Shown here piece by piece: positions 1-40,375 of a stretch of DNA of 40,375 nucleotides. Positions within the stretch are counted from its first letter, which is position 1, and each line of letters starts with the position of its first letter. A model generated the notes under the pieces. That model was not told where the DNA came from and did not search any database. It saw nothing but the letters and a program-made list of their open reading frames with translations. The stretch comes from Candidatus Hermodarchaeota archaeon (GTDB taxonomy: Archaea > Asgardarchaeota > Hermodarchaeia > Hermodarchaeales > Hermodarchaeaceae): positions 1 through 40,375 of the forward strand of contig JAEOTB010000023.1 of assembly GCA_016840065.1 (NCBI GenBank), given 5' to 3'. Both the position numbers and the translations under genes were made by a program.

Positions 1-127
1 ATAGTATTCCCAGAAGGCCCTCCCACTCCAGAGCCTACAAGAGAGCCCATAGTATTCCCAGAAGGCCCTCCCACTCCAGAGCCTACAAGAGAGCCCATAG
101 TATTCCCAGAAGGCCCTCCCACTCCAG
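1..127 (+). repeat. 48-bp coding tandem repeat (IVFPEGPPTPEPTREP), two perfect copies plus a partial third
   Basis: atagtattcccagaaggccctcccactccagagcctacaagagagccc at 1-48 and 49-96, partial copy from 97. Confidence 0.95.
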
Positions 128-558
128 CCCCCGAACCAACAAGAGAGCCAGAACCGGTAACACATCCAGCTCCCGAAGTCTTTCTAGCACCCATTCAGGA
201 AGAACCGATACCTACCCCCGAACCTGAACACTCACCTGTTCCTGAAATTCCAAGTTCTCCTGAACCAACCTCAGAACCGATACCTGAACCGTTTCCAAGA
301 ACATTCTCTGAACCCACGCCTGAGGCTCCACCAACAACTGAACCCGAGTACCCACCTGCACCAGACCTCCCACCGATGCCCGAAGTACCTACAGCTGAAC
401 CCGAACACTCACCCTCCCCAGACCTCCCACCGATACCTGATGTTCCACCAATCCCAGAGGGTCCGTCATCACCTCCCCCTGAATCAGTGCAGCCAGTTAC
501 TAGTGAAGGTTCAGAAGATCAAGAAGATAAACCCAAGCGGCGAACCTTCTTCTTCTAG
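1..558 (+). CDS. 3' part of a Pro/Glu-rich low-complexity repeat protein (5' end outside window)
   Basis: Frame 1 reads open from base 1 (IVFPEGPPTPEPTREP repeats) through the tracked ORF 376..558, ending KPKRRTFFF*. Confidence 0.8.
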   Translation: MVFPEGPPTPEPTREPIVFPEGPPTPEPTREPIVFPEGPPTPAPEPTREPEPVTHPAPEVFLAPIQEEPIPTPEPEHSPVPEIPSSPEPTSEPIPEPFPRTFSEPTPEAPPTTEPEYPPAPDLPPMPEVPTAEPEHSPSPDLPPIPDVPPIPEGPSSPPPESVQPVTSEGSEDQEDKPKRRTFFF

Positions 559-598
559 GTCACCTACAAAAATTTCAGCACTAGGACCATTCACTTAT

Positions 599-982
599 TT
601 ACGAGAGCAGCTGAGCCATCCGATCAGCGGCATACTCGATAAGAAGCAGCATACCGCCTAAATGTTGTTTCTTGAATATCACTACGATTAAGATATCCTC
701 GCTAATGGCTTGTAGAATCATACTCCCTAATCTTGTGTCAACGATGACCCTTGAAGGTTGATGCAAGAAAACCTTGTCTGATAATTCCAAAGTCACGCTG
801 AGTAATGCTCCCAGACTTGCTGATAGATAAGCCTCGTCCACGTCATCCTTAACGAGTTTTGAACATATCGGGAGTCCAGCCCTTGTAAGAACTAGGGCTG
901 CCAACATCCCTTCAATTTCCCCGCTAAGCTCTTCTAGCACTGCTTCAATTCCTGCTAGGTCTTCTTCTGCTACCGTTCGCAT
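599..982 (-). CDS. Roadblock/LC7 (MglB-like) domain protein
   Basis: 127 aa; LVLTRAGLPICS, LSASLGALLSVT helix, VIVDT..GSMILQAISEDILIVVIF, LGGMLLLIE: roadblock pattern. Confidence 0.85.
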   Translation of the reverse strand: MRTVAEEDLAGIEAVLEELSGEIEGMLAALVLTRAGLPICSKLVKDDVDEAYLSASLGALLSVTLELSDKVFLHQPSRVIVDTRLGSMILQAISEDILIVVIFKKQHLGGMLLLIEYAADRMAQLLS

Positions 983-1025
983 TGCTTAGCCCTGCACACA
1001 ATTGATTGCTATACTACTGGAGGTC

Positions 1026-1343
1026 CTATAGTAGTGCTTCGATCTCCTGTAGTAAATCAGCTTTCGACCAAACGCCTACATGATCCTTGACTTTATCCCC
1101 GTTTTTGAACAGAACGAGAGTTGGAATTGCAGTTACTCCAAAACGTTGACAAGCGGTTGGACATTGATCAGCATCCATCTTGATTATTGACACGCGTTGA
1201 GCGTCTATTTCCTTTTCTAGATTTTCTAGAATCACTGCCTGTGTTTTACAGGGTCCACACCAAGTCGTAAAGACATCCAGTATGACTATTTCATGTGTTT
1301 TGATGAATTCATCCAGTTGTCCGTCTTCAATTTGCTTTACCAT
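1026..1343 (-). CDS. trxA: Thioredoxin
   Basis: WCGPC active site, FGVTAIPTLVLFKNG; start taken at MVKQ (1343) rather than the track's 1376. Confidence 0.95.
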   Translation of the reverse strand: MVKQIEDGQLDEFIKTHEIVILDVFTTWCGPCKTQAVILENLEKEIDAQRVSIIKMDADQCPTACQRFGVTAIPTLVLFKNGDKVKDHVGVWSKADLLQEIEALL

Positions 1344-1418
1344 TTTTCTTGCCTCAATAAAGAAGATGCCTACCACTCCTCATTTCGTTCCGATAGTTGA
1401 TAAGCCTTGTCCTATTTT

Positions 1419-1934
1419 TTAGGCATGCTGGAGCGCGGCGATATCACGACCTTTGCCAAAGCGTAACAAGAGTCGAATTAGTACCCGAAGAGGCTCTTCC
1501 AGTCCATCGCCCCTTAGTGCGGATGTGGGAAAGACTGGCGCATCAAGGGTCAATAATCGTTGTATTTGTTGAGGTGAAAGAGCCCCCTCTTGATCCTGCT
1601 TATTTGCAGCAACAACAAAGGGAGGCACGTTTAGGCCAAAGATATCCTTTAGATATCGCTCACCTTCGATGACAGATTGAGCATCAGTACTATCAACGAC
1701 TAGAACGACGCCATGGCTTCCTACAGATAAGGCCTTTCTGACCAAATTAAAATGTCGCATACCAGGACAGCCAAAAATATGAACTTGTAGACCACTCGTT
1801 TTTAGAACCCCGAAATCAAGACCTACGGTTGTACCATTGACATCCACTGAGAAAGGATGTTTGGTGACCCGGTGTATCATAGTAGTTTTTCCAGTTCCTT
1901 GAGATCCAACGACCAGGATTTTCAAGTGTAACAA
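1419..1934 (-). CDS. Small GTPase, MglA/Arf-like archaeal family
   Basis: G1 GSQGTGKTT, G2 TTVGLDFG, G3 IFGCPG, G4 NKQD, G5 TSA. Confidence 0.9.
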   Translation of the reverse strand: MLHLKILVVGSQGTGKTTMIHRVTKHPFSVDVNGTTVGLDFGVLKTSGLQVHIFGCPGMRHFNLVRKALSVGSHGVVLVVDSTDAQSVIEGERYLKDIFGLNVPPFVVAANKQDQEGALSPQQIQRLLTLDAPVFPTSALRGDGLEEPLRVLIRLLLRFGKGRDIAALQHA

Positions 1935-2069
1935 GAGAGCGTCCTCCGTCGCAGGGTGTAATAGACTAACTTCCTCTTTTAAGACTGAGTATTACTGGGC
2001 TAATCTACCAGTATTTTTCGATAAAATTGTGGAACTAGACGAGGAACCACTCGACCCTAGGAGGTTGAG

Positions 2070-2390
2070 CTATTCTGTCACATATTCAATGACAGTGAAC
2101 TCGATTATTGCAAAGCGGTCCTTACTCCGGGAAATAATCTTCAAATCACCGCGTAAATCATTGAGGTGAAGAAAACGTTTCAGGTAAACCCGGAGCTGGG
2201 TCTTCGAGGGTGTATGCGGAATATCACTACGGATATAGACATCTTTTTCCGCTTTAGAAATCTTTACATCGCTAGGTAGCTTTTCAGATAGGAAAGAGAC
2301 AAGGGCATCACCGAGTTCTGCACCTTGACCGAGTAAATCACCGACTTCAATTGCAATGAAGGTCTTACTGGAAGCAGATGAATCAGACAT
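2070..2390 (-). CDS. Ribosomal protein eL22 (L22e)-like
   Basis: SKTQLRVYLKRFLHLNDLRGDLKIISRSKDRFAI aligns by eye with eukaryotic eL22 [41 protein letters not shown] matches QFLQERI. Confidence 0.75.
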   Translation of the reverse strand: MSDSSASSKTFIAIEVGDLLGQGAELGDALVSFLSEKLPSDVKISKAEKDVYIRSDIPHTPSKTQLRVYLKRFLHLNDLRGDLKIISRSKDRFAIIEFTVIEYVTE

Positions 2391-2438
2391 TATATTGTGA
2401 CACCTCAATGAGGATTCTTGATAGGACTGATAAACCCC

Positions 2439-2984
2439 TTAAAAAGACTCCTCTTCATACTCTTCTTCTTGTCGTGGGCGAGCAAACCTTGGAGCAAGCA
2501 TCGAAAAGCCTAGAACCCATCCAGCGTACAAAATAGGAACTAGGAGCATATAGAATATATTGAAGGATGTCAGAACGTAGCCTACTGCGAAACCAAGTAG
2601 TAAACCTGTGAGCGCACGAAGGGGATTTCGGCTTTCACGAAGATAAATGGTCTGAGTGGACCAATCAATGGTCGCTGGCATACTCATTAGAAATGCCAGA
2701 GAGAACGTGATCGGGGAAATCGGAATAGCTGAAAGGCTAGCTAGAAAAATGAATACAGAATTCAGAGGAGTAACAGGGAGGTTGACTATCCAGAATCGAG
2801 AAGTAACAACAAGAATTACTCCAAGGAGAAGTGCAGAACATCGTGCGCAAACATGAAGGGTATGCCCACGTAACGTGAAATGCCAGCAACGACGCAAATA
2901 AGGACCCTCGTGATGACTAATGAAAAGGTGAATCGCATCTAAGAGTTGCCGTTTTCGTGAGCGCTTCGGTGCTTCAGAAGTCAT
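2439..2984 (-). CDS. DUF2085-like membrane protein
   Basis: HH..RCW..VCARC motif, PATIDWSTQ..RESRNPLRALTGLLLG, several TM segments. Confidence 0.75.
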   Translation of the reverse strand: MTSEAPKRSRKRQLLDAIHLFISHHEGPYLRRCWHFTLRGHTLHVCARCSALLLGVILVVTSRFWIVNLPVTPLNSVFIFLASLSAIPISPITFSLAFLMSMPATIDWSTQTIYLRESRNPLRALTGLLLGFAVGYVLTSFNIFYMLLVPILYAGWVLGFSMLAPRFARPRQEEEYEEESF

Positions 2985-3061
2985 TAGAATACCTCAGAAC
3001 ATATAGAAATACCAATTCGGGGTATGCCAATTAGGCTAAAATCTTTTCGTGTACATTAATT

Positions 3062-3094
3062 AAAAAAGAAAGAGAAGAGGGCATCGCTGCCCTC
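3062..3094 (-). terminator. Hairpin + pyrimidine/U tract terminator of the DUF4332 gene
   Basis: Minus strand gagggca-gcga-tgccctc then ttctctttctttttt, about 24 nt after the stop. Confidence 0.7.
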
Positions 3095-3117
3095 ACAATT
3101 CATCTCTTGATTGCAAG

Positions 3118-3771
3118 CTAAGCGTCCTTGACCCATTTTTCAGCCATAGCCCGAGTGAACTTGTATTCCTTCGGAACAATGACCTTACCGGCTGCAACAG
3201 CACGGCTAATCTTGCGATAAAGGGAAGCTGGGTCAGCTCCAGAAAGCTGCTTACGAGTGGTGATGCCACAGGCAAGTACAAGTGCCTCAGCATCCTCCTC
3301 ACCCACAGACGGAACAGCAAGCAAGCGGGCCATGTAGATCCACTTTTGAGCTGTGTCCTTGGGTACATCGCAGGTTGTTGATACTTTAGTAGCTGATGAT
3401 TTGCCTAGCTGCTCAACATATTTGATGCCTGCGCGTCGTAGCTTGCCGCCATAAACTCGTCCAATTCCCTCGACTTCTTCCACTGGCTTTGTGCCAGTAA
3501 CCCTTGGCTTCGGTTTTGGCTTTGGCTTTGCACGAGTAGTAGTTCTGCGAGTGGTCGTTCGCCGTGTAGGCTCTCTTCTCGCAGGCCTCTCCTCGTCCTC
3601 TAGTGTTCGGTACCAACAGAGCAATAGAAGGAAGATTATCACTAGGATTAGGAATAGAATGAAGAGTAGCAAGAAGAAGGGATTGTAAAGAAGTATCGCT
3701 AGTATACCAGTGATTATAATGGCAATCAGTAGGATGATGAGTAACCAGAATACTGTTTTTGTTTTCTCCAA
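3118..3771 (-). CDS. Membrane-anchored helix-hairpin-helix (DUF4332-like) protein
   Basis: Two N-terminal TM helices, R/T/K/P linker, VEEVEGIGRVYGGKLRRAGI and VPSVGEEDAEALVLACGI HhH-type motifs. Confidence 0.75.
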   Translation of the reverse strand: MEKTKTVFWLLIILLIAIIITGILAILLYNPFFLLLFILFLILVIIFLLLLCWYRTLEDEERPARREPTRRTTTRRTTTRAKPKPKPKPRVTGTKPVEEVEGIGRVYGGKLRRAGIKYVEQLGKSSATKVSTTCDVPKDTAQKWIYMARLLAVPSVGEEDAEALVLACGITTRKQLSGADPASLYRKISRAVAAGKVIVPKEYKFTRAMAEKWVKDA

Positions 3772-4003
3772 TGTTATAACCTCGGAGTTATTGAATAGAC
3801 TGTTCCTACTGGTTAAAAGTTTTTACTAATTCTATATTTACAATTATTTGTTCAGAGAAAAACAGATTTGGAACCCTAAAAGTTCTCGTGTAAATTCAAA
3901 GGGGGCACTTTAGAAGTATACAGTATGTTTGGTGAAACTAGTGAGATATGTTGTTATCTTCTTTGAGAAAGATGAAATAACTATTATCTATAATTGATGT
4001 TGC

Positions 4004-4600
4004 CTAAGCGTCGATGAGGGCCCGGAGGAGTTCTACCTGGAAATAGCCACGGCGTCGTAAATCGTCTAAATCAGTTTGGAGTTTTAGAGCAACATAAGAG
4101 GTGGTTCCTCGAGCCCTTACCATTTTTCGGTAAAGCTGCCCGAATTCTTCGACTGACTTGGTGTCTGCAAGTTCTTTTGCTGCTTCCTCTGAAAGCCGAA
4201 TGAAAACATCAGCCCTTACACTTCTTTCCCTAGAAAGGCTGAGAGGTTCTATACTTTCTTTACGAAGAAGGATTGGCATTCCACCTACAATGAGTTGGAT
4301 GCTGGTAGGTTTCACGATTTTAGTCTTCTCCGCAATCTCTGCTAGAATATCATCTAGTCTGCTGATGAAGGATTCAATCATTTCCTCCTTGGGATGATCA
4401 GGTGCTACTTTTATTGACGGTGTTTCCTCCGTTTCTATAACATCCTCGTCAAGCTCATCCTCGTCAAGCTCATCCTCGTCAAGCTCATCCTCGTCAAGCT
4501 CATCCTCGTCAAGCTCATCCTCGTCAAGCTCATCCTCGTCAAGCTCATCCTCGTCAAGCTCTTGTTCAGTCTTCTTCTTTCTCTTGAACCATTTTGCCAT
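4004..4600 (-). CDS. Hypothetical protein with acidic ELDED repeat and possible SCP2-like C-terminal domain
   Basis: 198-aa ORF; basic N-terminus, 8 x ELDED, ADVFIRLSEEAAKEL resembles the SCP2 fold (weak). Confidence 0.7.
   Translation of the reverse strand: MAKWFKRKKKTEQELDEDELDEDELDEDELDEDELDEDELDEDELDEDELDEDVIETEETPSIKVAPDHPKEEMIESFISRLDDILAEIAEKTKIVKPTSIQLIVGGMPILLRKESIEPLSLSRERSVRADVFIRLSEEAAKELADTKSVEEFGQLYRKMVRARGTTSYVALKLQTDLDDLRRRGYFQVELLRALIDA
4441..4560. repeat. 15-bp perfect tandem repeat x8
   Basis: catcctcgtcaagct repeated exactly 8 times. Confidence 0.98.
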
Positions 4601-4847
4601 GGATATTATCCCCTTTACCTGTGGAGTGTCTCAGCCAAAGAATAGGTATACAGAACACAACGACACAGTCTCCTCGTAAGGATAATTTGTACTCGTTGAC
4701 TGAAACTCTAAATTTAATGACACAAATTAGAATTTAAGGATACCGAAGAATACCAGGCTCGCATCACAAAATCTACAGTTCTCTCATTCGTAAGCACCAT
4801 CGTGAATTATTTATGTACTAGACTCTAATTGGAGTAAGGTGATTATC

Positions 4848-5126
4848 ATGGTTAAGATAAGCGAGATTGTCCATTTCTTTGAACAGAAGATTTCGTCGAT
4901 TCTAACAATAGATGACTATTTACCTACAAAGAAGAAGGACCGTTTTGTAAAGGAGGGTGGATTCTTTCTTCGGGTTGCAGATGGTGAGGGAAATACACAA
5001 ACCATCAAACTTAGTGATACAGAAATGACAAGCCTCATCGCAGACATAGTCCTTGTTCTTGAACATCATCGTCAGGCAAAGTTGGATCTCTTTGCAGAAA
5101 TCGCAAGCCGTCGTCGTGAACCTTGA
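4848..5126 (+). CDS. Small hypothetical protein
   Basis: ORF with GGTGA SD upstream of ATG 4848; beta-rich segment followed by a long helix. Confidence 0.7.
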   Translation: MVKISEIVHFFEQKISSILTIDDYLPTKKKDRFVKEGGFFLRVADGEGNTQTIKLSDTEMTSLIADIVLVLEHHRQAKLDLFAEIASRRREP

Positions 5127-5208
5127 TTAATGAACAGTTATGTCCTGAAGTAATTGAAACAGAATCGCAGATTGATCCTCACTGAGCTTAGCATCAGAGC
5201 GACGCTTG

Positions 5209-5907
<699 letters not shown>

Positions 5908-6033
5908 TTATGAACTCTGTTAGAGACCTTCATGATTTAGTCATCATGCGATTACATTTAATTTCTGTGGCATCCTATTCTTTTTAAACTTTAACGCATA
6001 TGTTCATAGAATCTTCCCTAAAGTGTGATTGAT

Positions 6034-6489
6034 ATGCCGAAAGAAGAACCAATATCACAAGACACCTCTGCAACCACAACTGACGATAAGATGCTAGCGG
6101 AACTACGACTAATCCGAGAAGCTGTGCAGCCAGCACCTGTTAAGAAAGATGCGGGGATGATAACCGAGTTCAAGGATTTCCTTGAACGCTCCCAAGTAAT
6201 TGGCTTTGCTGTCGCGTTCATCATCGGCGAACGACTTGGTGCTTTCATCACCTCTATCATCAATGTGTTCATAATGCCCATTCTTAACATTGTCCTCTTA
6301 CCAGGATTAGAATGGGAGACCTTCGAGATTGGCGCTTTCATTATCCCAGGCACTACCTCGACTATTGGACCATTCCCAGTTGGAGCGCTTGTTAGTGAAG
6401 CGATATACATTGGAATTACAATCTTCGTCATATTCCTCTTAGTAAGGCTACTCGGAGGAGTAGGTGGAAGACGAACACCAACAAACTAG
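6034..6489 (+). CDS. mscL: Large-conductance mechanosensitive channel MscL-like
   Basis: MITEFKDFLERSQVIGFAVAFIIG...IMPIL and TM2 GALVSEAIYIGITIFVIFLLV. Confidence 0.85.
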   Translation: MPKEEPISQDTSATTTDDKMLAELRLIREAVQPAPVKKDAGMITEFKDFLERSQVIGFAVAFIIGERLGAFITSIINVFIMPILNIVLLPGLEWETFEIGAFIIPGTTSTIGPFPVGALVSEAIYIGITIFVIFLLVRLLGGVGGRRTPTN

Positions 6490-6551
6490 TATTACCAAAT
6501 TACTACCATCTCTAACCTTACCTTTCCGAACCAAAGGGTTCTCTTGACAAC

Positions 6552-6607
6552 GGGCGGAAACCAAACACACTAGGTGTTTAAACCGCCCTTCTCCCTTCTT
6601 TTTTTCC
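6552..6607 (+). terminator. Hairpin + U tract terminator after mscL
   Basis: gggcgg..aaacac..gtgttt..ccgccc followed by ttctcccttcttttttt. Confidence 0.7.
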
Positions 6608-6625
6608 TGAGAAGAAGAATGCTAA

Positions 6626-7141
6626 CTATTTCTCCATTGTGAATTCCCAAGCACACCAATACTCATCGGGGTGGGGATCAGGTGGACAGGCGATGCATCG
6701 AGTTAAAATGCGTGTATCGATGGCTCTGGCGAATTCTGTGTATTCGACGAGTCCGACTTGTTTGCAGGGAAAATCAGCTAATCCTTTCCGCTTTCGTGCT
6801 ACCTGAATGCGGCATTCCTCCATCCGAAAAATGAACCTGCTTTCGTCGACATCCTCAATGCTCTGCTTGTTAAGCTGGGCATACACGCGGTACTGTAATG
6901 CCTTCTTTAATCCCTCCAGGCCTGAATCCTTGGGTATGTCAAACTCTCGCATAATACGTCTTGCTTCGATTGGAGAAAACCTTCGCCAGGCCTCGATGTC
7001 CATCTCTATAGCAACATCAATGCCGTACTTCTCCTCCAAAGCTAGAAAATAGCAACTATCCATAGCCTGCCAGGCCTTCGCATAGGTATCAATTATTTTG
7101 ATTAATTCCTCACGAGATAGTTTCTCAAGATTGGTTGCCAT
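6626..7141 (-). CDS. DUF6125-family protein (Cys-containing, possibly metal-binding)
   Basis: AKAWQAMDSCYF..E, CRIQVARKRKGL..FPCK, CIACPPDPHPDEYWCAWEF. Confidence 0.75.
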   Translation of the reverse strand: MATNLEKLSREELIKIIDTYAKAWQAMDSCYFLALEEKYGIDVAIEMDIEAWRRFSPIEARRIMREFDIPKDSGLEGLKKALQYRVYAQLNKQSIEDVDESRFIFRMEECRIQVARKRKGLADFPCKQVGLVEYTEFARAIDTRILTRCIACPPDPHPDEYWCAWEFTMEK

Positions 7142-7214
7142 AATACCCGCCTCTTTGAACTCCTCCACCCGTAAGACGCTTTAAGCTTACTTCGTGTTCG
7201 AATCTCGGATTTAG

Positions 7215-8048
7215 CTAACCTGAAACGGGGTTGCGAAGAACTCCGATACCCTCGATTTCTGCTTCAACAATATCGCCAGGTTTCAGAAAGATTGGCTGGG
7301 GTTTCCTAACGAACCCAACTCCTGAAGGTGTACCTGTAGCAATGACATCACCAATTTCGAGGGTTAATACTGATGAGATATCAGAGATAATCTGAGGTAT
7401 AGTAAAAATCATATTAGCAGTTGTGCTATCTTGGAGGGTTTCGTTGTTTAGGCGCAGTTGAAGTCTTAGGTTCTGGGGGTCAGGAATCTGGTCAGGAAGT
7501 ACTAGACAGGGCCCCATGGGTGCAAAGGTGTCAAAGCCTTTACCCCGAAACCACTGCCGGTCACGGTACTGATAGTTTCGTGCAGACACGTCATTGAAAA
7601 CTGTGTAGCCACCGACATGCTTCAAAGCTTGTTCTTCGGGAATGTGCCGTCCCTCTTTCCCAATGATGATTGCTAGTTCTACCTCGTAGTCTACCTGCGA
7701 ATCCTTAGGCAGGACTATTGCGTCTCCAGGACCTATGACTGCTGTTGGTGGCTTTGAGAAAAGGATTGGTGCTACAGGACGTGGTCGCCCAGTTTCCTCT
7801 GCATGATCTGCATAGTTCAACCCGAGGCATATGATTTTTGGTGGTCTTTGGATAGGCGCAAGAAGTCGAACCTCACCGAGGGATACACTTTGTGCCTTTT
7901 CTTGGAGGACCGACTTTGCAAGAACGCTAGGCGATGATTCGTGAAGGAGGGTTACTAAATCTGGGATGGCTGGAAATGGATGAATGTGATTATCCTCTAG
8001 AACCCCCACATACCTTCTCGAATCGTGTTTGTACGATACTAACTTCAA
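7215..8048 (-). CDS. Fumarylacetoacetate hydrolase family protein
   Basis: KIICLGLNYADH, DYEVELAIIIG, NDVSAR, GKGFDTF, DVIATGTPSGVG; TTG start at 8048 probable (track starts at 8072). Confidence 0.95.
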   Translation of the reverse strand: MKLVSYKHDSRRYVGVLEDNHIHPFPAIPDLVTLLHESSPSVLAKSVLQEKAQSVSLGEVRLLAPIQRPPKIICLGLNYADHAEETGRPRPVAPILFSKPPTAVIGPGDAIVLPKDSQVDYEVELAIIIGKEGRHIPEEQALKHVGGYTVFNDVSARNYQYRDRQWFRGKGFDTFAPMGPCLVLPDQIPDPQNLRLQLRLNNETLQDSTTANMIFTIPQIISDISSVLTLEIGDVIATGTPSGVGFVRKPQPIFLKPGDIVEAEIEGIGVLRNPVSG

Positions 8049-8110
8049 TCTATCAAATCCTCTGAATCTCAATCAAAGGCGAGGAGCTAGTTGTCCCAAC
8101 CAAAAATAGT

Positions 8111-8263
8111 TCAATCTTTTGACAAAATCTTAAGAATCGCACGAAGTGACTCAAGGATAAGAACCTCGAACTCACGGAACTCTTCTTCATCGACTACTCC
8201 ATCGTCTAGTAACTGGTTAATACGACCAATAAGTCCTTGAAGCTCCTGTTTTGATGATGGCAA
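8111..8263 (-). CDS. 50-aa small acidic helical protein (below the ORF-track cutoff)
   Basis: GGTGA SD 6 nt before TTG; MPSSKQELQGLIGRINQLLDDGVVDEEEFREFEVLILESLRAILKILSKD*; fills the gap upstream of the FAH gene. Confidence 0.65.
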   Translation of the reverse strand: MPSSKQELQGLIGRINQLLDDGVVDEEEFREFEVLILESLRAILKILSKD

Positions 8264-8411
8264 ATACAATCACCGTATCTCACTCCGTTTCTACCCTTTT
8301 ATTTTCTTGCCTTCGAATACCCAGGTTATTGGAGAGTAATTATCGGAGGCGGGAAAGACCTATAACACCTGTTCAATGATGTTTTGTATACAAATGGTTC
8401 TTGGTGTTCTA

Positions 8412-8696
8412 ATGAAAGACGAGAAAAATCTTGAGAAGTCTTCTCTTCGTGGTCCACCTGTTAAACCTAATCCTGAGGATCCTGCTACTTGGCACCAGCT
8501 AGGTTTGGATCATCTTCAGCGCAGAGAATATGTTGAAGCGGAGAAGGCGTTTAACCAAGCTGTACAACTTCAGCCCGAGTACATTGATGCTTTAATGGGT
8601 CTAGCTAAAGTCTATGAGGAACTTGGTGATGCAGTTAGAGCTCTTCATTTTAAAAGAAAGGCGCAAAGGGCTACCTTTGATAATGATAAGAAATAA
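8412..8696 (+). CDS. TPR protein
   Basis: PEDPATWHQLG..YVEAEKAFNQAVQLQPEYIDALMGLAKVYEELG. Confidence 0.85.
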   Translation: MKDEKNLEKSSLRGPPVKPNPEDPATWHQLGLDHLQRREYVEAEKAFNQAVQLQPEYIDALMGLAKVYEELGDAVRALHFKRKAQRATFDNDKK

Positions 8697-8761
8697 TTAC
8701 AGTTAGTCGATTGAACCACATCCTTTTTGAACATCCTTTACAAGAGAATATCTAGGTCATT

Positions 8762-9202
8762 TTGGTGAATAATCCAGAACCCCCTACTGACAAGGAAACC
8801 GGCCATAGGCTCGCTCTTGGTTACATATACGCAGAAGAGTATCCTAAAGCACGGAAGATTCTCAGGGAAGTAATCCGACTCAACCCTACTGATGCCATAG
8901 CCTGGAGCCTTCTAGGTACCACACATAGTCTTCTGGAACAGCACGTCGAGGCGAAAGAAGCTTATCTGAATGTTGTCCACCTAAAACCCGAGGATGCCGC
9001 TGCTTGGCTTTGTCTTGGTCTTTCCCATTTGCTCATTGGCGAATATCCTGAAGCCAAGGAAGCCCTCACAAAAGCCGCTGCCCTCAATCCAGAAGACGCG
9101 GTCACTTGGGCTCAACTAGGCGAAGTCTACGAGAAGCTTGGTGAAAAACCGAAAGGAAAAGAGTGTGCAAGGAAAGCACACAACCTCAGCCAACAAGGAT
9201 AA
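8762..9202 (+). CDS. TPR protein
   Basis: About four TPR units (AWSLLG, AWLCLG, TWAQLG..EAKEA..LNP). Confidence 0.9.
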   Translation: MVNNPEPPTDKETGHRLALGYIYAEEYPKARKILREVIRLNPTDAIAWSLLGTTHSLLEQHVEAKEAYLNVVHLKPEDAAAWLCLGLSHLLIGEYPEAKEALTKAAALNPEDAVTWAQLGEVYEKLGEKPKGKECARKAHNLSQQG

Positions 9203-9299
9203 CGTTCTGTGTTTCCTCTTATTCGGCACCAAGTTGTATCTAAAATAATCCGTTTGCCTGCATGGGCAACCTTTTACCTGAACCATTGGCAAATGATAT

Positions 9300-10073
9300 T
9301 TGGTGTTCTTTGTGACAGCCCTCTGTTATCGGAGATTTACTGTTATCATTCTTTTTTCTTGTCTCCTCGCTGTAAACGCTGTATCAGGTTCTTTCAGGGA
9401 TGTCTCTGCCACCGTTATTTGGGCTGAAGATTTCGAAGATGGGAACCATGATGGTTGGACGGTTCATCTAGGGACCTTTTCAGCCGTCGATAACACACTA
9501 CGTGCAAGTGGTTTCGTCCTAAACGCGATATCACACCCGTCGTCACTCGAGACTGGAACATGGAGCATTGACCTATACTTTAGCCCTATCCCCCACTATT
9601 CGTCTATCTATATGTTCGTCGAAGATATTGGACAGGGTATTGGTAATAATGGCTATTGGCTGTACATCACCACCTTTCGCGTAACCCTCCACCTAGAAAC
9701 AGAATTTGTAACAGATCCCATAGCTAACTTCTCTTTCCCTGAACCCCTTAATGGCTGGCAACACTTCGACATCACACGTGACTCAACTGGGCTGATTCGC
9801 ACTTACATCAATGAAACCCTTTGTATGGAAGCCACTCACACAGAACACAACACCGCCAACTATTTTCTGATTCAATTGAGAGACGGCGACGCTATAGACA
9901 ATGTCGTGGTGTCTGATACAATTGACATAACACCCCCTCCCATCAGCACCGAGTTTCACTCACCACTGATTCCAATTCACTTCCTTCTAGGAGTAGCCAT
10001 CATACCAGCGGCACTTCTCTTAGCAATTCTTGTTTTTGGGATTCGTCGGAGGCCTCCTGCACCCCATACCTGA
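9300..10073 (+). CDS. Secreted, C-terminally anchored ConA/LamG-like beta-sandwich surface protein
   Basis: Signal-like N-terminus, WAEDFEDGNHDGW, WQHFDITRD..IRTYIN, IDNVVVSD, C-terminal TM followed by RRR. Confidence 0.7.
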   Translation: MVFFVTALCYRRFTVIILFSCLLAVNAVSGSFRDVSATVIWAEDFEDGNHDGWTVHLGTFSAVDNTLRASGFVLNAISHPSSLETGTWSIDLYFSPIPHYSSIYMFVEDIGQGIGNNGYWLYITTFRVTLHLETEFVTDPIANFSFPEPLNGWQHFDITRDSTGLIRTYINETLCMEATHTEHNTANYFLIQLRDGDAIDNVVVSDTIDITPPPISTEFHSPLIPIHFLLGVAIIPAALLLAILVFGIRRRPPAPHT

Positions 10074-10136
10074 AGTGGATTCCACTTGCAGAAATCCATT
10101 TGATTAGTTCATCAACACGTCTGGTCAAGCATCGTA

Positions 10137-10589
10137 TTATTTTGTATACCGCCTAAGATTCTTCAAAAACCAGGGCGGTACACGAGCATCATCGACCTTA
10201 TCAGAAGAGGGCATATACGGTTTAATATCAATGATTGGGGTGCTGTCGAATGCATCAATCTGATCAATGTAAATGCGATGCTTACCTTCATCTAAATGAG
10301 TTACCGCAACAATCGAATGACCGATAGGTGTAGGTCTAGCTGGTGACCTACTTGCAAAAACACCAGATAGTTCAGCAGCTGTTTGGGGTGGATAATCACT
10401 GAGGTTTGCTCGATCTCCAGGGTTATCTCGCCCGGTAATCCACCAGAGAATTATTAGGTGGGAGAATTTATCCAATTGTAGTGTTGCCTCCCAAAATCGC
10501 TCTAAGATTTCGATGTAAATCGAGATACCCTCTTCCTTTCTGACATGCCCAATGATGCTACAACAAAGTTCGTTAAATGTTATCACCAC
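10137..10589 (-). CDS. trmO: tRNA m6t6A37 methyltransferase TrmO/TsaA
   Basis: FSHLIILWW, GVFASRSPARPTPIGHS, IDAFDSTPIIDIKPY; start uncertain (track extends to 10685). Confidence 0.85.
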   Translation of the reverse strand: MVITFNELCCSIIGHVRKEEGISIYIEILERFWEATLQLDKFSHLIILWWITGRDNPGDRANLSDYPPQTAAELSGVFASRSPARPTPIGHSIVAVTHLDEGKHRIYIDQIDAFDSTPIIDIKPYMPSSDKVDDARVPPWFLKNLRRYTK

Positions 10590-10697
10590 TGATTGTCGAG
10601 GTACAATTCTTTGAATAGAGTTCCTCGCTATATCTGGGTCATCAATAAGGGGATACTTATAAAGGGATATCACTTTATTTCTCAAAGAGGCAGGACG

Positions 10698-11045
10698 ATG
10701 ATGGCAAAAACTACAAAGCTAGAGGGTACAGATAAAACTTCTAAAGTGAAGCGTCCGAGAAAAGCTACTAAGGTAAAGGGATCGGGTAAGGCTTCAAAAG
10801 TAAAAGCGCAAAAGATAGAGAAGGATATCAAACGTACTAATAGAAGCTATCGATTAAAGGAAAGAGAAGTCATCACCATCAAAACAGCGAAATCAGAAAT
10901 CAGAATCTTCAGGAAAGCCAAGGGCGAGCCCTTCGCAGGGCTTCTTTACGTCGAAGTATTCATCAAGGAACCAAATGCGGTTTGGGGACACAACCAGAGG
11001 GTCCTACCTGAGCAAGGTATCACAATCTTCATCAAAGAGAAGTAG
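10698..11045 (+). CDS. Lys-rich basic protein with 9-aa N-terminal repeats
   Basis: ATG at 10698 after GAGG; KTTKLEGTD/KTSKVKRPR/KATKVKGSG/KASKVKAQK followed by a beta-rich domain. Confidence 0.7.
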   Translation: MMAKTTKLEGTDKTSKVKRPRKATKVKGSGKASKVKAQKIEKDIKRTNRSYRLKEREVITIKTAKSEIRIFRKAKGEPFAGLLYVEVFIKEPNAVWGHNQRVLPEQGITIFIKEK

Positions 11046-11271
11046 CCACTGGTAATAACGATAGTTCTGTCACTCCCTCACAGCCTGTTTGTGCAGTTCA
11101 CTATTGGCGTTTTACTATACAAAACCCATGTAAAAGCGATTCCTTACCTATAGGAGCATGATCAGGCACTGGTAGTTATGGTTTCTCAAGAAAATCTCTA
11201 ATCCATTACCGCTATCGTAACCCTTTTAAAAACGGATTCATAGAAATACTATATGTGGTGGGTGATAGACT

Positions 11272-11508
11272 ATGTTTGGCAGAAGGAAAAAGCAAACACC
11301 AAGCGCAATAAAAATCGTACGCACCATAGAGTCCCAAGGACCTATGACTAGCAAAGACCTAGTTAGCACAACGAAACTAGCACCACGAACGGTTCGTTAT
11401 GCACTAAAACGGCTAGTATCACAAGGTGTTGTAGCTCGAGTTCCTAACCTTTCTGATCTGCGCCAAACTCTCTTTATGCTCCACATTCAGCGTGGAATGA
11501 ATCGCTAA
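11272..11508 (+). CDS. Winged-helix transcriptional regulator (MarR/ArsR-like)
   Basis: GPMTSKDLVSTTKLAPRTVRYALKRL..GVV..PNLSDLRQTLF; SD GGTGA; TATA-like ttttaaaa at ~11224. Confidence 0.85.
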   Translation: MFGRRKKQTPSAIKIVRTIESQGPMTSKDLVSTTKLAPRTVRYALKRLVSQGVVARVPNLSDLRQTLFMLHIQRGMNR

Positions 11509-11578
11509 ACTCCAGTTGGGGTGGGAACACCTACAACTAGGGCAATTGCTTTAACTATGATTGGAGTGAAATGTGACC

Positions 11579-12322
11579 ATGCTTCTTTTTTATCGCCGTA
11601 AGCCTAAGCTGCCAACCTCGACTGTGTACATTCCCATTCTGAAGCTCTTCCAAACCACCAACACTGGGTACAAAAACCCAGATGGCTCTACGCCTACACG
11701 AATCATAACCGATGATAGTGTACCCATCCTTCTTAGTGGCCCGAAAAGCAGGTATGGTCTTGGAATAGGACTTCATTTTATCATCATGCCAGAACACGAA
11801 ACAATCAATGTTGGACAGGTATGGAAATTTGCTCGCAACGAGATGAAAAACGCCTTAATGCGAGAGGGACTTGAGGAAAACGAAGCTGAAGTATTTGGAT
11901 GGCGTCTTATCGATCCCTTAGACCCGCCAGTGGAGGTAACAGTAGAATACGACAGCGACCACAAGCCTGTAATCAGAGACTTCCAGCGCCTTATCACCTA
12001 TCAGCTCCTACGAGGCCAAGACTTCAATGGTACACTACCCTCACTCAAAAAAATCTACCGAGAACTTGCGGAAACCTTCGCCACAGTACTTGCAGGTAAA
12101 CCCGTCAAGTCACCTCCCGAAGCCGCAGAACTACTCAAGGGAGTCAATCTGCAGAACATCCCTATCATCCTTCGCCAAGAGGATATCGAGAAACACGGTG
12201 TCCTTGATGTCGAAGGGAAAACCCGAGAACTCACTCGGTTCCTCATAATGTTTACCGAGGACAAATACCTCAAACGTGTTAATCCACAGAAGCCCGAGTA
12301 TATTCACAAGCTTTTCAACTAA
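11579..12322 (+). CDS. Hypothetical protein
   Basis: Long ORF downstream of the wHTH gene; no family recognised. Confidence 0.7.
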   Translation: MLLFYRRKPKLPTSTVYIPILKLFQTTNTGYKNPDGSTPTRIITDDSVPILLSGPKSRYGLGIGLHFIIMPEHETINVGQVWKFARNEMKNALMREGLEENEAEVFGWRLIDPLDPPVEVTVEYDSDHKPVIRDFQRLITYQLLRGQDFNGTLPSLKKIYRELAETFATVLAGKPVKSPPEAAELLKGVNLQNIPIILRQEDIEKHGVLDVEGKTRELTRFLIMFTEDKYLKRVNPQKPEYIHKLFN

Positions 12323-12340
12323 ACCTGTTAACCAAACTAA

Positions 12341-12374
12341 GAAAAAAGAAGGGAGAGGAGGGCTGATAGCCCTC
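12341..12374 (-). terminator. Hairpin + U tract terminator of the opp operon
   Basis: Minus strand gagggct-atc-agccctc then ctctcccttctttttt. Confidence 0.7.
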
Positions 12375-12398
12375 AATGATGGATTGTAGTCTTACTTT

Positions 12399-13421
12399 CT
12401 AGTCTCGCCACTGTGAGGGTTTGAAGTGGTGCCAGCAAGCGGCATAGTGGTCCTTTCCAACCTTCTTCATCGGAGGCTCCTCACGACTACACTTCTCCGT
12501 AGCCTTCTCACAACGAGTATGATAACGGCAACCCGGAGGAGGATTAATCGGACTCGGAACCTCACCAATCGGCGCACGCCGAGTGTGTGTGAGAGTCGGG
12601 TCGGGAATGGGCACAGCAGAGATTAGAATTGCTGTGTACTGGTGATGAGGATTGTCAATCACAGCGCCCACTGGACCGTACTCCACTATCTTACCGAGGT
12701 ACATGATGGCGATCCGATCGCCCACAAATCGTGCACTGGCAAGATCGTGTGTAATGTAGAGGTAGCTTAGGTCGTATTTCTTGATGAGTTCCTTCAAGAG
12801 TTGAAGTACTTCAGCTCGGATGGAGGCATCAAGCATTGATACAGGCTCATCAGCCACGATGAATTCGGGCTGCGATACTAGTGCTCGTGCTACAACTACA
12901 CGTTGTCGTTGTCCGCCGCTGAGCATGTGAGGATATCTGTAGAGGAAGTCTTCAGGCGGGATAAGCCTGACATCCTCCATTGCCATCTTTACACGCTCTA
13001 GTAACTCTTCTTGGGTGGAGACTAGGTTGTTTACTTGTAGGCATTCTGCTATGCTTTGAAACACTGAGAGTCGTGGGTTCAATGATTCGTAGGGGTCTTG
13101 GAAGATAATCTGGAGCTTCGGACGGAGTGCTTTCATTTCTCGTTTACTGAGAGTAGCGAGGTCTACTCCTTGATAGGTGATGCTACCACCAGAGGGTGGC
13201 GTTAGGTTGAGGACGCAGCGCCCTGTAGTGGTCTTACCGCATCCGGATTCACCAGCTACCACGAAAACCTCGTTTTTGTAGATATCAAAGTCGATACCGT
13301 CAACAGCCTTAACCCAAATCTGCTCACGGCTTAGCATGGCAGCTACGAGACCACGTCGGACCGGGAAGTATTTCTTCAGGCCACGAACCTGAATTATTGG
13401 TTCACCTTTAGTTTTTGACAT
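12399..13421 (-). CDS. oppF: Oligopeptide ABC transporter ATPase
   Basis: GESGCGKTT, LSGGQRQR, VADEPVSMLD, ITHD, C-terminal PPPGCRYHTRC. Confidence 0.95.
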   Translation of the reverse strand: MSKTKGEPIIQVRGLKKYFPVRRGLVAAMLSREQIWVKAVDGIDFDIYKNEVFVVAGESGCGKTTTGRCVLNLTPPSGGSITYQGVDLATLSKREMKALRPKLQIIFQDPYESLNPRLSVFQSIAECLQVNNLVSTQEELLERVKMAMEDVRLIPPEDFLYRYPHMLSGGQRQRVVVARALVSQPEFIVADEPVSMLDASIRAEVLQLLKELIKKYDLSYLYITHDLASARFVGDRIAIMYLGKIVEYGPVGAVIDNPHHQYTAILISAVPIPDPTLTHTRRAPIGEVPSPINPPPGCRYHTRCEKATEKCSREEPPMKKVGKDHYAACWHHFKPSQWRD

Positions 13422-13427
13422 AGCATA

Positions 13428-14411
13428 TCACTTCCAGACATCCTTGCCCCACATTTGTTCAGCGTGGTGGCAAGCAATAAAGTGCTTCTTACGAATCTCC
13501 CGAAACACTGGCTCTTTCTGTAAGCATACCTCTGAGGCAATAGGACAGCGAGGATGAAACCTACAACCTTCAGGTGGAAAGACAAGCCCAGGCGGAGAAC
13601 CTGGAACACTAACAAGGTGATCTGAACCAAGAAGGCTGGGTACAGATCGGATAAGCCCTTCAGTGTAGGGGTGCAGCCTCTCCTTGAAGATTGTAACGAC
13701 ATCTGCATATTCAATGATTTTCCCGGCATACATAATTGCGACACGATCGCATGCCTCTGCGATAGTGGCAAGATCGTGGGTAATCATGATTACTGAGAGG
13801 TTGTATTTCTTCTGCAGGCTCTGGATTAGTTTGAGTACTTGTGCTTCAACTGTAACATCGAGTGCGGTTGTTGGCTCGTCAGCGATGATGACCTTGGGCT
13901 CAGTCACAAGCGCCATGGCTATCATTGCGCGCTGTTTCATACCGCCAGAGAACTCGTGGGGATAGTTGTCAGCCCTAGTAGGGTCAACACCTACTGTTTC
14001 CAGCATGTCCTCCATCTTTCGGCGAGCATCGTCTTGAGATATATCTTCATGGAGCAGGATAGCTTCCATGATTTGGTCACCTATTCGGAGAACCGGGTTG
14101 AGGGCGTTCATTGCACCTTGGAAGCAGATGCTTATTTCCTTCCATCGGATTTTCCGCATCTCTTCAGGGGATCTCTGGACAAGGTCTATTCCATCTAGGA
14201 TGACTTCGCCTTCTACTACTTTGCCGGGGTAGGGCATGAGCTGGAGGATAGCATAGGCTGTGGTTGATTTGCCACAGCCTGATTCACCAGCCAGTCCCAT
14301 TGTTTCACCTCTTTCGAGGGTGAAAGAGATGCCGTCAACAGCTTTGACGGAACCCGCTTCGATGAAGAAGTGTGCCTTCAAGTCTTTGACTTCGAGCATT
14401 GGTTTTGCCAT
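13428..14411 (-). CDS. oppD: Oligopeptide ABC transporter ATPase
   Basis: GESGCGKST, FSGGMKQR, ADEPTTALD, GCRFHPRC. Confidence 0.95.
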   Translation of the reverse strand: MAKPMLEVKDLKAHFFIEAGSVKAVDGISFTLERGETMGLAGESGCGKSTTAYAILQLMPYPGKVVEGEVILDGIDLVQRSPEEMRKIRWKEISICFQGAMNALNPVLRIGDQIMEAILLHEDISQDDARRKMEDMLETVGVDPTRADNYPHEFSGGMKQRAMIAMALVTEPKVIIADEPTTALDVTVEAQVLKLIQSLQKKYNLSVIMITHDLATIAEACDRVAIMYAGKIIEYADVVTIFKERLHPYTEGLIRSVPSLLGSDHLVSVPGSPPGLVFPPEGCRFHPRCPIASEVCLQKEPVFREIRKKHFIACHHAEQMWGKDVWK

Positions 14412-14447
14412 TGATATTTTCCTCCATTAGTACATTGTATCCTCTGT

Positions 14448-16559
14448 TTACTCACTTCGTACCCTTAGACGTGGGTTCAAGATTTCGTCTACCGCGTATC
14501 CAACTAGTGTGAATGAAAGCGCTAGTAACACTATGCAGATTCCGGGGAATAGGACATACCACCAAGCTCCCTCTGCGTACGCGCCAGCTTGGGATGCCTG
14601 CATTAGCATGCGTCCCCAGCTTACGTCGTGGGGATGTGTTAGTCCGAGGAAAGCTAGTCCGGCTTCTGACAGAATTGACCCTGCTACACCAAGGGTAATT
14701 TGTGCGAAGAGTAGGGGAGTAACGTTAGGAAGAACATGTCGGAAGATTATGTAGAGATCACTAGCACCGATAGCACGGGCGGCTTCTACGTAGGCTCGTT
14801 GACGTTCAGCAAGGACCTGAGAACGTACGAGCCGCGCCGTTCCCGTCCACCCTATCAATGCTATCACCAGCACGATGTTATACCAGCCAGGCGATAATAT
14901 TGCAGCTAGTACAATCATCAGTGGTAACCCAGGTATAACCAGGAAGAAGTCAGTTACACGCATTAGAACCTCATCGACTAGACCTCCAAAGTATCCAGAG
15001 ATTAGACCAACGATTAGACCGACAAAGGTTGCGATGGCAGCAGAGAGAAGACCGACTAGCAGTGCTATGCGGCTACCCCAGAGGAGTTGTGCCCAAAGAT
15101 CTTCTCCGTATTGTCCAGCCCCGAGATTACCGAAGTAGTTTCCACGAACTTCGAGATCTAGATCATCGAAGTAGATATCTATAGTCGGTGTGTCTTCGGG
15201 AGTTGGATCGTATACGACTACACGCCAACGTGCCTCCAAGTTACCACCTACTGCAAAGGTGTCGACTAGTTGGAAGGCGTTTATGACATTATGCGGTGAT
15301 GCAGTCCAAACTCTGGACGCTGTAATCTGTGAGCCTAGAAGAATAGTTATTATTTCGTCTGTGTTCTCGACCCATATCTCTTGGGCTATTCGAACATTAG
15401 CATCTCCGATAGGTCCGGTGAAGTCCACTTTGTATTGATAGTTTAGATAAGCAGCTTGTGGTCGATCGAGGACATCCCATGAAAAGCCAAAGCCTACATA
15501 TGCTGTAGCGTTTGGATAGGCGATATTAATAGCCTCGTCGTTGAAGGAGAAGTGATAACATCCAGGGCCGCTCCCAGTGTCGAGGTCGCTTCCCTCAGAG
15601 GAACTGTATCCACTTGAGATGACTGCGACAGTTTCGGCATCAGTATAGCTAGCACCAATCCCTAGTTTCACGTCGTCGACATGGAGATTCATTTGTGGAG
15701 TATTAGGACCAGATGGGTTGTAGTATTCCATATAGATGGTTAGACTCATGTTCTCAGTTGTAGCGTCTGGGAACATGGTGTTCATGGTCGATTGTGGCAT
15801 ATTGTATTGAAAGCTTTCCCTGAAGGACCGGTTTGAGGGTAGAAGCCACTCCCGATGGGAGAATGTGTGAGAGGCTGTAGAAGTGTTAAGTATCCAGTAC
15901 ATGTTTATCTCTGCGTCTCCCATTTCGGCTTCAGTGCAATAGAATTCCATTTGGTAGGCGTATTGGAGATATACCCTAAAGGGATGAACGTCGAAGGAAC
16001 CACCTAAATCAAGGTTATCATCGAATTCGAATGTGTAACTAATGTTTTCCCAACCGTGACTGCCAGAACCTGTAGTATCTATGTAACTGAAAAGGTATGA
16101 ACCAGGACCACTACCGCCTTCTAGCGGATCAAAACCGACGGTTTCGTCAAACCCAGAACCCATCGGGGTTGTGTACCCACCTGAGTCATAACCCCATCCA
16201 GTATCATTGACTGGGATGGAAAAGTTGGAGTAAATCGCAAGGTATTCAATATATTCTAAGGATTCGCCATAGTTCCAATCGCTAGCATCGGAATCGAAAT
16301 GAGAGTTTGTTATCGGAGCAACCTCGGTAAACCCTGCAGGGTTAATACCAAGAAGCCACATAGGTGCTGAGAGTGGCGGTGCAAGATTGACACGTACCGG
16401 TTGAGGCCATGGGATTAGGAAGGGGGCGAAAAACGCCATTAATAGGAAGAACAGAATAATGCCTAACCCGACTAAACCCATTTTGCTTTTCCGATACTGG
16501 CTCCAGAATCCACCAAAACGTGCTCTATATTCACTAAATCGTGACAATGTATTCACCAA
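14448..16559 (-). CDS. oppC: Oligopeptide ABC permease with a ~400-aa extracellular insertion
   Basis: OppC_N TM, then LGAGQYGEDLWAQLLWGSR and EAARAIGAS..RHVLPN; 703 aa versus roughly 300 for a typical OppC. Confidence 0.9.
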   Translation of the reverse strand: MVNTLSRFSEYRARFGGFWSQYRKSKMGLVGLGIILFFLLMAFFAPFLIPWPQPVRVNLAPPLSAPMWLLGINPAGFTEVAPITNSHFDSDASDWNYGESLEYIEYLAIYSNFSIPVNDTGWGYDSGGYTTPMGSGFDETVGFDPLEGGSGPGSYLFSYIDTTGSGSHGWENISYTFEFDDNLDLGGSFDVHPFRVYLQYAYQMEFYCTEAEMGDAEINMYWILNTSTASHTFSHREWLLPSNRSFRESFQYNMPQSTMNTMFPDATTENMSLTIYMEYYNPSGPNTPQMNLHVDDVKLGIGASYTDAETVAVISSGYSSSEGSDLDTGSGPGCYHFSFNDEAINIAYPNATAYVGFGFSWDVLDRPQAAYLNYQYKVDFTGPIGDANVRIAQEIWVENTDEIITILLGSQITASRVWTASPHNVINAFQLVDTFAVGGNLEARWRVVVYDPTPEDTPTIDIYFDDLDLEVRGNYFGNLGAGQYGEDLWAQLLWGSRIALLVGLLSAAIATFVGLIVGLISGYFGGLVDEVLMRVTDFFLVIPGLPLMIVLAAILSPGWYNIVLVIALIGWTGTARLVRSQVLAERQRAYVEAARAIGASDLYIIFRHVLPNVTPLLFAQITLGVAGSILSEAGLAFLGLTHPHDVSWGRMLMQASQAGAYAEGAWWYVLFPGICIVLLALSFTLVGYAVDEILNPRLRVRSE

Positions 16560-16565
16560 TCTTTA

Positions 16566-17564
16566 CTAATCATAGCGGACGCGCGGGTCGAGGAAGCCAT
16601 ACATTATGTCTGCGATAAAGTTTGCAATTATCGTGGTGAGCGCCAGGATATAGAATATCGCCTGGAGCACCGGATAGTTTTGCTGCATCACGCATGCGAA
16701 TATGTAGCTGCCCAGCCCGTACCAGTTGAAGACCGTCTCTGTTAGTGTCGCCCCACCTATGAGCCCCCCGAAAGTAAAGGCTATCATCGTGACCAAGGGG
16801 AGGATAGCATTCCTCATAGCATGCTTGTACAGAACTGTACGCTCATCCACACCCTTAGCCCTAGCGGTTACAATATAGTCTTCTGTGAGGACGTCGATCA
16901 GGTTGTTACGCATGACCAACATGTAACCACCATAGGAAACCAAAGCTAGAGTAATCGATGGGAGAACCAGATGGTGCGCGACATCCATTGCGTAGAGGAG
17001 TGGGTCTTCAGGCGCAGGTGCGCTGACAGTGCCACTGTAGGGGAAAATCCCCTGACCATTGGGAAGTCTGAGATAGAAGCCGAAAACAAGTATGAAAACC
17101 ATACCGAGCCAGAATGTAGGTATGCTGTAGAATGCTAGAGCTGTTGTGACTGTGCCCATGTCGAATTTGCCTCCCCGCTTTGCCGCAGCAGCCACACCAG
17201 TTATGACACCGATGATTATCGTTAGGATAGCTGCGGTTCCCATCAGTAGGAGGGTGTTGGGTAGGCGGGCGGAGATGGATTCGATGACTGGGCGAAAGCC
17301 TTCGGTGAAGGAGTTTCCGAAGTTAAAGGTAAACATGTTGACTACGTAGACACCGAATTGTATGTGAAGGGGTTGGTCCAGTCCCCAGAGGGCTCGCAGA
17401 GTTGCGGCCAGCTCTGCCTGGTTAGCTGCTAGGTTGCCGCTGATCAGGATTGAGGCTGGGTCCCCGGGCATTAGGCGGAAAACGAAGAAGTTGAAGGTGA
17501 TGGCACCGAAAATGAGGATGATACTGTTGATGATTCGTCTTATGATAAATTCGCGCAGGCCCAT
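16566..17564 (-). CDS. oppB: Oligopeptide ABC permease
   Basis: RLMPGDP, GLDQPL..QF, EDYIVTARAKG, KHAMRNA, LDPRVR. Confidence 0.95.
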   Translation of the reverse strand: MGLREFIIRRIINSIILIFGAITFNFFVFRLMPGDPASILISGNLAANQAELAATLRALWGLDQPLHIQFGVYVVNMFTFNFGNSFTEGFRPVIESISARLPNTLLLMGTAAILTIIIGVITGVAAAAKRGGKFDMGTVTTALAFYSIPTFWLGMVFILVFGFYLRLPNGQGIFPYSGTVSAPAPEDPLLYAMDVAHHLVLPSITLALVSYGGYMLVMRNNLIDVLTEDYIVTARAKGVDERTVLYKHAMRNAILPLVTMIAFTFGGLIGGATLTETVFNWYGLGSYIFACVMQQNYPVLQAIFYILALTTIIANFIADIMYGFLDPRVRYD

Positions 17565-17960
17565 TTTTTATTTCCTCCTGTAATTAGGAAGATGATTCTA
17601 AGGCAGATTATCCACTTCATTTAAAAAAGTATGTTTTAGTGCAAGGTCGGGATTCCTCTGCCATTTTCAACGATAGCATGATTATATTTACGTAATTTCG
17701 TTAAATTTTTCGAATAAAAACGGAAGAACAGAGGTAACATTTTGTGACCTCTAGCTGTGAGCGCTTAAGGTGAGTTTTCCTTATATACTGTCAAGCTAGA
17801 ACAATCAGTTGCTGCAATGGTTGTTGATGGATAATGATGAACTTTGTAGTTCCTCGACTCGTAAATGATTCGGATTTATCCCCTTAACATCTTCGCAATT
17901 GCAGTGATAGCAAAGTTTAAAGAAAAGAATGTATTGCCACCTAAAGAGATGGGGATTTCA

Positions 17961-18527
17961 ATGCGTGAGATAACCTCTTTGAGAAAACTTCGGTATTCAC
18001 AGTTAGTTGCCCTGTTATTCATTGGTTGTACAGTTTCCTCTGCTGTTGGTATCGTTATTCTAAATAATGATTACTTCTCAGTGTTCGATACCGCGAATCG
18101 TTTCATTCCTCGCGTCACACGATTTACCAAGTCCCCCGAAGGGCCAGGAAATTCTCGTAACCTTACTTTGTACCTGAATATGGCAAATCCAGGAAGTCGC
18201 CGAATTTTCTTCTTGAGAGAAGGGGATCCTACACAACCTACGAATATAGAAATTAGAATCTGGTTGAATGGCCATTTCATAACAAGTCAAGAACTTCGAC
18301 CAGAGCTAATCTTGTTACCAGGATCGGATTATACTCTCACGGCCAATTTCACGGTCGAAGATTTGGATATACCTACAAGCTATGGATCATACATCGCAGA
18401 CGCAGAAGAGACTGGCCTTTGGAATTGGGAATTATATTATCCAATGAGAATCTTTGTTGAGTGGCTATATATCAGAGAATCTCATCTCCGAATGCCTTGG
18501 TCAGGAATTGAGGTGCCAGTACAATGA
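17961..18527 (+). CDS. Single-TM protein with an extracellular beta domain
   Basis: N-terminal TM, NLTLYLNMANPGS; overlaps the next gene by ATGA; start refined from 17865. Confidence 0.7.
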   Translation: MREITSLRKLRYSQLVALLFIGCTVSSAVGIVILNNDYFSVFDTANRFIPRVTRFTKSPEGPGNSRNLTLYLNMANPGSRRIFFLREGDPTQPTNIEIRIWLNGHFITSQELRPELILLPGSDYTLTANFTVEDLDIPTSYGSYIADAEETGLWNWELYYPMRIFVEWLYIRESHLRMPWSGIEVPVQ

Positions 18528-18979
18528 CAATATCTACAAAGAGAAAAGAAGTGCTAATGGGTCGTTTACGTATGTCGCTTGCCCTCTTGGGCGGTGGCTT
18601 GATGTTATGCCTAACAACCTATACAACACTTGTTAACTTGACAGATGCATTATGGGTCATCTTAATGGTATTGGGTGTTGGAATACTCATAGGAATGATG
18701 AGCAGCGAAATCCAATGGGCCTTAGTTCTAGCGATAGCCTCCTTTTTCATGGGAATCGTCTTCTACATCATCTCAATCATGATTCCAGTGACGTTGTTCG
18801 GTTCTGCAGCTTTAGGTGATGTGTTAATTCTCTTTGGCCTCTTTGCAGTCTTACGAGTAATACACTTACAGATTTTTGGTCTATTCATTGGCGCTTTTAT
18901 AGGTAGAGTTATTGGTCCCGATTGGTACGCTGTGGGAGTAATAGCCCAACATCAGCTCAGACCTACTAGAAAAGAATGA
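18524..18979 (+). CDS. Multi-pass membrane hypothetical protein
   Basis: Four to five hydrophobic segments; translationally coupled to the upstream gene. Confidence 0.75.
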   Translation: MTISTKRKEVLMGRLRMSLALLGGGLMLCLTTYTTLVNLTDALWVILMVLGVGILIGMMSSEIQWALVLAIASFFMGIVFYIISIMIPVTLFGSAALGDVLILFGLFAVLRVIHLQIFGLFIGAFIGRVIGPDWYAVGVIAQHQLRPTRKE

Positions 18980-19103
18980 AACTGAAAACCCAGGCTAGAG
19001 CAAAAGAACTGTATCAAAAGAGGAATTGTAATACGAAGACAGACACCTGAAACTGATTCCAAGGCCATCCTTTAACTGGATGGAATCCATCTCTTCTTAT
19101 TTT

Positions 19104-19379
19104 CTATTCCCGAACGAATCGTTTTCCAGGAACCCTTACTAGAGTCATTACCCACACGCCCATCAGGAATCCAACAAACACTCCAACCGCTACAAGAATT
19201 TCAGCCCAGAGGAGAAGGGGATAATTCTGAGGCGAGTTCGTATACACTATTATCCACATGACTATTCCGCACAGAATCATCGAAAGAGGTATCAGGAACG
19301 CCTTGAAATTAAATGCCGATAAGGGAGAGGGGCGGCGTCGAGGTTTACCAAAACTCGCCGATGTAGGTCTTACTGTCAT
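19104..19379 (-). CDS. Two-TM hypothetical protein
   Basis: Basic N-terminus and two hydrophobic helices. Confidence 0.6.
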   Translation of the reverse strand: MTVRPTSASFGKPRRRPSPLSAFNFKAFLIPLSMILCGIVMWIIVYTNSPQNYPLLLWAEILVAVGVFVGFLMGVWVMTLVRVPGKRFVRE

Positions 19380-19547
19380 AATACCTGATGTGTTCAGTAT
19401 TACAGCCCACATTATAATCGAGGAAAATGTGAGTAGGTACCCGCTGAAAAAGATGACGCTATCAGCACAACCTGTTCAACGAAGAGAAAAGTAGGTTTCG
19501 ACAAATTAAAAACCTGATTATACTCTCCCTTATAGGAGGCAATAATA

Positions 19548-19898
19548 ATGCGTGTCATGAACAGCAGCAGAAACACGATAGCCCAAATCTCTGGGAGCAG
19601 GATTATGAGCAGCAGCGGAAGTACTTGGGGCTATGTTGAGAGTGGTCGTGTGATGAACAGTAGCCGCAGTACAATCGGATATGTTGAAAATGGCTACGTG
19701 ATGAATTCCTCAAGAAGCACCATCGGTCGCTACGACTCAGGACGGATAAGCTCCTCCTCAGGATCGACTCGTTTCTATATCGAAGGAACTAGAATAATGA
19801 GCAGTAGTCGGAATAGTATTGGTTATACTAGTGAATCAGCTGAATCATACCTTGAAGAAGTTATAGCATATATCGTCTTCTTTTCCGACTGGTGGTGA
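19548..19898 (+). CDS. Six-repeat beta-hairpin protein, beta-flower-like
   Basis: AGGAGG SD; 6 x 16-aa repeats (R-V/I-M-N/S-SS-x-S-T-I-G-Y-V-E-x-G) and a hydrophobic C-terminal helix. Confidence 0.75.
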   Translation: MRVMNSSRNTIAQISGSRIMSSSGSTWGYVESGRVMNSSRSTIGYVENGYVMNSSRSTIGRYDSGRISSSSGSTRFYIEGTRIMSSSRNSIGYTSESAESYLEEVIAYIVFFSDWW

Positions 19899-19937
19899 TT
19901 TAGCTACAATTACTAACTACAAATTTTAAGGACATAG

Positions 19938-20158
19938 GAAGGGAGCAGCCATTTCAAAGGCGCTGCATTGCATTTGAGGGCAGCTGCTCACCTTCATCGC
20001 CTGGTTATACCAGCTATTGTTCTGACAATGCTCGGATGTTAAGACGCTACTGGTCCTGAAGCAGTCGCTTCAAACCGGACCAGTATTCCGAGAACCATTG
20101 CAGGAATTGAACTCTAGCACCAACCAAACCTTCAGGGAGAAAAAGGCTGGCATAACCA
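19938..20158 (-). ncRNA. Candidate structured non-coding RNA of unknown family
   Basis: Five nested helices over 20002-20158 plus a hairpin at 19938-19995; TATA-like TTTATTAA about 30 nt upstream on the minus strand. Confidence 0.6.
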
Positions 20159-20177
20159 ACAATATCCTCTACCCGAA

Positions 20178-20187
20178 TTTTAATAAA
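20178..20187 (-). promoter_or_regulatory. TATA-like box upstream of the candidate ncRNA (could also serve the divergent hydantoinase operon)
   Basis: Minus strand tttattaaaa, first T about 30 nt before the first paired G (20157). Confidence 0.5.
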
Positions 20188-20266
20188 CCTAATTATTGCG
20201 GCAACAGTTTCGAAGTAAAACTAGAAATAGCTAGGGGCTTCTTTCTCCCTTTATGAGGTCCTTGCC

Positions 20267-22327
20267 TTGAGTAAACAAGGTTCCAGACCAGTTCGTATCG
20301 GTATTGATGTTGGAGGAACCTTCACTGATGTACTCCTTGTCGACCATCAAGGTCAGCGCTGGCATGTTAAGGTTCCGTCAACACCAAGTGATTCTTCGCA
20401 GGGAGTTCTCAGAGGTCTACAAGAAGTATTAGATTTGGCTGAGACAGCACCAAATCAGATCTCCTACATCCTTCACGGTACGACTGTTGCAACGAATGCA
20501 GTATTACAGCGACAAGGCGCAAGAATCAGCCTTATTACAACTAAAGGGTTTGAGAATCTCCTTGAAATTGGACGACAGCAGCGCCCTTCACTGTATGATA
20601 TATCAGTTGACAGAATTCCTCCATTAGTACCCCGAGAACGTTGTATTGGAGTTATTGAGCGGATTACATCCGATGGGAGACTTCACACTAAATTAACTAA
20701 AAAGGAAGCCGCCAAGGTTGCTAGAATATCGGGGGAAAATGTTGAGGCGGTTGCGGTCTGCTTGCTGTTCGGTTACAGCAACCCTTCTCATGAAAAACAA
20801 TTGTACAGACATTTAGAGTCTCTCTATCCTGGAATCCCTGTTTCTCTTTCTTCAGAAGTCTTGCCGGAGTACCGTGAGTATGAACGGATGTCTACGACAG
20901 TTCTTGAAGCGTATGTTACTCCACTGCTTTCGACTTACCTACAGAACCTCGAAGATGCACTCAAGTCAGCTAATGTGACAGCCCCTCTATTAGTTATGCA
21001 GAGTCACGGGGGAATCCTTCAGTCTTCCTTGGCTCGACAGCAAGCTGCACGATTATTATTCAGTGGTCTTGCAGGCGGCACTCTAGGAGGACGCTATACC
21101 AGCCAGGTCACTAATGAAGATAATCTTATCACATTTGACATGGGCGGCACAAGCACGGATGTAGCACTAATAACAAAAGGAGAAATTCGTGAAACCACAG
21201 AAGGACACATTGGAGGACTCCCCTGTCGTGCGCCAATGGTAGATGTTGAGACAGTGGGAGCAGGTGGTGGTAGCATTGCTTGGATTGACGACGGAGGTAT
21301 TCTGCGAGTTGGACCACATAGTGCTGGTGCCGACCCTGGTCCTTGTTGTTACAATAAAGGTGGTCGTGAAGCAACCGTAACTGATGCTAATCTAATTCTG
21401 GGCCGACTGAACCCACACTATTTTCTTGGAGGCAAACTACCTCTCCACCCTCAACCTGCTCGAGAACAGCTACTGCGCCTGAGTCGACAGCTTCGTCTTT
21501 CTATGGAGGAGTTCGCCTTTGGTATCATACGTGTTGTTAACGCCAACATGGAACGTGCCATCCGACTTGTTTCTATTCAACGGGGATATGATCCTCGCGA
21601 CTTTGCCCTTGTTGCCTTTGGAGGTGCTGGACCCATGCATGCTTGGGCTTTAGCAAAGGAACTTGGAATTCCACGTGTGATTGTTCCACTTGCGCCTGGA
21701 CTACACTCTGCTCTTGGATTGTTAGCTACTAACTTACGCTGCGACCGTAGTCGTACAGTTCTCATACCAGCGAGTACTCCAGATTTTTCGGAACTTACCA
21801 CTACATACCAAAATCTCGAGTCCGCTACTAAACAACTACTTCGGGCGCAAGGAGTAAAAGAAAAGGATATCCACACTCGACGTTTGGTAGACCTCCGTTA
21901 CCGGGGACAAGCCTACGAGTTTACATTAGATGCGCCGAAAGGGAGAATAAATCAGAATTGGTTAAATCGATTACTTGAGAGCTTCCACACAAGACACAAG
22001 CGAAGATATGGTTATTCAACCCCTTACGACGAAGTAACCATCGTTAACCTGCGTATCACTACCATTGGTTCCATGCCAGCCTTACTGCCTCCAAATATCT
22101 CTGAAACAGGAATGAGACCCGTACCAAAGGAACAACGTAGAGTATATTTTGAGGAGCTTCAAGAATTTGTAGAGACGCCAATCTTTGAAAGGTCATCTTT
22201 AGGGCTCGGCTCTGAGATACAGGGCCCAGCCATAATTGAACAGCTAGACTCAACGACCATCGTTCACCCGAATACTAAGGCGGTTATGCGAAAAGACGGC
22301 AACCTCCTGTTGGAGGAGATTCGATGA
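20267..22327 (+). CDS. hyuA: Hydantoinase A / 5-oxoprolinase N-terminal-type subunit
   Basis: IGIDVGGTFTD, HGTTVATNA, DMGGTSTD, GAGGGS, GPHSAGADPGP, FGGAGPMH. Confidence 0.93.
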   Translation: MSKQGSRPVRIGIDVGGTFTDVLLVDHQGQRWHVKVPSTPSDSSQGVLRGLQEVLDLAETAPNQISYILHGTTVATNAVLQRQGARISLITTKGFENLLEIGRQQRPSLYDISVDRIPPLVPRERCIGVIERITSDGRLHTKLTKKEAAKVARISGENVEAVAVCLLFGYSNPSHEKQLYRHLESLYPGIPVSLSSEVLPEYREYERMSTTVLEAYVTPLLSTYLQNLEDALKSANVTAPLLVMQSHGGILQSSLARQQAARLLFSGLAGGTLGGRYTSQVTNEDNLITFDMGGTSTDVALITKGEIRETTEGHIGGLPCRAPMVDVETVGAGGGSIAWIDDGGILRVGPHSAGADPGPCCYNKGGREATVTDANLILGRLNPHYFLGGKLPLHPQPAREQLLRLSRQLRLSMEEFAFGIIRVVNANMERAIRLVSIQRGYDPRDFALVAFGGAGPMHAWALAKELGIPRVIVPLAPGLHSALGLLATNLRCDRSRTVLIPASTPDFSELTTTYQNLESATKQLLRAQGVKEKDIHTRRLVDLRYRGQAYEFTLDAPKGRINQNWLNRLLESFHTRHKRRYGYSTPYDEVTIVNLRITTIGSMPALLPPNISETGMRPVPKEQRRVYFEELQEFVETPIFERSSLGLGSEIQGPAIIEQLDSTTIVHPNTKAVMRKDGNLLLEEIR

Positions 22328-23928
22328 AAACTGACCCAGTTACCTTTGAGGTTCTCAGGAACGCATTTGTCTCTGTAGCAGAGGAAATGGGTGCAAGTCT
22401 GATTCGCACAGCATTCTCACCAAATATTAAGGAGCGCCGTGACTGTTCAGCCGCTGTGTTTGATAGCCTAGGAAGAATGGTCAGCCAAGCTGAACATATC
22501 CCAGTTCACCTAGGAGCCATGCCAGAGTCCATCAAAGCTGCCCTAGTCGAGTTCCCTGCTGATCTTTGGAATGATGGTGATGTGGTTATCCTCAACGACC
22601 CCTTCGAAGGAGGAACACACCTACCAGATATCACCTTGATTTCACCTGTATTCACTTCTGGGGAGCTTACTGGCTTTGTAGCGAATCGAGCTCACCATGC
22701 TGACGTGGGTGGCAAAGCACCTGGATCTATGCCTGGTGACTCTACTGAGATATTTCAAGAGGGGCTCCGAATACCTCCTCTGAAATTAATTGAGGAAGAG
22801 ACTCTTAATCAGGAGGTGTGGCGTCTACTACTTGCTAACGTTAGAACCCCTCGTGAACGCCAAGGAGATTTACGGGCACAACTTGCCGCAAACAATACTG
22901 GTCTCCGTCGATTTCAGGCAATTACTGAGAAATACGGAGTGGCAGCAGTAACGACTTTTCTTGGGGATCTTCTAGCCTATTCGGAGCGGCGTATGCAGAA
23001 GCAGATTAGGCAAATGCCAAAGGGCAGTTATTCGTTTACCGACTATCTTGACAACGATGGCATTACAGAGGAACCAGTGAAACTTTCAGTAAAGGTAACA
23101 ATTGACAGAACACGGATTTCTTTTGATTTCTCAGGCACAAGCCCGCAACGACAAGGAAACGTAAACGCAACCTTTGCAGTGACTCTCTCAACATCCTACT
23201 ATGTCCTTCGCTGCGTCACTGACCCCACAATTCCCGCTAATGCAGGGTGTTACAGACCCCTCACCGTTAGAGCACCACCAGGCTCACTTCTAAACCCTAC
23301 TCCTCCAGCAGCAGTAGCCGCAGGAAATGTAGAAACCTCCCAGCGCGTAGTTGATGTGCTCTTCGGCGCCCTCGCAAAAGCACTCCCTGACCGAATCCCT
23401 GCAGCTAGCCAAGGTACAATGAATAACCTCACCATAGGAGGTATAATTCCAGGAACCACTCATGCCTTTACATTCTACGAAACAATTGGTGGTGGCATTG
23501 GAGCGAGACCAACCAAAAACGGTGTAGATGGTATTCACAGCCATATGACAAACACCATGAACACACCTATTGAAGCTCTCGAAACAAGCTATCCGCTCAG
23601 AGTCCGTTGCTACCACCTTATTCCAGGTAGTGGTGGAAAGGGACTATTTCGTGGTGGATTAGGTATCCGCCGAGACATCGAGATTCTCATTGACCAAGCA
23701 ATCGTTTCCATTCAGAGTGAGCGCCGCCACTACGCTCCTTGGGGTCTTCAAGGTGGTATGCCTGGACGAAGGGGTGTGAACCAACGCTGGCGTGGTGGAA
23801 AGTGGGAGAAACTCCCCAGCAAGATTACCTTCACTGCCTCAAGAGGAGAAGTTGTAAGTATACAGACTCCAGGAGGGGGTGGTTTTGGGAAGCCAAAGCA
23901 GAGGAGTCGAAGAAAGTCACAGAAGTAG
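22324..23928 (+). CDS. hyuB: Hydantoinase B / 5-oxoprolinase C-terminal-type subunit
   Basis: [46 protein letters not shown]. Confidence 0.93.
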
Positions 23929-24561
23929 ACTTAGAACGAAGGCTCTCCAACAAAAAGAGATGCCAAAATAGATGAGAAAAACGGTGAAGACGAGCATGAG
24001 CACTGTATAACCTCTGCTCCCCATTAGATTTGCACCTTTTTTAGTGAGCCAAGCTGTACCAGTGAGCCAAACGTAATCCATCCAGACATGTGCCGCAAAC
24101 ATGATGAAAACACCAGCAAGAGCAGCGATGAGGAGGGCCTCGAAAACCAGGTTAGCACCAGCGGTCAACCACCAAAATAGAAAATATGGGTTCAATCCAC
24201 TAAAGATAAGGCCAGCGATAAGTGGATGACGTGAGGTCGCGGCAGGCTCTACTTTTGCCAAGTGAGTTTCTGATCTTGAGTGAATCACCTCACGGATTTG
24301 CAGGCCAGCAAAGAGGAGTAGTACTACTCCACCCACCGCTGCAATAATCACTTCCAACAACAGGTTGTTAATTACCAAGTTTAGACCAAAGGCGATTAGT
24401 AGAATTAGGGGTAACTCGATGAAAGTGTGCCCAATTGAGAGCCAGAGACCACCTCGCCAACCCCAACGAGATGCATTGGATAAATTAGTGACAAGTAGTG
24501 GTCCAGGTGAGAGAGCTCCGCTCATCGTTACAAAAACCACGGTTAGCAAGAAATACTGCAC
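23917..24561 (-). CDS. LysE-family transporter
   Basis: SGALSPGPL, GHTFIELP, LNPYFLFWW. Confidence 0.9.
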   Translation of the reverse strand: MQYFLLTVVFVTMSGALSPGPLLVTNLSNASRWGWRGGLWLSIGHTFIELPLILLIAFGLNLVINNLLLEVIIAAVGGVVLLLFAGLQIREVIHSRSETHLAKVEPAATSRHPLIAGLIFSGLNPYFLFWWLTAGANLVFEALLIAALAGVFIMFAAHVWMDYVWLTGTAWLTKKGANLMGSRGYTVLMLVFTVFLIYFGISFCWRAFVLSLLL

Positions 24562-24579
24562 CTAAGAGCACCCTGGTAA

Positions 24580-25209
24580 CTAGCTTTCCCAATTATCTAA
24601 CAGTTCCGCTATGAGGTCTGAGATTTCAGATTTTATTTTATCTAGGCTTTTATTACCGTCAAGGATAATCCATCTTTTCGCTAGCGCACCATCATAAACT
24701 AGGTGACGATACTGTCTGGCGACAGCAGTTAGTAGAGCGAGGTCACGTTCATGCCGGTCGGGTGGTGTTCTCCTTTGGCACCTCTGCATTGCAGTTTGAG
24801 GTGCAACTTCTATGAAAAACCCAATATCAGGGATGAGTGGTTTTACCAAGTCGAGAATCGCAAGGGCCCGTCCGTAGTAGAAGCCTTGAGCGGTTTGAAA
24901 CGCGACCGTCGATGCGAAATATCGGTCAACAATTACAAAGTCTCCCCTGGCAAGGATTTCCTCAAGTTTAGATTGATCCTTGATTATGTCAGTAAAATAT
25001 GTGAAGAATTGCTCTACAGGATCGAGTTCTAGGTCATTATTGAGATACTCTTTGATGATTTTTCCCCAAGGACTATCGTAATCGGGGTACCTGAATGTCT
25101 CTACCTGAACCCCCCGCTGTGTTAATTGATCCTTCAGGAAGTTCGTCAAAGTTTTTTTTCCAGCGCCATCGATACCCTCGAAGGCGACGAGCCAGCCTCT
25201 TTTTGTCAT
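24580..25209 (-). CDS. tmk: Thymidylate kinase
   Basis: FEGIDGAGKKT, DRYFASTVAFQ, PDIGFFIEV. Confidence 0.92.
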   Translation of the reverse strand: MTKRGWLVAFEGIDGAGKKTLTNFLKDQLTQRGVQVETFRYPDYDSPWGKIIKEYLNNDLELDPVEQFFTYFTDIIKDQSKLEEILARGDFVIVDRYFASTVAFQTAQGFYYGRALAILDLVKPLIPDIGFFIEVAPQTAMQRCQRRTPPDRHERDLALLTAVARQYRHLVYDGALAKRWIILDGNKSLDKIKSEISDLIAELLDNWES

Positions 25210-25281
25210 GACTACGTCGAGCTTATATCCATCTCTCTGTTAATAATACCTTGCTACATAATTAGTTTTAATGTGATTGTG

Positions 25282-25515
25282 ATGAGCTTCAGAGACCAGG
25301 TAAGTCAGTATGTTGGATGGAAAATTCGGTTTGTAGTTGATGGAACACAAGGCTTGGTAATGGTCCAAATGGGTGCTTATAAGCTGGAAGGGATTCTACA
25401 GGAAGTTGGTAAAGATTACATCAAAGTCTTATTGAAAGGTAAACTTGAAGTCTACGTTCCATTTACAAAACTATCAGCCTTTGTCCCGCTTCAGAAAGGG
25501 AAAAGATTAGGCTAA
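25282..25515 (+). CDS. Small Sm/Hfq-like beta-barrel protein (tentative)
   Basis: Helix, then VGWKIRFVV..LEGILQEVGKDYIKV..EVYVPFTKLSAF, resembling the Sm1/Sm2 pattern. Confidence 0.55.
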   Translation: MSFRDQVSQYVGWKIRFVVDGTQGLVMVQMGAYKLEGILQEVGKDYIKVLLKGKLEVYVPFTKLSAFVPLQKGKRLG

Positions 25516-25619
25516 ATATCATAAGTCGTTGATGGCTCTCCCAAAAGAGTATCATATGGTTTATACGGGGTGCTATGACTAGCCTTTAATCGCGCTCCTA
25601 TGGGAGAGTATCAAGACAA

Positions 25620-26033
25620 TTAGACATTTAGTATGTCTTTCTTTAGCATCGCGTGATGGCGTTTCTCATCCTCGAGTACGTGTTCAAGCAGTGCTTTGAT
25701 GGTTTTCTGTTCGATTTTGGGAATGGTTTCCTCAAGTAAGGCAATCATATCCTCTTCAGCCTTGATGTGTTCAGCCAGTTCACGCTTAGCTACGAGTTTA
25801 TCCACCCAACGTTCTACATGGAAGTCTTTGAGAGAGTAGGGGGTTTCCTCGAGGACTCGCTTTATGGTCCGGTAGATTCTTGCATGTTTAGCTGAATCCA
25901 TCCGCATTGATTCAATGAGTAGCTTCACGGCTACGTTTTCAATCATTAGTGTCGTTTCGCCGTACAACTCGACCGCTTTATCTTCAATCTTGATTGCTTT
26001 TTCTAACATTTTCAATAATTTCTCATGAGCCAT
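25620..26033 (-). CDS. Ferritin-like (rubrerythrin-type four-helix) protein
   Basis: E..DSAKH..E..DEKRHH diiron-type pattern. Confidence 0.85.
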   Translation of the reverse strand: MAHEKLLKMLEKAIKIEDKAVELYGETTLMIENVAVKLLIESMRMDSAKHARIYRTIKRVLEETPYSLKDFHVERWVDKLVAKRELAEHIKAEEDMIALLEETIPKIEQKTIKALLEHVLEDEKRHHAMLKKDILNV

Positions 26034-26110
26034 TGGTATCACCTAGGAACCCAAGATATTTGCAGAAAGGAGTTTCCAACTGAATAAGGGTTTGCTTCTT
26101 ACTAAACACT

Positions 26111-26518
26111 CTAGATTTTCCAGATTTCCTGTCTCAATATTTCATGATGGCGCTTTTCGTCAGCTAAAATGTGCTTGAGCAGATTCTTTACAATTGGATC
26201 TTTTACAGATAGCAGCTGCTCTTTGATTAGCTCAATCATCTGTTTCTCTCGATTTACATGCTCTCTGATTGCTTCAACACCTTTGTTACGTTGTTGCCAT
26301 GTGCTGACAAAGGTTTCTCGTGAGAGGTCGCCAGCTTTCAGGTGCTGGAGAATTATTGTAATTAGGCTAGCGTGTTTAGCTGAATCGGCGGCACAAATCT
26401 CGAAGAATGCTTTAATCCCTGGATGGTCGATTTCCTTTTGTTCGGCACGCAATGATTTTATCGAACCCTTCTCAAGTCTCAGTTGCCGTTCTAACAAGTC
26501 GATTAGTTCACGTGTCAT
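26111..26518 (-). CDS. Ferritin-like protein, paralog of the neighbouring gene
   Basis: E..DSAKH..E..DEKRHH. Confidence 0.85.
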   Translation of the reverse strand: MTRELIDLLERQLRLEKGSIKSLRAEQKEIDHPGIKAFFEICAADSAKHASLITIILQHLKAGDLSRETFVSTWQQRNKGVEAIREHVNREKQMIELIKEQLLSVKDPIVKNLLKHILADEKRHHEILRQEIWKI

Positions 26519-26524
26519 AACGCA

Positions 26525-27067
26525 TCACTTTTCAAGTTTCCTTGCAAGAGATTCATAAGTTTCGTGTACTTTTGGCATCATCTTTGCATCAAAGGCTTTG
26601 AACTCTTTAGCAAGGTGTTTCATAGCAGCAGCATCTAGTAATTGACGTATTGCTGGAAACAATTCGGTATCCTCACTCTTTACATGTGGCTCCATTAGTT
26701 GAACGTAGGCAGTTAGATAGTTGATGACGCGCTGGCGAGCAGCAGGCACTCCAGCGAGGTAGTCTTTTGCAGCTCGTCGCAATCCTGCAACATAGGTGAG
26801 GAGTTCAGTATGGTCGTCAACGAGTTCACGGATGGTTTGGGCGATTTCAGGAGAAACTCTTAGACGTTCCAAGAAACGGAAGAGAATTCGTTCCTCCTTA
26901 ACGTGATGCACAATGTCGCCATAAGTACTCATGAAGTCGATAATGCCCCAAAAAATATCCTCAGAAAGCTCTTCATTTTCTTTTAGTTGATTACGCCGTT
27001 TTGTAATCGCTTTCACTGCACGTTTGATTAGTTTGTGCTCCATTGTTAAGTGTTCTAGGGGATTCAT
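26525..27067 (-). CDS. Hemerythrin (HHE) domain protein
   Basis: LTMEH, HHVKEERILF, DDH, HVKSEDTELFP. Confidence 0.9.
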   Translation of the reverse strand: MNPLEHLTMEHKLIKRAVKAITKRRNQLKENEELSEDIFWGIIDFMSTYGDIVHHVKEERILFRFLERLRVSPEIAQTIRELVDDHTELLTYVAGLRRAAKDYLAGVPAARQRVINYLTAYVQLMEPHVKSEDTELFPAIRQLLDAAAMKHLAKEFKAFDAKMMPKVHETYESLARKLEK

Positions 27068-27202
27068 CTTAGGGCGCCCTCCTGCAGTATAATTAAGGAT
27101 AACCCACCGTATCGCAAGACCTCTCTTAAATGCTCACATTTTACGAACTAGACGAGTTGTGAGTTGTGTGACTATTAGATGAACGGTTCAAAGAGATATC
27201 CG

Positions 27203-27321
27203 TCATTCGTGTTTGTGACTACTATCTAGCTTAGTAAGTAGCTGGCGTACGCGTTCTTCGATTTCATCCCGGATTTCCCTAACATTATCGGTTTCCCCTT
27301 AGGATCTTCAAGCTTCTTCCA
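27203..27321 (-). pseudogene. arsC: Frameshifted 3' remnant of arsenate reductase ArsC (LMW-PTP family)
   Basis: Minus strand reads WKKLEDPKGKP, shifts frame, then VREIRDEIEERVRQLL...*; no CX5R N-terminal part present. Confidence 0.7.
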
Positions 27322-27420
27322 AGTCAGCAGGTGAAATTCTCGAGAACTTTCAATTTCCACAATAAATAAGAGAGATTAGCTGTTAATGGGATTTCTCATT
27401 TGCTAGAGAGCGGTGAACCT

Positions 27421-29148
27421 ATGCTCGGATTACGTAAGCGATACCTTGTATTGATAATCAGTATTTTGATGATTGTTGCCGGAATCTCCTCTGCGTGGGC
27501 GGTTCAAACCAACTTTGGCTCCGTCCTTGCTAGTGAGATTGATTTGTTTACTACAGAAGGTGTTCTGATTCACAGTACACTCCAAGTGCCTTCCGCAGCA
27601 TCGGCTTCGAATCCGATGCCTGGCGTCGTGGTTATCCACGGTGTGATTCAGTCAAAGGAATGGGTGATGGGATTTGGCATCGAGCTTGCACGCCGTGGCT
27701 TTATCGCGTTAACCATTGACGCCAGCGCACATGGGAACTCAGACCCGAGTAGTTACGGTGCTGACCGTGGGGGGATAGTCGCCCTCGAATATCTAGACAG
27801 TCTACCCTTTGTGAGCACCATAGGAATGGTTGGTCACTCCATGGGTGCAGGAATCGCGATAGACGCAATCAATGAATCATCTGTCACAGTAGATGCATTG
27901 GTTGTTGTTGGCGGTGGCACAACAGACTTCACAACCCCGTGGGCCAACTCCACCTACCCAAGTAATGTACTAATTACCGTGGGACTTTATGATGAGCTGT
28001 TCGATGTCCCAGATATGCTCACATCACTGGCGAGCTTCTTTGGAACCACAGCACCCATCCTAATCGGTCACCAATACGGAACCTTCACAAACGGCAGTGC
28101 CCGAATGCTTATCGCTCCACCCACCAACCATCTCTTCGAAACAATTGAACCAGTAATCATTAGTGAAACCATAGAATGGCTTGAAAACAGCTTACGGACA
28201 GGTTCCAACCCGTATTGGATTCCCAAACAAAACCTCATCTATCCATACTTCATTGCAGGTGGACTCATCGCCTGCCTTGGTATTCTCCTCTCCATTGCCC
28301 CCCTACTGGTTATCCTCATTGAACTGCCGCTCTTCTCCAAAATTAAGAAGGTCCCCTCTTCAACGTATGCTGCCAGCACCCGTTCCTTTTGGGGACTGGG
28401 CATCTTGTATGGTGCTATCGGCTTGGGAAGCTTCTTGCCCTTCTTACTGCTGGGCTACATGATAGACTTCCCTCAAAGTATTGGCGCTCCTGTGGGATTG
28501 TGGTTACTGGGTAGCTGCCTCGTTGCTGCAGCTGTTCTCCTCATTATCAAAAGAAGGAACAAAGACATTCGATGGACAGATCTTGGAGTCTTTGGTACTG
28601 ATACTAAGGGTTTTCTAGTGAGTTTTGGATTGAGTGCCTTACTAGCACTTGTTGTCGTTCTCTGGCTCTACCTTTGGACGCTGCCCATTGATGTAATACT
28701 TGCTCTTGACTTTCGTGTCTTCCTCCCACTCTTCAACGATCTTACCCCTATTCGAGCACTCATCATGCCCATTTACCTGATCTTCACGGTCCCATTCTTC
28801 TTTGTTGAAGGCTTGTGGCTCATCGGACTCCTCCGAACCGCACCTAAAGCCACTTGGCTAAAAACCCAGCTCTCTTGGACCGGAAAAGCAGCCTTCATCA
28901 AAACCATACCGTTCATCGCGGTACTTCTCGTTCAGTTCAGTGTAAGTCTTGCCTTTGGTGCTCCGTTTATCACTGGTTCCATAGGATTCATGCTTCTCTT
29001 CCTGTGGATGTTCGTTCCAATGCAGGCGGTCGCAGCCTGTATCATTGCTTGGTCTTATCGCATCAGTGATCGTATCTACATCAGTGTTGTACTCAATGCC
29101 CTCACATTCAGTTGGATACTTGCTTCCATTCTTCCACTTGCCATATAG
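27421..29148 (+). CDS. Alpha/beta hydrolase with a multi-TM C-terminal domain
   Basis: PGVVVIHG, HGNS, GHSMG nucleophile elbow, YDEL, NHLFE, about 8 C-terminal TMs; GGTGA SD before ATG 27421. Confidence 0.88.
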   Translation: MLGLRKRYLVLIISILMIVAGISSAWAVQTNFGSVLASEIDLFTTEGVLIHSTLQVPSAASASNPMPGVVVIHGVIQSKEWVMGFGIELARRGFIALTIDASAHGNSDPSSYGADRGGIVALEYLDSLPFVSTIGMVGHSMGAGIAIDAINESSVTVDALVVVGGGTTDFTTPWANSTYPSNVLITVGLYDELFDVPDMLTSLASFFGTTAPILIGHQYGTFTNGSARMLIAPPTNHLFETIEPVIISETIEWLENSLRTGSNPYWIPKQNLIYPYFIAGGLIACLGILLSIAPLLVILIELPLFSKIKKVPSSTYAASTRSFWGLGILYGAIGLGSFLPFLLLGYMIDFPQSIGAPVGLWLLGSCLVAAAVLLIIKRRNKDIRWTDLGVFGTDTKGFLVSFGLSALLALVVVLWLYLWTLPIDVILALDFRVFLPLFNDLTPIRALIMPIYLIFTVPFFFVEGLWLIGLLRTAPKATWLKTQLSWTGKAAFIKTIPFIAVLLVQFSVSLAFGAPFITGSIGFMLLFLWMFVPMQAVAACIIAWSYRISDRIYISVVLNALTFSWILASILPLAI

Positions 29149-29230
29149 CTTCAATGCAGCAGGAATCTAGCGGAAACTTAAAGCAAAGTGGATGCTAAGG
29201 CATCTTGTCTTCCTGATGAGAGGTTCGTAT

Positions 29231-31168
29231 ATGCCCAAGGATTTGTATTGGCTTGTGGATGCTGCCTACAGGGAAGGCGTTATTGAGCTGACATTCGTTA
29301 AATCACCCGAACACACCGTTCATGTCACACAAGAACCCTTTATCCCCTATTTTTACGGTCTTCCATCTAACATTGGTGAGCCTGTTGTTAAGCAGGAACT
29401 TCTCTCTGGGCAGAAGCTTGAGGTAGCAAGGATACCATCAAGCAAACAAGTTAGAGTGGAACGATCTTGGGAACAAGATTTAGATCCCGCCTTGAGCTAT
29501 ATCTATGATAGGCAGCTCCGATTTGGATGCCCTTACCAACCCACAGGTGAAGGATTTCAACCAGCTCTCGAAGTCTCACTAAGTCAAAGACGTGCTTTCA
29601 GGAAGCAATTCAATGCCATAGAACAGGAGGACCCCCTGAAATTTAGGTTTCTGCTTCAGCTCTTTGAACAGGTAATCCAACCAGTTCCAACGATTCCACA
29701 ACAGGAACTAGGAATCCCAGCCAAGTTTGATGAAACAAGACTCTTTCGAGGAATGATGCTAGCACGAATTGGCAATATGCCACTAAAACATGCCCTTACT
29801 AGTCGCAATGTTTCCGAGCCGATAAAATCGATGCTGCACACCAGTTACCGTCAACTCGGTGTCTTGATACCTAATCCAAACGAGTTACTGAAAGGACATA
29901 AGCCGCATAGGGTTGAGGGAGCACTGACCGTCACACCCACTCCAGGTGCTTTCTTCAACATGCATGTTCTTGACTTTGAATCACTTTATCCAAGCCTTAT
30001 CGACCACTATAACTTATCATATGAAACCGTTGATTGCGAACACTCATCCTGTAAAGAGAGAAATGTTCCTGGAACCAGCCACTATGTTTGCACCCAGCGA
30101 CGAGGGATTTACAGCGCGCTAATCGGGGCGCTTAAGGACTTGCGCATTCATTGGTTTAAACCTCAGATTCGGGAACCTAACCTCTCCGAGGAAGAGCAGG
30201 AGAGAGCTAGAATCGTATCAGATTTGCTGAAATTTCTGTTAGTGAGTTGTGGCGGAGTCACAATCAGAATAAGAGGACTTGCTTGCCCACCGTTTGCGGA
30301 GTCAATGATGGCGTATGGTCGGTGGGCTCTGCGGACTAGTTGGGCTTGGGCAGAAGAGAAGGGTATGAGACCTGTGTATGGTGATACCGATTCAATATTC
30401 TTAGTTAATCCAACACCACAACAAGTCAAGTGGCTAATTTCAAAGGCTAAAACTGAACTCGGATTGACCTTGGCTCTTGATGTGGTTTACCCGATTTGTG
30501 TATTAAGCGCTGCTAAGAAAGCATATTTCGGAATACTCCCTGACGGAACACCAGACATCAAAGGGCTTACACTTGTGAAGTCGAGTTCACCACCATTATT
30601 TCGTGACATCTTTGCTGAAGCTGTATCCCCTCTAGTTGATGTAGATACTCAAGAAAAGCTGGAGAAGGCTCGACCTAAAGTAATAGATGTGCTACGGCGG
30701 CGTATAGGAGAACTAAGGCGGGGACGGTTTTCTGTTCCTGATATGGAACAGCGAATCAGAATTTGGAAGGAGCCAAGCCAAAGAGAGGCTGATAGTGTAT
30801 TACCTCAAGCCTATCAGGCATGGCAACAGCTTGCTGACGCTGGCATCGTAATCAGAAGACGAGAGGAAGTAGCCTTTGTCAAGGTCAAACCATTCAGATA
30901 TGGTAAACGTACTTTCAGCGTTAAGCCCACTCAGATGGCAGCCAAAAGGGAGATTGATATCCCTGATTATGTCCGGAGACTCGAACTTGCATTCCAACAG
31001 TTTCTTGGACCACTTGATATTCCCTTCCCCCGAGAACCCTCATCAGTACTTGATGAGTTCCTTTCCTCTGACCCCCTAGGACAAGAAGAAGAACCATCAA
31101 CCTCCACCGAAGAAAGAAGTCGTACAAAACGTTCTGACCCACAGAGACGTTTGGAAGACTATACGTGA
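29231..31168 (+). CDS. polB: Family B DNA polymerase, PolB1-like, lacking the 3'-5' exonuclease domain
   Basis: DFESLYPSLI, NLSYETV, YGDTDSIF, KKAYFG, DIKGL; collinear with crenarchaeal PolB1 except for the exonuclease domain. Confidence 0.9.
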   Translation: MPKDLYWLVDAAYREGVIELTFVKSPEHTVHVTQEPFIPYFYGLPSNIGEPVVKQELLSGQKLEVARIPSSKQVRVERSWEQDLDPALSYIYDRQLRFGCPYQPTGEGFQPALEVSLSQRRAFRKQFNAIEQEDPLKFRFLLQLFEQVIQPVPTIPQQELGIPAKFDETRLFRGMMLARIGNMPLKHALTSRNVSEPIKSMLHTSYRQLGVLIPNPNELLKGHKPHRVEGALTVTPTPGAFFNMHVLDFESLYPSLIDHYNLSYETVDCEHSSCKERNVPGTSHYVCTQRRGIYSALIGALKDLRIHWFKPQIREPNLSEEEQERARIVSDLLKFLLVSCGGVTIRIRGLACPPFAESMMAYGRWALRTSWAWAEEKGMRPVYGDTDSIFLVNPTPQQVKWLISKAKTELGLTLALDVVYPICVLSAAKKAYFGILPDGTPDIKGLTLVKSSSPPLFRDIFAEAVSPLVDVDTQEKLEKARPKVIDVLRRRIGELRRGRFSVPDMEQRIRIWKEPSQREADSVLPQAYQAWQQLADAGIVIRRREEVAFVKVKPFRYGKRTFSVKPTQMAAKREIDIPDYVRRLELAFQQFLGPLDIPFPREPSSVLDEFLSSDPLGQEEEPSTSTEERSRTKRSDPQRRLEDYT

Positions 31169-31176
31169 ACTAGCTT

Positions 31177-31206
31177 AAGAAAAAAAGAAAGAGCTGATAT
31201 CAGAGC
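31177..31206 (-). terminator. Weak hairpin + U tract after tfb
   Basis: Minus strand gctctgatatcagctctttctttttttctt. Confidence 0.5.
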
Positions 31207-31213
31207 ATTTGGC

Positions 31214-32188
31214 TCAGATATCAACCTCTAGGGCAAGTTCGCGTACCATTTCCTTGTACCTGTTTCGGACGGTGACTTCAGTTACTCGCGCGACAGCTGC
31301 GATTTCTCGCTGAGTCCTGCGCTCTCCTTCCTGAATGGAAGAGATATACAGGCTCGCAGCTGCCAGACCGGTTGGGTCTTTGCCCGCGGTGATGTTCTTT
31401 GCCCGGGCTGCCTCGATGATTTCAGCAGCACGACGCTGGACGCGGCTGCTTAGTCCGAGGGCCTCAGCAAAGCGCGGGATAAAGTCAACAGCCTTTGCCA
31501 CTGGGACTCGCATGTCCAACTTGCGAAGCAGGAGACGGTAGCATCGACCAAGTTCCTTTCGATTAATGCGAGAATGGTGAGCAATCTCATCCAGAGTACG
31601 GGGGACATGCCTGAGACGGCAGGCAGCGTACACACAGGAAGCAACGATTGCTTCAATGCTACGACCTCTAACTAGTCGCTGTTCAATGGCGCGGCGGTAA
31701 AGGATGGCAGCAGCCTCTTTTACAGGTCGAGGAATACTAAGCTGGCTGGTAATACGATCCAACTCGCTCATAGCCCGTGCAAGATTGCGGTCAATACTCG
31801 AGTGAACGCGAGTTCGAACCTGCCACTTGCGGAGTCGGTAAATCTGAGCCCGCAAGCTAGGTGCGAGCTTTCGGCCGTGAGCGTCTCGGTCACGCCAATC
31901 AATAGTAGTACTGAGACCCTTGTCATGGATAGTGTACGACATGGGGCTGCCTACTCGCGCTCGTCGGTCCCGTTCCTCACTGGTAAATGCACGCCATTCA
32001 GGTCCAGTGTCAATGACGTGGCTGTCTAGTACCAATCCACAGTTGGTGCAAATGACCTCACCCCGTGCTGGATCACGAGTGACATCGGTGTTTCCACAGT
32101 CAGGGCAGCCAATAGTTTCTTGCTTGGGACTAGGTCGAAGGGCGCGGACGCGCGATTGCGGATGTGCTGTACGAGTTTCGTTAGCCAT
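31214..32188 (-). CDS. tfb: Transcription initiation factor IIB
   Basis: CPDC..CTNC Zn ribbon, IDTGPEWRAF, RGRSIE, GKDPTGLAAA, VTEVTVRNRYKE. Confidence 0.98.
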   Translation of the reverse strand: MANETRTAHPQSRVRALRPSPKQETIGCPDCGNTDVTRDPARGEVICTNCGLVLDSHVIDTGPEWRAFTSEERDRRARVGSPMSYTIHDKGLSTTIDWRDRDAHGRKLAPSLRAQIYRLRKWQVRTRVHSSIDRNLARAMSELDRITSQLSIPRPVKEAAAILYRRAIEQRLVRGRSIEAIVASCVYAACRLRHVPRTLDEIAHHSRINRKELGRCYRLLLRKLDMRVPVAKAVDFIPRFAEALGLSSRVQRRAAEIIEAARAKNITAGKDPTGLAAASLYISSIQEGERRTQREIAAVARVTEVTVRNRYKEMVRELALEVDI

Positions 32189-32636
32189 TATTATATCCCC
32201 CTGAGTCAGGGTTTGATGGTGTCAGATACGGGAAACCAAACTGTGCTGGCAGCTCAGCTCAAGGTTTTTCTCATGCAAAGACTAGGGAGCGTGAGCCAGA
32301 TGGCTGGCACTACACATCCTAGTAATTTAGTTAGGGAGCCGCAGAAATGTGGTACCCGCACCAGATGGCGAAACCCTTTTAAAAGAATCGCCAACACTTC
32401 GCTCGTTATCACCCTATATATATCTTTCCATCTTGTTAGATAAAAATCATCGAGTAGCCCTTTTTCCGCAAAATCAGGCCCCCTTTTTGAGAAAAACTCT
32501 ATAACATTCTAAAAATGATTGCGAAATCCTAGGAACTCCTGACCTGTAAATGCTTCTTCGCCCTTTAGAAAAGAAATAAATACCCTTTCTCACCTTCTTG
32601 GGATTAATCGATTGTACATCGGGGGTGAAGTAACCT

Positions 32637-32714
32637 ATGCCGGAAATAGTATTTGTTGATTCATTTGAAGGTTTTGTCCTCAAGCGGGTTACTCCCTCTG
32701 AGGGCAGCTATTAG
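32637..32714 (+). CDS. 25-aa small ORF / putative leader peptide
   Basis: GGGGGTGA SD 8 nt before ATG; MPEIVFVDSFEGFVLKRVTPSEGSY*. Confidence 0.45.
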   Translation: MPEIVFVDSFEGFVLKRVTPSEGSY

Positions 32715-32731
32715 TCTGACCCGCTTTTTTT
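32682..32731 (+). terminator. Hairpin + T7 terminator/attenuator upstream of the RIO kinase
   Basis: aagcgggtta...tgacccgctt stem followed by the T run at 32725-32731. Confidence 0.65.
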
Positions 32732-32832
32732 AGGGAAAACGCGCATCTCAGCACTACTAGATTGTGGTTTAGTGACTGTTCATGCTTTCAATCTGGTAGC
32801 ACGCGGGGGAAGCGTACGCAAATCAAAGAGAG

Positions 32833-33654
32833 ATGGTAAGAAAGAAAATGCCAGCCCCGTATATTAGTAAGCGCAGTGTCGCACTCCGCGAATCCAGTAA
32901 GGAAGACGAAGTCCGAGGAAGACTCCAAGACCTCCCAGAGATTACCCTAGCTTCGGTTCGGGCAGATGCAAAAGCCAGCCAACTAGCCACAGAGGTTCAA
33001 GGGATTATCAGTGCGGGTAAGGAAGCCACCGTGTTCCTAGCCTTTTGGCGAGACTTCCCATTAGCCTTGAAGGCATACAGGTTCTACTCTACGCCGCATG
33101 GAAAACGGGGAAAACGGAAGAAATTGGGGGGCGGCAAAGTCGGGTACTCCAGAGACATCATGGCATATTGGTCAGCCCGGGAATTCTGGATCCTCGACCG
33201 AGCTTTTCGTGCGGGAGTCAATGTCCCAACTCCTGCCCGGCATAGTGATAATATGTTCACCGCCCGGTTTCTCGGCGAAGACCTCAAAGCAGCCCCACTT
33301 CTGAAAGATGTTGACATCCAACATCCCAAGCGAATCTTTGACAAAATCATCGAGCAGGTCTTTACTTTGTATCGGGTTTTCCTGATTCACGGTGACCTTT
33401 CTGCTTTCAATGTCCTCATATTCCAGGATGAGCCTTGGATCATTGACTTCCCTCAAGCAATTGACTTTGCCTCCCGACTTGGTCGACATAGGGTAACGGC
33501 GAGGGGACGCCCAATTCTTCTACGTGACATCCAGAACATCTGCAAGTTCTTCAGCCGCTTCGGGGTTGCCTCCGATGCTGAGAGCATTTGTGATGAGTGT
33601 ATAGCTCAAGTTGGTGAAAGTGAACGTCTAGAAGCCTCCAGCCTTGTTCGCTAA
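32833..33654 (+). CDS. RIO-family atypical kinase
   Basis: ISAGKEATVF, ALKAY, GVNVPTP, IHGDLSAFNVL, IIDFPQA, RDIQNI..FF. Confidence 0.92.
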   Translation: MVRKKMPAPYISKRSVALRESSKEDEVRGRLQDLPEITLASVRADAKASQLATEVQGIISAGKEATVFLAFWRDFPLALKAYRFYSTPHGKRGKRKKLGGGKVGYSRDIMAYWSAREFWILDRAFRAGVNVPTPARHSDNMFTARFLGEDLKAAPLLKDVDIQHPKRIFDKIIEQVFTLYRVFLIHGDLSAFNVLIFQDEPWIIDFPQAIDFASRLGRHRVTARGRPILLRDIQNICKFFSRFGVASDAESICDECIAQVGESERLEASSLVR

Positions 33655-33669
33655 GAGACAGCTTAGATG

Positions 33670-34482
33670 TCAGGTTGTGTTGAACACAATTCGTTCAGGA
33701 TGCGTGTAGATGTTCATTCGGATTCCTCGTACAAAACCGATTAGGGTTATTCCAGCGGCTTCAGCGAGTTCAATGCCAGAATCGACGGCTGCACCTATCG
33801 ACGCCAAGTAAGGTACACGAGCAACAGCAGCCTTGAGTACGAGATCGCCTGTTAGCCGCCCAGTACAGAGTAGTATGCCAGCACTGCAATCTTTACTTTG
33901 TTGGATCGCCTTTCCGATGACTCGGTCAATGGCGTTGTGACGCCCCACATCTTCAGTAACAGTCAGAAGGTTTCCTTCAAGGTCTGCCATTGCAGCACCA
34001 TGGGTTCCTCCGGTTAGGCGAAATATCGGCATCGACTTGTTTAGTGCCTTGATAGCCTTTGTTATTATTTCTGGCGATATTTTGAGTGGGGATTCAATTG
34101 GAGGAACGTCGCAGGCACGCCATGTGCCAAGTGCACCTTCATCTGGCCCGCAGATACCCGTAACAAGCCGAGCACTGGGGCGGAGAGAAACGAGCTTCTC
34201 ATGAAGCAGACAGTCATCAGAAAGACGTACCTTAGCGAGTTGGTTTCGCACTCTAAGTTGCACAACATCCTCTATACGAGATATAATGCGAGAAGTGAAG
34301 AGTAATCCAACGATGAGAGGTGCAGGTTCAGTTGGAACAGTTCGGATAAACGCGAAATTTTCTTCGCCCTTGGAATCTAATAACAAGATTCGGAGTCCCG
34401 TCTCGTGTACAATTGTATCTTGTTTAGCTTCGCACACACCTTGCTGACATCGCTGAATAGTTACTTTTCGTGTACTTTCCAT
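33670..34482 (-). CDS. fdhD: Formate dehydrogenase accessory sulfurtransferase FdhD
   Basis: FRLTGGTHGAA, EDVGRHNAIDRVIG, TGRL, ITLIGFVRG..NIYTHPERI. Confidence 0.92.
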   Translation of the reverse strand: MESTRKVTIQRCQQGVCEAKQDTIVHETGLRILLLDSKGEENFAFIRTVPTEPAPLIVGLLFTSRIISRIEDVVQLRVRNQLAKVRLSDDCLLHEKLVSLRPSARLVTGICGPDEGALGTWRACDVPPIESPLKISPEIITKAIKALNKSMPIFRLTGGTHGAAMADLEGNLLTVTEDVGRHNAIDRVIGKAIQQSKDCSAGILLCTGRLTGDLVLKAAVARVPYLASIGAAVDSGIELAEAAGITLIGFVRGIRMNIYTHPERIVFNTT

Positions 34483-34555
34483 TGGTAACAGCTCTGCAAT
34501 CTTCTGAGCAAGACTGATGCGTTACCTTATTTATCTGCAGCGACTTGTCTAATTG

Positions 34556-34806
34556 CTATAACTCGTCGAGGTAACAAAGAATTGCAGGAGTAGCGATTGC
34601 GCCGGCAATGAAACCATAGAAAAGGAATTGGGGAAGCATAGAGAAAAAGTTAGAAGTGAAATTTGCGCCTGGGTTAGTCGGATCATGACTGAACTGCGAC
34701 ATTATTGCCGTTCCTATCAAACAAATAGTCCGTCGAAGGCAAGTCCTAGTAGAATGGAAACAACAATGTACGCTACTAGGATGCCTATAGCCCTTCCAGT
34801 TCTCAT
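34556..34806 (-). pseudogene. Frameshifted small two-TM protein, paralog of the 34942/38215/38581 family
   Basis: GGAGG upstream; MRTGRAIGILVAYIVVSILLGLAFDGLFV* (stop 34717-34719), continuing in another frame as LIGTAIMSQF..MLPQFLFYGFIAGAIATPAILCYLDEL*. Confidence 0.55.
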
Positions 34807-34941
34807 TACATTCAGGACCTCCAGAAATTCAGATGGTTATATGTTAGTTCTATTAATACTTTGACAGAAAATTCTTTCCTGTTACTTGCTGTCTTGTGGA
34901 CGCCGGGTTTTTGGGAATAATCGGCTGTTCGTTTCATAGGG

Positions 34942-35184
34942 TCATCCGCATATTTTGTCTCTTAGTGCGACACAACCCACCAAAACTAATGAGAGCAGAA
35001 ATCCAGCACCCATACACAAAGGCAAAAACACCCAAAAAACACTCGTAAAAACTTCTGGATCGGGTGTGAAAGGCCAACTCCCCATAGAATAGAAAACCGA
35101 TAGGAAAAAGGTGAAAACAACCCCTAAAATGATGCCTAAAATAATGAAACCAACTACATAACCAACCCATGAATATCTTGCCAT
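34942..35184 (-). CDS. Small two-TM membrane protein (paralog family)
   Basis: AGGAGG SD; LPLCMGAGFLLSLVLV. Confidence 0.7.
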   Translation of the reverse strand: MARYSWVGYVVGFIILGIILGVVFTFFLSVFYSMGSWPFTPDPEVFTSVFWVFLPLCMGAGFLLSLVLVGCVALRDKICG

Positions 35185-35309
35185 ATCGTTGTTCCTCCTA
35201 ATTTCTGAAGACCCCATGTAGTTGTCCAAATATAAATAATCTTGCAATATGTATTTCATGAAGGAGCGGGGATATTTGTGACTGAAAGCTGGTTGAGCTA
35301 GCTGCGATC

Positions 35310-35948
35310 TTACCCTTCCTTAGCTCTTTGGCGGAGTCGCGGGAAGAGCATTCCTGCTTGCAACATGTATGTACGGTATTGTTCACCAAATTCATCGATT
35401 AGCATTCTTTCTTCTGCCTTAATTCGGGGATAGAGAAGCAGAAGTCCAATGATGATGACAAGGAAAAAGGCCCAGTTTGCTGCAATCAGAGTTGTGATGA
35501 TGTTATAGATTAGATAGGTCAGGTATAGAGGGTGGCGGATTCTACTGTATGGTCCCGTTGTGATGAGTTGATGGTCTTCACGGAGTTCAAGCTGACCCGT
35601 CACATGTTTACCTAGGGTTCTTCCTACCCAGACGAAAAAGGGAAAAGTGATGATAGCCATGGCAACACCAACCCAGCGAAGCCACGTTGGAATTGGAAGC
35701 GGAGCCCACTCCAGCCATGGCGGTACAAAAACATAGATGGCAATTGAAAGGATAAGCACAACCGTGAGGACAACACGGAGAATGACATAAGCACCATGTT
35801 CATATCGTGTAGCAATTGCCCATTTCTCTTGGCGCGTTCGTTTAGGACTAGCAGGCTGAGCCTTCCGACCGTAGAAACCGCGGATACCCAGAAAGAACAG
35901 CCAAAGACCAAGAAACACAAAACTGAGAAGCACTTCATCGCACATCAT
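35310..35948 (-). CDS. ICMT/PEMT-family membrane methyltransferase
   Basis: HQLITTGPYSRIRHPLY, EERMLIDEFGEQY..Y..MLFP. Confidence 0.9.
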   Translation of the reverse strand: MMCDEVLLSFVFLGLWLFFLGIRGFYGRKAQPASPKRTRQEKWAIATRYEHGAYVILRVVLTVVLILSIAIYVFVPPWLEWAPLPIPTWLRWVGVAMAIITFPFFVWVGRTLGKHVTGQLELREDHQLITTGPYSRIRHPLYLTYLIYNIITTLIAANWAFFLVIIIGLLLLYPRIKAEERMLIDEFGEQYRTYMLQAGMLFPRLRQRAKEG

Positions 35949-36039
35949 TTTTCACCAGATTACCGAAGAGGAAGGCAGGGATAATATCATCAAATTACAT
36001 TTATATCGTTAAGTCTAAATCACGTTTGTGGGATTCAGA

Positions 36040-38118
36040 ATGACTAGACAGGATTTCTCTCAAGCAATGACCATCAAGCTTCCTACAAAACTCCCGCCTT
36101 ACCCAGAATTCATTACAGAATACAAGGGTAGAAAAATCCGAAGGACCCCAAAGAGAAAGTATCAGCTAAGCAAAACTGAGCTTATTATCGCATTGAAAAA
36201 TAGCCTTCGTTACGTTCCCGAAGAGCTACACGAAGACCTTGCTCAAGAATTCCTTACAGAACTGAGTATGATTGGCGATGAGGGACGTGGGCGCATCTAC
36301 GGGTACAGATTCCGACCACCAGGCGCAATCACAGCTAAACCCATCGACCAATACAAGGGGGTACTCGAAGCACGAGCCTTACAACTGATGCTAGACAACA
36401 ATGTCGACTTCGATATTGCTCTCTACCCCTATGAACTAGTGACCTATGGAGAATGCGGACAAGTCTGCCAGAACTGGATGCAGTTCCAACTAATCAAGAA
36501 ATACTTGGAAGTAATGAGTGATGAACAAACCCTTGTGGTGAGTTCTGGTCATCCAGTAGGATTATTCCCTTCACGTCGAGACGCGCCCCGCGCCATATCT
36601 ACCAATGGTTTGATGGTAGGAGAATTCGACACACCAGAACCAAATGATATACCATTCCTCAACGCTGTAGCCATGGGGGTCACGAACTATGGACAGATGA
36701 CAGCTGGTGGATGGATGTACATCGGTCCACAAGGAATCGTCCATGGAACCTACATAACATTACTCAATGCTGGCAGAAAGTATCTAGACATCCCACTGGG
36801 CCAGAATCTCGGAGGTAAGGTTTACCTAACATCTGGATTAGGGGGGATGAGTGGGGCACAGGGCAAGGCTGTCGAGATTGCAGGCGGGATTGGAGTTATC
36901 GCGGAGGTAGATGCACAGGCAATCAAGACCCGAAAGGACCAGAAATGGGTCAAGTTAGTGACAGCAGACTTAGATGAAGTGTTCCAGTGGGTCGAAGAGT
37001 ACCGTACCTCAAGGGAACCTACCTCAATTGCTTATCATGGCAACATTGTCGATTTGTGGGAATATGTTGTAAAGAACAAGATTCAAATCGAATTGGCTTC
37101 CGACCAGACATCTTGTAACAAAGTTCACGGTGGAGGATACTGGCCAGCTGGCATGCCCTACGAAGAGGCAAAACACCTCCTAGAAACCAACCTTGAAGCC
37201 TTCAAGGTCGAGGTGAACAAGTCACTCAAACGACAATTTGAACTAATTCAAGCGGCGACACGACAAGGTACGCATTTCTGGGATTATGGTAACAGCTTCA
37301 TGGTTGCTGTGTACGAAGCTGCAAAGGTCAAAGAAATCAAGACCAAGGAAGGGGAGTTCATCTTTCCATCCTATGTGGAGCACCTGATGGGCCCCCTCTA
37401 TTTCGATTATGGATACGGTCCTTTTCGATGGGTCTGTTTGAGCGGAAAGGGCGAAGAATTGAAAGCTACTGATGAAGCTGCAATGTCTTGCATTGACCCT
37501 GATAGAAGGACGCAAGATTATGATAACTACCACTGGATTAAGAATGCCTGGGAGAACAAGATGGTAGTAGGATCGCAGGCCAGGATTCTCTATCAAGACG
37601 CAGAGGGGCGAGTAAGGATCGCCTTGAAGTTCAACGAAATGGTGAGGAATGGAGTTATTGGACCTGTGATGCTAGGACGAGATCACCATGACACTGGCGG
37701 TACCGATTCCCCTTATCGTGAAACCGCTAACATCCGTGATGGAAGCTTCGTAACTTCCGACATGGCGCATCAATGCTGGGCAGGTAACGCGGCTCGGGGG
37801 ATGACTCTTTGTGTACTATCCAACGGTGGTGGTGTTGGTACTGGCCGTGCAATTAACGGCGGGTTTGGTCTAGTCCTAGATGGAAGTAAAAGAATTGACG
37901 AGATAATCCGCATTGCTGTGGATTGGGACACAATGGGAGGCGTAGCGCGCAGAGCTTGGGCACGGAACGAACACGCCATAGAAACCGCAGCGAAATGGAA
38001 TGAGCGAGTTGGCAGTTCAGGCCACATCACCTTACCACACATTCCCCGAAAGGGGCTTGTTGAAAAACTTGTAGAGAAGGCAATAAAGCAGCGAAGATTG
38101 CAAGATTCCAGTGACTAG
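36040..38118 (+). CDS. hutU: Urocanate hydratase, long (UROC1-type) form
   Basis: ALKNSLRY, YGQMTAGGWMYIGPQGIVHGT, GLGGMSGAQ, SDQTSC, GPFRWVCLSG, GRDHHD, NGGGVG. Confidence 0.95.
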   Translation: MTRQDFSQAMTIKLPTKLPPYPEFITEYKGRKIRRTPKRKYQLSKTELIIALKNSLRYVPEELHEDLAQEFLTELSMIGDEGRGRIYGYRFRPPGAITAKPIDQYKGVLEARALQLMLDNNVDFDIALYPYELVTYGECGQVCQNWMQFQLIKKYLEVMSDEQTLVVSSGHPVGLFPSRRDAPRAISTNGLMVGEFDTPEPNDIPFLNAVAMGVTNYGQMTAGGWMYIGPQGIVHGTYITLLNAGRKYLDIPLGQNLGGKVYLTSGLGGMSGAQGKAVEIAGGIGVIAEVDAQAIKTRKDQKWVKLVTADLDEVFQWVEEYRTSREPTSIAYHGNIVDLWEYVVKNKIQIELASDQTSCNKVHGGGYWPAGMPYEEAKHLLETNLEAFKVEVNKSLKRQFELIQAATRQGTHFWDYGNSFMVAVYEAAKVKEIKTKEGEFIFPSYVEHLMGPLYFDYGYGPFRWVCLSGKGEELKATDEAAMSCIDPDRRTQDYDNYHWIKNAWENKMVVGSQARILYQDAEGRVRIALKFNEMVRNGVIGPVMLGRDHHDTGGTDSPYRETANIRDGSFVTSDMAHQCWAGNAARGMTLCVLSNGGGVGTGRAINGGFGLVLDGSKRIDEIIRIAVDWDTMGGVARRAWARNEHAIETAAKWNERVGSSGHITLPHIPRKGLVEKLVEKAIKQRRLQDSSD

Positions 38119-38214
38119 ACAATATCCTGTTTCGACTAATATAATCTAAGACACTATTTCAGTTAGATTGAATTTAACTGAAGTATATACTATGTATCAG
38201 TTGTAAGGAAGCCT

Positions 38215-38469
38215 CTAGAACCCCATACGTGCCTTACCCAGACAAACCAGAATTGGTGATAATAGGAATCCAAGCAAGAAGAGCAAGGGTCCTATTTGTA
38301 CTGCATATGAAATTAGGTGTAGAACTTCTTCTGGTGTGAGAGGTGTTACGAGGTTTTTTCCAAGAACAAACGACAGCTGTAACAATACGCCGATGCCGAG
38401 GAAAAGAAATCCACAGAAAAGACCTATTACTACCCAGAATATAATGTTATTTCGTGTGAGTACATCCAT
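38215..38469 (-). CDS. Small two-TM membrane protein (paralog family)
   Basis: GGAGG SD; GLFCGFLF..TPEE.LHL..LGFLLSPILV.LGK. Confidence 0.75.
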   Translation of the reverse strand: MDVLTRNNIIFWVVIGLFCGFLFLGIGVLLQLSFVLGKNLVTPLTPEEVLHLISYAVQIGPLLFLLGFLLSPILVCLGKARMGF

Positions 38470-38580
38470 TATGATGCCCTCCTACTTGTAAAGAAGTAGA
38501 ATCTTCTACATAAATTGAACTCTTACAAAGTAGGCTACCACTTTTAACCTCGATTCTGGTGTTTCAGTGACCGACTGGTT

Positions 38581-38823
38581 TTAACCATAGAACATTTTCC
38601 CAAATACTACAAGGATTGGAGACAAAAGGAAACCGAGTCCAATACAAAGTGGCAACGCTTGTAGCCCAACAAAGAATAGATGAAGGTGTTGTTCTGGGGT
38701 CATCGTGGGTAATGTCCAACCCCTTGATGATGAGGTTAAAAGTACGATGATAAAGTCGAAAAGAAAACCGCAGAAGAGGCTTATCACGATATAGATAATC
38801 AAGTACTGAGGTAATTTTTCCAA
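38581..38823 (-). CDS. Small two-TM membrane protein (paralog family)
   Basis: AGGAGG SD before TTG 38823; SLFCGFLF..TPEQHLHL..LGFLLSPILV.FGK. Confidence 0.75.
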   Translation of the reverse strand: MEKLPQYLIIYIVISLFCGFLFDFIIVLLTSSSRGWTLPTMTPEQHLHLFFVGLQALPLCIGLGFLLSPILVVFGKMFYG

Positions 38824-38950
38824 TGTATGAGCCCTCCTTAACAGAATTGGAACACACATTCTTCAAAAAGGATTCGGAGAACTCTAGTATACCTTAATTT
38901 CGCGTGCAATCCTGAGGGTGTTTGCATGAATGATTGAGAGTTCCCGAGCC

Positions 38951-40222
38951 TTACGGTGTTCTCCGTCCCTGTTGTGCAACTAACCTGCCATTCTTGAAGA
39001 CTTTCTCCGCGAGGTTAATTCCGTAGTGATATGCGAAGTATCTATGGTCTAGGGCATCAAAAATCACGATATCTGCCACCTTCCCCACTTCGAGGGAGCC
39101 GATTTCGTGGGCCCGCTCGATTGAGTGAGCTGCATTTATCGTGGCGGCTGTAAGAGCTTCGGCTGCAGTCATCTTCATTCGGAGGATTGCCAGTGCTTGC
39201 ATCATCTGCATGGACTCGCACCAGTTTGCTGCGCTTACGTCTGTTGCCAATGCAACTGGTAACCCAGCATCAATGATTTCTCTCGCCTTTGCATATCTTC
39301 CAACATAACAGAACGGAGAAGTGGGTAAGAACACTCCCACGGTGCCGCTCTTTACAAGTGCCTTGATGTCTGCCTTTGGAGTGAAGATAAGGTGATCGGC
39401 TGAAATCACTCCTAGTTCCGCGCCGAGTTTTGCACCTCCGCTGTGTACAAGCCAATCCGCGTGGATACGCAGTTTCATCCCATGTTTTCTTCCTGCTTCT
39501 AGCATCCGTTTGGATTGGTCTAGATTGAAATATCCCTTTTCACAGAAGGCATCAGCGTACTCTGCTAGCTTCCTTTTACCTATTTCAGGAATCCATCTAT
39601 CTACGATGTCATCCGTCAACTCGTCTTTCCTTGTTTCATATTCAGGAGTGATGCCTTGAGCACAAAAGGTGGAAACCAAATCAATGGGGTGTATTTTATG
39701 TAGAGTTTGGATGATTTCCAGCTGCCTAAGCTCGCCCTCAAAGGTCATCTCGTACCCACTTTTCGCTTCAATGGTAGTTGTGCCATGAATGAGCATGGTA
39801 TCGAGGATACGAGCGGTCTTCCTAATCGTATCTTGAGTGCTCATCTCCGCTGTTTGCTTCAGGGTTGTCGGCATTCCTCCACCACGCTCCTTTATCTCAA
39901 GATAGGGAACACCTTCAGCAGACATCTGCTCTAGCTCATGAGCTCTTGACCCTGCGAAAATCAGGTGAACGTGGGGGTCGATAAGTCCTGGTGTGACTAG
40001 TTTTCCTGATGCGTCTATGCTTTCAAATCCTTTCTCAAGTTTCCCTAGTACTTCTCTTGTAGGTCCGACTGCAACGATTTTTCCGTCTTTGACGGCTACA
40101 GCTCCGTCGTGGATGATACCGATTTCCCTCATGTACTCCTTAACTCTCGGTTTGTTACTAGAACCCTTGAGTGTCACCAATTCATTGGCGTTGATGATGG
40201 CAAAATCCGCTTCAATAGACAT
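38951..40222 (-). CDS. hutI: Imidazolonepropionase
   Basis: PGLIDPHVH, GTTTIEAKSGY, DAFCEKGYF, IHAD, SADHL, ALATD, GSLEVGKVAD. Confidence 0.93.
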   Translation of the reverse strand: MSIEADFAIINANELVTLKGSSNKPRVKEYMREIGIIHDGAVAVKDGKIVAVGPTREVLGKLEKGFESIDASGKLVTPGLIDPHVHLIFAGSRAHELEQMSAEGVPYLEIKERGGGMPTTLKQTAEMSTQDTIRKTARILDTMLIHGTTTIEAKSGYEMTFEGELRQLEIIQTLHKIHPIDLVSTFCAQGITPEYETRKDELTDDIVDRWIPEIGKRKLAEYADAFCEKGYFNLDQSKRMLEAGRKHGMKLRIHADWLVHSGGAKLGAELGVISADHLIFTPKADIKALVKSGTVGVFLPTSPFCYVGRYAKAREIIDAGLPVALATDVSAANWCESMQMMQALAILRMKMTAAEALTAATINAAHSIERAHEIGSLEVGKVADIVIFDALDHRYFAYHYGINLAEKVFKNGRLVAQQGRRTP

Positions 40223-40246
40223 GATTACTCAACTCTTCCGTTCGTC

Positions 40247-40375
40247 TTAAACATCCAAGTACCTCTTTCGTTCCCAGGGATGTACAGTTGTACTATACTC
40301 CTTCCATTCCTTCCTCTTGATTTCAAGATATTTATCGAAGAAGGCGTGTCCCAGCGCATCTCTAAGAACTTCATC
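40247..40375 (-). CDS. glnA: C-terminus of a type I glutamine synthetase-family protein (partial)
   Basis: DEVLRDALGHAFFDKYLEIKRKEWKEYSTTVHPWERKRYLDV*. Confidence 0.85.
   Translation of the reverse strand, partial: DEVLRDALGHAFFDKYLEIKRKEWKEYSTTVHPWERKRYLDV

What the first reader, a model, noticed from the sequence alone, without database searches (positions are those of the whole stretch)
19938..20187. Unannotated highly structured RNA with its own promoter and a possible conformational switch
Seen in sequence (plus coordinates): 20002-20014 pairs with 20146-20158 (13 bp; one position is G-U on the minus strand but A-C on the plus strand, favouring minus). Nested inside are caatg/cattg (20026-30/20096-100), ctcgga/tccgag (20031-36/20087-92), a perfect 9-bp tactggtcc/ggaccagta (20048-56/20077-85) and an apical tgaagc-agtc-gcttca hairpin. 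A large asymmetric bubble (~20105-20145) carries a 7-nt segment (20130-36) complementary to 20055-61, which offers a mutually exclusive alternative fold. A second long hairpin lies at 19938-19995. A TATA-like TTTATTAA sits about 30 nt upstream of the first paired base on the minus strand, the archaeal spacing expected if transcription starts at the closing stem. I see no SRP helix-8, RNase P, tRNA or C/D box signatures. Inference: a stand-alone ~160-220 nt rod-with-bubble ncRNA (6S- or Y-RNA-like architecture) or a switch RNA of a family I do not recognise.
Basis: partly seen in the sequence, partly recalled or inferred. Interest (0 to 1): 0.8.

Follow-up and report, generated by a model that had tools for sequence, protein, structure and literature searches.

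The report
New structured small RNA gene, Hermodarchaeota
The gene-free gap holds a real, single-copy gene for a folded non-coding RNA of about 230 bases, found in only three genomes of one genus of Hermod-type Asgard archaea; it matches no catalogued RNA family, and neither its expression nor its job has been shown.

Summary
The 231-nt core (19928-20158) folds far better than shuffles (z -5.3), and two same-genus orthologues fold alone into the same shape (z -5.0, -4.4). There are 10 compensatory pair changes against at most 2 in slid controls.

The RNA keeps 76-79% pairwise identity, while four-fold degenerate sites of the neighbouring gene are near saturation (38-42%). It is therefore under purifying selection. 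G-U versus A-C counts (33:7) and a 5.5 kcal/mol energy difference favour the minus strand. An invariant TATA box sits exactly 30 nt upstream of the first paired base, across a spacer that keeps its length but not its sequence.

- **Not a known RNA:** Rfam gives no hit, and it is not SRP RNA, RNase P RNA, a tRNA, a MITE or a small ORF.
- **Distribution:** I found it only in 3 of 4 genomes of one Hermodarchaeota genus, and not in 15 sister-genus genomes or about 130 other Asgard genomes.
- **Link to hydAB:** the fourth genus member has deleted both the RNA gene with its TATA box and the adjacent hydantoinase A/B genes. This hints at a functional link.
- **Proposed switch:** it is not supported (+5 to +15 kcal/mol).
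- **Open points:** function and expression are unproven.

The parts
19928..20158 (-). Whole predicted ncRNA (about 231 nt). The 5' end is placed from promoter geometry; the 3' end is placed only from the drop in conservation after hairpin 2.
   Evidence: CM R1 built on this span scores 238-257 bits in G000, G002 and G003 only. z -5.27. Conservation profile.
20178..20187 (-). TATA box (TTTATTAAAA on minus, TTTTAATAAA on plus). It is near-symmetric and may fire in both directions.
   Evidence: Invariant in 3 species. It lies 30 nt upstream of the first base of P1, and the spacer keeps its length but is only 32% invariant. Bidirectional archaeal TATA precedent: PMC6640164.
20188..20206 (.). Conserved block on the BRE side of the RNA promoter. 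It contains the palindrome TTGCGGCAA (20196-20204), a possible operator shared with hydA.
   Evidence: The TATA block plus this block (20178-20206) is 83% invariant. The palindrome was read from the sequence.
20146..20157 (-). P1 5' strand (GGUUAUGCCAGC). The predicted transcription start is at or near 20157 (T/G, pyrimidine-purine, in all three).
   Evidence: 12/12 pairs are kept in 3 species, with only G-U/A-U changes. 92% invariant.
20107..20145 (-). Large 5' strand of the asymmetric internal loop. It is nearly invariant (UUUCUCCCUGAAGG...UUGGUUGGUGCUAGAGUUMAAUU) and holds a weak G-U-rich mini-hairpin and a T-loop-like G-UUCAA-UU-C. This is the likely working surface.
   Evidence: Alignments. 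18 nt are identical in all three species. Helix 2 has no informative covariation.
20020..20106 (-). Irregular rod P3-P4-P5 with its apical loop at 20063-20066. Its sequence varies but its pairing is kept.
   Evidence: 7 of the 10 compensatory pair changes lie in helices 3-5. The same rod appears in three independent single-sequence folds.
20003..20019 (-). Short 3' strand of the internal loop (20015-20019) and the P1 3' strand (20003-20014).
19931..20001 (-). 3' hairpin (HP2). It has an invariant 14-bp lower stem and a variable tip, and lies 1 nt from P1, so coaxial stacking is likely.
   Evidence: Helices 6-9: the lower stem is 100% paired with G-U/A-U changes only, and there are compensatory changes in the tip.
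20215..20233 (+). Conserved box in the hydA leader (GTAAAACTAGAAATAGCT). It is either part of the hydA 5' UTR or hydA's own promoter. It is context, not part of the RNA.
   Evidence: 79% invariant. It is retained in the G001 remnant.

Best explanation
This is a genuine, single-copy, genus-restricted gene for a structured non-coding RNA of about 230 nt, read from the minus strand.

**Transcription (inferred).** It starts at about 20157, which is 30 nt downstream of an invariant, nearly symmetric TATA box. The first 12 nt pair with 20003-20014 to close the molecule.

**Fold (supported by comparison of three species).**
- A 12-bp closing stem.
- A very asymmetric internal loop whose roughly 39-nt 5' strand is almost invariant.
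- A roughly 40-bp irregular rod whose sequence drifts while its pairing is kept.
- A conserved 3' hairpin stacked next to the closing stem.

**Mechanism (inferred).**
- The rod and stems act as a scaffold that presents the invariant single-stranded loop, and the invariant strands of P5 and HP2, to a protein or RNA partner. That would make it a regulatory or RNP RNA rather than a ribozyme or guide of a known class.
- It sits back to back with the hydantoinase/oxoprolinase hydAB genes, possibly sharing one bidirectional TATA box, which would put the two starts about 50 bp apart.
- It was deleted in the one congener that also deleted hydAB.
- It is therefore most likely co-expressed with, and functionally tied to, that operon.

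**My odds.**
- A real minus-strand ncRNA gene: about 0.8.
- A functional tie to hydAB: about 0.3.
- The exact partner is unknown.
For: **Fold.**
- z is -5.27, -5.03 and -4.38 in the three species, each folded alone into the same architecture.
- 92.5% of pair cells are paired, against 32-46% when partners are slid.
- 10 pairs carry changes on both sides, against 0-2 in slid controls and 0 of 500 shuffles.

**Selection.**
- RNA pairwise identity is 76-79%.
- Four-fold sites of hydA are 38-42% identical, and hydA protein is 73% identical, between G000 and G002/G003.
- Indels are not multiples of three, and the best-conserved stretch shows no synonymous-type variation.

**Strand.**
- My tally of the table gives 33 G-U cells that only the minus strand tolerates, against 7 that only the plus strand tolerates.
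- In pairs predicted on both strands the count is 6 against 2.
- The minus strand folds 5.5 kcal/mol better.

**Promoter.**
- The TATA box is invariant, and the 30-nt spacing to P1 is exact in three species although the spacer sequence is only 32% invariant.
- T/G is found at -1/+1 in all three.

**Not a known RNA or a repeat.**
- Rfam gives nothing at gathering scores, and only junk (E 1.4 and 5.9) in a scan up to E 10.
- SRP RNA lies elsewhere in G000.
- RNase P RNA lies elsewhere in G002 and G003.
- No tRNA was found.
- It is single copy in the genome.

**Link to hydAB.**
- In G001 the RNA gene with its TATA box is gone, and hydAB is gone from about codon 7 of hydA to about 25 nt before the hydB stop.
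- The 96-nt hydA leader between them and the beta-flower gene survive.
- One TATA box driving two starts about 50 bp apart has been shown in Pyrococcus furiosus (PMC6640164).
Against:
- Only three sequences exist, all from one genus, so covariation statistics are weak and the invariant parts (P1, loop, lower HP2) carry no covariation at all.
- The promoter lacks the GAAA-N3-TTTAAA BRE/TATA pattern seen upstream of this genome's tRNA and SRP RNA genes.
- No clear oligo-T terminator follows hairpin 2 on the minus strand, so the 3' end is uncertain.
- The hydAB link rests on one lineage (G001) and on adjacent DNA, so linked decay or chance loss is possible.
- hydA orthologues in 13 sister-genus genomes have no such RNA upstream.
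- Duplex scans gave no sign of pairing with the hydA or hydB start regions.
Confidence: 0.6

Rival explanations
1. The functional transcript is the plus strand. It would be a long structured 3' UTR of the beta-flower mRNA, or a 5' leader or riboswitch-like element read through into hydAB.
For: - The plus strand also folds well (z -4.76).
- T-rich runs follow the structure on the plus strand in G002 and G003.
- The element is lost together with hydAB in G001.
Against: - G-U against A-C counts are 33:7 in favour of minus (my tally of the table), and the minus strand folds 5.5 kcal/mol better.
- A conserved TATA box lies between the structure and hydA, at exactly -30 from P1 on the minus strand.
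- The beta-flower gene stays intact and conserved in G001 without the element.
- hydA in the sister genus has no such leader.
Confidence: 0.12
2. It is a cis-antisense regulator of the convergent beta-flower gene, like a type I antitoxin or 3'-overlap antisense RNA. On this reading, transcription runs past hairpin 2 into the antisense of the beta-flower 3' end.
For: - The two are convergent, and hairpin 2 ends only 33 nt from the beta-flower stop codon.
- There is no strong terminator after hairpin 2.
- The beta-flower gene and the RNA together form a genus-specific insertion between p102 and hydA.
- The beta-flower protein has a hydrophobic C-terminal helix.
Against: - G001 keeps an intact beta-flower gene, 90% identical in protein, without the RNA.
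- A beta-flower paralogue in G000 (C107) and three more distant beta-flower loci have no such RNA.
- The 12-nt similarity between P1 and the beta-flower coding sequence is not kept in G003.
Confidence: 0.1
3. It is a DNA-level element. The two P1 arms are each quasi-palindromes (CTGGT-TAT-ACCAG), so they could be two copies of a dimeric transcription-factor site 145 bp apart that control the hydA promoter by looping, rather than an RNA helix.
For: - Each P1 strand is self-complementary.
- P1 shows no double compensatory change.
- A further palindrome, TTGCNGCAA, lies next to the TATA box.
Against: - It does not explain the rod and HP2, which carry 10 compensatory changes.
- It does not explain the strand-biased G-U pattern.
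- Both variable P1 positions change only in ways that keep RNA pairing on the minus strand.
Confidence: 0.05
4. It is a functionless by-product of divergent transcription from the hydA promoter, or a decaying remnant of a small protein gene.
For: - Divergent transcripts from symmetric archaeal TATA boxes are common and mostly judged non-functional (PMC6640164).
- A 52-codon plus-strand ORF exists in G000.
- The RNA has been lost in G001.
Against: - Conservation is strong while neutral sites are near saturation.
- Pairing is maintained by compensatory changes.
- The ORF has a TAG right after its start in G003, and the G003 alignment has a 1-nt insertion and a 1-nt deletion about 12 nt apart that shift the frame between them.
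- The conservation is at nucleotide level, not codon level.
Confidence: 0.05

Closest known systems
Orphan, lineage-restricted structured small RNA genes of archaea. Examples from my own knowledge are the Hgc RNAs of Methanocaldococcus and the Pyrococcus intergenic sRNAs. Similar unnamed Asgard RNAs were noted by this scan (e1-5560505, e1-5415637, e1-5619723).
   Same: - A stand-alone gene with its own TATA promoter.
- 5' and 3' parts that pair.
- Conserved single-stranded surfaces on variable helices.
- No Rfam family and no known function.
   Different: - There is no sequence or CM similarity to any of them.
- Its range is narrower: one genus, three genomes.
- It sits back to back with a metabolic operon and was lost together with it.
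Bacterial 6S RNA (my own knowledge; the Rfam 6S families were included in the scans)
   Same: The size class (about 180-230 nt) and the layout of closing stem, large internal loop and terminal helical arm.
   Different: - There is no Rfam hit.
- The loop is very asymmetric (about 39 nt against 5-7 nt) and abuts a short 12-bp closing stem, rather than being a central, two-sided, open-promoter mimic.
- It has an extra 3' hairpin.
- No archaeal 6S is known, and RNA polymerase binding was not tested.
Y RNA and bacterial YrlA (the Ro60/Rsr partner)
   Same: The ends pair into a stem, there is a large internal loop, and the loop contains a T-loop-like G-UUCAA-UU-C.
   Different: - No TROVE/Ro gene was found in G000, which is 84% complete.
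- There is no Rfam hit.
- It has no tRNA-like domain with a real T-stem.
- It is about twice the length.
Bacterial regulatory sRNAs transcribed divergently from a functionally related neighbour, such as OxyS/oxyR, SgrS/sgrR and GcvB/gcvA (my own knowledge), and archaeal bidirectional TATA promoters (PMC6640164)
   Same: A back-to-back arrangement with a neighbouring gene, and a possibly shared control region with a palindromic site between the two starts.
   Different: - The neighbour here is an enzyme operon, not a regulator gene.
- No target pairing was detected.
- The RNA is much more structured than typical seed-type sRNAs.

Membership tests
Any Rfam 15 family | A covariance-model match at the gathering score | tested here: not met
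   There were 0 matches over the whole window. At E up to 10 only two junk hits appeared outside or at the edges (DGCR5 at E 5.9, GlsR6 at E 1.4).
Archaeal SRP RNA | It is the genome's only SRP RNA, with helix 8 and the Alu domain | tested here: not met
   A canonical SRP RNA lies at G000:C10:114632-114973, scoring 103.9 bits.
Archaeal RNase P RNA | CR-I/CR-V and P4, one copy per genome | tested here: not met
   G002 and G003 carry canonical RNase P RNAs elsewhere (183 and 186 bits) as well as this RNA. The absence in G000 fits its 84% completeness.
MITE or other dispersed repeat | Many genomic copies with target-site duplications | tested here: not met
   The only full-length match in the 2.59-Mb assembly is the locus itself. 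The other matches are 33 nt or shorter.
6S RNA | A central two-sided bubble that mimics an open promoter, with RNA polymerase binding and pRNA synthesis | tested here: inconclusive
   The architecture is only loosely similar, and the loop is one-sided. Binding cannot be tested with these tools.
Y RNA / YrlA | A Ro/Rsr (TROVE) partner gene and a conserved bulged Ro-binding helix | tested here: not met
   No TROVE match was found in G000, and there is no Rfam Y_RNA match.
C/D box or other K-turn (L7Ae) sRNA | Box C (RUGAUGA) and box D (CUGA) forming tandem sheared G-A pairs next to a 3-nt bulge | tested here: not met
   RCGAUGA (about 19995) and CUGA (about 20133) exist, but in the order D then C and 130 nt apart. 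The strand opposite GAUGAAGG is CCUUCCUAUGUC, which has no GA. This was checked by eye only.
BHB-processed circular RNA (a lead from earlier scan notes) | Two 3-nt bulges separated by a 4-bp helix at the base of the closing stem | tested here: not met
   P1 is an uninterrupted 12-bp helix. The flanks (UGUU / AGGC) do not pair, and no 3-4-3 motif follows P1. This was checked by eye, with no read data.
Riboswitch or conformational switch RNA | Two mutually exclusive, energetically accessible folds, or a ligand pocket coupled to an expression platform | tested here: not met
   The forced alternative pairing costs +14.6, +7.4 and +5.1 kcal/mol and has an ensemble probability of about 0. No downstream gene lies on the RNA's strand. 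Ligand binding cannot be tested here.
Type I antitoxin / 3'-overlapping antisense RNA | The RNA overlaps the toxin mRNA, and the toxin cannot persist without it | tested here: inconclusive
   The convergent geometry fits, but the beta-flower gene persists intact without the RNA in G001. Transcript ends are unknown.

The most novel reading that the evidence does not exclude
The RNA is a dedicated riboregulator or RNP partner of the hydantoinase/oxoprolinase system in an Asgard archaeon. On this reading a divergent promoter transcript has been captured by selection into a stable, structured RNA. It would then sense or buffer the pathway, for example by binding a metabolite or titrating a protein that also recognises the shared UUUCUCC motif in the hydA leader. 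That would be a new class of operon-coupled trans-acting structured RNA in archaea.
Probability: 0.12. Interest if true: 0.7.

Novelty: new member of a known kind. Interest (0 to 1): 0.4.

Why it matters
Asgard archaea are uncultured relatives of eukaryotes, and their non-coding RNA repertoire is almost unknown. This adds a well-delimited RNA gene, supported by comparison of three species, with a clear promoter and a testable fold.

It also offers a small natural experiment. One congener lost both the RNA and the neighbouring hydAB genes but kept the DNA between them.

If the hydAB link holds, it would be a rare archaeal case of a structured RNA evolving from, and staying coupled to, a divergent promoter of a metabolic operon. 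The very narrow range (one genus, three MAGs) and the lack of expression data limit its weight for now.

Tried and rejected
**Searches for known families**
- Rfam at gathering score and at E up to 10 gave nothing.
- ARAGORN found no tRNA.

**Searches for more homologues**
- BLAST over 40 relatives found only G002 and G003.
- CM R1 over the 19-genome family, which is also the whole class, found only those two plus G000 itself. The two weak hits are a 36-nt hairpin in G015 and a hit inside a 746-aa ORF in G007, and I judge both spurious.
- CM R1 over 151 genomes of the phylum added nothing.
- CM R1 with filters off, next to hydA in 13 sister-genus genomes, found nothing.
- An exact 18-mer scan of GTDB genome contigs returned only the two known loci.
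- An 18-mer scan of JGI metagenomes returned 16 hits, none of which matched the CM.
- Viral contig scans returned 0 and 9 hits, none real.
- Relatives of the beta-flower protein and their contigs carry no RNA.

**Expression**

**Target and pairing scans**
- RNAduplex of the RNA against the hydA leader was no better than shuffles.
- The invariant loop against 3626 crude start regions ranked hydA at 2057 and hydB at 509. I treat this as noise.

**Other ideas dropped**
- A 12-nt P1-like segment inside the beta-flower gene is not conserved in G003.
- An 18-nt identity to C10:121996 is in the same sense as the RNA rather than complementary, sits in a stretch that looks coding (not checked), and is probably chance (E 0.06).
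- The 52-aa plus-strand ORF is rejected.
- K-turn, BHB, hammerhead-like and G-quadruplex readings were checked by eye only and dropped.
- Literature searches found no described Asgard or hydantoinase-linked RNA of this kind.

Full report
**Setting**

The finding lies in a 368-bp gap (19899-20266). On one side is a 116-aa beta-flower gene (19548-19898, +, PF21785). On the other is hydantoinase/oxoprolinase A (20267-22327, +), followed by B (22324-23928, +). Records holding the two orthologous loci are titled Hermodarchaeota MAGs, so the Asgard assignment holds. The window's genome is a MAG of 2.59 Mb in 131 contigs, 84% complete and 46.9% G+C.

**Observation**

- The 231-nt core (19928-20158) folds at -90.8 kcal/mol on the minus strand (z -5.27). 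On the plus strand it folds at -85.3 kcal/mol (z -4.76). None of 200 dinucleotide shuffles does as well.
- The whole gap gives z -3.7 and -3.5.

**Homologues and selection**
- BLAST over 40 relatives found the element in two of three same-genus genomes, G002 and G003, at 77% identity. Both have the same gene order: beta-flower, the gap, then hydA.
- Each orthologue, folded alone, gives the same architecture (z -5.03 and -4.38).
- On the three-way alignment, 92.5% of pair cells are standard pairs, against 32-46% when the partners are slid.
- 10 pairs show changes on both sides, against 0-2 in slid controls and 0 of 500 shuffles. These lie mostly in the middle rod and the tip of the 3' hairpin.
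- RNA pairwise identity is 76-79%.
- In the adjacent hydA gene, four-fold degenerate sites are only 38-42% identical between G000 and the other two, and the protein is 73% identical. Neutral sites are therefore near saturation, and the RNA is under purifying selection.
- Conservation steps sharply along the gap:

| Segment | Fraction invariant |
|---|---|
| P1 5' strand | 0.92 |
| 19-nt spacer between P1 and the TATA box | 0.32 |
| TATA block | 0.83 |
| Stretch from the beta-flower stop to hairpin 2 | 0.45 |

**Strand and promoter**
- My tally of the table gives 33 G-U cells in the consensus helices that only the minus strand tolerates, against 7 that only the plus strand would.
- Restricted to pairs predicted independently on both strands, the count is 6 against 2.
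- P1 and the lower 3' hairpin vary only by G-U/A-U exchanges that are legal on the minus strand.
- TTTATTAAAA on the minus strand begins at 20187, exactly 30 nt before the first base of P1, in all three species. There are no indels in the otherwise poorly conserved spacer, and T/G is found at -1/+1.
- A caveat: tRNA and SRP RNA genes of this genome show GAAA-N3-TTTAAA upstream, and the candidate lacks that BRE.
- The TATA box is nearly symmetric. In Pyrococcus furiosus one TATA box can drive two starts about 50 bp apart (PMC6640164). Here that would place a hydA start near 20208.
- Alternatively, the conserved box at 20215-20233 is hydA's own promoter.
- No convincing oligo-T follows hairpin 2, so the 3' end is inferred only from the drop in conservation.

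**What it is not**
- Rfam 15 gives nothing.
- A canonical SRP RNA lies on another contig.
- RNase P RNA was not found in G000. However, G002 and G003 each carry a canonical one elsewhere as well as this RNA.
- ARAGORN finds no tRNA.
- The element is single copy, so it is not a MITE.
- No reading frame is conserved. The 52-codon plus-strand ORF has a TAG right after its start in G003. The G003 alignment also has a 1-nt insertion and a 1-nt deletion about 12 nt apart that shift the frame between them. Its best-conserved stretch has no synonymous-type variation.
- No Ro/TROVE gene was found.
- By eye I see no K-turn and no bulge-helix-bulge motif.

**Distribution and locus history**
- A covariance model (237 positions, 80 pairs) scores 238-257 bits in the three loci.
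- It finds nothing credible in the fourth genus member, in 15 sister-genus genomes (which complete the family and class), in about 130 further genomes of the phylum, or next to hydA in the sister genus.
- Exact-word scans of GTDB contigs, JGI metagenomes and IMG/VR added no loci.
- In the sister genus the order is p220, p151, p102 (on the minus strand), then hydA. In this genus the beta-flower gene and the RNA gene sit between p102 and hydA.
- In G001, which by four-fold sites is the closest relative of G002, the beta-flower gene is intact.
- In G001 about 290 bp holding the RNA gene and its TATA box are replaced by about 25 bp.
- The next 96 bp in G001 (the hydA leader and about 6 codons) survive at 76% identity.
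- hydAB is then deleted up to about 25 nt before the hydB stop.
- The RNA and hydAB therefore disappeared on the same terminal branch by at least two deletions. This is suggestive of a functional tie, but it is a single event in adjacent DNA.

**The proposed switch**

The 7-nt complementarity (CCUGAAG in the loop, CUUCAGG in P5) is real and invariant. Forcing it costs +14.6, +7.4 and +5.1 kcal/mol in the three species, and its ensemble probability is about zero. Compensatory changes support the rod instead. I do not regard a switch as supported.

**Mechanism**

*Shown:* a conserved, strand-biased fold, promoter geometry, and co-loss with hydAB.

*Inferred:*
- The variable rod and the invariant stems scaffold an almost invariant loop strand of about 39 nt. 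Its sequence is UUUCUCCCUGAAGG...UUGGUUGGUGCUAGAGUUMAAUU, and it includes a T-loop-like G-UUCAA-UU-C.
- The scaffold presents this loop to a protein or RNA partner.
- The RNA is co-expressed with hydAB from back-to-back, or one bidirectional, promoter. A palindrome (TTGCGGCAA) lies between the two starts.
- A UUUCUCC motif is shared, in the same sense, with the hydA leader. It could be a common protein site, but this is speculative.
- Duplex scans gave no evidence for base-pairing with the hydA or hydB start regions.

**Verdict**

This is a real, previously undescribed, genus-restricted structured ncRNA gene on the minus strand. Function and expression remain open. The scan has noted comparable orphan Asgard RNAs on other DNA, but none shares sequence with this one.

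Noticed in passing
L052 (G001:C182) 700-870, compared with window 19899-23930: A decayed orthologous locus. The RNA gene with its TATA box and almost all of hydAB are deleted, while a 96-nt remnant of the hydA leader and first codons and the beta-flower gene remain.
   Followed up: yes
window 20196-20204: A palindrome, TTGCGGCAA (TTGC-N-GCAA), nearly invariant in the three species (G002 reads A for the first G), lies immediately beside the TATA box. It is a possible operator shared by the RNA promoter and the hydA promoter.
   Followed up: no
window 20215-20233 and 20242-20249: A conserved box in the hydA leader (GTAAAACTAGAAATAGCT), and a UUUCUCC motif just upstream of the Shine-Dalgarno sequence. 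The same motif recurs, in the same sense, in the RNA's invariant loop.
   Followed up: partly
window 19104-19412 (-), 18524-18979 (+), 17865-18527 (+): p102 (which looks like a small membrane protein and has no Pfam hit), p151 and p220 keep their order next to hydA across the sister genus. p102 is transcribed divergently from hydA there. Their functions are unknown.
   Followed up: partly
G000:C107:43154-43498: A second beta-flower paralogue, 59% identical, elsewhere in the genome with no RNA of this family nearby.
   Followed up: partly
G000, whole assembly: RNase P RNA (RF00373) was not found in this 84%-complete MAG, although all 20 relatives searched have it. It is probably an assembly gap. 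Only 15 tRNA genes were detected by ARAGORN.
   Followed up: partly
G000 tRNA and SRP RNA upstream regions: Stable-RNA promoters of this genome share a clear GAAA-N3-TTTAAA (BRE-TATA) pattern about 35-42 nt upstream of the mature 5' end. This is useful for annotating other ncRNA genes here.
   Followed up: no
window 20267: hydA appears to start with TTG in all three species, 7 nt after a GAGGT or GGGGT Shine-Dalgarno sequence.
   Followed up: no

Follow-up and report, generated by a model that had tools for sequence, protein, structure and literature searches.

A gene of Candidatus Hermodarchaeota raises the question of whether a cellular family-B DNA polymerase may lose its proofreading domain altogether and still work as a polymerase and, if so, which role it may have beside the replicases of the same genome. 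The gene is located in a stretch of 40,375 nucleotides (contig JAEOTB010000023.1, assembly GCA_016840065.1), referred to as the window. Judged by its sequence, the gene product, P0001, is a family-B DNA polymerase that has wholly lost the exonuclease domain, while the catalytic residues are all kept.

Domain layout and the missing exonuclease

The gene and the N-terminal part of its product comprise the following features:

29220..29223, + strand: Shine-Dalgarno-like GAGG, 7 nt 5′ of the ATG at 29231, read off the sequence
29231..31168, + strand: coding sequence of the exonuclease-less PolB1-like polymerase (645 aa, P0001), from open reading frame, Pfam, NCBIfam and sequence search
29231..29698, + strand: PolB N-terminal domain (aa 1-156) up to PVPTIP, after which PolB1 runs on into Exo I
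29699..29755, + strand: short linker (aa 157-175) replacing the exonuclease domain of about 200 aa, from profile match, alignment and superposition

The open reading frame extends from 29192/29231 to 31168 on the + strand. The ATG at 29231 is likely the start of P0001, because of the GAGG upstream and because the homologs begin there; the other in-frame ATG, at 29192, would add 13 residues (29192-29230) and is the less likely start.

Pfam recognises DNA_pol_B (PF00136) alone in P0001, at residues 192-563 and with 77.9 bits against a cut-off of 23, and finds no match to the exonuclease domain PF03104. The best NCBIfam models are PolB1 equivalogs, which match in two pieces and far below their cut-offs; indeed, the canonical PolB1 equivalog NF004417 gives 332 bits, with a curated cut-off of 780. 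The same two-piece pattern was obtained when a profile built from 64 aligned family members was compared with Saccharolobus PolB1 (1s5j; E 7e-109): query positions 3-165 match residues 13-198 of the chain and positions 169-613 match residues 390-839, with about 190 residues skipped. In the alignment with the canonical PolB1 of the same genome, a linker of about 17 residues after PVPTIP takes the place of the region that starts at Exo I (DIEV) and reaches the post-exonuclease helix; from profile match and alignment together, about 190-210 residues of PolB1 are absent from P0001.

Structure prediction gave the same picture. The AlphaFold (AF2) model of P0001 (pLDDT 88.3, pTM 0.81; residues 607-645 disordered) contains no beta-sheet between residues 112 and 238. 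Its best superposition is on 1s5j (Z 35.0, rmsd 2.9 Å, 500 of 727 residues aligned), and the approximately 230 unmatched residues of 1s5j are those of the exonuclease domain. The initial annotation had described an N-terminal domain of PolB1 type up to PVPTIP, a linker of about 15 residues and a clean excision of the exonuclease; Pfam, profile, alignment and model all bear this out, apart from the slightly longer linker. The whole 3′-5′ exonuclease domain has been excised at the point where the two halves of the N-terminal domain now meet, and the polymerase active site is left in place. A split gene with a separate exonuclease subunit was also considered and rejected: the only PF03104 match in the genome is the canonical PolB1, which is on another contig, and the neighbours of the polymerase gene are unrelated.

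Active-site motifs and C-terminus

The motifs of the catalytic core and of the C-terminal region are located as follows:

29972..29995, + strand: motif A DFESLYPS (catalytic D248, steric-gate Y253), invariant in the family (64 aligned)
30035..30091, + strand: C269/H271/C274/C287 cluster, putative Zn site, invariant here and in canonical non-Sulfolobus PolB1
30230..30256, + strand: motif B KFLLVSCGG, with Lys and Gly kept, Asn→Val family-wide and Tyr→Gly in the Hermodarchaeia clade only
30377..30394, + strand: motif C YGDTDS (D385, D387), invariant (64 aligned)
30515..30526, + strand: KxY motif KKAY (K430 and Y432 invariant), from the family alignment
30866..30928, + strand: basic thumb beta-hairpin particular to the family (aa 546-566), exceeding that of canonical PolB1 by 6-8 aa, with F549, K551, V564 and P566 invariant
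31049..31066, + strand: PIP-like box 1 LDEFLS, a homolog of the motif by which the C-terminus of canonical PolB1 binds the clamp
31142..31165, + strand: PIP-like box 2 QRRLEDYT, closing a disordered acidic extension and kept in all Hermodarchaeia orthologs

D248, Y253, R305, K334, D385, D387, K430, Y432, K450 and the four residues of the C269/H271/C274/C287 cluster are conserved in all 64 aligned sequences, and K310 in 63 of them; the Arg and Lys residues that bind the triphosphate are invariant in the family. YGDTDS is found in each of the first 120 matches and DFESLYPS in 115, the remainder being slightly different at that site. Hence motifs A and C are intact, as had been read from the single sequence. 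Palm and fingers are the most conserved regions of the alignment, linker and tail the least.

Motif B departs from the KxxxNSxYG of family-B polymerases, and the initial reading that both its Asn and its Tyr are replaced holds for P0001; at the level of the family, only the first change is general. The family motif is K-x-L-L-V-S-x-x-G, the Asn being replaced by Val in all 64 sequences, whereas Tyr→Gly is limited to the Hermodarchaeia clade (24 of 64) and the Bathyarchaeia clade retains the Tyr. Further changes relative to PolB1 are found outside motif B: YxGA reads V-E-G-A and is preceded by a 9-aa deletion, and K-R-N-T-P of the thumb has become K-S-[NS]-[ST]-P. The VEGA and VKSSSP readings of the initial annotation were correct, and its motif positions agree to within 3 nt.

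In B-family enzymes, motif B forms part of the wall of the nascent base-pair pocket and is in contact with the triphosphate, as seen in the structures of RB69, phi29 and Thermococcales polymerases. By extrapolation from other B-family enzymes, replacement of the motif B Asn, plus the Tyr in Hermodarchaeia, should relax geometric checking: the PolB2-like Asn→Val would loosen the pocket, and the Tyr→Gly of Hermodarchaeia would add to this effect. Low fidelity, translesion synthesis or use of an altered substrate, as initially suggested, may follow from such changes; the use of rNTPs is argued against by the conserved steric-gate Tyr, and PolB2, with the same Asn→Val change, is reported to copy undamaged DNA accurately (PMC8764526).

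The unusual motif B might also point to a catalytically silent paralog with a structural or regulatory role, binding DNA or PCNA with no polymerisation, as was once believed for PolB2. This is quite unlikely, considering that the metal- and triphosphate-binding residues are all invariant across sequences that are 40-80% divergent, that palm and fingers are the best conserved parts, and that PolB2, in which the site is more degraded, is still active (PMC8764526).

At the C-terminus, LDEFLS of P0001 aligns with the LDTFF terminus of canonical PolB1. Sequences of the Bathyarchaeia clade end in a clamp-binding-like [KT][IL][ST]D[WF][FLI], homologous to the same LDTFF end, while in the Hermodarchaeia clade the LDTFF-like motif is internal and is followed by an acidic disordered extension ending in QKRLxD[YF]. 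Compared with the consensus Qxx[LIM]xx[FYW][FYW], QRRLEDYT has the Q, the L and one aromatic residue only. These PIP-like boxes probably recruit P0001 to PCNA.

Overall, PolB1 (Saccharolobus Dpo1, 1s5j; NF004417) is the closest match to P0001 both in sequence (E 7e-109) and in structure (Z 35). Besides the N-terminal domain, which aligns in both, as do palm, fingers and thumb, the two proteins have in common motifs A and C, KxY, the CHCC cluster and a C-terminal PIP-like motif; P0001 lacks the exonuclease domain and also the N-terminal extension of PolB1, and differs in the Asn→Val and Tyr→Gly changes, in VEGA for YxGA with the 9-aa deletion before it, in the longer thumb hairpin and in its position outside the canonical clade.

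Distribution, selection and phylogenetic position

Sequence searches identified proteins of about 640 residues carrying PF00136 only, with 55-82% identity in MAGs labelled Hermod-, Thor-, Hod- and Promethearchaeota and about 43% in Bathyarchaeia; taken together, the orthologs from Hermodarchaeota and Bathyarchaeia MAGs show 40-84% identity. Their NCBI product name is merely "DNA polymerase domain-containing protein". A scan of GTDB species genomes retrieved 143 relatives, the best 80 of which are on Hermodarchaeota and Bathyarchaeia contigs, closed chromosomes included. Among 301 genomes of the phylum, all 19 of the GTDB family to which the window belongs have a full-length match in a single piece, in frames of about 660 aa; in the other 29 sampled families of the phylum no full-length match to the exonuclease-less family was found, just the canonical match of about 900-1000 aa. 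In Bathyarchaeia, the gene is present in 9 of 81 sampled genomes. A representative library of 1.84 billion proteins, clustered at 50% identity, contains only about eight clusters of the family, and the score drops from 641 bits for its members to 451 for canonical PolB1, which matches in two stretches.

Two short matches, P0166 and P0230, were evaluated as further exonuclease-less lineages and discarded, as their motif B is canonical and they are placed within PolB1; they are truncated PolB1s. In one Hermodarchaeia genome (G114:C73:7378-8457, − strand) the match spans profile positions 253-612 only, inside an open frame of 708 aa, which may reflect a different or fused N-terminus or else a misassembled contig. 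Two contigs with a Bathyarchaeia-type gene (L070 and L081, 40-42% identity) are found in MAGs labelled as the bacterial groups Krumholzibacteriaceae and Acidiferrales, and are probably mis-binned archaeal contigs.

The exonuclease-less polymerase is under purifying selection. Within the genus, dN/dS (NG86) is 0.08-0.11 at dS 0.8-1.4, whereas canonical PolB1, compared between the same pairs of genomes, gives 0.035-0.055; these values are approximate, the synonymous sites being partly saturated. An assembly artefact or a decaying pseudogene, for which the unusual architecture is the only argument, is refuted, and its probability is close to nil, by the recurrence of the same architecture in well over 100 independent assemblies, closed chromosomes included, by the intact frame and by the dN/dS of about 0.1.

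Canonical PolB1 was looked for in the same genomes. The genome containing the window (84% complete) encodes, on another contig, a canonical 892-aa PolB1 with Exo I-III, as well as PolD, a Y-family polymerase and a PolB2 whose motif C has the form HGIVD; in Bathyarchaeia, the form of about 640 aa and that of about 900 aa are found together on each of five closed chromosomes. A canonical PolB1 of about 900 aa accompanies the exonuclease-less gene in each genome checked, and therefore the latter is an extra polymerase and not a replacement of the replicase. The genome of the window also contains two full-length frames for the PolD large subunit DP2 (1179 and 1164 aa; C36:11262-12062 and C93:64-864), which, with a MAG contamination of 5%, could represent a real duplication, strain heterogeneity or mis-binning.

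In the window, the polymerase gene sits between a membrane-anchored alpha/beta-hydrolase (27400-29148, + strand) and TFB (31214-32188, − strand), with a hemerythrin further upstream. The hydrolase (582 aa) combines an alpha/beta-hydrolase domain at its N-terminus with a long hydrophobic multi-pass region behind it. Of 17 Hermodarchaeia loci, 15 have its gene directly upstream of the polymerase, and a radical-SAM gene is upstream in 17 Bathyarchaeia loci; clustering of the neighbours at 76 loci revealed none common to the two clades. Thus, both candidates for a conserved partner were set aside, as they look like mere synteny within a lineage. In ten Hermodarchaeia loci, all of the sister genus, a stand-alone LigD 3′-phosphoesterase (PF13298) lies two to three genes downstream (e.g., L020:3624-4082, − strand). 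A link to NHEJ was dismissed, no ligase or Ku gene adjoining it in these ten loci; LigD_N was not found in the genome of the window, which is 84% complete.

A replicative role resembling that of Pol alpha, namely extending primers or making short initiator DNA at the fork, while PolD or PolB1 would correct the errors in trans, would agree with the strong purifying selection, the universal presence in Hermodarchaeia, the clamp-binding motifs and the housekeeping neighbourhood with TFB and a RIO kinase. However, the gene is present in only nine of the 81 sampled Bathyarchaeia and in a single Asgard family, so that archaeal replication in general can do without it, and linkage to primase genes is lacking; such a role is unlikely.

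The position of the family among archaeal PolBs was analysed with two trees, both quick searches with long stems. In the first one, built from 84 sequences after removal of the exonuclease columns and rooted on PolB2, the exonuclease-less proteins form one clade (SH-aLRT 100, stem 0.84), within which the Hermodarchaeia sequences are a single clade (100); the canonical PolB1 of Hermodarchaeia is placed among other Asgard PolB1, and that of Bathyarchaeia elsewhere. The second tree (55 sequences, PolB3 outgroup) has the topology (PolB3,(PolB2,(exonuclease-less, PolB1))), with support of 100 for the grouping of the family with PolB1, 91 for the monophyly of canonical PolB1 and 100 for PolB2 as a separate clade. 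Membership of P0001 in PolB2 is ruled out by this grouping and by motif C, which is YGDTDS and not HxxxD, in agreement with the initial claim that the enzyme is distinct from PolB2. A derivation from crenarchaeal PolB1, also suggested initially, is not borne out, since the tree puts the family as sister to all canonical PolB1, although it could be a fast-evolving offshoot pulled to the base by a long-branch effect.

The Asn→Val change of motif B is common to the family and to PolB2, whose motif reads KW[IL]LV[TA][SC]FG in Asgard archaea, Bathyarchaeia and other Thermoproteota (genes L002, L122, L123, L156-L159), whereas PolB1 and PolB3 retain the Asn. On the tree topology, two changes are required either by a shared ancestry with PolB2 or by convergence.

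In both maximum-likelihood trees the Hermodarchaeia sequences are nested among those of Bathyarchaeia (support 92 and 84). This nesting, together with the distribution, suggests horizontal transfer between the two groups, which may have run in either direction, as a monophyletic Bathyarchaeia group is not rejected by the AU test (p 0.35). The patchy occurrence over two phyla might also be explained if the polymerase belonged to a provirus or other mobile element and had been carried from one to the other. This is very improbable, given the stable synteny in Hermodarchaeia, the metabolic and housekeeping neighbours, the placement of each clade as a single group in the tree and the absence, at the locus, of integrase, terminal-protein or other mobile-element features.

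Possible function and significance

The reading that is moderately favoured, on sequence grounds, is an active, PCNA-tethered polymerase devoid of proofreading, with an accessory role as an extender or in gap-filling repair. The enzyme would carry out DNA-templated synthesis from dNTPs, would be loaded on PCNA through the C-terminal PIP-like boxes, and would be accessory to the replicases PolD and PolB1, either filling gaps or extending mismatched or lesion-opposed primer ends. Catalytic activity, PCNA binding and the repair or extender role are all inferred from sequence features. The absence of a repair gene as a conserved neighbour across the two clades counts against a repair role, and a further translesion enzyme beside PolB2 and the Y-family polymerase of the same genome might be redundant.

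The proposed role would be analogous to those of PolB2/Dpo2 and Pol zeta. PolB2/Dpo2 lacks exonuclease activity and is accurate on undamaged DNA; it is an extender rather than an inserter, which efficiently extends mismatched or lesion-opposed termini (PMC8764526), and it acts in a mutasome with iRadA and PPB2 (PMC11791011). Like the exonuclease-less family, it has no proofreading, carries Val in motif B (KWILV.. versus K.LLVS..) and occurs alongside replicative PolBs; unlike it, PolB2 reads HxxxD where the family has YGDTDS, most of its members retain a decayed exonuclease domain, and its gene forms an operon with those of iRadA and PPB2 (PMC11791011), such neighbours being absent from the P0001 locus. 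Eukaryotic Pol alpha and Pol zeta are likewise B-family enzymes that work with no proofreading beside proofreading replicases, but they keep an inactivated exonuclease fold, have Zn/Fe-S C-terminal domains and B subunits, and are only distantly related.

The initial annotation had considered that related PolB1-like lineages may already be catalogued; no group of such architecture or distribution is included in the PolB classification B1-B10 (PMC7544198 with its supplement), nor is one described in PMC4104785, PMC12680538, PMC8764526 or PMC11791011. Thus, the family is provisionally considered undescribed in the searchable literature, subscription journals being mostly outside the search. A wider reading is possible, and is proposed only tentatively: the family may be an undescribed major archaeal PolB group, as deep as PolB1, and the sole cellular primer-dependent PolB group in which nothing of the exonuclease domain is left; on this reading, it would have passed between Bathyarchaeia and the Hermodarchaeia ancestor, and its PolB2-type motif B would reflect either a common origin with PolB2 or convergence.

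If true, archaea would hold a second, independent Pol-zeta-like enzyme. The origin of the eukaryotic replicative and translesion polymerases is discussed with reference to the archaeal PolB groups, and Asgard archaea are central in this respect; the family described here is found throughout one Asgard class-level lineage, is patchy in Bathyarchaeia and is strongly selected. It shows that proofreading can be lost as a structural module while the catalytic core stays, and the Asn→Val and Tyr→Gly changes that occur naturally in its motif B represent ready-made variants for studies on fidelity and mismatch extension and, possibly, for enzyme engineering. The Asgard repertoire also gains a probable specialised polymerase.
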